From Eledone cirrhosa (taxonomy: Eukaryota), in the NCBI GenBank assembly GCA_964016885.1, contig OZ024742.1, positions 78,244,001 to 78,308,000 on the forward strand: a stretch of DNA of 64,000 nt, in the 5' to 3' direction. How positions within the stretch are numbered: position 1 is the stretch's first letter; every line of letters begins with the position of its first letter. A model generated the notes under the pieces. It searched no databases and was not told where the DNA came from. It saw only the letters and a list, made by a program, of their open reading frames with translations. Position numbers and translations under genes: made by a program. Shown piece by piece: positions 1 through 64,000 of the stretch.

Positions 1-519
1 CTCATATACACACTCATTATTTCTCTCATTTCTCTCTTTATCTACCACTCTCTTTTCTTTTCAATTGTTCATGAAATAAAAACCAGTGCAATAACAACGT
101 TGTTAGCACCTACAATTTCCCAGCAATACATCGGTTTAAGAAAAGACCAATTCTGATTCAATATTCCCGTCTAAGTTATGACATTATTTCACATACCCAT
201 GTAATATGTTTCACGAAATAATCTTCCTGCATTCATCTCCAGTTTATCATTAAGAATTTTGACCAGCAAACCCAGCAAGCTTGCATGGCGAGGATGATGA
301 TATTGGACACCCTGCGGGATGAAAAACAAGTCTTGTCAAAGCGAGGAAGAACTCAGCAGAGTCAACGTCCATCCAAATAGTGTGCACACATCTATGTAGT
401 CTTGTGTGGATGTGTATAAACTTTATGTGTATAATGTTATATATACATTCTATCTTTTCCATCTTTTATCGTTTATCATTTTCATCTTCTATGTATATGT
501 CTTGGGTGTCTGTCTGTGT

Positions 520-1250
520 GTGATGTGTGGGGATATCGTGCTGTTTTGAAGCTTCATGTATGAGCAACGACCACCACAGGAGCTAGCGATCTACCAGCTT
601 TCATGAATAAGATGGACAACTTAAGTCACCAAAACCTCAAAAGTCATCAATATCTTCAAAAGTCCAGCGATAATGGAAGATTGCTGTCGTGTGCAGACTT
701 AATAGGCCGAAAGCACATAGGCATGGACCTGCACGTGAGGCGGCACTTTGCATATCTTAACATCGCTGTATAGTCTTGATCAGAAATAAACTTCAGTGGA
801 ACGTTTTGTGTCTGTACTGTCTTATTTAAGAGAGTGCTACTCAACCCAGCTTCTGGGAAGGTTCTAGAAAAGGTGACCTAAATATCACTTGCTCAACTTT
901 TGAACTGGTCGGTATATTGCGCCTGACAGCAGAGTTCCCAGCAGCTAAAGCCTCATTCAAACAATTAAAAGCAACACTTCACCAGGGACTGAGAACAATG
1001 AACAATAAGTGGCGGGCTAATGCTGCTTCAGAAACTCAAAATGCATATGATAGGAAATACTGAGGAACACTCTACAAGATCATTAAATAGGTCTTGGAGC
1101 CTAATAAATGAAGCATGTTGGCTGTATTATCCAGGAATGTTGGTATTTTGTGAAAGAATGCTGATGTTATTATGAAGCGATAGCAGGGACATTTGACTGT
1201 TTGGTTTCAAAACCCATCAGAAATTGATCTAGAGGTTATAGACAGACCTG
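520..1250 (+). mobile_element. Highly degenerate LINE fragment, probably RTE-like (end of APE domain/linker)
   Basis: Relatively GC-rich purine-biased stretch with remnants resembling the region just after an RTE APE domain; no intact ORF. Confidence 0.3.
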
Positions 1251-1269
1251 TTGCTGAAGGATAAAGGCT

Positions 1270-2260
1270 GGGATTGTTTAGTAACAAGGGAGGAATATTT
1301 CAAGTAGGCAGTTTATCTCCCTTGTTGTTTATAGTGTGCATGATCCCTTTAACATTCTTACTTAAAGGAATAATATCTGGTTATGAATTTAAAGGAAAAT
1401 AGCAGATCAACTGTCTATTATCTCTGTATGATCTTAAAACATATGGTCAAGACGAGGCCCAAATCTGTTCATTAGTTATTGCAGTCCAATGCAGCGCTGA
1501 ATGAAATTTAAATTAAAAAAGTGTGGAATATTGATCTTGAAAATAGGAAACGTGCATAAGATAGATGTTATAGAATATACTTCTGGAGAAAGGATTAGAC
1601 ATAGATCAAATGGATACAAATACTTGGGGATATTTGAGATAGATGAGATTATGGGGGTAGGAATGAAAAATGTTTTCGCCCAAGAGTATGCTCGAAATTG
1701 AATGGGAGGTACAAGTTTCAAGCAATTAAAACTTGGGTAGTGCAATTATTTAGATGTGGAGCATTTCTCCCAAAATGCGATGTTGATAGGCTGTGAAGGT
1801 TGTGTGAGCTCCAAGGAAAACGGTATTGAATGGTACATAAAGAATGCAAACGTTGCTGCATATGTTTGTGTGGAAAACGAGGAATTCAAAGAAGAAGATT
1901 GAGAAACATGACAATAGATGGAAAGAAAAGAAGATGCACGATCTATTTACAAGAGATGTTAGCAGAAAAATTGTGAATGGGAAAAAGAAATGTCTGACAA
2001 AATGGGAAGTGTGGGGAAAAGGGAATCATAGTGTGGCATATTGTTATTGAGTGTACAAAACTGGTACAAAGAGAATTTAAAATACGAGGCGACAACGTCG
2101 CAAGAGTCATACATCGAGAACTATGCGGCAATTACGAATTGGGGAAGGCAGATATATAGTATAGGAAAACCACAGAATACGACAAATCAAAACGAGAAGT
2201 TATGATTCAATGTGACCATGATGTTCTCCATAGGAAATCGAACATTGGGGTAATAAACCT
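1270..2260 (+). mobile_element. Degenerate R4/Dong-like (RT + REL endonuclease) LINE fragment
   Basis: ggaatatttcaagtaggcagtttatctcccttgttgttt is a decayed GIFQGDSLSPLLF; ORF piece 1501-1701 has KCG and GYKYLGI; similar to the ORF at 40202-42010. Confidence 0.6.
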
Positions 2261-2271
2261 TTAGAATTATA

Positions 2272-2762
2272 GATACTAGCAGAAAAACCACCCTTTCGGT
2301 GGTTTTCTGCTATTATGTGTAGTGTGCATATTGATATTATACGCAAGTATATATACATGTAGATATGATACATCAAATAAAATCGTAATTGACAATATAT
2401 ACAGAAATTGAACGAAGACTGCGTTACATTGTCGTATGTAATCAGTAACGTAATCCATGATACATTAAAAAAAGACGATATTATATATAAACTGCATTAG
2501 GAGAAAATTAGTGACGGAAATATGTGAATCTTTATTTAAGCGATTGCTAACCGCAAGTGTTGACATTTGAAAATTTTAAAGAAGTGAATCTTAAAATAAC
2601 AAAATTATTTATATTTAATCAAGAATAACGAAATTTAGTAGATAAATTATGTAATATTCATTAATTATTTATTCAAAGTAATCCAACTTATTTTACAAAT
2701 GGGATAAAACAAATATATTCTGGACGCAGTCCCGCACTCCTTACTTTATTATAGTTTAGATT
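2272..2762 (+). mobile_element. Possible Helentron-associated non-autonomous element (HINE/DINE-like)
   Basis: Starts ATACTAG with a subterminal hairpin tagcagaaaaaccacc-ctttc-ggtggttttctgcta (2277-2312); ends tttattatagtttagatt. Confidence 0.3.
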
Positions 2763-3037
2763 GCGTGGCATGAGACAACAGCGTCGCCGACAAAGAAGAA
2801 GAAACCCTGTAACACAATGACAACTTAAAGTGGGAATCATACACATTGCTAACAATGAATAAAGTAGACGTTGAAGTACTGAACTTCCTAGGTGGATAAA
2901 GAAGATTGGACTGCTACAAAAAAGCAATATATTTTGGGTATGTTCTGATACTCCGCAGATTCATCAAATCATGAATATACACACTGTGAGGTTACAGCTG
3001 TTACTTGGTTTCTATTCGTTTCTATTTTTCGCACAAG

Positions 3038-3153
3038 ATTAGCCATTTGAAAGGAGGGGAAAGAGTCGATTAAATCTACTCCAATGTATTACTGGTACTC
3101 TATTTTATACCGTAAGAATAAAAGCAAAGCTAACGTTGGTGGGATTTGAACTC
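3038..3153 (-). mobile_element. tRNA-derived SINE (partial, diverged)
   Basis: Reverse complement has B box gagttcaaatccc and the SINE body seen at 17383-17566 and 46173-46382. Confidence 0.6.
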
Positions 3154-3842
3154 ATAGATTATAATAATTATTATTATTATAATAATCATTATCATCTTCA
3201 TCTTTATCATTTCTATTATTCATATCTCTATAATTATCATATCTATCAGCTACAACATCACTTCTAACACCACTATAATAGGCATCATTATCATTGCAAT
3301 CATCACCATCAACGTCAACATTATCACCAACATCAACCCCACCACCAACATCAACCCCACCACAAATATCACCAATACCACGAACAAAGCCAATACCATC
3401 AACAACAATACCATTTTAATCATCATTTTTCAAACAGAAAATATTTTCAGTCAGATTATATACAGGAGAATTTTCATGGGTATTTGATTGTTCTTTTGTT
3501 TACTGGCTTCGATATTTTTTCATGATTCCTTTTCTAAATAGGCTGCATATAGGTAGATTGTGGTAAACTAGCAGTAAGTCGAAAAGAGTTAACACAACAC
3601 CGCATCATTTGTATATCGTGTGTTGCGTGTATTCATTAGATCCGAAAAGCTGCTTATGCGTAGATGCAGGCGTTTGTTGGTGGGATTTTTTTAGCGTGGA
3701 TTTTGTTCTGGTTTTTGTCTTTCATATCTTCATATTAGTTTTGGATTAGTTTTTCAGTTTGGCTCGATGGGATTTCATGAATAAAACTTTTATTCTAAAC
3801 CAGTGTTTAATTTTTTTGTTTTCCCAACACATCTTGTTATTT

Positions 3843-3866
3843 ATATATATACAGTGTGTGTGTGTG

Positions 3867-3948
<82 letters not shown>

Positions 3949-3974
3949 CTATGTGGTTGTCTGTGCGTAAATAA

Positions 3975-4044
<70 letters not shown>

Positions 4045-4045
4045 G

Positions 4046-4134
<89 letters not shown>

Positions 4135-4147
4135 GTATGTATATATA

Positions 4148-4180
<33 letters not shown>

Positions 4181-4420
4181 GTATGTACGCATTTGTGTGT
4201 GCGTGCGAGTATGTATGTATATCCATATGTGTGTATATATGTATTTATATATATATATTCATCTGTATATATATACATACATGTATGTATGTATATATAT
4301 ATGTGTGTGTGTGTGTGCATGTGTGTTTTGTGTATGTGTGTGTGTCTTTACGAGCGCGTGTGAGCATATTTGTCTTAAGGCATATTTATATGTGTTATAC
4401 ATATGTGCGTATATAATGTA
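3843..4420. repeat. Compound (GT)n/(TA)n microsatellite
   Basis: Direct reading; explains the YIYI/CVCV ORFs. Confidence 0.97.
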
Positions 4421-4851
4421 TTTATGTGGGTGTATATATTTGAGTGAATTTGTGTATATAATCATCTGTATGGTTTTGAATATAAAGTATTTGTGCGTTT
4501 ACAGTCACATACAGTAAACCTCATATTCATGACAAACACAATGTAGAAGCCGCTATAAATCATAAAATTGTATGTAATTCTATGAAACGCTGTGAAGTGG
4601 AATAAACACACAGTTAAGTTCAGCATGTGTAAACATACTTCACTTTTATAACAGTAATATGCTCAAAATACAGTTAGCTTTCGAGTTATATGGGCACAGA
4701 AATGGCTGCCTAATTTACAACCTTACGATGTGGTATTATGTTCGATCTTTGAGCAGCACATAGCCAACTATTTTCTGCGATAGCTTCACGTTGATCAATA
4801 ACTTGTTAATGGAATTTGATAAATGCAATATAACACATAACAAATACATGA

Positions 4852-4901
<50 letters not shown>

Positions 4902-4992
4902 CATTCTATTTTTAACTTATTTATATTTTCTTAAACGAAAATCCCATTGCTGAACTCTACCGCGTATGAATAGTTGAATTCCACTATTATAG

Positions 4993-5104
4993 GCTTTCTG
5001 ATGAAGTGTAATAAATAATTACGTATTGCATCTGATTGAACAATACATATTATATTCAGCATATGCAGACAATTTATAATAGACACGGAAACATATGTTA
5101 AAGC
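4993..5104 (+). ncRNA. Type I hammerhead ribozyme with long stem II
   Basis: GCTTT-CTGATGA-(a)GTGT..~75 nt..ACAC(g)-GAAA-CATATG-TT-AAAGC: perfect stem I, intact core, palindromic stem III. Confidence 0.7.
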
Positions 5105-5253
5105 AAATAAATTCCTAATCTCATCACGCAGACATTTTATTTTTCTAGGTGCAATACTTGCTTATATATATATATATATATATATATAAATGTATATATG
5201 GAACTAGCTGTTGAAACAGTGAGAGCTCAACCGCCAGGGATCAACACTTTATG

Positions 5254-5285
<32 letters not shown>

Positions 5286-7411
5286 TGTATATATATATAT
5301 ATATATTATTAAGTTTTATGCAAATAATTTCGTTTAATTTCTGATCGATACATGAGTAATAGATGTCCCTACATATATCGGAAAAGTCCTTTAACCAAAT
5401 CTAAATATAAGCTGCTAAAAATATGTAAACCCTTTTTTTATTATCAGCAGCAAGTAAAAATACACCAAACAAAAATAAAATATGGTGTTAATCAGAAAAT
5501 CTTGAGAATTTAACTTTCATATATCACTCTTGTTATAACTAGAAGAAAGTAACTTCTTCACTTTCTTAACTTGTGGTTATGTTCACTCCATACGGGCTTC
5601 ATATGGGAATACCTTATTATCTGCATGCATATCACATGCTACAAGCTGTGTCAGGTTATTGTTGATTAAGATGAGTTTATCCTGTATCCTATATTTTTTT
5701 CTTAACTAAATATGGAAACAATTTTCTGCAAACATTAATGAGACATGTTTGTTTCACAACTTCCAGGCATCATATTTTATTGCTTGCATTATTGTGAAAC
5801 TTTTTCAGAATTATTTTACATAATAGTGTTTATAATCATTCGTGGTAATCAACTGACTGAAAATATTGCACTAAAAACGTAAATATTTCATTATCTATAT
5901 GCTGTTGTAGTGAAGAAGTATTCGGTGACATGAAAAGAAGTTCAGCAAGTACCGACGTTTATTGTGAATTCAGATGTGAATTATGCTCAGTAACGTTGTC
6001 CAAAAAGCGGAAATGATGTGTATTATTACATTATTATATGACAACAGGGCAGACATGGTCGCCGAAACATTCTACAAACAAATCCTGAATAAAACAATCT
6101 TTTAAGCCATGATTTCCAAATTACACATTTTGTTGTTCATGGAGTAACAGAATTATAAACAATGATTTAAGTTTCCAGCCACGAGTGGTATTTTCTCCTA
6201 TAGACGGTGAGATTTGAGTTTCTCGACATTTAAAATTAGATCCATTCATTAGGGTTATAAAGGTTGACAGTGGAAGTCCTAATGTTTCCAAAACAACACT
6301 TTTTCCCCTTCTAAACTTATTAGAATCTTCAGTTTCGTATCACATATTATGGCTTTACACCTACATGACATGATCTGATGCTAAAGGTACTGAATTAATT
6401 ATTTCTTTTATTACCATACTTCAAAGAATTATATTGGTACGTAGTAATATGTTATAGTACAAGCAAACATTCCAGAATACAAAATCAAACCAAATATAAC
6501 TAACGGATATCTTCTTTTTGTAATCATTATAAAGCAACGCGACGGTTCCTTTAAAACTGTTCTAATTAAAGCTGGAAATTCCGAAGACAGCCAATCAATG
6601 GGAAAGATTTTGTTTGGTTGTTTTTCGTGATTTAGCCTGTTAATTTCATGCAATATTAAGCTTCGTTATAACGAACCTTCGATCATGGGAAAAATGTAAA
6701 TGGTGTGATGAACAAAAGATAGAGTACTCAGTATCGTGGGCAGAATATGTTATTATTCATTGCGCAAGTTACATTCAGTTTATTTTCCATTAACTTATGT
6801 TTCGTGCAGATAAAATGGATTTACCATCATTCCTCAGTTAGATTGTAAATAATGTGGTTATTAGTCAAGATGTGTTTCGAATACGAAAATCTCGTGTAGA
6901 ATAGGATTTTAATGTTTAATCTCGGATTTAATCAGAATAGAGATTTAAATTCGCTTGTATAAGGTAATCTATTTCGCTAAATGCTTAACAAGATAACAAA
7001 TACACCATTGATTTCGATAGAATATTTTGTGGTATTAATTCCAGCCAAATTATATTGACACTCACTTGTACCATTCAGCATAGCGAAACAGTGATTGACC
7101 CATTGGAAACCTGTATGCAAATATTGTTCACCTCTGATGTAAATAGTGTTCACCTGATATGAAATAGAAATAAATAAGTGTAGTATTTGAGTAATAGAAT
7201 CACTTGGACATTTTGTCTTTAAAAGAGTAAATCGACGAAAATATAAAGCGAACCATTTTACGTTAATTAATTAAAACGAATGTATTTTATTCTTTTGTTC
7301 GTTTGCCGGTTTCGATCACTAGACGGTAGCCATGCTGGAGCACCACTAAAAAGTAAATTAGTCAATCATATCAAGCTAGGTACGAATCTTTGCAAGTTTG
7401 GTACTCACCTT

Positions 7412-7414
<3 letters not shown>

Positions 7415-7494
<80 letters not shown>

Positions 7495-7495
7495 A

Positions 7496-7529
<34 letters not shown>

Positions 7530-7530
7530 A
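7415..7530. repeat. (CT)n(TA)n(GT)n microsatellite
   Basis: Direct reading. Confidence 0.95.
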
Positions 7531-8022
7531 TCTATATAATTAGTTATTGTCCCTGCGCGCTTCTGCTATTTCAGTCAACCAATTTCCACTCCCAAGGCCT
7601 TGGTAAACACTTTCCTGCAAGTGCTCTGCAGTGTGACAGAACCCGATCCTTAACCAGGTCGACCCTTAACCACGTCGCCCTGTCTATGCCTGTAGACAAA
7701 ATATATAGAAGATGATTAAATATGAGTTTATCGACATCATTCCTCCTCCCAAGTGTTTCCGACTACACAAACTTTGAATGTTATTGAAAAAGGAATTCAG
7801 TTGTCATCGCATCTTCCACATAAAATATGAAGTCTCAGAAATTTGCGAAATAGGAATCACTTTATGTCGTACAACAACCAAGTTGTGTAAGTGACAAAAT
7901 CAGTCTAATGTCAATCTCTATCATGTCTTCATAATTTTGTATTGCAATGAAACCATAGTATAGTAGACAGAATCTCCAATCAAGTATTTCTAAATTAGAT
8001 TATTTTCTCAAGCACAACCCAC

Positions 8023-8056
<34 letters not shown>

Positions 8057-8214
8057 TTTCGTGTAAGAAAAGGAAAGAAGAAACGGATAGATAGATAAAT
8101 AAATAGAAAGTAAGAGTGGTGTATAAATGCATAGACAGATGAAGAGATGAGAAAAAAAAGAGAAAACGAATATAAAATACAAAAAAGAACAGATGCTTGA
8201 GCGTGTGTATTTGT

Positions 8215-8356
8215 TCTGGTTATTTAACTAGAGTTCAAATCAAGCTGAGGTCAGCATTACTTTTATCCTCCCAGGATCTACCTATAAAAGTTCAAGTGAA
8301 GTACTTGGGTAGATTTACTCGACTTTTTCCTCTCCTCAAAATTGCTGGAACAGTTT
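8215..8356 (+). mobile_element. Diverged tRNA-derived SINE
   Basis: gagttcaaatc B box followed by a decayed body ending in cctcaaaattgctgg. Confidence 0.45.
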
Positions 8357-8929
8357 CTAAATTACGATGGATACTATTAGAATAGCTGATATGTAAAGCA
8401 TCTTTTTCTTGAGAGTTCTCATGACCAAATTATCTTTAATCTCGTGAGGTATGTATTCATTCCTTATCCTCTCCTTATTTATGGATCCATCATATCTGAC
8501 ATACTCATCCTGTCCCAGATACCTATAATTGCTACCTGACGTTTGAGGCTGTATTGCCATGTCGTTCATTTTCAGGTTTTCTGCAGAGCGCACAATTGTT
8601 CCAGGTTTTATTGTAAAAAAATGGCTATTTGGACTTATCAGATTTCATTCCAATGTGTGTGTAAAAAATTGGGTTATGTATGTATATATGTATGTATGTA
8701 TCAGGTGTATCAGGTGTATATTTTGTATCAGTATGAGTTGATATTTTATTTGTTCAGTAAAGAATATTATTATAAAGAATATTATTAAGTCTTGCGTATA
8801 ATATGTTTGACAAAAGACGGATGTTTTCAGTTGGAATGTTTTTATCATAATTCTCCTTATTCAGGTCTCATCACTCTGATGATAATCTTGGTTACATTGT
8901 CGTTAAGCAACTGGGAGTGCAAGACTTAC

Positions 8930-9122
8930 CCCAGGACAGGACGCCAGTCCATCGTAGGGTTAATTGTCTCCTATTGCTGGTACACATTTTCACCTGGATG
9001 TAATGGAGTAACGTGAAACGAAATACTTTGCCCAATACCTCAAGGTACTATCCTATCTAGGTATCGAAACCACGGCATTAACAACATTATGGTCGTCCAT
9101 CCAACACTTTAACCACTAGGTC
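8930..9122 (-). mobile_element. Diverged tRNA-derived SINE, second family (related to 17775-17972)
   Basis: Shares ggagtaacgtgaaa...cttgcccaa...tttaaccacta with 17855-17960. Confidence 0.5.
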
Positions 9123-9699
9123 CTGAGATTTCACTCATGCACATTACAATTAGAGATGTTTATGTCTAATTCCATTACCCCCGAGCATATATAAATAACA
9201 TCCCAGATAGTAGAAATCTAAGAAGCAAGGCAGTGTAAAGCCACACTAAATCTATGTACGCCATGATTATATTTCATGTGAACAAACGATCCCTAGCATA
9301 TTTCATGAAATTCATGATAGAAGAAATGCGAAAGCTGATGACGATTAAAAGGCTTGTAACCCAAACAAAACCAGCTTGTACATGTACAATGAATGGTTGA
9401 GACTCCGTTGCTAAGATAAGAACCCTGTTCACAGTAGTCTAGTGTCACGAGAAATCAGAGTAGACTCCCGACTGTGATAGAAGGATGTAGGTAAACGTAA
9501 CATGATGAGATTGGACATAGATATACTAGATGGGACACAGCATCAGTGAAGAGAAACCTGTCATTGAGCTCGATTTACTTCTGATACTACGATTCCAAAC
9601 ATTTTATATGGACTCATTTTACATGAATACATGATAGTGAGTATGAGTGTGTGAATGGTGAATGTGTATTGATGTAGGTATATATGCATATATATATAT

Positions 9700-9764
<65 letters not shown>

Positions 9765-10153
9765 TATGTATGTGTGTCGGTATCTGTGTATGCATGTGTG
9801 CGTGCGTGCATAGTAGGTTTACAGCTACTGCCATAATACACTCCCACAGCACAAGATTCTAAAGCTTATTACAAAGTTCCTGTAGCGTTGAGGTAGCTTA
9901 ATCTCATTATTTTCCTTCATGCATACACATATAAATACAGAGGAGTATGTATACAATACATATACACACACACCCCCTACTGAGACGAATACATGTATAT
10001 ATGTATATATGAATGTCATATCAGAGTCTGCAAATTTGAGCTTGTGTGTTGATTTATGTTAGCCCATTTGTATCTATACTCTTCTTGTATGTATGTATTT
10101 AATGTGTTTTATCTATTTCTTTCTGTCTTTCTCTTTCGATTTCTATGTGTAAT

Positions 10154-10350
<197 letters not shown>

Positions 10351-10354
<4 letters not shown>

Positions 10355-11103
10355 ATAATAATAAATTTGAAGACTAAAATCCAAAGAGGGCTCGATAAGG
10401 ATAAATATATATCAAATATTTATTTATTTATATACGTTTATATAATTATTTATTTATTTCTATACACGCATACACACACACACATATTTATATGTGCGTG
10501 GTTTTGTATACCTATGGTAAGTGTTTTGCATATGCTTGTGTATGTACGTATTTGTTTGCGTGTATGTATTTATTTATTTCTATTACTTCTGTATTGTATT
10601 TATTTATTTTGTTCTTAACTCTGAAGCGGAGATTCATTCGGTCTGCTAGTTAGAATTTTAGTCTACGACTTCTGCTATACCATTTACGTGGTTTTGTCTT
10701 TGCGTGCTATTGTTCTCCACGGTCCACATATGACGTATTATCTTCGTTTTGTTCCTTCATTGCCAGAGAACGTCTCTATGAATCACCTAAGAGAACATTA
10801 GTCTACGACCTCTTTTATACCATAAACGTGGTTCTGTCTTTGCGCGTAATTGTTTTTCACCGCTCCTATTAATGACGTATTATATTCGTTTTTTCCCGTT
10901 CTTTGCCAGCGAACGTTTCCACGAACCAAAGTATCGTCTTCCTGTCTTCCTCCGGTTGCAACGTTTTTTGAAATCTCCATTTCTGCGTTTACAGATTGAC
11001 TTTGTTAGTTTCAGAAGATCCCGTTAAGGGTGAAAGCAGCGATTCTTTGCTTAAACTTTATATATATATATATTTATTAGTCTTCAAATTTATTATTATT
11101 CCT
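10351..11103 (+). mobile_element. PLE-like remnant (family B) with short inverted ends between (TA)n tracts
   Basis: aataataataaatttgaagactaa at 10354 is the reverse complement of ttagtcttcaaatttattattatt at 11077; contains a degenerate HHR; same terminus recurs at 12428 and 48241. Confidence 0.55.
11007..11057 (+). ncRNA. Degenerate type I hammerhead ribozyme
   Basis: AGTTT-C(A)GAAGA-tCCC-gttaa-GGGt-GAAA-GCA..TGC-TT-AAACT; core U4 changed to A. Confidence 0.5.
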
Positions 11104-11162
11104 ATATATATATATTATATATATATTATATATATATATATAATATATATATATTATTATTC

Positions 11163-11214
<52 letters not shown>

Positions 11215-11439
11215 TTGTGTGTGTGTGTGGGGGGGGTCCTTATATATGTTTAAATATATGTGAGTGTGTGTAAAATATGTATATGTGCAGTGTCTACGTG
11301 TTCGCATCGATATATGTAGAAGTGAGCATGTCTATGGTTTGTGAGTGTGTGCGTATATGTATGTGTTTGTGTGTGAGTGTCTGTGTGTGTGCGCGCGCGC
11401 GTTTGATTCATTTTCTAGAAAAGTTTATTTACTAGAGTA

Positions 11440-12030
11440 TTACAACCCCACATCAGCAACACTGACAACAGTAACAACCACAATAACAACATTAACAACA
11501 AAAATATCGACAATACTAGCAGCAGCAGCGGCAATAACAATGCCAAGAACATCAACAATAACATCAACAACAATACCAGCAACGACACAATCAACAACAA
11601 TCCCAATAAAACAAAAGTGTTGCCAACAACAACGTTAACAACAACAATATTAAGACCAATAGCGACAACAATACCAACAACAACAACAATACCAGCAACA
11701 ACAACAATAATACTAACAACAACAACAATACCAGCAACAACAACAACAACAACACTAACAACAACAACAATACCATCAACAACAACAGTCCCAATAAAAT
11801 ATACTGTCAACAACAACGTTAACAACAACAATATTAAGAGCAGCAGCAGCAACAACAATACTAACAACAACAAAACCAGCAACAACAACAACAATACTAA
11901 TGACAACATTACCAGCAACAACAACATCAACAACAATCCCAATAAAACAAAATTAACAACAACAACAATATTAACAGCAGCAACAACAACAATACTAACA
12001 GCAGCAACTACAACAATACTAACAACAATA
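11440..12030. repeat. (AAC)n/(AAT)n-rich degenerate satellite
   Basis: Direct reading; cccaataaaa motif recurs at about 11602, 11790 and 11938. Confidence 0.9.
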
Positions 12031-12236
12031 ATACGAAGAACACCATCGAGTAGTAGCCACCAACGGCACACTTGTTTCCTCTTCCTCTCGGCATATGTTT
12101 CGACAACTCACACCTCACCAATCGAAAACTCATAGAAATTATAATTAAAGAGATGTTACAAGGAACTTAGTAAATTAATTAAAAATTGCTCTAAGAGGGA
12201 GAACATGTGTGTTTCTGTGTACAAGTGTGATTCTCT

Positions 12237-12268
<32 letters not shown>

Positions 12269-12279
12269 TACATATATAA

Positions 12280-12312
<33 letters not shown>

Positions 12313-12412
12313 GTAATTGCTTCTACTTTAGGCACAAGGCCAGGAATTACGCAGTGCATTACTGGTACTTTATTTTATCGACCCCGTAAGGATGAAAGGC
12401 AAAGTCAACAAC
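12313..12412 (-). mobile_element. tRNA-derived SINE, 3' half
   Basis: Matches the body of 17383-17566 (ctttcatccttacggggtcgataaaataaagtaccagt). Confidence 0.8.
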
Positions 12413-12427
12413 TATATATATATATAT

Positions 12428-12563
12428 AGTAATAATAATAAATTTGAAGATTAAAATCCAAAGAGAGCTCGATAAGGATAAATTTATATCAGATATATAA
12501 GAACCGCAGAGCAAATATTTATTAAAATAACGGATTAAAGCTTAAGCAAAGAATCGGTGCTTT
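12428..12563 (-). mobile_element. PLE family B 3' terminus
   Basis: Matches 10351-10414 and, in reverse complement, the HHR stem III region at 11033-11059; flanked by (TA)n. Confidence 0.6.
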
Positions 12564-12588
12564 ATATATATATATAATATATATTATC

Positions 12589-12659
<71 letters not shown>

Positions 12660-12661
<2 letters not shown>

Positions 12662-14218
12662 GAAAATAAGCCAAAGAAGCCTTCAATACATCAAAAGTCT
12701 TTATTAGCCAACAATGTTTCGTCCTATTAAGGACTCATCAGAGCAAGTAAAGCTATAAGAAGCACTATCGGCCAATACAAGCCAAAGCTCAGAAGAATAT
12801 GGAGTATACATACATTGAAGCATAGGAAAATTATCAAGTAGAAATGATCAATTAAAAATTGCTAAGGAAGTGAATAACATTTTGAACCATATTACAAATA
12901 TAGTACAATGCAAAAACTAAAACTAAACACAAGTGGTGATATAAAGCGAGAATTACAGTACTATATATAATATAATATATAATATAATATAATTGATAAT
13001 GATAATAATAATAATATTAAAAGGCCCAATATACATATATATATATATACATATGTATACATATATATACATATATATCAATACACATATCCATCAATAC
13101 AAACACAAACTAACACTTATTAAGAGTTTAAATATAAATAAAAATAAAAATAAAAATATAATACATATATTATTTACAGTATAAAATGATAAAGAAATGA
13201 GTAAAAATAAACATATAATATATGATATACTATATAATTATATAATTTATAATCTCCAGTCAATTTGCACAAACAATATAAATATTACAATAACACTATA
13301 ATAACAATATTATAATATATTGGTGTATAACTTAACAAATCATATAAAGTTACACACAGGGTGAGAAAAAAATATCATACAGAACTAAATTGTGTTGAAA
13401 AAATTGTGCTGGAAAAATATCTATACCGTTGTAAGAAAACAGACGGAGGTCAAGTTTTTATACAATTGGTATAAATAAATATTATCTAAACATTACAAAA
13501 ATTATAAAAATATAAACATATTACAGAATTTACAAAATTTAACATAAGGGTACATCGAATAATCGGTAAATATTTAAGATCTATAGTACGATTACATAGA
13601 GTGATATGATATAACAACTTCAATATCAAATAATAAACATAGTATAATATACATAATTACATGGTTGGTAGACAGACATATGTGAATAAGTGAATAAGAA
13701 CCAGACATAAACTACGCACGGTAGTAAAAAAAATATAAATAAAATCAACCGGAAATCGAAAAACAAAAACAAATATATTTACTTAGGTGTCACAAGCAGT
13801 TAAGTAAAGAAATTTGGAATCAAACCCGGATAAATGACTAGAAAACCGTATTAAATTAATTATTATTGAAAGTATTTAAAATACATAATAAGTCAATACA
13901 AAAATTAGCTATGGTTTAAGTAATCAAAATCTCCAATGTTTAAGATATCTCAATAAAAATATCCAGAATAGAATGAAATATTCTACTATCAGTTGAATAA
14001 TGTTATCTAATAAACGGACTTTAGATAGAACTATGGTAGGCCAATGGATACAGAATAAAGAAAGGTATGGAGGATACGAAGGAGCATAAAATCATAATCA
14101 ATATACTGTATTATACAATAGAAAGGAGCATAAAAGGGAATTGAATATAATTATAGTATAATTGAAGGGGCGAATGACAAGTGTGTGTGGGGGGGGAGGG
14201 GGTTAATTATCTAAATGA
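12660..14218. repeat. Left inverted arm (~1559 bp)
   Basis: Aligned by eye to 15627-17187, with scattered substitutions and small indels. Confidence 0.95.
12699..12752 (-). ncRNA. Type I hammerhead ribozyme (left arm)
   Basis: Minus strand: ctttacttgct-CTGATGA-GTCCT-taat-AGGAC-GAAA-C-att-GTT-ggctaataaag. Confidence 0.85.
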
Positions 14219-14460
14219 GAATCCAAATAAAATAAAATAAAATAAAATAATATAAAATAAAATAAAATAAAATATATAATCAGATATAAACTCATAAGGT
14301 GTTAATAGTGAAAATATAATATTTAAGAAGATAGATATGGTATGGTAGCCGAAAGACTATGAAAGCTAGATCGAAAAGCTGTTAAAAACCAATAATAATA
14401 ATGATAATGATGGTGGTAAACAAAATGAACCTAAACAAAAAAGATAAGGGAATATAGCAG

Positions 14461-15630
14461 CTAATGGATACAATTTACTCTACCAGAACTTTTAGGTTTA
14501 TAATAAAAGTAAGAATTAGAGATGGCGTGGGAGCAGGAAGAGAATATCTCAGACTTTCTATTAAGTAAGAGTTCCCTAGAGAAAATTATAGAGTGTGTCT
14601 CAAGGATACAGAGATTACAGAATTTAGTGTGTGTTGATAGGTTATTAGAGCGTGCTACTATTCGCCAATTAAGGCTATATGGTATATTAGCCCCCTTAAG
14701 ATCCCAGATATGGTGTGCTAAAGAAGTAGAATTCTTAAACTTAACATGTTTAAAATTAGAGATATGAGAATTAAACCTAGTCTTAAAAGTGTTAGATGTT
14801 GAGCCTATATATGTGCTATTAGAGGAATTAGTTTTAACCACACAAGCATAAACGATGTTCCTAGAGAGGCAGTTACCGTTTAAAGGGCAGTTAACACTCA
14901 CTCTACAGTTACACTTCCGGGTGCTATTGATCGGCTGAAGTAGTGATGCATCACTCGTAGGGTTATTATGAGATAAGGTCTGCTCAGGTGGTAAGGCATT
15001 TATGGATCTATGCAGACTAGTAGTACGCATAGAGGAGTAGCCGTCCCTAATGTTCCCATTGTTAGTGCTAGCTAAATGAGAACTAATATTAGGGGTGGTA
15101 GAGAATGATAGTTTAATTACATTTTTATTAAAAATACCATGGTATTTATTAGTAGGAGGGAAATTTTTCTCTAAGATAGAAAAGATAGACCTAGGGATGT
15201 TAGTTAATACTTCCTGATCATATGGCGGGTTAAAATAAGTATTTAGTCTCCTTCTATTTCTATCCTTACCAACTCTACGGTTATCTAATATCCCATTATT
15301 AAGATCTGGGTTACTACGAGGATTAGTTAAAACCACATTATTAGAATCAGCCGAAACCCCATTGAGTCTCTTTCTGTTTCTACCTTTAGTATATCTACTG
15401 CTATCTGGAATCATATCAATAGGATTAGGGCTAATAATAGGATCAGTAGAAACAACACTATTAGAATTAGATTTAGCAAAAGCATTACTACTGAGTGAGC
15501 GCTCAGAGCGCCCAACTTGATCCCTAGAACTATTAGATTTCCTATTACGAATCCGGTGGCTTAACTTATGGATGGGTTCGGATACACCTATGTGATTTCT
15601 ACGATTCTTAAGCTTTCTACTCCCATTCAT
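14461..15630 (-). CDS. PLE GIY-YIG endonuclease with linker (389 aa, lacks RT)
   Basis: PLE linker YFNPPY..FP..IFN; CNCR..CPL..CL; IVY..YIG-ST; catalytic R (FKTRFNSH), E (CNLCILE), N (LLNRKSE); C-terminal CSH; no stops. Confidence 0.85.
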   Translation of the reverse strand: MNGSRKLKNRRNHIGVSEPIHKLSHRIRNRKSNSSRDQVGRSERSLSSNAFAKSNSNSVVSTDPIISPNPIDMIPDSSRYTKGRNRKRLNGVSADSNNVVLTNPRSNPDLNNGILDNRRVGKDRNRRRLNTYFNPPYDQEVLTNIPRSIFSILEKNFPPTNKYHGIFNKNVIKLSFSTTPNISSHLASTNNGNIRDGYSSMRTTSLHRSINALPPEQTLSHNNPTSDASLLQPINSTRKCNCRVSVNCPLNGNCLSRNIVYACVVKTNSSNSTYIGSTSNTFKTRFNSHISNFKHVKFKNSTSLAHHIWDLKGANIPYSLNWRIVARSNNLSTHTKFCNLCILETHSIIFSRELLLNRKSEIFSSCSHAISNSYFYYKPKSSGRVNCIH

Positions 15631-17184
15631 TTAGATAATTAACCCCCCCCCCCCACACACACACACACACTTGTCATTCGCCCCTTCAATTATACTATAA
15701 TTATATTCAATTCCCTTTTATGCTCCTTTCTATTGTATAATACAGTATATTGATTATGATTTTATGCTCCTTCGTATCCTCCATACCTTTCTTTTTTCTG
15801 TCCCCATTGGCCTACCATAGTTCTATTTAAAGTCCGTTTATTAGATAACGTTATTCAACTGATAGTAGTATATTTCATTCTATTCTGGATATTTTTATTG
15901 AGATATCTTAAACATTGGAGATTTTGACTACTTAAACCATAGCTAATTTTGTATTGACTTATTATGTATTTTAAATACTTTCAATAATAATTAATTTAAT
16001 ACGGTTTTCTAGTCATTTATCCGGGTTTGATTCCAAATTTCTTTACTTAACTGCTTGTGGCACCTAAGTAAATATATTTGTTTTTGTTTTTCGATTTCCG
16101 GTTGATTTTATTTATATTTTTTTACTACCGTGCGTAGTTTATGTCTGGTTCTTATTCACTTATTCACATATGTCTGTCTACCAACCATGTAATTATGTAT
16201 ATTATACTATGTTTATTATTTGATATTGAAGTTGTTATATCATATCACTCTATGTAATCGTACTATAGATCTTAAATATTTACCGATTATTCGATGTACC
16301 CTTATGTTAAATTTTGTAAATTCTGTAATATGTTTATATTTTTATAATTTTTGTAATGTTTAGATAATATTTATTTATACCAATTGTATGAAAACTTGAC
16401 CTCCGTCTGTTTTCTTACAACGGTATAGATATTTTTCCAGCACAATTTTTTCAACTCAATTTAGTTCTGTATGATATTTTTTTCTCACCCTGTGTGTAAC
16501 TTTATATGATTTGTTAAGTTATACGCCAATATATTATAATGTTGTTATTATAGTGTTATTGTAATATTTATATTGTTTGTGCAAATTGACCGGAGATTAT
16601 AAATTATAAAATTATATAGTATATTATATATTATATGTTTATTTTTACTCATTTCTTTCTCATTTTATACTGTAAATAATATATGTATTATATTTTTACT
16701 TTTATTTTTATTTATATTTAAACTCTTAATAAGTGTTAGTTTGTGTTTGTATTGATGGATATGTGTATTGATATATATGTATATATATGTATACATATGT
16801 ATATATATATATGTATATTGGGCCTTTTAATATTATTATTATTATCATTATCGATTATATTATATTATATTATATTATATATAGTACTGGAATTCTCGCT
16901 TTATATCACCACTTGTGTTTAGTTTTAGTTTTTGCATTGTACTATATTTGTAATATGGTTCAAAATGTTATTCACTTCCTTAGCAATTTTTACTTGATAA
17001 TTTTTACTTCATAATTTTCCTATGCTTTAATGTATGTATACTCCATATTCTTCTGAGTTTTTGGCTTGTATTGGCCGATAGTGCTTCTTATAGCTTTACT
17101 TGCCCTGATGAGTCCTTAATAGGACGAAACATTGTTGGCTAATAAAGACTTTTGATGTATTGAAGGCTTCTTTGGTTTATTTTC

Positions 17185-17187
<3 letters not shown>
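15627..17187. repeat. Right inverted arm (~1561 bp)
   Basis: Reverse complement of 12660-14218; its inner end supplies the ATG of the ORF. Confidence 0.95.
17094..17147 (+). ncRNA. Type I hammerhead ribozyme (right arm)
   Basis: ctttacttgcc-CTGATGA-GTCCT-taat-AGGAC-GAAA-C-att-GTT-ggctaataaag; stem I pairs at 9 of 11 positions. Confidence 0.85.
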
Positions 17188-17227
<40 letters not shown>

Positions 17228-17382
17228 TCATATATATATATATATATATAGAAAGAGATAGAGAGAGAGATACATATATTTATATATATCGAGAGCAAAA
17301 GAGGGTGAGAGAGAAAATGATATATAAATATATATATATATATATATTTATGTGTGTGTCTGTACATAAATAAATATTCATA

Positions 17383-17566
17383 GGTGGATTGGCAGTATCG
17401 GTAGAGGGTCGGTCATCATGCTTTGACACATAGAGTTACGGCCCTTTCTATTCTGAGTTCAAATCCCGCCGAGGTCAACTTTGCCTTTCATCCTTACGGG
17501 TTCGATAAAATAAAGTACCAGTAATGTACTGGATTATTGCTGGCCTTGTGCCAAAAGGTAGAAACA
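17383..17566 (+). mobile_element. tRNA-derived SINE, full length (octopus-type)
   Basis: A box tggcagtatcgg, B box gagttcaaatccc, tail ttgctggccttgtgcc..gtagaaac; many copies in the window. Confidence 0.85.
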
Positions 17567-17582
17567 AATATATATATTTATA

Positions 17583-17613
<31 letters not shown>

Positions 17614-17774
17614 CGAAAAGTGAGTGTGTATGTGTGTTTGTGTATGCAGATACAGATATGCATACATATATATATATGTATGCATATGCATTATCTATAT
17701 AAGTGTATATATCACCTTGACCGACCAATATGTCGGGCGTCGATTGGCGCCCGACAGATTGGTCACAGCACGTC

Positions 17775-17972
17775 TTGCTGTTTTAGCCATAAGACAACGC
17801 CATCACACTGGCTGGGTGGGCAGGCCAGTAGTCATTTCTAGAGGTGAGTAAACTGGAGCAACGTGAAATAAAGTGTCTTGCTCAAGGAAACAACACATCA
17901 CCCGGTCCGAGAATTGAACTCACAACCTTTCGATTGCAAGCCCAATGCTTTAACCACTAAGCCATGCGCCCT
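17775..17972 (-). mobile_element. tRNA-derived SINE, second family
   Basis: Minus strand: tggcttagtggttaaagc A box, gagttcaattctc B box, gttgtttccttgagcaagacact central domain. Confidence 0.75.
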
Positions 17973-17982
17973 CACGTGTGTA

Positions 17983-18029
<47 letters not shown>

Positions 18030-18061
18030 ATATATTTAAAAGAATAGAGGTGTATATATAT

Positions 18062-18098
<37 letters not shown>

Positions 18099-20454
18099 AC
18101 TGTAAATGTATACAAAAACATGCATATATAAAGAGATAGAGAGAGAGAGAGAGAGAGTGAGCGAGATCGAGAGAGAGAGAGAGAGACTTAAGGAGCGAGA
18201 GAGACAGAGAAAGAGACGGCTCTATTGTTAGGTCGGTATAACTTTATAGATACGTATGTGTGTATATATGACAATAAGGGTATGAATTTCTGCGTCCCGC
18301 TGTGTTATGTGAATGAATTATATTTGTGTATATTTACACATACATATTTATATACGTGCTCTTACATTTATGTGTGTATATATATATCATTAGATATATA
18401 AGCATATTAATTCGTGTATATATGGGTGTTTGTAAATGCATGTATATGTTTCGTATATGCATGGTTGTTTCGTAGCATTTGTGTCTGCAATGGAGTAGGC
18501 TTTCCTTTATTAATTTAATAATGTATATCTACTCTTTCAAAGCTGAAAGGCTAAACTAACCTTTAGTAAAGGGTAATAGATCGATTCTGGCATAATCTCA
18601 TCTTAATTAGACTATCAGATCAATTTAGACATACGTTTCCTGTAGTTGTATGTTATAGATTTATAAAATAGCGCCAAGATAAAAAATACAATTAAGTTAT
18701 ATATTTCGTTATCCCAAATTCGTTATCACCATTGACAATAGACAAAGCAAGAATCTTGCCACCTCTTTGCACTCACACACATTCACAATTACCTATATTT
18801 ACTTATTTAAATGTGTGTCCCTGTAATTACAGTACGGCGTAATAATACCTTATGTTTTTCAAATACACCCCTATGTTTTTATTTCAAATCCGACCAAAAT
18901 TGACTTTGCCTTTTATCCTTCCAGGATCGATGAAATACTATACCAATATAATTATGGTGTCGTTATAATCAATTCTTCTGCCCCACCACATTTCCGAACT
19001 TTCTGCATTGTACCTCAATAAGAAATGATTACTTTGTTGTTGTTTTTTGGTTTTCTTTTCTTTTGTTTTTTGTTGTGTTTTTTTTTTATAGTGTTCTGGA
19101 GATGTCTACATTATAGAACTTCACAAACGTTTTGGTTCAAATTTGGTCAAGAGCTAAACAAAGCACCTCAGAAAATCTTTCTCGGATGAGGAATGATACA
19201 ATAGCAGCATCTGAAAAACAAGACAAATTCCTTGCATTAAGTTGTTTCGCGTATGAATTCTGTTCCAGCAAGCGATTTATTCACATTTGTCTTCGCTGAA
19301 GTTAATCATAACTAACATTTATTTATGAGTATTTCTTTTGTTCAAATCGGAGTATTATGCGATATTGAAAATGGTTAGATAATAGATAATTATTTGCGGT
19401 CAATGCCTTTGCCATTGTGTCGGTGGAGCATAACCGAAACACCACTCTGACTTTAGAGTTGTCACCCTTTCCTCTTCCTCCATTCTTTCGTTGCTTAATA
19501 ATCCTTGCCCTTTTCGCCCTTTTCACTAATTTATAGTATTTTGCAACGCTACTTTTTTTCTTTGTTTAACTTAATACTAAATTCTTTATTATTTTTATGT
19601 AATTGAAAATTGTTCAACTAACAGCCTTTCGACTAGAGCCGTTCTCTTGCATCCAAATGTATTGGCCATTTAATTCCAAAATATTTAAAATAGATAATTT
19701 AGACCTTCAAATCTGCCAAAGTTTAGGTGGAATTTTAGGCGAAGTGGCTGGTAGTTTATTCAGAACAATCGCATATGATAATACGAGTTTTCCTGAATTT
19801 ACTGATGCGACGATTACGAGATTAATCGAATACCATCATTGTGATTGCCCATCTTTAAGATTACTGTTTCTCCCGAGTTTACAATTTGATTTCACTTCTT
19901 CAACATCTGCTCGGTGGTAAATATTTATTATACCCGTTTAGTCTCCATTTGTCAAAGATGTATCCTTTCAGCGCTTTTCAATGTGTTGCTATCTGTGCTA
20001 CAGAATTTCGACGAACTAGAAGACAAGCAGACGATAAAATATGTGGAAGACTCCACAGTCTTGGAGTCAGACACCCTGGATTTCCTTAGAATCAACACTA
20101 AACTACGGGGTCATGACATAATAATTTTAACAAGGATTAGTCGATAGATTTCTACTTCAGTAACTAGCAAAGCAAATCTATGGCTGACATCGGTTACTGC
20201 TTCATTGCTATCAGACTCGTATTTGTTTTTACTGAGCTATTGAAATTTAGACCGAGAAAAGGGGTTTGGTGTTCAGGATATTGGCAGACACTCAGGAAAG
20301 AGACCCATCGATAACTCAAACCAAGGAATCTATTGTTTAAATTGGTCTTTTCATTTCTAAAATGCTCGTCCGACTGGATAGTAAAATGTCCAGTGATACA
20401 TTGCAAAATAGGGTAGAGAAGTACAAGAATAACAATATCTTTTTTGATTTGTCT

Positions 20455-20800
20455 TTTTCATTCACTTATACCTGGGAGGGTCGTGGGGAAAGGCAGAGTC
20501 CTCAAGCCCGCTTTCCGGTGGGTCTTCGAAGAAGCCACCGTCTCCAATTAATCCAGTCGGATCCCCAAGCAAGGCTAGCCGAGCTCATGGATGTTATTCA
20601 ACCATGTTGTTGGTCCCGCTTGGGTCACTTGCCGATTAATTTTGCCCGTATAATATGTCCAGCGATTCTTTCCTGAGACATTCTAATCACATGTCGGGAG
20701 AATCGGAGTTTCTTAATTTGTAGAAGTAGCAGTTCTACCTGGAGCGACTCTCTGGTCGCATTATTTCGCTCATTACGAGTAACAATATTATTGAGGAGAT
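20455..20800 (-). mobile_element. Degenerate RTE-like LINE 3' fragment
   Basis: Minus-strand remnants of an RT C-terminal region and a 3' end ccccacgaccctcccagg. Confidence 0.45.
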
Positions 20801-22439
20801 CTTTATAGATGATATGAATTTTATTTTATTTAAGGTCGGAGAAAATTTTCAGATTTTTCCTCAGTAGTGTTAGCGGAGATTTCTTTAAAATTCGGAAGCG
20901 ATCTGCAGATATGCTTAGGCATGCAGCTAGGCTTGTTATAGATAAGGAATAAAAAAAGAATCCTCACTGCGCATTTTTCCGATTATTTTTTCAGGCTAAT
21001 TAATGGGAATGCCCGTTATGGTGTGTAAGACGATCTAGTTGTCAGTGGGCTCCATTTTGATGATAGATCCTCCCCTTCTCTTAGAAGTAATGGAAGGTGA
21101 GATCCGCGTGTTTCGTTGCTATGCAGTATGAGACAGTATCTTTGTCAAGATGGCAATTACTAAGAACAAGACTCTTTGTCTTCTATGAAATGACTACCAG
21201 CTCAACGTATCGCTTGAAACAGTGATGAGGGTGGAAGGTGAAATAAAATAAGAGCTACAGCAGCGATTTTAATGTTGATAAAAGGTTGACACTTGTTCCG
21301 TGAACTGGATTCGGCAAAAGGTATAGGCCAGGAACTGAGAGGTTGATTACACTGAATCTTTTACACTGTGCGTGTGTTCATATTTTAAGGATTTTTTTTT
21401 GATTTTTTTATTTTATATAATATATCTTTCAAAATGATTCGGCGTTGAATATAAAGCTATTACATCGAAGAAGAGTCCTTTTAGCCATTCAAAACACAAA
21501 AGAGCACTTAACATCACCTTACATTTATCATTTATTTCTTGGAGATGTCCGTCGCCGATTCAAGGAAAATGTGTCAGAGACCATGTAACAAACTATGCGA
21601 CGAAAGGTTTCACAAGAAATAATGATAAATGTGGAGTAACGTTATAGGTTTTTGGATGACGAAATTACTCTTTTACGGTGTAAATGCTTCAAAATATTGT
21701 TATATATATTTTGTATATACATACGTGCTGGTTATATCATCCTATGCTTTACTGGCTTGGTTTTCATTATATATACTAATGGTAAGACCACTCTGTGGTA
21801 TCTTGTCTCTTACATTACATTGTACAGTAATATAAAATGCAGAGTGTTATTTGAGGAATATTTAACTGCTATTTCTAGAAGGTCGAACGCCTTCACATGA
21901 TCGCTTCATTTTTAATTGAAGAACCTTTATTATTGTTATTCAACCCCAGATCACCCCGATTTAACAGGTGTAACTCATGACTAAAAACGTTTCAGCCATG
22001 AACATTCTAACTTTATTTAAGTCAATGCGGAATGATTCAAGGGCGACTTGACTCCTATTTCAAGTTGGACAAGTGATCATATAGAAGCTCTGGAGAAGAT
22101 CTGAGATACATTGACGTCACGTTCGTTGTTAAACAGTTAGAAATAACTCTCACACGCTATCTCTCCCTCCCTCCCATTCTTTTTATTCTTCTCGCCCACC
22201 TCTCCCATATCTCTCTTCCTCCCCTTCTCTATAGTTTCCCTCTATCTCTATTTTGTCTGTATCACTATCTCTCTTTCTTTCACTGTTTACTTCCTTCTGT
22301 CAGTGATATAGTTGGTGTTAGAGACTGCGATTTGAGTTCCATGGGAAGAACGTAGTAGGTTTTAAAGGGAAAGAGCTTAAGTTAAATATATTTAGATATA
22401 GATATTCTTAGACGAACATCATTATACTAAGGATTTGCA

Positions 22440-23420
22440 TCTCTTTTTATAATCCTCACATCAGCTATTATCATGAGAATTGTTTCTGTCCTCACTGACC
22501 ACATGTCTAGCATTTTATATTCTTTCAAAAATATACTGCCGTCAATTATAATTGATCCATCAATTAGAACATTTCCTATTTGTCTTTAACAATAATACCT
22601 GAACGATTTATCTTAATCTTCTTGCCTTTGGGGATTCGGATATACCATATAATTGTGTTCATTAGAATGTCGAATTAAATGCATCAAGTTTAATCCGGCT
22701 CTCTGCGCTATGAGGTTAAGTTTACCATTCCTTCTTTCAGGATTAATAGTACCTAGTGGTTCTAATGACAATCGGAATGACCATGATCTCTTGACAGTTC
22801 CAAATGCTTTTTAATTCCCACTTTAAATCCTGGAATCGGTTAATTTTCCCTTTCTCCTTTCCTTACACTTTTGTGTCAAAGGGGAAGGCTACTTCTACAA
22901 TCAGGCACGATCTTTTTTCCTTGTCTAAACCACCAGGTCGGGCCTATTGTGTTCTAATGTCTAGTCTGTCTGTATCCTGAAATCCCATAGCACCTTCACT
23001 TGATCGTTTTCTATCACCGACTCTGGCTTATGCTCATACCACTTCTCAGAATGCAGTAAATGATTTAGTTTGCATAAATACCAGTGAATCAGCTTTCCTA
23101 TTATATCGTGCCTCCAGCCTTTATAGTGAGTCTGGGCTAGGTGTTACGATACGGTGAGACTTTGGCTCACTCGGATACGATGTGAGCCAAAGTATCCTCT
23201 CTCTTTCTCTCTCCACAGATCCTACACAGTGAGCTAGCCTCCTCCTTGTCAATATGGTGTTTCACCCATTTCGTTCTGAGGGCTTGTTTTTGTGCAGCTA
23301 TACATTCCTTCTGTAGCTTTTTTAAGGTCTCCTATTTTCAACCAGCTTCATGTCTGTGGATCTCTGAATTCCGTTTTCTTACGAAAGGTGATACGAAGGG
23401 ATTTTCATGAAGGCTGCTCT
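22440..23420 (-). mobile_element. Degenerate R4/Dong-like LINE 3' part
   Basis: Clear nucleotide similarity to 40200-40960 (e.g. tgtctgtggatctct, aatcaggcacgatctttttt). Confidence 0.75.
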
Positions 23421-23424
23421 TGCT

Positions 23425-23561
23425 ATTATAGTTATTATTATTTTTTCATTATTAAATTGGTTTTGCTATTGTGCATTTTTATTTAATCTTACTGTAAACC
23501 CACACTGTCCGTGTCTTTGTATTGTCCCCTACGTGTCACCCTTTGTGGCCAATAAAGAAAG

Positions 23562-23593
<32 letters not shown>
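23425..23593 (+). mobile_element. Tx1-like LINE 3' UTR with (ATT)n tail
   Basis: ccctttgtggccaataaagaaagcattattatt matches the 3' ends at 33910-33946 and 40077-40127. Confidence 0.7.
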
Positions 23594-23594
<1 letters not shown>

Positions 23595-26500
23595 AGTTGC
23601 ATTTATCTTGCTTTATGTTCATACGAGTTATCACCAAGTCACAACCAGTGACCTCAAGAGACAACAAGGTCCGCCATGTTCAAGAAAGAACATACATACA
23701 CACACATGCATCTTTAGTGTTTAGACTTGTGATGTACTTATATTGACAGAATCTTCCTTAGTATATGGGCAGTTCCCATTAGTACTATCTTTTCTATTTC
23801 TCATATACGCGGGTTTCCTGGGATTTGCGATAAGTAATCATTAGACCCCTTAGGTATCATTCCTAGAGCGCCTATAACCACTGGTATTGTTTTAGTTCTC
23901 AATTTCCACATTTTTCCAATTTCTATCTCCAGGTCCTTATAATTGCTCAATTTTTCAAATGTTTTTATATATACATTCTTGTCTATTGGAACGGACATAT
24001 CAATTAGCAAGCATACCCTCTTTTTAAAGTCCTTCAGTATTATATCAGGTCTGTTTGCATCTATTTTTCGGTCTGTTTGGATGCTAGAGTTCCACAATAT
24101 TGAGATGTGATGTTTTTCAAGTATGGGAGGTGGTTGATGCTCCCATCAATTCTTTTGATGGGGCAGGTCAAAATGCTTACACATTATCCAATGTATGTAT
24201 TGTGCAGCTCTGTCATGCCTGTTTAGATATTCGGTTGGAGCTATAGGACTGCACATTGAAATTATATGTTCAATGGTCTCTGGTTGTTTTTTACATACAC
24301 GGCATAATGGGTTGCATCCATTTTTTATAATGTTGGCTTGGTAATTTTTTGTTGGCAGACACTGATCTTGTGCTGATATAATTAGTCCTTCAGTCTCCGA
24401 TTTCAGTCCAGAGGATGCCAACCAGTGATGGGTTAAAGTTTTGTCAACATCAGGATTGTTAGCTCTTTCTGGATATTTTCCATACAGAGGCTTTTCTTGC
24501 CATTTCTTAGCCAGTTTCTGTAGCAGTTCTTTCTTTGCAGTTACTTTTACCTGCTTTGCTTTTTCTGTGTTTTTCATTTCAGCAGTAAATGGAACATCTG
24601 AAATTTGTAGACCATTACTGTATCTTTGTGTATCTGTTGTAATGGAGTATGATCTTTTGATGCTTTCGTGTTTCAAAACGCGTTTGATCATCCAATCATG
24701 TGATTCCCTTAGATATGTAGATAATCCAATTGTTGCAGCTTTCAACGCAATATCTAACTGGATTAACCCACGTCCTCCTCCTTTTCCAGGGAGATATATT
24801 CTATCTGTATCTGCCTTATGGTGATGCATTCTGTGCATGGTTAAGAATTTTCGAATTTTTTTATCGAGCTTACGGATCTCTGTGCTTGACCAGTTGATGA
24901 CATTGTAACTGTAGGTTACTACTGGTATGGCAAGCGTGTTTATGGCATCGATCCTATCCTTGCATTCAATTCCGTTCTTAAGATTGCTCTTACTCTGCGG
25001 TAACCTTCCTTCCTTATCCTTTCCCTCATTGTCGAGTGCTTGATTCCGTCTCCTTCACAAACACCTAGATATTTGTAAGTTTTCTCTTGATCAAGTTCTC
25101 TTATCACATACCCCCGATCAAGATTAATGTCTGAACTTTTCAGCAGCTTTCCTCTGGTAAACGTTGCTTTGGCGAATTTATCTAGTCCAACTCCATTTTA
25201 ATGTCATCAATGAACTGCTTCACGGGGGATAATGGCCCTTGCAATTGTTCATCATTTTTTTCAAATAGTTTCAGGTCATCCATGTAGAACAAGTGATTAA
25301 TGGTGTTGTCATAGAATTTAGATCCATGTTTTGTTTCATTGAGCATTTTACTTAATGGTATAAGTGCGATGCAGAATAAAAGCGGTGATAAAGAGTCACC
25401 CTGAAAAATTCCACGATTAATATTAACTTTTCCAGCTTACAGTGATTTTTTCTCACTATTCAAAAGGAGTGTCGTTTTCCATGTCCTCATACTGAATGAC
25501 AGGAACCTCCTGACAACGGGAGATATTTTGAAAATCTCTAAACATTTTCAATCCAACTGTGTGGCAAACTATCGAATGCTTTTTTATAATCTATCCAAGC
25601 AATTGATAGATTTTTGTGTCTATTATGACAATCTTCCAGTATCATTTTGTTAACCAAAAGCTGATCTTTACAGCCATATGAGCCTCGTTTACACCCTTTC
25701 TGCTCATTGAGAAATAGGTCATTTGTTATCAGGTGGTCATATGTATATTCAGTTAGGACTGATGTTAAAATGTTATACATTGTAGTCAAGCAAGTTATCG
25801 GTCTGTAATTTTGGGGATTGTTTGTCTCATCATTCTTCGGAAGTAGGAATGTAATGCTGTTAACCAGCCATGATGGTATCTTTTCTGGCTCCTTAAAGTT
25901 GGGCTAACAGCTCATGAGACTCTATGAAGGCATTTATCCAAAAGTTTGGTATTTTGTCTTTTCCTGGGGATTTCCATTTGCTGGTTTTTCTAAGAGCCAA
26001 ACGCAACTGTTCAACTGTTATATTTTCCCATGTTTGTTCCTCAAGGTGAGCTGTATCTTTCATTTGTCTGTCTATCCATGGGGCATGTATATTATGAACC
26101 TTTTCTTCGGCCCAGATCTTATCCCAGAATTCTTGCACTTCCTCCTTGGGTGGTATTGATTTAGCAGTTATTGTTGACTTGCCAATTTTTCTGTAGAAGT
26201 TTCTTTGCTTGTTTTTTAACATATTATTGTCCTTATAGAATCTAGATCGTTTTACAAAGCGCCTTATACGAGCAGCTTTGGCCGACACGTTTTGCTTGAT
26301 TATTTCTATCAGCATGTCTACGTCACTTGTTGATTTTATACTATATTTTCTTTTCAATTTTCTAAGCTTAGTTTGTTTAACATATTCACCTACTTTGTGG
26401 TTTGTTAACATTTCTATGTCAGTTTGGAGAAGGTTTATTTGGCGATTGATGTTCTCTTGCCAAGTAGGTTTCTTGTGAGAATTCCTTTGTTTTTTCATTT

Positions 26501-27530
26501 TCACTCCACATAAGTGAGTGGTGACTTTAGGTGATGCATAATACAGATGATTTAAATCAGTAATGTTTAGTTTGTTTGTGATGATAATGTTTTTGAGAAT
26601 TATGTTAGTTTTGTGTATTATCTTTTGGTTCTGTTTGGAGTTCTGGATCTTAGGGAGGGTGTCTCGTTCGCCCATGTCAGATTCTTTCATTTTCATCCAT
26701 TCGATCATAATTTCATCTTTCAAGTTGGCATGTTCATTATCATTCATTTCTTTATCATTTACGATCTCATTGTTTTCATTTTGAGTTTCATCTTGAGCAT
26801 GCACTCTCTCCACTTTTTCGATCCTTTCTTTAATTTGTTCTGTTGTCAGTGATTCCGCCCCAACCCTGGGATTCGAAGTGTTACAATTTACCTCGTTTTC
26901 ACTGACACATGTTTCATTTCCCCTTCGCTGACTTTGTGCTAATAGCTTGATCTGATCAATTTCTATATCAGTTAGTAACTTTTTTTAACAATATTTCTTC
27001 GTATATTGGCTAGTTTGTTACTGTCAATATAGCCTCTGTTTTCGGGATGTTTCTTTTTCCAGTTGATATATGTCTGTTCTGTATTCGATCTATTTGATGG
27101 GTAGTACATGGCAGTGTAGAAAGCCTCAAGGACTTCTTTATTGTTTTCCCTTGACCATTTTTCTCTCTTTTTCTTTGGATTTCTTGATGGTGAGCATGAA
27201 GGGCCAACAGTAGGAGTATTCCGTTTATGGGAGGTCTCCAGCTCCGAAGTGATGGGAAGGTTTGAACCATTAGCTGATTTTTCGACCCCAGTCTGGTTCT
27301 TCTCTGAGGGACGCGGCCCTTTTTGACCCGGGTGACGGCCGATCCGGTATGAGATTTTATCATTTGACATTTACTTTATTTTGTTGCGTTTTACGTTAAA
27401 CGCCAAGGGGTAATCATTTCGTGTTACCTCTCCTAGGACGAGTGTCAACCAAGACTAGAGGGGTCGTTCTCCACTAGAGACACGGCTATTCCCCGCCGGC
27501 CGCCATCCCGGTATTTCTTGGTCACCGGGT
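23594..27530 (-). mobile_element. Near full-length R4/Dong-like LINE (RT + CCHC + REL), frameshifted
   Basis: ORF pieces: KSPGKDKI, EQKGCKRG..DQLL, WIDYKKAFDSLPH, CRVC..ETIEHIISMC..RHD, NRPDIIL..LIDMSVP..K; 5' UTR 27371-27530; (AAT)n tail. Confidence 0.9.
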
Positions 27531-29792
27531 TTTCTTTTTTGTTATTTTTTAAATTGTTATTATCATGAGTGGTTCCTTAATGTGAGCATTGCGTGGCTTA
27601 AGAATGAAATTATTATTAATAATTTAATATACTTTTTGTTGAAGTTGCTTGTTGTTATTGTTGGCTATGTCGGTGGTGGTGCTGGGGCTTTTTCTATTGT
27701 TGGTGGGGAAGGGGGGAGACAGCAGTGCCATAGTCGTTGACGTTTGACCGTGTCACTAAGTCAGTCTATTTATATCTCTTGCTAGTCTCTCCCTTGTCTA
27801 GTGATACCGCCACCTTCCCATTTCTTAATTTAACAGAAGGTAGTGGGGGAATAGTGGTGGTAGCAATGAAGGAGTGGTGGCGGCGGTGATGGGATAGTGG
27901 TACCAATGATGGAGTGGTGGCGGCGGTGACTATAGTGATTGCGTTGTCGTTACTGAGTTCTTTTGAATAGACTGTAGTAGTATTCGTTTGTTTGATCTCT
28001 ATATATATGCGGTTTGTCGCGTATGTTTAATATATGTGTTGACATATTTTTCTTAATATTTGAATTAAACATTTTGAGAAAACTTGAAATACAATAATAG
28101 TAGGTGGTGTATCTAGGTTGTGGTGGTGGTGAAATTGCTGTTATTTGGCCGTTTTATATAGTGTAGACAAAGGGGGTTTTCTCCCATTTATAGCTATTTT
28201 ATTTTTTTAATATAAAATTTATAATACAAAATTGAATATTTGAGCAATATATTTATTATTATTATTATTATTATTGGCGACCTACGTAGGAAATCGTATC
28301 ATCGTGAGATCCGCAAAGGTTTGCTGTTTTCGTTTGTTTAAAATTGTCATTTATGGAAGATTTTTGTTGTTAACTGTTTATAAGCTCACAAAATTTGCTT
28401 TAGGAAAAGGACACTCAAAAGGATTGGGGCCTTGAGCCCAAAATTTAAACTTTTATAATTATCAAACAAAAAAATTTCTTTGAAAAATCATGGACGATTC
28501 ACAGCCACACCTTCCTCACAAACTAACACCTCACACCGACACCACCATTTTCCAACACTAAAAATATAAGCAGAAGCAATAATTTAAATTTGTCTCATGC
28601 AGATATTCATTTCCCGCCATTACGAATTACTGCAGCGACAACAGAAACAAAAGAAAAAAATAAATTATCTGCGACAACAGAAACAAAAGAAAAAAATGAA
28701 TTATCTCGTGACATCGAAATGGATTCACCCAGAATGGACTCTTCCACACCCAACACCACTGACGACACCAACACCACAACTGAAACTAAAAATAACGATG
28801 ACAACAACAGCAACAACAACAATGAGAATAACAAAAGCACCGTGTTTTTTGCCAAAGCAGCAAAAAAGTGCGAAGCAATCCAGGTAACTCACGAGGAATT
28901 AGATGAAGCCAAGAGAATGGTAAAGAAAGATGGGTAGTGAGGATCAGGGTGACCCACGTTCCACCGGCTATCGAAATTCCCTGGCTAATGGCTGCCGTCC
29001 TCGCCGGCATCGAGGCCAACAGCAAGATAATCGAAATAGCAAAATAAAAGCAGGAGAACTGGTCCGGATCTGGGATTGAGCTCCTGATCCAAGCGGACCA
29101 AAAAAGCATTGAGGAGATCCCAGAGGTAATAGACCTCACTGACGGCAGCCACCTCACCGTAATCGTCGAGGGCAGAAAGCCTAGGTGTGTCGTTTGTGGT
29201 GAAGGAACCCACCTAAGGGATTTCTGCCCTCAGGCTAAAAGGTTGAGGCCACCTCTCTTACCCACCGCAGTGACTCAACCATCAACACCACCAGCAGCAT
29301 AAATGGCAGCAACAACTGAAGCAACTGGAACAGCAACAACCCCAGCAACAGTAGCAAAACCAACACCACCACCACCCAACGCGCCAGAACTAGCACCAGC
29401 GCCTACACCATCCACCACGCCACAACCAAAACCAACGCCTGTGGAGGGTTTTCCACTCCCCGACATATCGCAACTGGAAACAGATTGTGACGACGAGGAG
29501 TGGGAAACGGTATCAGTAAAAAAGAAAAAAAGAAGAATAAAGCCAAAAGAAAAAATTCCTCTTCCTTCCCCCTCCAAAAACAAAATACAGAAGGAAACAA
29601 ATAAACTATCAAACAAAAATGTTAGGACAGCTATGCCACCATCCACACCAGCATCACCAACACCGTCACCATCATTAACCCCAACACCACCATCACCAAC
29701 ACCACAAAAGTCACCAAAAGGCGAAACAGAAACAAACCCACAAAAAACGCAAACAAAACAAAACAACCAAAACGATACACACTACACAGCAT

Positions 29793-29975
29793 TGTGGATT
29801 GGCAGTATTGGTAGAGTGTCTTATGCCATGCTTTGGTGCATAGAGTTATGGCCCTTGCCATTCTGAGTTCAAATCCCGCCGAGGTTAACTTTGCCTTTCA
29901 TCCTTACGGGGTCGATAAAATAAAGTACCAGTAATACACTAATAATTGCTGGCCTTGTGACTAACGTAGAAACAA
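29793..29975 (+). mobile_element. tRNA-derived SINE inserted in Tx1 ORF1
   Basis: Full match to 17383-17566. Confidence 0.85.
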
Positions 29976-30291
29976 TTAAATTTGAACAACAACCTATTAT
30001 TACACTACATCCAACAAAACACCAGCATCACAGAAAAAGAGTACACAACACCCGAAAAGTTCACACCACCTCCACACATACAAATCACTCGCATCACACA
30101 GAAAACGTACACGACACTAAAACAAAAATTCCCCAAAGACATCGGAGACTTTCGACAAGCACTCTCCAGGAGGATTTATAAGGACATCCTTCCGGAGGAG
30201 GCAACAAGCAGTGAAAAGGATGGAGAAACCATCCTTCCTCTACGAGAAGTAAAGTAAGTGGTCTTTCCCATCTTTTCCACTCCATTTCAAC

Positions 30292-33200
30292 ATGACCTCA
30301 ATCAGAATAGGCAGCATAAATGCGCGTGGCTTGGTGTCGTCATGGCAGCAGGGCCACCTGCTCAACGACCTCAGGTCACTAAACATAGATGTTGTGGCCA
30401 TCAGCGAGACCAGAATCTCCGAAGCAAGGGCCTTCGCACCGATCTTCGGCCGTTACGATGTGTACGCATCTCCCAGTCGTCCTGGATCGGCGGGAGGAGT
30501 TGCTGTGCTTTTTCGGAGAGGTTTGGATCTCGCCATACGGGCCATTTTCCTGGACCCAGAAGGTAAGTTGGTGGTGCTGGACGTGACCAGCGGAGACGGG
30601 CAAGCTTTCAGGCTAATTGCCGTCTATGCCCCGACAGGAGCAGGGCGGCCTGATTTCTTCCGGCTTCTGGAGACCTTTCTTGGAACGTCCCGCTCTTTAG
30701 TGTTAGTGGGCGACTGGAACGGAATCTTAGATGCACACTCGGACTGTGTGGGATTAGCCGATAGGGGAGGAGGGTGCAAGAGTCTCACCACCCTGATCAG
30801 GCCATTTGAACTGTCTGGCAGGTACCGATTGGATTTCCCGAATGTGCCAATGTGGACTTGGACAAACCGCATAGGGTCATCCAGATCATATCTAGATAGA
30901 GTATTTTGTAGGGAAATAGATAGGTCTAGCATAGGCTGTCAAAAATTCAAGATAGTCAGCTACACGGACCACGAGTTCCTGATCTGTGTGCTTGACTTAG
31001 ATAGGCTTCATAGATGAGGACCGGCTACTGGAAGCTAAACGCGTCCTTACCAGCGCGCAAGGCCTACAGAAACCGTATTAGTGAACTAGTTAAGCGAGCG
31101 TTGACGGGGGCCATCGTCAAGAACAAGGGGTGGTTTGCTCTGAAAAGAGCGATTAGAATAGAGTTCATTAGGTTTAGTAAGGCTTTAGCAATAGAGAAAA
31201 ATAGAGCAGAGGGCTAACTAGTTAGAAAATTAGACGAGGCGCTTAGCAAAGGCATCGCGACCGACGTACTTGCGGCTAAATTGGCCCTTGACCAATTCTT
31301 CAATGCAAAGCACGAAGGCTGCGTTGTCAGAGCTAGGGTGCGTGCATTCAGACCACAGGGGACGAAAGCCGTTCAATGGGCCCGTATGGCGGAGGCGCGT
31401 CGTGGCAACAAAGTCACGATCCGGTCTTTGGTGGACCAAGAGGGGCGTATGCTACTCGATCCCGGGCAAATGTGTGAAGCTTTTCAGCGACACTTCGCTC
31501 AGCTGTTCGGGGGCAGCGGCGGGCCGGATCGAGGGATGGACTTTAGTGTCTAAATCGACGGACTGCCGCGGCTCTCGGCCACTGAGGCGGAGTGTTGCGA
31601 AAAGCCGATAACAGCCGCTGAAGTACGGGAGGCAATGACTGGCTGCACAAGGGGTAAATCGCCTGGTTTGGATGGTCTGCCCTATAAACTTTACATACAG
31701 ATGCCACATTGTTCCGAGGCCTCTTGGCGGACGTCTACTGCAACTGGCAACAGAACAGGAGAATTCCCAGATCTGTGAGCCGAGGGCTGTGGCGCTGCTG
31801 AGAAAGGATCCGAACAAGGGGGATAACATGGATAATTTCAGGCCCATAACTCTGCTAAACACAGAGTTCAAGATTTTGACCAAGGTGCTAGCAAAGAGGT
31901 TGGCGCTTGTCGTTGGTGGTCAGGTGGGAAAGGCGGAGATATGCGCCATTCCTGACAGATCCATCCACGACAACCTCCACGTCATGCGATACATCGTGGA
32001 GAGAGTAGCTAAGGACCTGGCACGGGTGGGTCCTTGATCAATTTGGATCAGTCGAAAGCTTTCGATAGGGTCGACCATCGTTACCTAGCGGCAGTCCTGA
32101 GGGCGGCTGGCTTTGGGCCCGTCTTCAGAGGCTGGATCACCGCCATGCACAGCGACATCTGCTCTGTCGTGAGAGTGAACGGTCACCTTTCGGAACCGTT
32201 CAACTACATGCGCTCGGTCCCTCTTGTACGTATTGACTCTCGAGCCATTACTGCACAAACTGGAGACGTTGAGGGGCGTACCGCGCGCACTAGGATGCGG
32301 AAGATCCGTGTCAGCATATGCGGACGATGTCACCGTAGTGGTGTCGAACGCGAAACACATCGAGGCGATCGGCACTATACTAAGAGAATACGAAGCGGTG
32401 ACAGGAGCAATGATCAACCAGGAAAAGTCAGTGGGCCTGCAGATCGGCACCTGGAGAAGCAGGTCCATGCCGTCCAACAGCGTCGTCGGGCGCTGGACGG
32501 ACGAACCGGTTAAATTGCTAGGGGTCTGGTTCGGTCCGGACCTCCAGACGGACAAAAATTGGGACGAGGTGACGAGCAAGGTGGCTTCTCTCACCCAGAA
32601 ATGGGCGGAGAGGAAGCTATCCCTGAAAGGTCGAGCAGAGGTGGTTAACGCGTACATCGCGTCCGTCATCTACTACCGCCTGACCGTCGTACCTTGTCCA
32701 AAGCTACGCCTGACTGCGCTGGATCGTTTGCTCTTTCGCTTTTTGTGGAAGGGACGCGCTCCGATGGTCTGGCGGTCCATCTGCTGTCAACACCCGCTAC
32801 GTGGAGGGCTGGGCATGCCGTGGCTGATGATGCGCAGACACGCGCTCAGACTACGACATCTCCACCTCTTCCTCGACGGTGATCAGGTGTGGTCTCCGTT
32901 TGCTAGACACGTCTTTCCCCAGCTCGCTCCTTGACGGAGCTTCAGTCCTGGGTCAAGCGAAGACCGATAGGTAGCGCTTGGAGACTGGAATGTCTTCAGG
33001 CACTCACAGCCCTCGACCAATCGGGCAATGTGATCGGTGGAAACTCCACCTTGGCGTTCTATAGAGGATTAGTGGAGGCGAAGAGCGACGACGTACTTGG
33101 AGAAACTCTAGGCGACGACGAAAATCGACTAGCCAATCTCTTCGGAAGGACTTTCGGGCCGGGGCCTATGGACAACTTCCAGAAATCCCTGGCCTGGCAG

Positions 33201-33683
33201 TGCTACCGAGGAGCTTTGCCAGTTCGGGATAAACTCTACAGGCATGGGGGTGCCGTCAGCCCGGCATGTCCGAGATGCGCGCAGGGCGACGAAACCGTCC
33301 TGCACGCACTCGTCCAGTGTCGAAGCATTGCTGACTTGTGGGTTTATGTCGAACACCTGCTGTCACGTGTAGGACGGATCCAGCTATCAGCTGAGTCCAT
33401 CGTGAGGATTGCTCCGCCCTCTTCCTTTAGCCGGGAAGGACAGCCAGTTTTTATCTGTCTGGTGGCCATGGCGAAAGAGATAGTATGGTGGACACGTTTG
33501 AAAGGGCTGAAGACGAGCACTTACCTCTTCGGTGATGCCCTGATTAACTTTTTCAAATTTCATTTGAATAGGAAAATCAGGGTAGAGAGGGAAGTGCTCT
33601 CTTCCCAGCATTTTGTTGAAAGATGGGTGAGAGAAGCAAGTATGGCCCGAGTGAATGGGCCTACTCTGAATATGTGTCTGTAA
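30292..33683 (+). pseudogene. Tx1-like ORF2 (APE-RT-zinc finger), multiple stops and frameshifts
   Basis: SINARGL, ISET, VYAP, GDWN, YLDR, TDH; KAFDRVDH; YADD; CPRC..ETVLHALVQC; near-identical to 36420-39839. Confidence 0.92.
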
Positions 33684-33952
33684 ATTAAAGGTGGAAAACT
33701 GGGAGAGTGCACTTGCCCTGATGGTCAGGGTCACTGTGGCGTTTTAATGGGCTTTCTCCACAAATGTCCCTCGGAAGTCTCCCCCCTATTGGGGAATTTT
33801 GCATTGTTATTTTTATTACATCCTCTGTTTCTTGTTTTTTAACCCGCAGAAATGCCCATTTGTACCGCCCCGTATTGTCCTGTACTGTCCTTAATGTCTA
33901 CTTTATGTAGACCCTTGTGGTTAGTAAAGAAAGCATTATTATTATTAGTAGT

Positions 33953-33997
33953 AGTAATGCACTGGGTAATTGCTGGCCTTGTGCCTAAAGTAGAAAC
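33953..33997 (+). mobile_element. SINE 3' tail fragment followed by (ATT)n
   Basis: agtaatgcactgggtaattgctggccttgtgcctaaagtagaaac. Confidence 0.75.
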
Positions 33998-34001
33998 AAT
34001 T

Positions 34002-34040
<39 letters not shown>

Positions 34041-34255
34041 GAATGCCATGGTTGACGGAGGCTCGGCTCTGTAAGGTATAGTAATTTTTAACCGTTAAAA
34101 CAATTGTAAATTGTTTAAAACTTGAACCAAATTGTTGATAAAGACACCCTCCTCCTCGTGAGAGGGGTCTTTCTGTCCGTTATTTGGCCCTTCGGGGTTA
34201 AATAACCAGTTATTGGGGTTTTGTACCCAATATTCATTTTAAACAAAAAAACAAC

Positions 34256-36108
34256 ATGGCTACGAAAAAGAAATTTCATACGTCACTCCCACTCATTCCG
34301 CCATATTCTTCCTCAATCATCACTACAGCAGAGAGAAGATTGTCTCTCTCCCTCCCTTCTTTAAATGTGTCTCTCTCCCTCCCTTCTTTAAATGTGTCTC
34401 TCTCCCTCCCTTCTCTTTCGCAAGTGACGAAAGAAAAGAAAAGTCTCGTGCAAAGCGTGCTAGGTTTCTCCACGACGACGACGACAGCGACGAAACAGGT
34501 GTGCGGGAAATACGAAAACCCAGTTCATTCGTCTGATGTCAGGAATAATAGCAGTAGCAGCCGTAATAACAACAGCAACAGTGACAATGAAAACAACAGT
34601 AGCAGCCGCAACAGCATCACCAGCAGCATAAACAACAACAGCATTAGCAGCAGCAACACCAACAACAACCACAGCAACAGCGGCGGAGGCAGTAGTCGTA
34701 GTACCTGCAGCAACAACAAAAGTACCAGCAGCTCTGACGACAACAACAACAGCAGCAGCAGAGAAAAACCAATCTCATTTGCAGGTATTGCGAAAAACTT
34801 GGAAACAATCCTCATAACAAATGAGGAATTAGAGGAAGCGAAGAAGATGGTGACAAAGAATGGACACCGAGCAATCTGCAAGGCAGCGGAAAAATTTTTC
34901 GAAACCAAGAGCACTGTACGGTCACTTACCGTACAGTAAGTACAAAATCCCGTAGGGTGGAAAGAGCCACAGAGGCCCAAATACAAAAAGGCTTGGGGGT
35001 CTGTGTGGCAGCGGAAAACGCACATCACCCGAGGCAAAAAATATGCCACCGTAGACGTACTTTTTGCCACACCCAAGAGGCAAAGGCCCAATCAGTAGTG
35101 ACCATAAGGAGCGAGGAAATGGTGTTGGTGCCCTCCTACTGCGGGCAAAAAATTGTGAGGGTCAAACTGACCCACGTCCCCCCCGGAATGGCCCCTTCTT
35201 GGCTGGCCGCGTCTGTCCTCGTCGGAATCGAGGACAAAACAACTGTACTGCAAGTACAGAAAAAAGTAAGAGAAGATTGGGTAGGCACCTCCATTGAGAT
35301 GCTAATCCAAACCAACCAGGAGTGCATCGAAGCTATCCCGGATGTGATAGACTTCGATAACGGCACTCAACTGCCCATAAGTGTTGAGGGCAAACGCCCG
35401 AAATGCTTTCGCTGTGGATCGAAGACTCACCTCAGGGCCTTCTGCAACGAGAAGAGCCTGAGAAAGGAGAAAACCCCCCTCCTTCCGAATCCGGCTCCAC
35501 GGCTACCAACAACAGGACAAGCGGCAACCAGGAACGATAGGTCCGTGGCACCCATACCCACTCCACGGAAATCAAAAACAGCAGCAGCAGTGGAAATATT
35601 AACAACAACAACAGCAATACCAAATGCAGCTGCAACAGAGACTCCAGTGCAAACATCACCAACAACAACAAGTGAAAGAGTGGAGCTGGTACCCCTCCCC
35701 GACCTCACAGAATCAGACATGGAGTGTGAGGTGGGAGAGGGATGGCAAAAGGTCGTAAGAAGGCACAAACGCAGAAGCAGCGCATCGTCGCCTTTGAAAA
35801 GGGAGGAAAGAAATGAGAAAAGGGTAAAGTCTACTGCAAAGAGACCCACAGCAGCAACACCACCAACACCATCACCACCCACACTAGCACCACCATCACC
35901 ACCGGCGACAACCCCACCGCCAACAACACCTTCAACACCACCACCACAAGCACCAACATCGCAAACACAACAACAAAATACATACACCCAGCAACAACGA
36001 CAAGAAAATAGCAGAACCACACCCCACCCCCAGAAAAACAAATGCACGGCAATAAATACACACAACAAGAAACTAATGACTTACATAATTGAACACACAG
36101 ACATTTGA
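34256..36108 (+). pseudogene. Tx1-like ORF1 (gag-like, CCHC knuckle), frameshifted near 34920
   Basis: CFRCGSKTHLRAFC; Ser/Asn-rich N-terminus and Pro/Thr-rich C-terminus; split over ORFs 34256-34939 and 34957-36108. Confidence 0.8.
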
Positions 36109-36419
36109 CAACAGGACTACATAATACCAGCACCAATCAAAACGCCAACTAACATAAGACTGCTAAAAATAGCACAGAAACAATACACAAACATTAAAAC
36201 GAAATTCCCCAACGCAGTTGGTGATTTCAGGGACCTAGGAGGAACCATCAATCGAAGAGTATATTCAGACATTCTCTTAGAAGAGCCGACGACCAGCCGA
36301 AGGGACGATTCAAAGGTCCCTTCACCAGACGATCAAGTGAAAAGGGATGCAAAAACCATCCCTCCTCTACCAAAAGTACGGCAAGTGGTCTTTCCCATCT
36401 TTTCCACTCTATTTTAAAC

Positions 36420-39400
36420 ATGACCTCACTCAGAATAGGCAGCATAAATGCGCGTGGCTTGGGGTCGTCATGGAAGCAGGGTCACCTGCTCAACGACCTC
36501 AGGTCACTAAACATAGATGTAGTGGCCATCAGCGAGACCAGAATCTCCGAAACACGGGCCTTCGCACCGATCTTCGGCGGCTACGATGTGTACGCATCTC
36601 CCAGCCGTCCTGGATCGGGTGGAGGAGTTGCTGTGCTTTTTCGGAGAGGTTTGGATCTCGCCATACGGGCCATCTTCCTGGACCCAGAGGGTAAGCTGGT
36701 GGTGCTGGACGTGACCAGCGGAGACGGGCAAGCTTTCAGGCTAGTGGCCGTCTATGCCCCGACAGGAGCAGGGCGGCCTGATTTCTTCCGGCGTCTGGAG
36801 ACCTTTCTTGGAACGTCCCGCTCTTTAGTGTTAGTGGGCGACTGGAACGGGATCTTAGATGCACGCTGGGACTGTGTGGGATTAGCGGATAGGGGTGGAG
36901 GGTGCAAGAGCCTCACCAACCTGCTCAGGTGTTTTGAACTGTCTGACAGGTACCGATTGGATTTCCCGAATGTGCCAATGTGGAATTGGACAAACCGCAT
37001 AGGGTCATCCAGATCATATCTAGATAGAGTATTTTGTAGGGAAATAGATAGGTCTAGCATAGGCTGTCCACAATTCAAGATAGTCAGCTACACGGACCAC
37101 AAATTCGTGATCTGTGTGCTTGACTTAGATAGGCTTCATAGACGAGGACCCGGCTACTGGAAGCTAAACGCGTCCTTGCCAGCGCGCAAGGCCTACAGAG
37201 ACCGGATTAGCGAACTAGTTAAGCGGGCGTTGACGGAGGCCATCGTCAACAACAAGTGGTGGTTTGCTCTGAAAAGAGCGATTAGAATAGAATCGATTAG
37301 GTTTAGTAAGGCTTTAGCAATAGAGAAAAATAGAGCAGAGGGAGAACTAGTTAGAAAATTAGACGAGGCGCTTAGCAAAGGCATTGCGACCGACGTGCTT
37401 GCGGCGAAATTAGCCCTTGACCAATTCTTCAATGCAAAGCACGAAGGCTGCGTTGTCAGAGCAAGGGTGCGTGCTCTCAGACACGAGGGGACGAAAGCCG
37501 TTCAATGGGCCCGAGTGGCGGAGGCGCGTCGTGGCAACAAAGCCACAATCCGGTCTTTGGTGGACCACGACGGGCGCATGCTACTCGATCCCGGGCAAAT
37601 GTGTGAAGCTTTTCAACGACACTTCGCTCAGCTGTTCGGGGGCAGCGGTGGGCCGGGTAGAGGGATGGACTTTAGTGTCTACCTCGACGGACTGCCGCGG
37701 CTCTAGGCCACTGAGGCGAAGTGTTGCGAAAAGACGATAACAGCCGCTGAAGTAAGGGAGGCAATGACTGGCTGCACAAGGGTTAAATCGCCTGGTTTGG
37801 ATGGTCTGCCCTATGAACTTTACGTACAGATGCCAGACTTGTTCGGAGGCCTCTTGGCGGACGTCTACTGCAACTGGCAACAGAACGGGAGAATTCCCAG
37901 TTCTGTGAGCCGAGGAGCGGTGGCACTGCTGAGAAAGGATCCGAACAAGGGGGATAACATAGACAATTTCCGGCCCATAACTCTGCTAAACACAGAGTTC
38001 AAGATTTTGGCCAAGGTGCTAGCAAAGAGGTTGGCGCTTGTCGTTGGTGGTCTGGTGGGAGAGGCGCAGACATGCGCCATTCCCGACAGATCCATCCACG
38101 ACAACCTCCACCTCATGCGATACATCATAGAGAGGGTAGCTAAGGAACCTGGCACGGGTGGGTCCTTGATCAATTTAGATCAGTCGAAAGCTTTCGATAG
38201 GGTCGACCATCGTTACCTAGCGGCAGTCCTGAGGGCGGCTGGCTTTGGGCCCGTCTTCAGAGGCTGGATCGCTTCCATGCACAGCGACATCTGCTCTGTG
38301 GTGAGAGTGAACGGTCACCTGTCGGAACCGTTCAACATCATGCGCTCGGTCCGCCAAGGATGTCCCCTCTCGTCCCTCTTGTACGTATTGACTCTCGAGC
38401 CATTACTGCACAAACTAGAGACGTTGAGGGGAGTCCCGCGCGAACTAGGATGCGGAAGATCCGTGTCAGCATATGCGGACGATGTCACCGTAGTGGTGTC
38501 GAACGCCAAACACATCGAGGCGATCGGCACTACACTAAGAGAATACGAAGCGGTGACAGGAGCAATGATCAACCAGGAAAAGTCAGTGGGCCTGCAGCTC
38601 GGCACCTGGAGAGGCAGGTCCATGCCGTCCAACAGCGTCGTCGGACGCTGGACGGACGGACCGGTTAAATTGCTAGGGGTCTGGTTCGGTCCGGACCTCC
38701 AGACGGACAAAAACTGGGACGAGGTGACGAGCAGGGTGGCTTCTCTCACCCAGAAATGGGCGGAGAGGAAGCTATCCCTGAAAGGTCGAGCGGAGGTGGC
38801 TAACGCGTACATCGCGTCTGTCATTTGCTACCGCCTGACCGCCGTACCTTGTCCTAAGCCTCGCCTGACTGCGCTGGAGCGTTTGCTCTTTCGCTTTTTG
38901 TGGAAGGGACGTGCTCCGATGGTCAGGCGGTCCATCTGTTGTCAACACCCGCTACGTGGAGGGCTGGGCATGCCGTGGCTGATGATGCGCAGGCACGCGC
39001 TCAGGCTACGACATCTCCACCTCTTCCTCGACGGTGATCAGGTGTGGTCGCCGTTTGCTAGGCGCGTATTTCCCCAGCTCGTTTCCTTGACGGAGCTGCA
39101 GTCCTGGGTCAAGCGAAGACCGAGAGGGAGCGCCTGGAGACTGGAATGTCTTCAGGCGCTCACAGTCCTCGACCAATCGGGCAATGTGATCGGTGGAAAC
39201 TCCACCTCGGCGTTCTATAGAGGATTAGTGGAGGGTAAGAGCGACGACGTACTTGGGGAAACTCTAGGCGTCGACGAAAATCAACTAGCCAATCTCTTCG
39301 GAAGAACTTTCAGGCCGGGGCCTATGGACAACTTCCAGAAATCTCTGGCCTGGCAGTGCTACCGAGGAGCCTTGCCAGTTCGGGATAAACTCTACAGGCA

Positions 39401-39839
39401 TGGAGGTGCCGTCAGCCGGGCATGTCCGAGATGCGCGCAGGGCGACGAAACCGTCCTGCACGCACTCGTCCAGTGTCCGAAAATTGCTGACTTGTGGGTT
39501 TATGTCGAACACCTGCTGTCGCGTTTAGGACGGATCCGGCTATCATCTGAGTCCATCGTGAGGATTGCCCCGCCCTCCTCCTTTAGCCGGGAAGGGCAGG
39601 CAGTTTTTATCTGTCTGGTGGCCATGGCGAAAGAGATAGTATGGTGGACACGTTTGAAAGGGCTGAAGACGAGCACTTACCTCTTCGGTGATGCTCTGAT
39701 TGACTTTTTCAAATTTCATTTGAAAAGTAAAATCAGAGTAGAGAGGGAAGTGCTCCCTTCCCAGCATTTTGTTGAGATATGGGTGAGAGAAGCAAGAATG
39801 GCCCGAGTGAATGGGCCTACTCTGAGTATATATCTGTAA
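36420..39839 (+). pseudogene. Tx1-like ORF2 (APE-RT-zinc finger) with one in-frame nonsense codon
   Basis: ORFs 36420-37706 and 37764-39839 are in the same frame; TAG at 37704-37706 corresponds to TCG in copy 1; RQGCPLS and YADD intact. Confidence 0.93.
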
Positions 39840-40127
39840 ATTAAAGGTGGAAAACTGGGAGTGGGCACTTGCCTTGGTGGTCAGGGTCATTGTGGCTTTT
39901 TACTGGGCTTTCTCCACAAATGTCCCTCCGAAGTCTCCCCCCTATTGGGGAATTTTTCATTGTTATTTTCATTGTTATTTTTGTTACATCCTCTGTTTTT
40001 GTTTTTTACACGCAGAAATGCCCATTTGTACCGTCCTGCATTGTCCTGCACTGTCCTTAATGTCTACTTTATGTAAACCCTTGTGGTTAATAAAGAAATC
40101 ATTATTATTATTATTGTTATTGTTATT

Positions 40128-42030
40128 CCTTGAATCTCAGTCATTGATGTTGGTTAACTGGAAAGTCCGTTGGATTGAATATCAAGCCACTACCTGCAGC
40201 CTCAGATATTCAGGACGTATCGGAGGGTTCTTGCCGTTCCAAGCAAGCATGCCTTTTGAAGCGTTCCAAAAAGCGTGAAGGAGCCGATTTTCTTTAACCA
40301 TCCCTGGAAACCTTTGGAGATAGTCCCCAGTGCGCCTATGACAATCGGGATCACTTTGACTTCATGGCAGTTCCAAATCCTTTTCACCTCCCACTTTAGG
40401 TCCTGGTATCGGTTAATTTTCTCCCTCTCCTTCTCTTGCACTCTCGTGTCGAACGGGCAGGCCACATCCACAATCAGGCACGATCTTTTTTCTTTGTCCA
40501 CAACCACCAGGTCAGGTCTATTGTGTTCCAGTTTTTTGTCCGTCTGTATCCTAAAATCCCACAGCACCTTCACCTGACTGTTCTCCATCACCGCCTCTGG
40601 CCTATGCTCATACCATTTCTCAGAATGTGGTAGATTGTTTACTTTGCACAGGTGCCAGTGGATCACCCTGCCCATCACATCGTGTCTCCAGCCCTTATAG
40701 TGGGTCTGGGCTAGGTGTTTACACTCGGACACAATGTGAGCCACAGTCTCCTCTCTCTCTCCACAGATCCTGCACAGTGGGCTAGCCTCCTCCTTGTAGA
40801 TATGGTGCTTCAACCACTTCGTTTTGAGGGCCTGCTCCTGCGCAGCCATTAGCATTCCTTCTGTAGCCTTTTTGAGGTCTCCTCTTCTCAACCAGTTCCA
40901 TGTCTGTGGATCTCTAAATTCAGTTTTCTCAAAGAAGGTACTATGAAGGGATTTTCCCTTAAGGCTGCTCTTCCTCCTTGATGTTATTTCCTCCTTGGGT
41001 ATCCCCTGGCCTACTGTCCTCTCCTTCAGTACAGCTTTGAGCATTGGCTCCTTACTATAGGTCACGTATTTGTATAGGTTGTTTTTCTCCATCTGAACAC
41101 AGTCCTCTATGCTGATAAGACCTCTTCCACCCTCAGATCTCCTTAGGTAGAGTCTATCGACATCACTCCTCTTGTGGAACATGTTGTAGATAGTCAATAG
41201 CTTCCTAGTCTTCCTATCCATTTCTTTTTGTTCAGCAACATTCCATCTCAGAATTCCCGCACTGTACCTAATAATAGACACAGCTCGGGAATTTACTGCG
41301 CTTATGGCATTTCTGCTGTTCAGATGTGACTTCAATACGCTCCTTACTCTCCGAATGTATTCAGTTCTTAACAATTCCTTCATTTTTTTGTTCTTTATGC
41401 CATCAGCCTCCAGAACGCCCAAATACTTGTATCCTTCCTCAGAGTCAATTTCCTTTATCATCTCACCTGTTGGTATCTGGATCCCGTTACTTCTGCTCAA
41501 CCTACCCCTCCTCATCACAATGACTCCACATTTACCAATACCAAACTGCATACATATATCACTGCTGAAAATACGGACAGTGTCAACAAGCACATCCAAC
41601 TCCTTCTCACTTTTCCCGAAGAGCCTAAGATCGTCCATGAAGAGGAGGTGATTGATGGTAAGCTCTCCCCTTCCCAACTTGTATCCTACTCTCACTTTTC
41701 GCAGCATAATGGTCAAGGGCATCAGGGCAAGGACAAACAACAGAGGGGACAGGCTATCTCCCTGGAAGATACCTCTCTTGATCTTCACGCTTCCCAAGGA
41801 TACTCCAGTTGATGTCAACTCTGTCTCCCAGGACCCCATACTCCTGCCCAGCAACTCTCTGATGTTATCTGCCACCCTGAAGATCTCCAGGCTTTTGGTG
41901 ATCCAGGAATGAGGCACCATGTCAAATGCCTTTCTGTAGTCTATCCATCCCATGGCAAGATCAGTGTGTCTCCTCCTGCAGTTCCCCATTACCATCTTAT
42001 CAATAAGCAACTGGTCCTTTGTACCACGTG
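40128..42030 (-). mobile_element. 5'-truncated R4/Dong-like LINE
   Basis: Flanked on both sides by (ATT)n; carries an uninterrupted ORF. Confidence 0.92.
40202..42010 (-). CDS. RT C-terminal part + CCHC zinc finger + REL endonuclease (602 aa, 5'-truncated)
   Basis: IDYRKAFD, GIFQGDSLSPLLF, FMDD, YKYLG, CRIC..ETVAHIVSEC..RHD, RPDLVV..IVDVACP..EK. Confidence 0.9.
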   Translation of the reverse strand: MLIDKMVMGNCRRRHTDLAMGWIDYRKAFDMVPHSWITKSLEIFRVADNIRELLGRSMGSWETELTSTGVSLGSVKIKRGIFQGDSLSPLLFVLALMPLTIMLRKVRVGYKLGRGELTINHLLFMDDLRLFGKSEKELDVLVDTVRIFSSDICMQFGIGKCGVIVMRRGRLSRSNGIQIPTGEMIKEIDSEEGYKYLGVLEADGIKNKKMKELLRTEYIRRVRSVLKSHLNSRNAISAVNSRAVSIIRYSAGILRWNVAEQKEMDRKTRKLLTIYNMFHKRSDVDRLYLRRSEGGRGLISIEDCVQMEKNNLYKYVTYSKEPMLKAVLKERTVGQGIPKEEITSRRKSSLKGKSLHSTFFEKTEFRDPQTWNWLRRGDLKKATEGMLMAAQEQALKTKWLKHHIYKEEASPLCRICGEREETVAHIVSECKHLAQTHYKGWRHDVMGRVIHWHLCKVNNLPHSEKWYEHRPEAVMENSQVKVLWDFRIQTDKKLEHNRPDLVVVDKEKRSCLIVDVACPFDTRVQEKEREKINRYQDLKWEVKRIWNCHEVKVIPIVIGALGTISKGFQGWLKKIGSFTLFGTLQKACLLGTARTLRYVLNI

Positions 42031-42066
<36 letters not shown>

Positions 42067-42067
42067 T

Positions 42068-43550
42068 TTATGGACGCACATGTGTGAAGACGTACAAGTC
42101 TGCGGGAGAAAAGGTTCGTAATTTTAAGCCGTTTTAAAGTATAACTTTTTGTGTTTTCTTGTCGATAATGAAGCATAAGGTACCCACCTTGATTCCAAGG
42201 AAGTGAGTCCTCTCAATATTCGGGCTTTAAACCCGAATATTCAGATTTATTTTAAAAACTTCGAAATTATCGCTTCCCCACCAAAAAAAGTATGGAAATT
42301 TTCGATCTTGAAACGGAAAACAACGTACAGGTCAAAAATTCAAAAACAGCCAGTATAGCTCCCACCAAGATTACTACTACTACGGCTACAGACATGTCTG
42401 TCTTCCACTCCACTAGATGTGGAGGTAGGACACAAGAGTTACCATCACAACCGCTCCCATCTGTGACAGAGACAGTACCATCTCAAAACGACATCACCAC
42501 CACCACCACAACAACCCAGAACAACAACACCAACAGCCTCAATATAAACACTAATAACGGTAGCAACAGTAATAACACCAACAACAGCAAGAACGACAAC
42601 ACCAACAACAAGAACAACGGAAGCGCCACCTTTGCAGCGGCCGCAGCGAAAACAAAGCGCTTCTTCAATGTAGATATTAGCGATAAGGAACAACAGTTGG
42701 CCCAGACGTGGAGGTTAATTAAACGAGAGAAGTCCTGGGCCAACCTAACCGTCCCGAACGAGCCAATAGCAGCCATGCTAAGGAGGACGGTGTACTTTCG
42801 ATGCATTTCAGTGCAGACACGCAAAGTGGAACTCGCCAGCCAAGCAGAAGTAGAGGCTGCTTTAAAGTGCACCGGAAGTGACATCGAGTACGAAGCAAGG
42901 GCCAAGCAGTCCGGTACCATCTCGGTACTGTTTAAAACCGAGGCCCTTTCTACTAAGCACTCGGTGACCCCCTGCAGGACGAGACAACAATCCAATTAAT
43001 CACTGAAGCTAAAGGCCGCACTGCTTCCTCTGCGGGGAAGCAACGCATCTGCAAGCCTTCTGTCCTCAGCTCAAAAATGTAGGGGATCGCAAACCTCCTT
43101 TGTTGCCCATGCCGGTGTCAGCATAGAAAGCTGCGCCACCACCACCCAAAACAACACCAACAATGACACGGGTAACCCCACCAACATCAAAAACAGCACC
43201 GAAACCAATCCAAGAGGAAAACGAGGAAAGCTCTGCCACTCTACCTACCCCTCCAATTATACACATAGACAAAACCATAAATGCACACACAGATACAGAT
43301 ACACTCACAGCCACAGACCCTTTGTCTTCCAGCAGTGAAGATGAAGGAAAACCCCAAATTGCTAAAAAACAAAAGAGAAAACTCACCCCCCAAAAAAGCC
43401 CCAACAAAACACAAAAACATACACAACAAAAATTACAGACACCATAACGCAAACACTTCCCCAAAAATAACATCAACACCAACAGCAACATCAACACCAC
43501 CCCACAATCCCCGAAACGCAAACAACCTAAACAAACACAAGAACAAATCA
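42068..43550 (+). mobile_element. Tx1-like LINE copy 3: 5' UTR and internally deleted ORF1 only
   Basis: Follows (ATT)n; ORF 42292-42999 is homologous to copy 2 ORF1 (FA..A, TV.F, V E.A..A); knuckle CFLCGEATHLQAFC at about 43022-43063. Confidence 0.75.
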
Positions 43551-43551
43551 T

Positions 43552-43591
<40 letters not shown>

Positions 43592-43629
43592 TGTTGTTGT
43601 TGTTGTTAACATTGACTAATGGTTTGACA

Positions 43630-43798
43630 TTTGGCGGGAAAGGGGCTAGTCGATTAAATCGACACCAGTATGTAAATATCACTTCTATATTGTATTGATA
43701 CCGGAAGCAGGAAAAGCAAAGTTGAGCTCGGCACGATTTGAACTTAGTGCGTAAAGAATCCGAATAGATCTTGCAAAACATTGTGTCCGACGCTCTAC
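43630..43798 (-). mobile_element. Diverged tRNA-derived SINE
   Basis: Minus strand: gtagagcgtcgg..aagttcaaatcg..ctcaactttgcttttc. Confidence 0.6.
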
Positions 43799-44744
43799 TA
43801 CCTCATTTTACATCAATTCAGCTGCTTACTTGTCACCTTATTCGAAAAATATCCTCTCCGTAACTTTACAAGGCTACTAACCTTCGAGAAGCCCCTTCTT
43901 TCTATCTAAACTGTACACCATGCACTTTGTAATATTACAGTTTTTTATCATTAGCCTTCTTTTCTATGACACTCCGTTCCTTTCTCTATTGTATTTCCCT
44001 TTTAGTCACTCTAATATTTAACAGCTCATATTAAACATTGTGATTAAACACAACTTAATGTTGAAGGTCGGGAAATTGCTAGTAATTGTGGCAAACGATT
44101 TCAGGTTTGGAAACTACTTGAAATGTATCTAGAGGAGCATTAAATACGTCAAAAATTAATATGACATTCATTTTAACCATTCTTCAAAGAGAAAGTAGTT
44201 AATAAACCTGAACTATATGAGTATTAAACAAGGATGTGGTATAAAAACAAATAACTCATTTGCTTACACACGTATATTGCATAGAGTTCAATGTAAAAAT
44301 AAACTAAAACAACACTTTCTTCTGTATATATTTTTCAACTTCGATGTATATTAGAAATTTGTTTCCCAAGATGAGTTTAAGAATGGTCAAATGTAATAAA
44401 GATGCTCGACATTTAGCCCGTTTCGTTCGGTGAAATGCGATAAATGCTTTGGTTGTGTGAGCTTCCATGCTTATGAATTTATTAAAAGTGGCAGCGTTAC
44501 GTTGTAAATTGGTTGAATGTTCCATCTAGATATCCTTATTTACTGAGTGTTATTGATGGCTTGGCGTGAGTTTAATGATATAACTTGTATCATTGATAGT
44601 AATTATGCGTAGACACAAATGTATAGCGATCGATGAATTTACATGATACACAAACATATGCAATAATACACAAATGTTACTTAGACATATGTACACACGC
44701 TACATATAACTTGACATGTCCATATATGGATATACGGGGTAATA

Positions 44745-44860
44745 GCTCTCTCTCTCTCCCTCCCTCTCTATCTATCTATCTATCTATTTATCTATCTATT
44801 TTTATCTATCAATTTATCTATCTCTCTATCTATCTATCTCTCTATCCATCTCCCTCTCTT

Positions 44861-44951
<91 letters not shown>

Positions 44952-45120
44952 ATACAATTATATATATATATATATATATGTGTGTGTATATATATAAATG
45001 TGTGTCTGTATATATATACACACACATATATATATATGTGTGTATGAGTGTGTGTGTGAGAGAGAAAGAGAGAGAGAGTGTGTGTGTACGTGCGTGTGTG
45101 TGTGTGTGTGTGTGTGTGTC
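44745..45120. repeat. Compound (CT)/(ATCT)/(GT)/(TA) microsatellite
   Basis: Direct reading. Confidence 0.95.
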
Positions 45121-45749
45121 TTTGCCTATCACTGTCTCCGGATCTGTGTATGTGTTTATGTTTGACACATCACAGCCAGAGTTGAAACAAAAACGATATT
45201 GTGTCAAAATATTAAATTAAAGCCATCAATAAAATGTAAATGGAAAACAAGCTGCAATAGCTGGTGGTGTCACTGTGTTCAACTAAAAATCTCTAAAGCC
45301 ACTACCCCAACATCACAGCAGTCCGATGATTAAACCATTAAAAATATAATACAATACAAATTACATATATATATATAAAAGTTTACATATAAGTACATTT
45401 TAGTGTGGGTTTGGGTGTGGATGTGTAGGCGGGTTGGTAAGTGTGTATGTGTGTGTATGTATGTGTGTGTGCATGTGTGCGTATGTGTGTATGTGTATGT
45501 GTATGTGTGTGTATGTGTATGTGTGTATGTGAGTGTATGTGTGTATGTGTGTGACCAAATGTTTAAAATGTTCATTCACTTCACAAACATATGTGTGGAA
45601 GTTCGATCCCACATATCTTCTTGTCCAAGTCTCATTTATTTCAATCTCATGTCATCCCAAACCATGCGAGTGAAAACAAAAGCAGTCTATTATACATAAC
45701 AACATTTTCACAAGTCAGTTGACTGCGAAGCTATGGAAAGACTCAAAAC

Positions 45750-46035
45750 CACTCATAGGCAACCTGCGGCCCGCGAGGCTTTCTGAATGGCTCGCCTAAG
45801 TCACCCAAGTGAAATCTTTCTGATTTTTTTACCCCGACTTTTCAGTCGGAATTCATCTTTCTATCATTTTTACGATCGAGGAAAACAACGTGTACGAATT
45901 CTGAAGAAATAAATCAAAACAACCTGAGTTCACACCCTTCTTTTGGGCACGAATGTAAATTAGCGCTTGCAGCCCGCCTGATGATGAGATATTTCTCATG
46001 CGGTCCGCTTCTAAAAAAAAGGTTGCCCATGCCTG
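45750..46035. mobile_element. hAT (Charlie-like) MITE
   Basis: Imperfect TIRs cactcataggcaacct / aggttgcccatgcctg with subterminal gcggcccgc / gcggtccgc; TSD only partly matched. Confidence 0.55.
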
Positions 46036-46172
46036 ATTTAAACCATGATATATTACACACAATGCCTTCATATCATTCCCAAGGCAATCGATTAATAAAG
46101 TCTCGAACGAAATCGCAGCAATATTCTATTATATATACAATACTCTTATTATTTGTAAAACGTTTAGTGCGT

Positions 46173-46382
46173 TGGATTGGCAGTTTCGGGAGAGCGTCGG
46201 TCAACCTGCTTCGTGGCATAGAGTTACGGCCCTTTACGTTCTGACTTCAAATCCCACCGAGGTTAACTTTGCCTTTCATCCTTACGGGGTCGATAAAAGA
46301 AAATGACAGTCTCGCATTGGGTCGATTTAAACGACTTTCCCCTTCCCCCAAAATTGCTGGCCTTGTGCCGAAATCAGAAACC
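46173..46382 (+). mobile_element. tRNA-derived SINE, longer variant
   Basis: Same head and tail as 17383, plus an extra gggtcgatttaaacgactttccccttcccc segment. Confidence 0.8.
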
Positions 46383-47889
46383 ATTATTTGTAAAACATTT
46401 GACTGAGAAATAAATATTTTAATGAAAATCTTTTTCAGAATCGACATCTTAGTGGGGCAACTATTGTTCATTTACTGTGACTACGAGTTCAAATTCACGT
46501 GTAAGATATGAATATCTAGTAGTGCAAGATATCTTGAAGCGTTACCAATATAATCGTACGGGTAGAAAGATTTTACATTCGCATTTTCTGATATATATAT
46601 ACGAGATATTTTGAACTAAAAGTAAAGCTAAAGTAATATTAAACACGAACATACATTTTTAGAAATGTTTCTGGAGATACAAATACTCATTTCAAGAGGC
46701 AAGATGATAAGAACGTGTTGATAACAAATGTTTACAAATGCTATTGAGACGATATCAGCTAAATCTTTTATTTGGGAATCCACGTAATTGAACATGATGC
46801 TTCTGTTCAATTTGATTTTGAAGGTGGTTAAACTTACCATACATTTTAGAAAGTGTTTTTTCTTTTTTCCTTTTTTTGCAATAAACAGTATTGTTGAAAT
46901 ATAATTAGTTTATTTATTTATGTCTTATCAATATATAGAAATATAATAAAGCCACATCAAACAGAAAAGTATATTAGCTCTATTAACAACTTAAATGAAA
47001 TTAGTAGAAACGTATATTTCCTGAAAATTAGAAAACTTGTTTAGAAATGAGAAATACGATAAGCCAACGTCTATAAAATGTTCTGAATATCTGATTGTTT
47101 TACATTCTATAACCTCACCAAAAACTGAACATTCTAGAGAAATATTTGTGAAAGATTGCGATTTTGAGGGACAGGTTTGTACATTTTTACAACAAAATGA
47201 AAAAGTAACATGGGCATGGCTCTCATCTAGGGTCGTTTTATGCCTAACGATGTAATTTACCCTGCCGGCGGCTTTCGTTGTGAAGAAGAGCTACAAACAT
47301 TCTCATGGATTGCTTGGGAATACGAAATAAAATAAATGACTTGGACTTCGTCCATTATATGGACAAATACAAAATCAAAAGAGGCGACCTCTCAGAATTT
47401 AAAGACTGTATCTAAAGAAATGAAACTAAAATATGTAAAGGTTTTAGTGTAGCGCTTCATTCACTCTGACCTTTTATTGCTTTTGTACGCTTTCTCTAAC
47501 TAAAACGAGAACCACAAACTCATAAGAAAGAGCATAGTTGATTTAAAATTGAACGAGCATGTGAAAACAATGGAATGAAAATAAATAATGCAATGCTTTA
47601 ATTCCTACTATTTAAGCCACTCACCCGATTTAATATGTATTTCAAAAATCGGCAAAATGATACACATTTTAGAGGTGTTGTGGTACATTTATGTACCATT
47701 ATTGATTATTTTATTGATACTGCTTTCAACAGTTGGTTTACTATATAAATCAAATTTCATTCCTTACAGTATTGGCCTTGTTTTCGAGAAAACTTAAATT
47801 GACACTTTAGTGTAATCGAATGACTAAAACCAAATAACTGGAAGATCTGATTCATCGTTATTGGTCATATTCTTTATTGACTGTATGTG

Positions 47890-48110
47890 TATGAAGTCGA
47901 AACACCATTGCACTTCATCACACTTCACATAAAGAGCACTCAATTAGACGATCCCACGCATTCGCTACAATCGCTGTGTATCGCTCACACTGAGGATCTC
48001 TCATGGCTAACACATATCCTTAACATAGCAAGAATTGCAATTGAAAGACTGATCCTTCTCTTCGGAGCCAGAAAATACTTCAACGCACAACAGCTGATCA
48101 TCTATAATAT
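47890..48110 (+). mobile_element. CR1/Jockey-like RT C-terminal relic
   Basis: DLSWLTHILNIA..L..ARKYF..QL.IY resembles the thumb/post-thumb region of these RTs. Confidence 0.45.
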
Positions 48111-48240
48111 AATACGTAATAACCACGACGTAAAGTGATGAGTTTTGTGCGGGTTTAAATGGCGAAAATATCTCTTCCAGGCTATAATGGTCGCATACAC
48201 ACACGCGAATATATGTATGTGTGTATATATATATATATAT

Positions 48241-48352
48241 AGTAATAATAATAAATTTGAAGACTTAAATCCAAAGAGGGCTCTATAGGGATAAATATAT
48301 ATCAGATATATAAGAACCGTAGATTCTTAATATAATAATCTGTTATTTTAAT
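48241..48352 (-). mobile_element. PLE family B 3' terminus
   Basis: Matches 12428-12510 and 10351-10414; abuts (TA)n. Confidence 0.6.
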
Positions 48353-48696
48353 AAAACAGCCAATGGCATGACAGGAGTGGAAGTAGATTTTTTTAGGGTG
48401 TTTTTGATGACCCGTGTGGCAGTAGATACTGACCAGAACTTGTGATGACGTGGAGTAAAAACAGCCAATGGCATGACAAAAGTGGAAGTAGGGTTTTTTT
48501 AGGGTCTTTTTTTATGATAAAACCCCAGTGATAAAATTTGCTCCAAACGAAATACTCGTGTCTGAATGAACCTGCAGAAGTAGAATCAACCAGATCCTTA
48601 CAAGGACCATGTCTCGAGCTATCTGCCGGAGAAACAATTGTAACACGCAATAAATTAAGTCCAGATGCATCACTGATTTTTCGTTTTCTTTACACT

Positions 48697-48808
<112 letters not shown>

Positions 48809-48838
48809 GTGCGTGCGTGCGTGCATGCGTGCGTGCGT

Positions 48839-48959
48839 ATGCATATATATTGCTATAAGGGATATTTTCGTAGTAACTTCAGAGAAGAAACATCATTATA
48901 AACAATATTTCTTCAATGAAGATTCTACGAAAATATCCCTTATACCAATATATATGCAT
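48839..48959. repeat. Fold-back inverted repeat (~55-bp arms)
   Basis: tataagggatattttcgtag ... ctacgaaaatatcccttata pair perfectly; pairing extends on both sides with mismatches. Confidence 0.85.
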
Positions 48960-49107
48960 ATGTACACATATATGTATATAGAACTCTTATATCGAATATC
49001 GAGTAGATGAAATGCCGTGTAAGGAGTCAATTTTGTTTTTGAATGTAATGCCTTCTCCATTTACTTTGCCTATATATATATGTATATATATATATATAAA
49101 ATATATG

Positions 49108-49174
<67 letters not shown>

Positions 49175-49289
49175 TTTCCTATTACCCACTCTACTACCCT
49201 AAGTATTGAGTACTCTGGTGCGTTATGGTCCATCTGGTTCCTTACCACACTTCCTTCGTTATATATATATATATATATATAAAATAACA

Positions 49290-49650
49290 AAATCAATTAT
49301 TGATCTCTGCCCCTGATTCCCCTTATACTCTGGATGTCTCTGTGCTGGAAGAAGGTGTTCATAATAGAGAGACTATTGATAAAACATTATATTAAGGCTT
49401 CCCCATTCGTATTTAGATTGGGATCGCCGTTTATTCCAAACACTCCATCCTATGTCATGTGGTCAGTGCCAACATCTGCATTGAAATCTCCCATTAAGAT
49501 ATCTGACTCAGCCTTAACTAGCTCTAACGCTGTAGTGATTTCATCAAGGAAGAATCTGTATTCGGTCTCCTTGTTTGGAGTATAGACTTGCACCACCCAC
49601 GGAGACTTATGTTTCAGCCAATAGGCAAATACTCCCTCCTAATGTTATCC
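49290..49650 (-). mobile_element. RTE-like APE endonuclease fragment
   Basis: Minus-strand translation gives QVYTP, MGDFNADVG, NTFFQHRDI, IIDF. Confidence 0.75.
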
Positions 49651-50460
49651 AGTCTATACTATTACATTTACCAAGTTATGTGTTTGGAGAAATGCTTTCT
49701 ACTGAAACATTTGTACATATAAAACAATATAAAATCTTATTTCTACCATCTTAATTTGTTTTATATGCTCTGCGTTAAAATTGCAACATTTCTTTTGACC
49801 TTAAGACGTCTATTCACTATATTTTTATATGTATAAACACATTGAGTTTAAATATTCTCAATCACAATTTTTCTTCAAATAACTACATTTGTTCTTATGT
49901 ATTATTATTTATGAAAATACATATGAAAGAATTAATGTAAAGGTGTGTGTATGTATGTAGATGTATATAAATGTATATATACATGTACATACACACAAAC
50001 GCATGCACAGACATAGAAAAAAAATATCTATCTTTTGTGTGATTCTATACTCGTGTATGCGATGTGCTTTTGTGTTAATGTATATATACAAGTATATATA
50101 CGTAGTACATTAATAATTTTTAGTCTTCATATCTAAGGTTATATTGAGGTAATTGATTCGGAGTATTTTATTTTGCTTTAAACATCAGAAGCAGTACTTA
50201 TAGCGCAGTCATTCCTGCTTCACCTATCTTTCCTCTATCTTAAAACCTGAAGAGGAATTTTTGTGCATTTGTTTTCGATTATTGATTTGGCGAAAGCTGA
50301 TCTACTTTCGTTTTCTTTTGAGAATAATGTTTACTGGGTGATAGATTTCACACGAGGAATCCGTATTAATGACGTAACACTTTATAGCGCTTGTATGTAT
50401 GTATGTATGTATGTATGTATGTATGTATGTATGTATGTATGTATGTATGTATGTATGTAT

Positions 50461-51650
50461 GTCAACATCATTGGATACCATCAGAGTTGCAGGTGTTATA
50501 TCAGAGTTTTCCTTCTCCTAGAATTCTGCATTGACAAAGGCTAAGGGGTCATCTCTCCCGGTGATTTTGGATGGCCATTGACTCTTAAGAGCTCCTTTGC
50601 CCTTTGACAGGTTTTGTTTTTAGTCCTGCAGGATGTCCAAAGTCACCCTCCTCACCAAGAAACTTTGGTGGAGTTGCCAGTTTAGTCGCCAACGACCCAA
50701 CCATGAGACAGGTTGTACTGGCATACATGTTACCAGTAGCACCAACTGGAGACCTGACATACATACATAAATATATACATACATACATACATACATACAT
50801 AAATAAATACATACATATATACATACATACATATATATATACATATATATATACATATACATATATATACATACATATATATATACATATATATATACAT
50901 ATACATATATATACATACATACATATATGGTGGCTGCCAACTTGTTTTCGAGTACGGCCACTACTTTATATTCATGTAGGAGAACCCCTACCGATGCGCT
51001 GAACAAGTGTTACTTTTTAGTCCAGCCAGCGACTTGAAAACTCTGGTACAAACACTACACTTGTGACAATTACTGACACATAGTGCTGGGCTCATGGTAC
51101 CAGGTGATGACAAGTGCAGAGAGATCTCCAGATATAAAGCAATGCCTGTGCCGTGAAGCTTTTATAGTGAGCAAAGGCACTGCACAAAGCCAGTACCACT
51201 CTCTTAACCAAGATGATATTTACCAAAAAGAAGAACAAGTCAACATCATTGGATATCATCAGAGTTGCAGGTGTTATATCAGAGTTTTCCTTCTCCTAGA
51301 ATTCTGCCTTGACAAAGGCTAAGGGGTCATCTTCTTTTTGGTAAAAATCATCTTGGTTAAGAGAGTGGGACTGGCTTTGTGCAGTGCCTTTGCTCACTAT
51401 AAAAGCTTCACGGCACAGGCATTGCTTTATGTCTGGAGATCTCTCTGCACTTGTCGTCACATGGTACCATGGGCCCAGCACTATGTGTCAATAATTGTCA
51501 CAAGTGTAATGTTTGTACCAGAGTTTTCAAGTCGCTGGCTGGACTAAAAAGTCACACTCGTTCAGCGCATCGGTAGGAGTTCTCTTACATGGATATAAAG
51601 TAGTGGCCATACTCGAAAACGAGTTGGCAGCCACCATGTATGTATGTATG
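50461..51650. mobile_element. Rearranged non-autonomous RTE-like element (5' UTR piece + inverted 3' ends) in (ATGT)n
   Basis: 50926-51234 is the reverse complement of 51330-51637; 50461-50554 is repeated at 51239-51332; the 3' end encodes CNVCTRVFKSLAGLKSHTRSAH then an (ATGT)n tail. Confidence 0.75.
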
Positions 51651-51882
51651 TTCTTCTGGTTTTATAATTTTACAAAGTTTTACCAATAGAGAGAGAGTCG
51701 ATTTCTAACATAGACACAAGACTCTCTCATTGGAATTTACACAACATCAACTAGGTAGATATGTATGTATGCATGGATGTGTAGATATGGATGTGTAGTA
51801 TTGTATGTGTGGATGTGGATGTTTTGAGTTGTATGTGTGCATGTGTATATGCTTTGTATCTGTACATGTGTATATGCAGTTA

Positions 51883-54800
51883 TTAGATGCAACTTTTTTG
51901 GAATGTTTTACATATTTTTACTGTTCTATTAATGGATTGTACTTGTAATTTCCTAACTAGTTGTGTTCTTTCTGTTCCTGTGAAGCCTTGCTTCTCAAGA
52001 TTTGTATTGAGGCAGTTACTAACATACCCCTTTGCCCCAATAATCACAGGCATAAATCTGATGGTGTAATCAGGGTGGAGTATCTGCAGATTTCTCATCA
52101 GTTCAGCATAAATATTCTCCTTTTCACTAATCTTTGATATTATATTGGCATCTGCTGGGCAGCTAATTTTCACTACTGTGCATGCTTTCTTCTCCCTGTC
52201 CCATATCATAATATCTGGTCTGTTATGCTTGCATTTTATTGGGGTTTTTACTGGAACATTCCACCAGTACTCTTTCATATTATGTACATGGATGTCTTCC
52301 ACATTGCTGTAGCCTTTAATGTGTTTATTATCGGGGTTATCTTTTTTACGAACTGCATCGTACAGTGCTTTGGCCACTACATCATGCCTCATAGGTAGAT
52401 AGTACCGCGACGATGACATCTTTGGACAGCTGCTGATGACATGGGTGATATCCTCGATGTTAGTTCTGCAGAGTCTGCACTTGTTTGCCTGCATCCCTAT
52501 CTCTTTTGTGAATCAGGTATTTTGTTAATCTCCTGTTTTGGGATTGCAAAAGCGTATCCTTCAAAGTGGGAGCCAATATAGCGGTTGTTGGTCCAAGATA
52601 GATTACTTTCCTTATCTATATTACTCTCACTCTGGAGCTTCCTGGCAACATATCGATGCAGGATTTTTTGCTGATAAGTATGCAGTTTTTCATCCATGGA
52701 TTCACTGCCATACTGCTGAGCGACTTCCCTGGGTGTGAGATTTTGATTATCACACAGGGAATATCTCTCGAGGAGTTCCTTCCCAACTCTCATGATCTTA
52801 TCTGTTTCATCCAGATAGACATGCTCGAAAACGGGCTCCTACGCTTCGAAGTCCGTAGATGTTGTCGGAGAGATGCGACGTTCGAATGTTGTCTGGACTG
52901 ATGTTAGGCCTCTGCCTCCCTGCTTACGTTTCAAGTAAAGGCGGTTTATGTCACTGTTGATGTGGAAGTTACCGGTGTTGTTTAGTATTTTTAGAGTTCC
53001 AACATCAACTGCTCAGATTTCGTCTATCGTCCAATTGAGTATTCCAAACATTGGTGTTAGGACAGGCACAGCAAACACATTGTGAGCCACTGTTTTGTTT
53101 TGCGCAGAGAGTTCCGATGACCAGATCTTTCTTAATCGGGTATAGTATTCCCTGGTTACGCTTTCTTTATTACAGATACCATTATAGGATATGTTCTCAT
53201 CTATCCCCAGGTATCTGTAGCAGTCCTCATCAGATATTGGTGAAACAGTTAGGCCATTGATGACAATGTTGCTAGATTGGGTTGTTTTTCCCCGCTTTAC
53301 AGTCATGTATGAGCATTTATCTTGGCCAAACTCTATTCTTATATCCTTTGAGAGCGTTGTAACCAGGTCAAGATTTTTCTTCATCCCATCCATGTTCTTG
53401 GCATAGAGTTTCAGATCGTCCACAAAGAAATTATGGGTTAGGTTCGTATTTCTGTCCTCCTGTGAGCCAATGATGTATCCCTCACATTTCTTGAGCAGAA
53501 AGGACAAGGGGTTTAATGACAAGATGAATAATATCACAACAGAGAGACTGCCCCCCTGAAATATACCCCTGCAATATTTTATATTATCAGTGAAAATAGA
53601 ATCCTCCCTCTGTCTTTAACCTTAGGATAGTAGCCCAAGAAGAAGACAGCCTCTCTATGGCTCTGACAATAATGTCTGGGACTTTAGCAAGTTGGAGAGC
53701 CTCTATCATCCAAGAGTGGGGAACAGAATCGAAAGCTTTTCTGTAGTCCAGCCAGACTGTAGCCATATTCCTCCTAAGTTGTCGCACCTCCGACATCGCA
53801 GTTTTGTTGATTAGGAGTTGTTCAGCACATCCCCAAACCCCTTTATTTCCATCTGCTTGTTCATCTGTGATGATGTTATTATTTTCACAGTGATCTTGGA
53901 GGAATAGGTTCAGGCAGGCTGTATACATCTTATACATCAGGTTCTGGCATGCAATGGATCGGTAGTCTTTTGCCAAGTGGGTGTCTTTGTTCTTGGGGAC
54001 CAGTAATATTTGTGCTAATGTCAACCATTCTGGTATAAGTGTATCTCCCTTAAGAACTTGTTGGTAGCGGTCAGTAAGATACCTCCGATAGAATATCAGT
54101 TTTTTGTACCAGTAGCCGACAATCATGTCTCTTCCTGGTGTTTTCTTATCTTGGAGTTTTCCTATCACAGTCTCAAGGGTACCCTCACTTATTTCGTATG
54201 TTTTTGTTGTAGTGTAGGAGCAATAGTTCTTTCGAATTTCTCTTAACCACACTGCATCTTGGTTGAAATTCTTCTTTTCACCCCATATTTTGCTCCAAAA
54301 GGAATCTATGTCTTTCTGGGATGGGGCCTCAGTGACACTTATTATTTTGCCCTTCATATCTCTATAGACTGATGTTTGGTTTCGTCTGAATCTTTTATTA
54401 AGCACTTTTCTCTCATCTACCTTCTTCAGATGTCGGCGTTTTTCGCTAACAGCTCTCAATTCTTGTTTGAGGGTGATCAGCTTATATTGGAGAGTTCTGG
54501 TTCTACTGTTACCAAACATCGTCTCTATTTTATTTTTCACTCTTTGTTGGTGAGGAGTGAGGTTTTTTTTGTGTTTGTTTGCATGTAAGGAGCATTGTCA
54601 CATATCCTATGTTTTTTCGTAGGTCAGCAATCTTTTTTTCTATTTTAGTTATACATGATGGTATTTTTGGTGGTATTCTGTTCTTGTTAATATCTCTGCT
54701 ATCACCAAGATAATGCTTCACTGTCGTTGCTAAGGCATATAAACAGGCGTTGATTTCGCAAAATGTTGGGGTTTTTATCCGTCGTAAATATTCATCCCCT

Positions 54801-54900
54801 ATTTCCTCAATAACACGTAATATTTCATTATTTGGCTTTTTTATTAAACATAGTCGTTTTAATATGTTCAGCAAGAGAGATATTTATACATGAATTAATT
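51883..54900 (-). mobile_element. Degenerate R4/Dong-like LINE (RT + REL)
   Basis: KTPGRD, WLDYRKAFDSVPH, FVDD, YRYLG, CRLC..EDITHVISSC..RHD, NRPDIMI. Confidence 0.9.
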
Positions 54901-55004
54901 TCTCTCTGGAAGATTTCGTTGAGGAAAAATTTCAATTGTTTATATTTTGTATGTTATCTCTTTCTCTTAATTTCGAGTATAATTTTTTGACCGGCCACCT
55001 TCCT

Positions 55005-56047
55005 GGTGGCAAGGTTGTAAAAGAAAAGAAATTGTCATCCCTTGAATCGCAAGAATGTTTTGCAAATTTTGAAGGTGCCAGCTATCGCAACCATTTGTAG
55101 ACTATAAATTAGGAAGCTGCGCTCTTTGTCTGCAAATCCAAGTTCAGTCATACTTTGGTCCAAACGGGTTGGTATATAACCCGTAGCTCCAATAATGATG
55201 GGTATGAAGCTAAAGGTGTATCTTGGATACTGGATTTGCAAACTCCTCATCAATGGTCCATAGATGTCCTCCTTCTCCTGTATTTTTCTGACAACGTTTA
55301 CATCAAGTGGGCAGCTGATCTCCACAACAAAACACGTTTTCAATGTGTGGTCCCAAACAACAATATCAGGCCGGTTGTGTTTTAATTTGGTGGCAGTTTT
55401 TATTTTCAGGTTCCACCAGTATTCCTTAGTGTCATCTGTCTCAATATATTCTTCCTCGTTTGTTGTTAATTTTATTTTCCGAAGTGCGTTCCAGATGGTT
55501 CTAGCTATCACATCGTGTCTCATGGGGAGGTAGTAGCGAGATGACATTCTTTCGCAGCTGGCAACAATGTGGATTACATCCTCGATCTTTGTTTTAGATA
55601 GCCTACATTTATTGTCAGCTGATGGCCCTCCCATTTTGTGCCGCAGATATTAGGTAGGGAGTTCTTGTTCCTGTATTGCATAGAGATATCCCTCAAAGTG
55701 TGATGTCATAAACTTGTCGGAACTCCATGCCAGGCTTTTTGAGTGGTTTATCCCCTCTATGGTCTGTGTTTTACGTCTCAAGTATCCATGCACAACTTTT
55801 TCTGTAAATTGGTCAATTTTTTCATCTTCTTTGAACATTGAATAGGATCTTCCGATTTCTCTGGGTGAGTGATTTATATCAGGCTTTATTCCATATCTCT
55901 CCTCCAGATCAGTGGCTATTCTAATGATATTTTTTTTTCATGCTCATAAACCTGGGCAAGATGGTTGCCAACCTTTTTCCTCTATTGAAGGTGTTGCTTC
56001 AGTGTTACTATCCGGGTCTCATATGATGTTAATATGGATTTTAGACC
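55005..56047 (-). mobile_element. R4/Dong-like LINE 3' fragment (REL), related subfamily
   Basis: EDVIHIVASC..YLPMRHD, NRPDIVVWD..VEISCP..EK. Confidence 0.85.
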
Positions 56048-56444
56048 CCGGCCACCTTCCTTGCGTGAGAAGTATAGCCTATCCACATGTATGTATGTAT
56101 GTATGTATGTATGTATGTATGTATGTATGTATGTATGTATATATGTGTGTGTCTGTGTGTGTGTGCGTGTGTGTGTGTGTGTATGCGAATGTATGTATAC
56201 GTGACCGTAAGGTTATTACACGCTTTCGTTCTCTCTTTCTGTACCCCAGACGTCGAAACCTGGGGTGGATTATGCATCATCGTCCTAGCGGATAAAATTG
56301 AAAAAGACAAGGAAGACAAAAATTGTGGCACATTAATTATAACAATTATATTTAACATTACTGTATTTTATTCTTTCTCACACACACACTCTCTCCCTAT
56401 CTCTCTTTCTGAAAGAAATCAGCTGTGGTTAGTATGAAACCTCA

Positions 56445-56517
<73 letters not shown>

Positions 56518-57636
56518 CCTGCCGTTGATATATACACGCCTACAACACAAGCCGCTGGTACATTCCAATCATGCATTCATTCCACGCACATTTCCTATCT
56601 ACTGTTATGAAACACATACCCTATATATTCCATGTATACATCCACTACATGTACATCTCATATATACTATTATGAAATGGATGTTCTAAACATCCACAAT
56701 ATATATAACTTGTTTGTGTTCGCACGCACGGTCCCCATGTGTCCACCAGCCATGAGACCTGCATCGTGTGCAGACTCTTACCCAGTCCCTTAGATCACCA
56801 GTCTCCATGTATATTATATAACCACATGCTCCACAGCCCTCAAGTATTTTATGCAACTTTACGCACACCCCAATAATGTCCGGTCTCTCTCTCTGCATCC
56901 TTGTCATGTATACATTCATCTTTCCAGCATTTTATTTTATTTTATTTTATTTTACATTATATTATTTTATTTTATGTACGTACAGGCATTTTTTTTATAG
57001 ATATGTGCCACCCAAGTTATATGTGATTGGTGCAGGATACTATGCGGCTATAACATTTATGCATATCGTGCATGCACTTTCGGGCTTATATCGCCACATG
57101 ATAGGGTTGGGTCCAAGCCTCAAGAACGTTGTTTCATGTAATACTATGTGCACCATGTGTACAACTGCGCGTGTGTGTACGGATGGGAGGCTATTCATCA
57201 AGTATGTGCCTTCTGTATGAACATACGTGGGTACATGTATGTATGTGTTTCCACGCAAATATGCATGCGCACGTGTGTACACATATCTGGGTGGATGTAT
57301 TTGTATGAACATGTCTGTGTGAGGGTATGAATGCCTATGTGTAGATCTTTCTTTTTTTCATCTGTGTATATATGTACAGCGTCTTAACTATACACGCTTC
57401 CCTCAGTACAGTGTGTGAGTGTAGATATGTGTATATTTATCAAAAATACCTTCGAAATAATCTTTTTTTTGAAAGGCTGTTCCAAGCATTCATTTAAAAA
57501 CGTTCTTTGTACAGAGTTTTTTTCTATTTGAAATATGTATGTTTTAAGGTATTCTGAGGCTGTGTTCTTGAAACGTTATGCTAAATATTTTTCTAATTTG
57601 TTTTGAAAATTCCCTCCAAGCATTATTTACGGGGAT

Positions 57637-58072
57637 TGTCGCATACAATACAGTTGCGGGTGTGTACGCCATCGGTGTAGAAGAGGGCGCCTAAAGACAG
57701 AGAAGACGTCGAAGGGCCGCCAGCAGTTCAAGCATACAACACCTTCCCTACTACAGTAGTAGTTCCGATCCAAGAAGCAAATTTAATTGACAGGTGGAGA
57801 ATGAAATGAAATAAATAGTGGACAACCATGAGTGGCTAAAAATATCGATGACGTTGACAGTTCCTGATCAGTCATAGAATGACAACAACAGGATCTAAGC
57901 CGACAGGCGAAGGATATCGAGGACATTAGGAAAATCTGCTTCGTAGAATCAAGACGTATCTGAGGACCTTGCGATTTTCAGAGTCAGGTTCGATCATCAC
58001 ATCGATCGTGCCTCGAGCTGGTCGCCAGAGAAGCGATTGTAATATGTACAATAAATTCCATTCGTCGCAACA
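57637..58072 (+). mobile_element. Possible solo LTR
   Basis: GC-richer ~430-bp island ending AATAAA..tcgcaaCA, with a left end resembling (t)gttgcg; no clear TSD. Confidence 0.3.
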
Positions 58073-58114
58073 CTGATTCTCTTTTTTTTTGTGATATATA
58101 TATATATATATATA

Positions 58115-58300
58115 TAATTGTTTCTACTTTTGGCACAAGGCCAGCAATTACCAGTGTTTTACTGGTACTTTATTTTATCGACCCCGTAAGGAAGAAAGGC
58201 AAAGTTAATCTCGGCGGGATTTGAACTAAGATCATAAAGGGGCGTAACTCTATGCTTAAAAGCATGGTGTCCGACTCTCTACCGATACTGCCAATCCACC
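58115..58300 (-). mobile_element. tRNA-derived SINE, full length
   Basis: Reverse complement matches 17383-17566. Confidence 0.85.
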
Positions 58301-58303
58301 GCT

Positions 58304-58334
<31 letters not shown>

Positions 58335-58521
58335 ATATATATTGGTAGAAGTGGTAATTCTGTTTGGTAAACCATGATGTAACAAATACATTAAAGCACC
58401 CAACGTTATGCAAGTCATCCATCGTAGATGTGGCATCCAGTGGTTGGAGCAGGAACAGAGTAAAGTACTTATCAACAGAAGGCAGGACTAGAAAATTGGC
58501 TTTAAAATTTAATTCCGTGAA

Positions 58522-58596
58522 ATCATTATACATATTTCGATGGCCCAGCTCCATCATCCAATTATGATGCAAGACAGGACGATTTCATCAGGCGAC
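58522..58596 (-). ncRNA. Degenerate hammerhead ribozyme with extended stem II
   Basis: Minus strand: gtcgc-CTGATGA-[imperfect ~19-bp hairpin ..catcat/atgatg..]-GAAA-tatgta-TA-atgat. Confidence 0.45.
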
Positions 58597-59709
58597 ATCC
58601 ACAGAATTACTTTACAAGTTTACGTTGAACTCAGATATATAAAGGAAGATATGGAAAAGAGAATAGAGAATTGAAAATTCGATTCGGGACTGCCTGCAAA
58701 AACACTCTTGTGTTGGTATGAGGCAGTCCCAGAATGCTACGTTATGGTAGCTTCTAGGGCTGGTAAGCGTGGTGGAGGGGGGGGGGGGGGTCAAGTGGCG
58801 ACATACACATCTTCCCAGAAAATGTCACTCCTTAATTGTATGTTTGGCTACGCTGTCCTAGAGATATAATGATTCTAATCTATCAGTCGCCTTTTAGACA
58901 AGTCAGTCTGCCGTGACGGTACTTAAAGGAATGCATAGCAGTAAACATATTGTCTAGCAAAGAAAAGAAGTTGAGACAAGAGAGAAACAATTATACTAAT
59001 GTGTCAATAATAAGAAGACTATAAAATGTTAAATAAAGACAGTTATCTTTTTTATTTTAGATATGTCGGATGGTTCGTATTTACGAAAGTATATTCGTGT
59101 GTGTATATGTGTTTTTGCATTTAGGTCTAAATTTGGTGTGGTTTATTCTCAATCGGTCTTGTAATTGAGTGTAAAATAGTGAAGTCCAAAGTAAATAGGC
59201 TGTAATCGACCGAGTATATTCAAATATGAATGGAGGGGAAAATTTATTAATTAACTAGTCAATTTTCAAGCACTCTAGGTTATGACCAAAGTTATTCTGA
59301 ACAACGTGTTACTGCAAGGACCAAAGGTTACGAGTTGATGGATTAATACACCCCACCGCACACACTTTTCGACGAAGATATTATGATGGTAGGTATGTAG
59401 GTAGTAAACTATATATTTTATGTCAACTCCATAGCGATATAACTTATGTGAGAAAGGTTGCACAAAATTAAACTTAGCTAGAAAAACAGTCAGGAAAAAT
59501 CTGTTTAGTTGAATTTATTTCTGGAGTTGACTTGAATTAAAATAAACGAAGTTAAATTAAAATGAAAAATAAAATTATATTATCTTTAACTCTAGGGAGT
59601 CATTGAATATTATATAATATATTATATATGGAGTATATTATGTGGTGTAGTACAATATAATATATACATTCAATTACTATTAAGTGGTATACAGAAAAAT
59701 AGACTAATG

Positions 59710-59893
59710 ATTGTTTCTACTTTTGGCACAAGGCCAGCAATTATTCCAGTGCATTACTGGTACTTTATTTTATCGACCCCGTAAGGATGAAAGGCAAAGT
59801 TAACCTCGGTGGGATTTGAACTCAGAATGGCAAGGGCCGTAACTCTTTGCGTCAAAGCATGGCGTCCGACCCTCTACCGATACTGCCAATCCA
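59710..59893 (-). mobile_element. tRNA-derived SINE, full length
   Basis: Reverse complement matches 17383-17566. Confidence 0.87.
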
Positions 59894-60118
59894 ATGCCAA
59901 AATATATATAGAAAGAGGGGTGTCTCATATAATGGGGATGTAAGGTATATGAAGTGTAAAATATAATATGAGGTGTAAATATATATTTTTTTTTAATGTA
60001 TAAAGAAATAGGAAAAAATAAGAAGAAACAATGAGGAGAATAAGAAAGAATAAATGCAACGGATACTATATAAATATAATATAAAGAAAAAGGGTATAAA
60101 TATATAAATATATATATA

Positions 60119-60163
<45 letters not shown>

Positions 60164-60554
60164 TAGATAATATATATATATATAGTTAATATATATATAT
60201 ATATATAAATAATATATATATATATATATAGATAATATATATATATATATATATAAAAAAAAAAATTATATAAATATAAGCTATAATTAAACAAAAAAAT
60301 ATAAACAGAAATAAGGTGTTGATCAATGATTTCTACCCATCCCTCAAAATCCTCACCTTCCACAACCAGCAGAAACCATATAAATACAACCTTTTTACAG
60401 GGACAGTTGACTTTCCTGATGATTTCTTTTGAAAGAAACAGTTTCAGTCCTGCAGAAACTATTTCTATATTAAACATGATGTTTACACTCTACTAATGTA
60501 TTGAGTACCTTACTTAGTGTGGTTAGCCCCGATTGAACCCAGGACTCACACACA

Positions 60555-60675
<121 letters not shown>

Positions 60676-60696
60676 ATACATACATATATATATATG

Positions 60697-60755
60697 ATAA
60701 ACACCTTTCTTTTTGAGATAGTCAATGTATCCAATATGCATTTGTAAGTATATAC

Positions 60756-60793
<38 letters not shown>

Positions 60794-60855
60794 GACGTAT
60801 ATACTTACAAATGCATATTGGATACATTGACTATCTCAAAAAGAAAGGTGTTTAT
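60697..60855. repeat. Palindrome with ~60-bp arms centred on (TA)n
   Basis: ataaacacc..tatacgtg (TA)n cacgacgtata..ggtgtttat; perfect except a 3-nt indel. Confidence 0.93.
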
Positions 60856-62159
60856 TTTAGCAGCAAATATTGTTACTGAGGAAAAACTGCACGAAAAGGT
60901 TATGATTACTCTGCATAATTCTAAAGCGTAAATAAATTCTATTGGAAGTTCGCAGCACAGAAGCAAATGTTATAAGCAAAAATGAAAATGAGATTTCTTT
61001 CAGAAAGCTATTCAATTTTGTCTCCTTTGCTTTAAGTTTATTTGTAGTATTAATTTATTTCAACTGCCACGGATAAAATCACCCTTGTGAGATAACGATA
61101 TGGCTTCTAGGCATGCGCTCAATGCAAAAAGGGCCGCTTAAATTCTTTGAATACCCATTCGTCTTTTAAACTAAACATATATTGGAATGTTCTTGATTAC
61201 AAATATTCAGATCAGAAAAGATTATGCCAAACCGCTTCTCTGAATGGATTGCAAATAAGTTAACACTATCTAGATATGAATGCAGTAAGTAGAGTAGCTT
61301 AACCAAACCTTGTAAAATATTCTGTCTGGAGCTTCGTAAAATGATTTCCTATGAGTATTTCTTTCTCTGTATAGGAAGATTGTAGATTATATCACGATGT
61401 AGCTGACTTTTACATTCACATTTCTTGGCTTGTTATTGTTTTTGTTGAAGTGTTTATCCCTAAATCAACCCTGTTTAAGACAATTTATAATTAAACGTAT
61501 TCTAGACATAACCATCCTTGTATTTAAGTGTATATCTAGTTCTAAATTACCCTCTATAGTCTTTCTTATTTAAGACAGTGAGTGTTATTTGAGAATTGGT
61601 TGCAGATTTAGCAGATCAACCTAGCATAAAGAGGTTCATACTTTAGCTCGTCCTCTTTGGAGTTTATCTAATATATACCAGACATGAAGATAAAGAAAGC
61701 TAGAACAAATAGGTTGGCTATACAACACAGTAAAACTATATCGTTTTAAGAGAAAATGTCAAATTTACATTCACGGGAAGCAATAGTAACAATCTTCGTA
61801 TCGGGGTTGGTATAAAATTTAATTAATTGCCTCGGTAGGCAAACAGTATTGTAGTGAGTGTATAAGGGGATCTGTTTGTATGTGTGGAGGTTTAGATGTA
61901 TGTATTTTGCATATATGGAGAGGTATATGTGTGTATGGTTGTGTGTCTTTAATAAAGATATTAAATTATGATCATTGTATGAATATCTGCGACGTTAATG
62001 TTCTTATTACAAGTATAAACGTCACACAATCTCATTTCTAAACTTATAAATAATCAGAATGAATAATTTATAAATAAATCATATATACATACATAGGAAT
62101 GCAAACATCCGTCTTTATATATCTATATATCTATATATCTATCTATCTCTCTCTCTTTC

Positions 62160-62194
<35 letters not shown>

Positions 62195-62702
62195 ATATTG
62201 TGGGTATAGTATATATGTATGTATGCTTGTATGTATCTCTTCTGGTTTTATTATCTTATAAAGTTTCAACAATAGAGGGAGCCAGTTCAGATCAAAGGAA
62301 AAACATGTGTACGTAACACACTTTTATATATTTAAGCAAATACCTTAACAACCATCCGGTTATTAGACTAACCGAGTGGGAGTATAGTATAAATTGAAGT
62401 GCATTCGAACAGGAGCGTGTGCTTTTATTGGCAGCATGACCCTCGCAATGTATAACAATATCTGTTTCAATACGCATTTTAAGATAACAAATTTACCAAA
62501 ACATACAAAAACAAAGTATATATCTACAATGGGGCCATGCCCGGAGCGCATGTTCCGTTAGCTTAGAAGGTCGTCATATTCAACCTATGCTGATGAAATG
62601 GAACCGGAAATTGCTTAGTTCAAAGACGGGAGATAATACATAACACAGTATGTATGTATATATATATAAGTGGTTACACAACAGTTAGTTCACCATACTT
62701 AA

Positions 62703-62758
62703 CTCGTCCCATCGACTGAGTGCTCTACCACTACGGATATTACCTTCCAGTGTTCTAC

Positions 62759-62810
<52 letters not shown>

Positions 62811-62867
62811 GTAGGACACTGGGAGGTAATATCCGTAGTAAGTAGAGCACTCAGTCCGTGGAACGAG
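62703..62867. repeat. Imperfect palindrome with ~60-bp arms centred on (TA)n
   Basis: gactgagtgctctac..ctactac (TA)n gtagtag..gtagagcactcagtc. Confidence 0.9.
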
Positions 62868-62975
62868 ATCGGTATAAAGTTATTCTGTAGAATTCCTCTT
62901 TTCGACTATAAGACAATATTCGAGTTGAAAATCCACAAGGTGTAACACGTGTCCTCGGAAATGGTTGCGGAAATA

Positions 62976-63067
<92 letters not shown>

Positions 63068-63179
63068 CATAAATATATATATACAAATTTTGAGTATATG
63101 TTGGTTGTTTACCGACACCTAAGTATGCAGATTGGAGCACTCGACGAAGTACGCAGGTTGGTTTGTTTACTCTGGAGTA

Positions 63180-63387
63180 ATGTAAAATAATTAAGTCAAA
63201 TAAGTAAAATTTGGCTTTGTTTATTATAAATTATAGATATACTGGTATATATATTTCGGTGACAGCCATCATTCGGACTGCCTGAAGACGTCACAGCCAA
63301 TGATAGCTGTCACCGAAATATATACACCAGTATATCTATAATTTATAATAAACGAAGCCAAATTTTACCTATTTGACTTAATTATTT

Positions 63388-63392
<5 letters not shown>
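63180..63392 (+). mobile_element. Miniature fold-back PLE-like end (94-bp arms, 25-nt spacer)
   Basis: 63180-63273 is the near reverse complement of 63299-63392; the right end runs into (TA)n; an HHR spans the spacer and right arm. Confidence 0.7.
63277..63331 (+). ncRNA. Hammerhead ribozyme (slightly decayed)
   Basis: ACTGc-CTGAAGA-cGTcACAGCc-aatgat-aGCTGTcACc-GAAA-TATATA-CA-cCAGT; the left-arm copy restores TA at the cleavage site and one stem II pair. Confidence 0.6.
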
Positions 63393-63475
<83 letters not shown>

Positions 63476-63928
63476 CATACAGGAATGGTTTTATATAGCA
63501 AACAGTTTCATTCTCATTAGAATTTCAATGTACTAAGTCGCTGATAGAGAAATGTCCTTAAATAGGAAACATTACGGTGAAAAACATAGTGAGAAAAAAA
63601 AACGTTGCTAGAAAAACAATTGATGGAAACATTTGCATGTAATCTTTAAATACTGTAGAATGAAAGTAATTCACGTATTATTCAGAGATTATTGTTTTCT
63701 CGTCAGTAGATAACTACCCTATGAGTCTCTTTACAGGGAAAACTTACAATAGCATGAAGGTAATCTCTCACGTGTTTGTATGGTGTTGATTTTTTTAGTT
63801 CATGTACAAAATCATAGTAGAAAGTTTTTACATTTCATTCTTTTTAGAGAGAAAGCATCTAATTTTATTTAAAATTTGTAGATTTATTTACATTTAATTT
63901 ACTTTGAATCTTCTAATATAAGATTATT

Positions 63929-64000
63929 ATCCCGCCGAGGTTAACTTTGCCTTTCATCCTTACGGGGTCGAAAAAATAAAGTACCAGTAATGCACTGAGT
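63929..64000 (+). mobile_element. tRNA-derived SINE (5'-truncated, runs off the window)
   Basis: atcccgccgaggttaactttgcctttcatccttacggggtcga. Confidence 0.85.

Follow-up and report, generated by a model that had tools for sequence, protein, structure and literature searches.

We conclude that the insertion at 12660..17186 (minus strand) of the window, the 64,000-nucleotide stretch of Eledone cirrhosa contig OZ024742.1 analysed here, is almost certainly, in this assembly, a single 5'-truncated copy of a Hydra-type PLE lying head to head with its own inverted 3' end, likely the product of one insertion event. The locus is a known insertion shape for PLEs and not a new mobile element. The initial annotation had offered this reading beside another, a propagating, endonuclease-only element with ribozyme-ended terminal inverted repeats (TIRs) that borrows its RT in trans.

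Set against the 4681-nt natural unit of one family copy, L068, the sense part of the insertion covers 1697-4681 and the inverted part 3099-4681, with both 3' ends facing outward. The left arm (12660..14218, minus strand) is the sense-oriented distal 1.56 kb of the family's 1.8-kb 3' UTR, and its sequence also lies 3' of the ORF in other family copies; the proximal 3' UTR (14219..14460, minus strand) is present once, unduplicated. The right arm (15627..17186, plus strand) is a second copy of the 3' end, inverted and 5'-truncated, that is, an inverted pLTR. The description of two near-identical inverted arms within (TA)n holds: aligning 12660-14218 with 15627-17187 gave 1525 identities, 28 substitutions and 14 gap columns over 1567 columns (97.3%), the element's right boundary is 17186 (TTTTCAT), and (TA)n adjoins both ends (12563..12659 on the left, in which a target-site duplication is indistinguishable, and 17187..17289 on the right, neither assigned a strand). 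The inverted arm is indeed long but not exceptionally so, being the third longest of 23 measured. On the window's plus strand, the differences between the arms include 10 A>G against 2 T>C, a skew spotted post hoc. A-to-I editing of a hairpin transcript was rejected as the origin of the differences, as no comparable bias is seen across the family (sense arms p 0.18, inverted arms p 0.46, ORF p 0.68).

The ORF between the arms (14461..15630, minus strand) comprises the C-terminal 389 codons of the family's 895-aa RT-EN ORF: the remainder of an insert, the FNPPY block, a CxCX5C linker and the GIY-YIG endonuclease. It is stop-free, as annotated, has an in-frame stop immediately 5' of its ATG, and shares 89-94% identity with the C-terminal portion of four long family ORFs. 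Pfam recognises its GIY-YIG domain only weakly (E 0.0023; 18.6 bits, cut-off 22.6), and a profile from 97 related PLE proteins matches window positions 15276-14503 with E 1.7e-73. The same profile found no RT part anywhere in the window, in agreement with the reported absence of RT at the locus. The ATG (15630-15628) does form the innermost bases of the right arm. It corresponds to Met506 of the ORF of L049, a copy with a full-length frame, and so lies 505 codons in, behind the RT thumb; judged from the sequence, the apparent start codon is this family-internal methionine, retained through a 4-nt ATGA microhomology at the inversion junction (15627..15630, minus strand) that contains it and occurs both in the parent sequence that continues into RT and in the inverted arm. 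The 130 residues before FNPPY, whose lack of thumb similarity had been taken to keep the endonuclease-only reading open, belong to a family-wide, N/S/R-rich insert of about 140 aa between the RT thumb and FNPPY, so that argument fails. Part of the insert occupies 15268..15630 (minus strand; boundary approximate); in L049 it spans residues 488-627, where pLDDT is under 50 and disorder is predicted, and it is missing from most of 96 homologues.

The junction between arm and ORF is peculiar to this locus. A pattern count across the genome, allowing up to 2 mismatches and with reversed patterns as controls, returned one match for the arm/ORF junction, 229 for the RT-continuing sequence and none for the controls, and it is mainly on this count that uniqueness rests. 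A DNA search across the junction agrees: among the best 40 of 1087 candidates, the window alone covers both sides. Our sample of loci, the best 40 of about 1000-1200 candidates, came from one search ranked by likeness to the whole spacer and is therefore biased to long copies; in it, 38 of the 39 other top copies extend upstream into RT-thumb-side sequence and the remaining one is truncated 54 nt further in. The initial annotation had held that copies running on into RT past a junction unique to this locus would mark an ordinary truncated PLE, and this is the pattern found. Across the 40 loci, the 5' ends are spread over positions 1 to 1754, and 24 loci carry an inverted piece on the 5' side, all with different junctions. 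The inverted piece of L057, which is internal rather than a 3' end, was excluded from the inverted-arm counts. Short overlaps like that at the window junction are present at many other family junctions.

Of the competing accounts, the one that fares best is still very improbable: that the inverted arm was gained after insertion at the DNA level, by fold-back, template switch or gene conversion from the left arm, without a second priming. The arms do share family-rare bases (7 sites found in at most two other sequences, 4 of these in none; 3 sites under stricter filters), and both ends of the insertion read CAT-TATA, whereas most other untailed family ends read CAT-AA, with neither of its ends tailed. 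Such shared bases are, however, also expected if one source element templated both arms. Moreover, the duplication halts at the element's fixed 3' end and includes no unique flank, 22 of the 24 inverted family pieces begin at one of two fixed 3' ends, and the inverted arm is no nearer its own partner (2.0%) than two other copies (1.9%). When templating by one RNA or by two was compared across 17 loci, only 2 had an inverted arm nearer to its own partner than to any other copy, most differences being private.

The endonuclease-only element would, if true, represent a new non-autonomous class; the data exclude it for this genome assembly, and we give it even less credence than a post-insertion arm. 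In its favour are the open frame with an ATG at the junction and the recurrence in the family of RT-less copies with an inverted arm, of which five more occur among 30 endonuclease matches. Yet each of these has its own junction, no group of loci has a common junction together with both termini, and the single window junction stands against 229 RT-continuing sites; because the junction is unique and nearly all other top copies continue toward RT, this reading is refuted. The ATG is an internal methionine of the family, the native 5' UTR is gone, the upstream arm is antisense, and the copy encodes no RT. Nor is there a sign of selection in the private changes of the window ORF (10 nonsynonymous at 814 sites and 2 synonymous at 224 sites, a ratio of about 1.4 on small numbers), and the same codons are equally open in 19 of 38 other copies from the best 40 of about 1000-1200 candidates. 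The window copy is likely decaying neutrally, its frame being open because it is young and not because it is under selection. No endonuclease-only PLE derivative was found in the literature, judging by titles and abstract openings. Least probable of all is an assembly artefact, a collapsed or mis-joined repeat: inverted PLE structures are known to trouble assemblies, but the arm differences (28 substitutions and 14 gap columns) are mostly private to one arm, the window lies within a 379 Mb contig, and the junction overlap is short, as elsewhere in the family.

Each arm carries a type I hammerhead motif near its outer end, at 12687..12757 (minus strand) in the sense copy (Rfam HH9, 27.2 bits, E 5.5e-5, and a motif scan) and at 17089..17159 (plus strand) in the inverted copy (HH9, 29.1 bits, E 1.3e-5). 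Both are absent from a default Rfam scan because they score under the HH9 gathering score of 52. The core CUGAUGA, stem II and GAAA are intact in both, and cuts are predicted after 12710, about 50 nt from the element end, and after 17136. The sense copy has one C>U change that leaves a G-U pair in stem I; the inverted copy has the motif version found most often in the family (17 of 52 occurrences). The motif scan found no further hammerhead in the window, and unconstrained folding of the element ends gave no clear hammerhead (z -0.6 to -2.2). The annotated placement of the two motifs thus stands, but ribozyme capping of both ends does not: each motif is in sense solely on the strand running toward its own end, and any one transcript would therefore have one sense ribozyme, not two caps. 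This also argues against the endonuclease-only element.

The parent family has a unit of 4681 nt, with a 189-nt 5' UTR, an 895-codon RT-EN ORF and a 1.8-kb 3' UTR bearing the hammerhead. It has at least 229 copies across the ORF junction point, and its sequence is present in four DNA sequencing runs. Four copies retain an unbroken RT-plus-endonuclease frame of 872-931 codons (895 aa in L049). Pfam found no RT family in the full ORFs, a PDB sequence search of them gave no match, and the best that a profile search with a full ORF returned was a match at E 1.4 to a structure labelled as a retron-type RT. Assignment as an RT is therefore based on motifs, homologues and fold; in a structure model of the full ORF (pLDDT 82), the best fold matches are to telomerase RT (6zdq, E 1.8e-9). 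L049 thus has the single ORF with telomerase-like RT and C-terminal GIY-YIG of EN+ PLEs, the window copy having the EN half only, and the family shows pLTRs (direct in L038, L049, L058, L065 and L068), 5' truncation and inverted 5' copies. Its motifs (DKT, CxCX5C, RWR, TA targeting and hammerhead) would place it in the Hydra clade. The full ORFs read PADKTKNLY, with DKT instead of DKG (D 99%, K 100% and T 96% among 96 homologues), and have RWR for the N-terminal RWK (third-position K in 62% of homologues). The window ORF has CNCRVSVNC as the linker CxCX5C (motif in 94 of 96 homologues), and CNLCILE and NRKSEIFSSCSH as the CxxC and CxH beside the conserved E and N; judged by eye, the GIY-YIG core contains no cysteine pair (CCHH), and the protein blocks agree with published Hydra reference proteins. 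A canonical hammerhead near the 3' end is present at motif level, by comparison with the published supplement table. Insertion is into (TA)n: in 29 of 34 cases, TA/AT steps make up more than 75% of the 24 nt beyond the sense 3' end, and the other five ends reach TA runs within a few bases.

How might a head-to-head PLE copy of this kind arise? The protein of a full-length relative would cut a (TA)n tract, each of the two target strands would prime cDNA synthesis at the fixed 3' start site of the family, one cDNA would end at about 2.97 kb and the other at about 1.56 kb, and the incomplete ends of both would be joined at ATGA. We infer this two-strand route from PLE biochemistry, in which the protein is reported to nick and extend both target strands from fixed internal start sites (PMC11167929).

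Family ends can carry a tail, the first 103 nt of the 5' UTR. Among 17 scoreable two-ended copies (loci without a scoreable 3' end excluded), the tail is on exactly one end in 16 and on both in none (p = 2.5e-4 against independent ends); the window copy, with no tail at either end, is the sole exception. A tentative explanation, to which we give somewhat less than even odds, is that the PLE complex uses two fixed sites on the RNA, 103 nt apart, and primes each target strand at a different one, which would explain the single tails. If so, target-primed reverse transcription from two ends would be recorded in this family on the scale of a whole genome, what has been published as 'tail often at one end only' would be nearly a rule, and the window copy would be a rare case of the same site used on both strands. 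The one-ended 103-nt tail and the 4.7-kb unit are mildly unusual traits.

The locus itself is of little weight, beyond the warning that a truncated PLE with a long inverted end can pass for a TIR transposon that carries a gene of its own. The family is of modest value as a young, abundant and unusually long Hydra-type PLE with open full-length frames, and its tail and strong one-tail pattern make it a convenient data set on PLE priming of both target strands.

Attached inverted, truncated copies are part of the general description of PLEs, and one is on record in the Hydra family Penelope-13_HM (Craig et al. 2021, PMC8557442). Inverted-pLTR EN+ insertions (fig. 2 of that paper; Adineta vaga Pen2a, PMC3846280) share with the window copy a head-to-head inverted truncated piece at the 5' end, and with the family an optional one-end tail and microhomology at a 5' junction; the published tails are 30-40 nt, whereas the family's is 103 nt and the window copy is untailed. 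In-frame low-complexity inserts between RT and EN are likewise found in Adineta vaga Penelopes (Pen2a lineage), where they are Asn-rich; there they measure 460-554 aa with 25-30% N, against about 140 aa and 28 of 165 residues (between SGY and FNPPY) here (PMC3846280). The mechanism draws on in vitro work with the Anolis Poseidon element PAc (Frangieh et al. 2024, PMC11167929), in which AT-rich DNA is cut and extended on both strands and the tail is bounded by two fixed internal start sites of the RT. PAc belongs to another clade and has these sites within the start of the ORF; the tail here is the beginning of the 5' UTR. The closest likeness is to the Hydra clade of C-terminal EN+ PLEs (for example, Hydra-1_Obim and Penelope-13_HM), which as described by Craig et al. 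(PMC8557442) have a single RT-EN ORF, DKT, RW(K/R), CxCX5C, CxxC before E, CxH after N and (TA)n targeting, several listed families also having a 3' hammerhead whose stem III is 3 bp long and whose cut site has U, as here. The family is nonetheless distinct from Hydra-1_Obim, as their hammerhead sequences differ. The clade is 'generally <3 kb', a tendency rather than a strict criterion, against 4.68 kb here, and most homologues' ORFs are about 700-740 aa against 895 aa; the insert of some 140 aa behind the thumb and the 1.8-kb 3' UTR are further differences.

The element at 12660–17186 is an ordinary truncated copy of a Penelope-like element (PLE). As the initial annotation described, its inverted arms (12660–14218 and 15627–17186) are near-identical (97.3% in alignment, 1,525 of 1,567 columns, 28 substitutions) and (TA)n adjoins both outer ends. 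A 389-aa frame without stops runs through 14461–15630 on the minus strand; its GIY-YIG domain gives a weak Pfam match (E = 0.0023). Searched with a profile built from related PLE proteins, however, the window yields a match to the frame at E = 1.7e-73 and no reverse transcriptase (RT) portion anywhere. A hammerhead motif of type I lies in each arm (Rfam HH9; E = 1.3e-5 and 5.5e-5, both below the gathering score); the core is intact and, by motif scan, cleavage is predicted 50 nt from the element end. The two motifs are sense on opposite strands, each on the one that runs outward through its own end, so that a single transcript would hold one sense ribozyme, not two.

Two origins had been proposed: a one-off 5′-truncated PLE insertion with an inverted 3′ copy, or a propagating, endonuclease-only element with terminal inverted repeats. 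A search of the animal's own 3.0-Gb genome with the spacer returned 1,220 candidates, and among the 40 scored are 39 further loci, 93–98% identical to the spacer. Upstream of the window's junction position, 38 of these 39 continue in family coding sequence (…HNMAM-NGSR…), not inverted arm, and the remaining locus has its truncation point 54 nt deeper in the unit than the window copy; in four loci the frame is unbroken for 872–931 codons, so the search for RT upstream in other copies, which the annotation had proposed, gave a positive answer. The junction itself is single: a 28-nt pattern across it (≤2 mismatches) occurs once in the genome, against 229 occurrences of the matching pattern with RT-side sequence (reversed-pattern controls, 0), and among 40 scored hits of a DNA search across the junction the window alone covers both sides. 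The copy begins at unit position 1697, Met506, behind the RT thumb, and the inverted arm has at its inner end four bases, ATGA, in common with the parent sequence, which accounts for the ATG at the junction. These features support a truncated insertion, as do inverted family pieces at the 5′ side of 24 of the 40 loci (window counted in); the single junction and the upstream continuation of other copies refute a propagating element.

The family has two fixed 3′ ends, and 22 of the 24 inverted pieces begin at one or other of them. Arms are 49 to 2,662 nt long; of 23 measured, only two are longer than the window's, and every inversion junction in the 40 loci is different. RT-less copies with inverted ends arise repeatedly through truncation: among 30 loci fetched by the endonuclease part alone, another five (L077, L084, L085, L088 and L100) combine a missing RT with an inverted arm, at five different junctions, and none is seen multiplying as a unit, on which ground too the propagating element was rejected. 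A near-full-length copy, L045 (G000:C9:18378333-18388233), has a 2.66-kb inverted arm holding the whole endonuclease region; in this copy and in L080 two ORF parts lie head to head. In L069 the two arms have 17–18 bases in common that no other copy has; they differ from each other by 1.1% and from any other copy by >4%, a likeness that might reflect copying from a single template or conversion of one arm by the other.

The natural unit (reference copy L068) spans 4,681 nt: a 189-nt 5′ UTR, the ORF and a ~1.8-kb 3′ UTR, in which a hammerhead precedes the TTTTCAT terminus. Direct terminal repeats (pLTRs) are present in several copies. The 895-aa reference protein (L049) carries RWR, DKT, FDID, MGS, YRDD, a thumb (NHP…SGY), FNPPY, CxCX5C and the endonuclease. 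Neither Pfam nor PDB sequence searches named an RT in the full-length ORF; the best fold matches of its predicted model (pLDDT 82, pTM 0.80) are telomerase RTs (6zdq, E = 1.8e-9; 3du5, E = 5.6e-9). Homologues number 416 at E ≤ 0.001 among 8,000 scored, most of those listed being ~700–740 aa. SGY and FNPPY lie 165 aa apart, compared with a median of 28 in homologues where both can be placed, and the intervening stretch is predicted to be disordered in the structure model. The 130 residues before FNPPY are indeed not thumb-like, as had been observed, but because they are the rest of a ~140-aa insert, which lends no support to an endonuclease-only element.

Half of the other copies (19 of 38) are just as open over the window ORF's codons. 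A dN/dS comparison of its private changes (10 nonsynonymous on 814 sites, 2 synonymous on 224) shows no sign of constraint, on small numbers, and private divergence is ~1% in the spacer and in both arms; this pattern fits a young, unconstrained copy. The copy lacks the family 5′ UTR and its upstream arm runs antisense, so an endonuclease-only transcript would require a chance promoter. Read-through RNA would form a 1.56-kb hairpin.

Insertion is into TA at 29 of 34 family ends by strict score. Self-priming on an antisense template has been put forward in an older model (PMC3846280). We infer that the arms are two cDNAs, one primed on each target strand, both halted early and joined by their unfinished ends at ATGA, because the anole PLE protein is described as cleaving and extending both strands of AT-rich DNA in vitro (PMC11167929). 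The family has two 3′ ends, TTTTCAT and a point 103 nt beyond, and the optional 103-nt tail (3′ ends of copies L031–L069) is the start of the 5′ UTR. Among 17 scoreable two-ended copies, the tail is on the sense end only in 11, the inverted end only in 5, both in none and neither in one, the window; 16 of the 17 thus have a single tail, a departure from independence of the ends (p = 2.5e-4). Rare bases common to the window's arms (7 sites, 3 under stricter filters) fit one source element and are compatible with one RNA or two.

The window holds other repeats. A separate fold-back of ~710 nt lies at 50926–51640, with (TA/CA)n and (TATG)n repeats on its two sides; its ~320-nt arms are 95% complementary and flank a 95-nt spacer. 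It showed no relation to the PLE family and no strict hammerhead motif, and may be a different element's short two-armed insertion. A dispersed ~180-nt repeat of SINE-like size (12314–12412, 17385–17570, 29795–29978, 46173–46310, 58115–58298, 59710–59893 and 63929–64000; 85–94% alike) is present on both sides of the element. A second short repeat (12430–12510, 10353–10422 and 48243–48323; 91–93% alike) starts directly after (TA)n and may be the terminus of a different element that targets TA. A tRNA-like match at 17907–17964, minus strand (Rfam, 29.8 bits, barely above cut-off, model positions 8–63), is probably the head of a tRNA-derived repeat. The open frames on the two strands of a degenerate (CAA)n-rich array at 11419–12135 are spurious.

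By its motifs, hammerhead and targeting, the family is classed as a Hydra-type, endonuclease-bearing PLE, probably an uncatalogued one. The Hydra diagnostics listed in PMC8557442 are DKT, an RWK-type motif, CxCX5C, CxxC and CxH beside E and N, a canonical hammerhead and (TA)n targeting, all found here; Hydra elements are also described as generally <3 kb, a length that this family exceeds. We found no literature on Hydra-type GIY-YIG elements in octopus beyond that paper, and the sole cephalopod Hydra family listed in its supplement has a different hammerhead sequence. The locus resembles known PLEs: insertions described in PMC8557442 are heavily 5′-truncated and often bear an adjacent inverted, 5′-truncated copy at the 5′ end, the same shape as here. 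The Hydra family Penelope-13_HM in its supplement has such a copy, of 966 nt, and a hammerhead on each strand. Rotifer Penelopes likewise have in-frame inserts, asparagine-rich, between RT and endonuclease (PMC3846280). Two fixed internal RNA start sites bound the tail of the anole PLE (PMC11167929), comparable to the two ends 103 nt apart here, although PLE tails as described are 30–40 nt and this one is longer.
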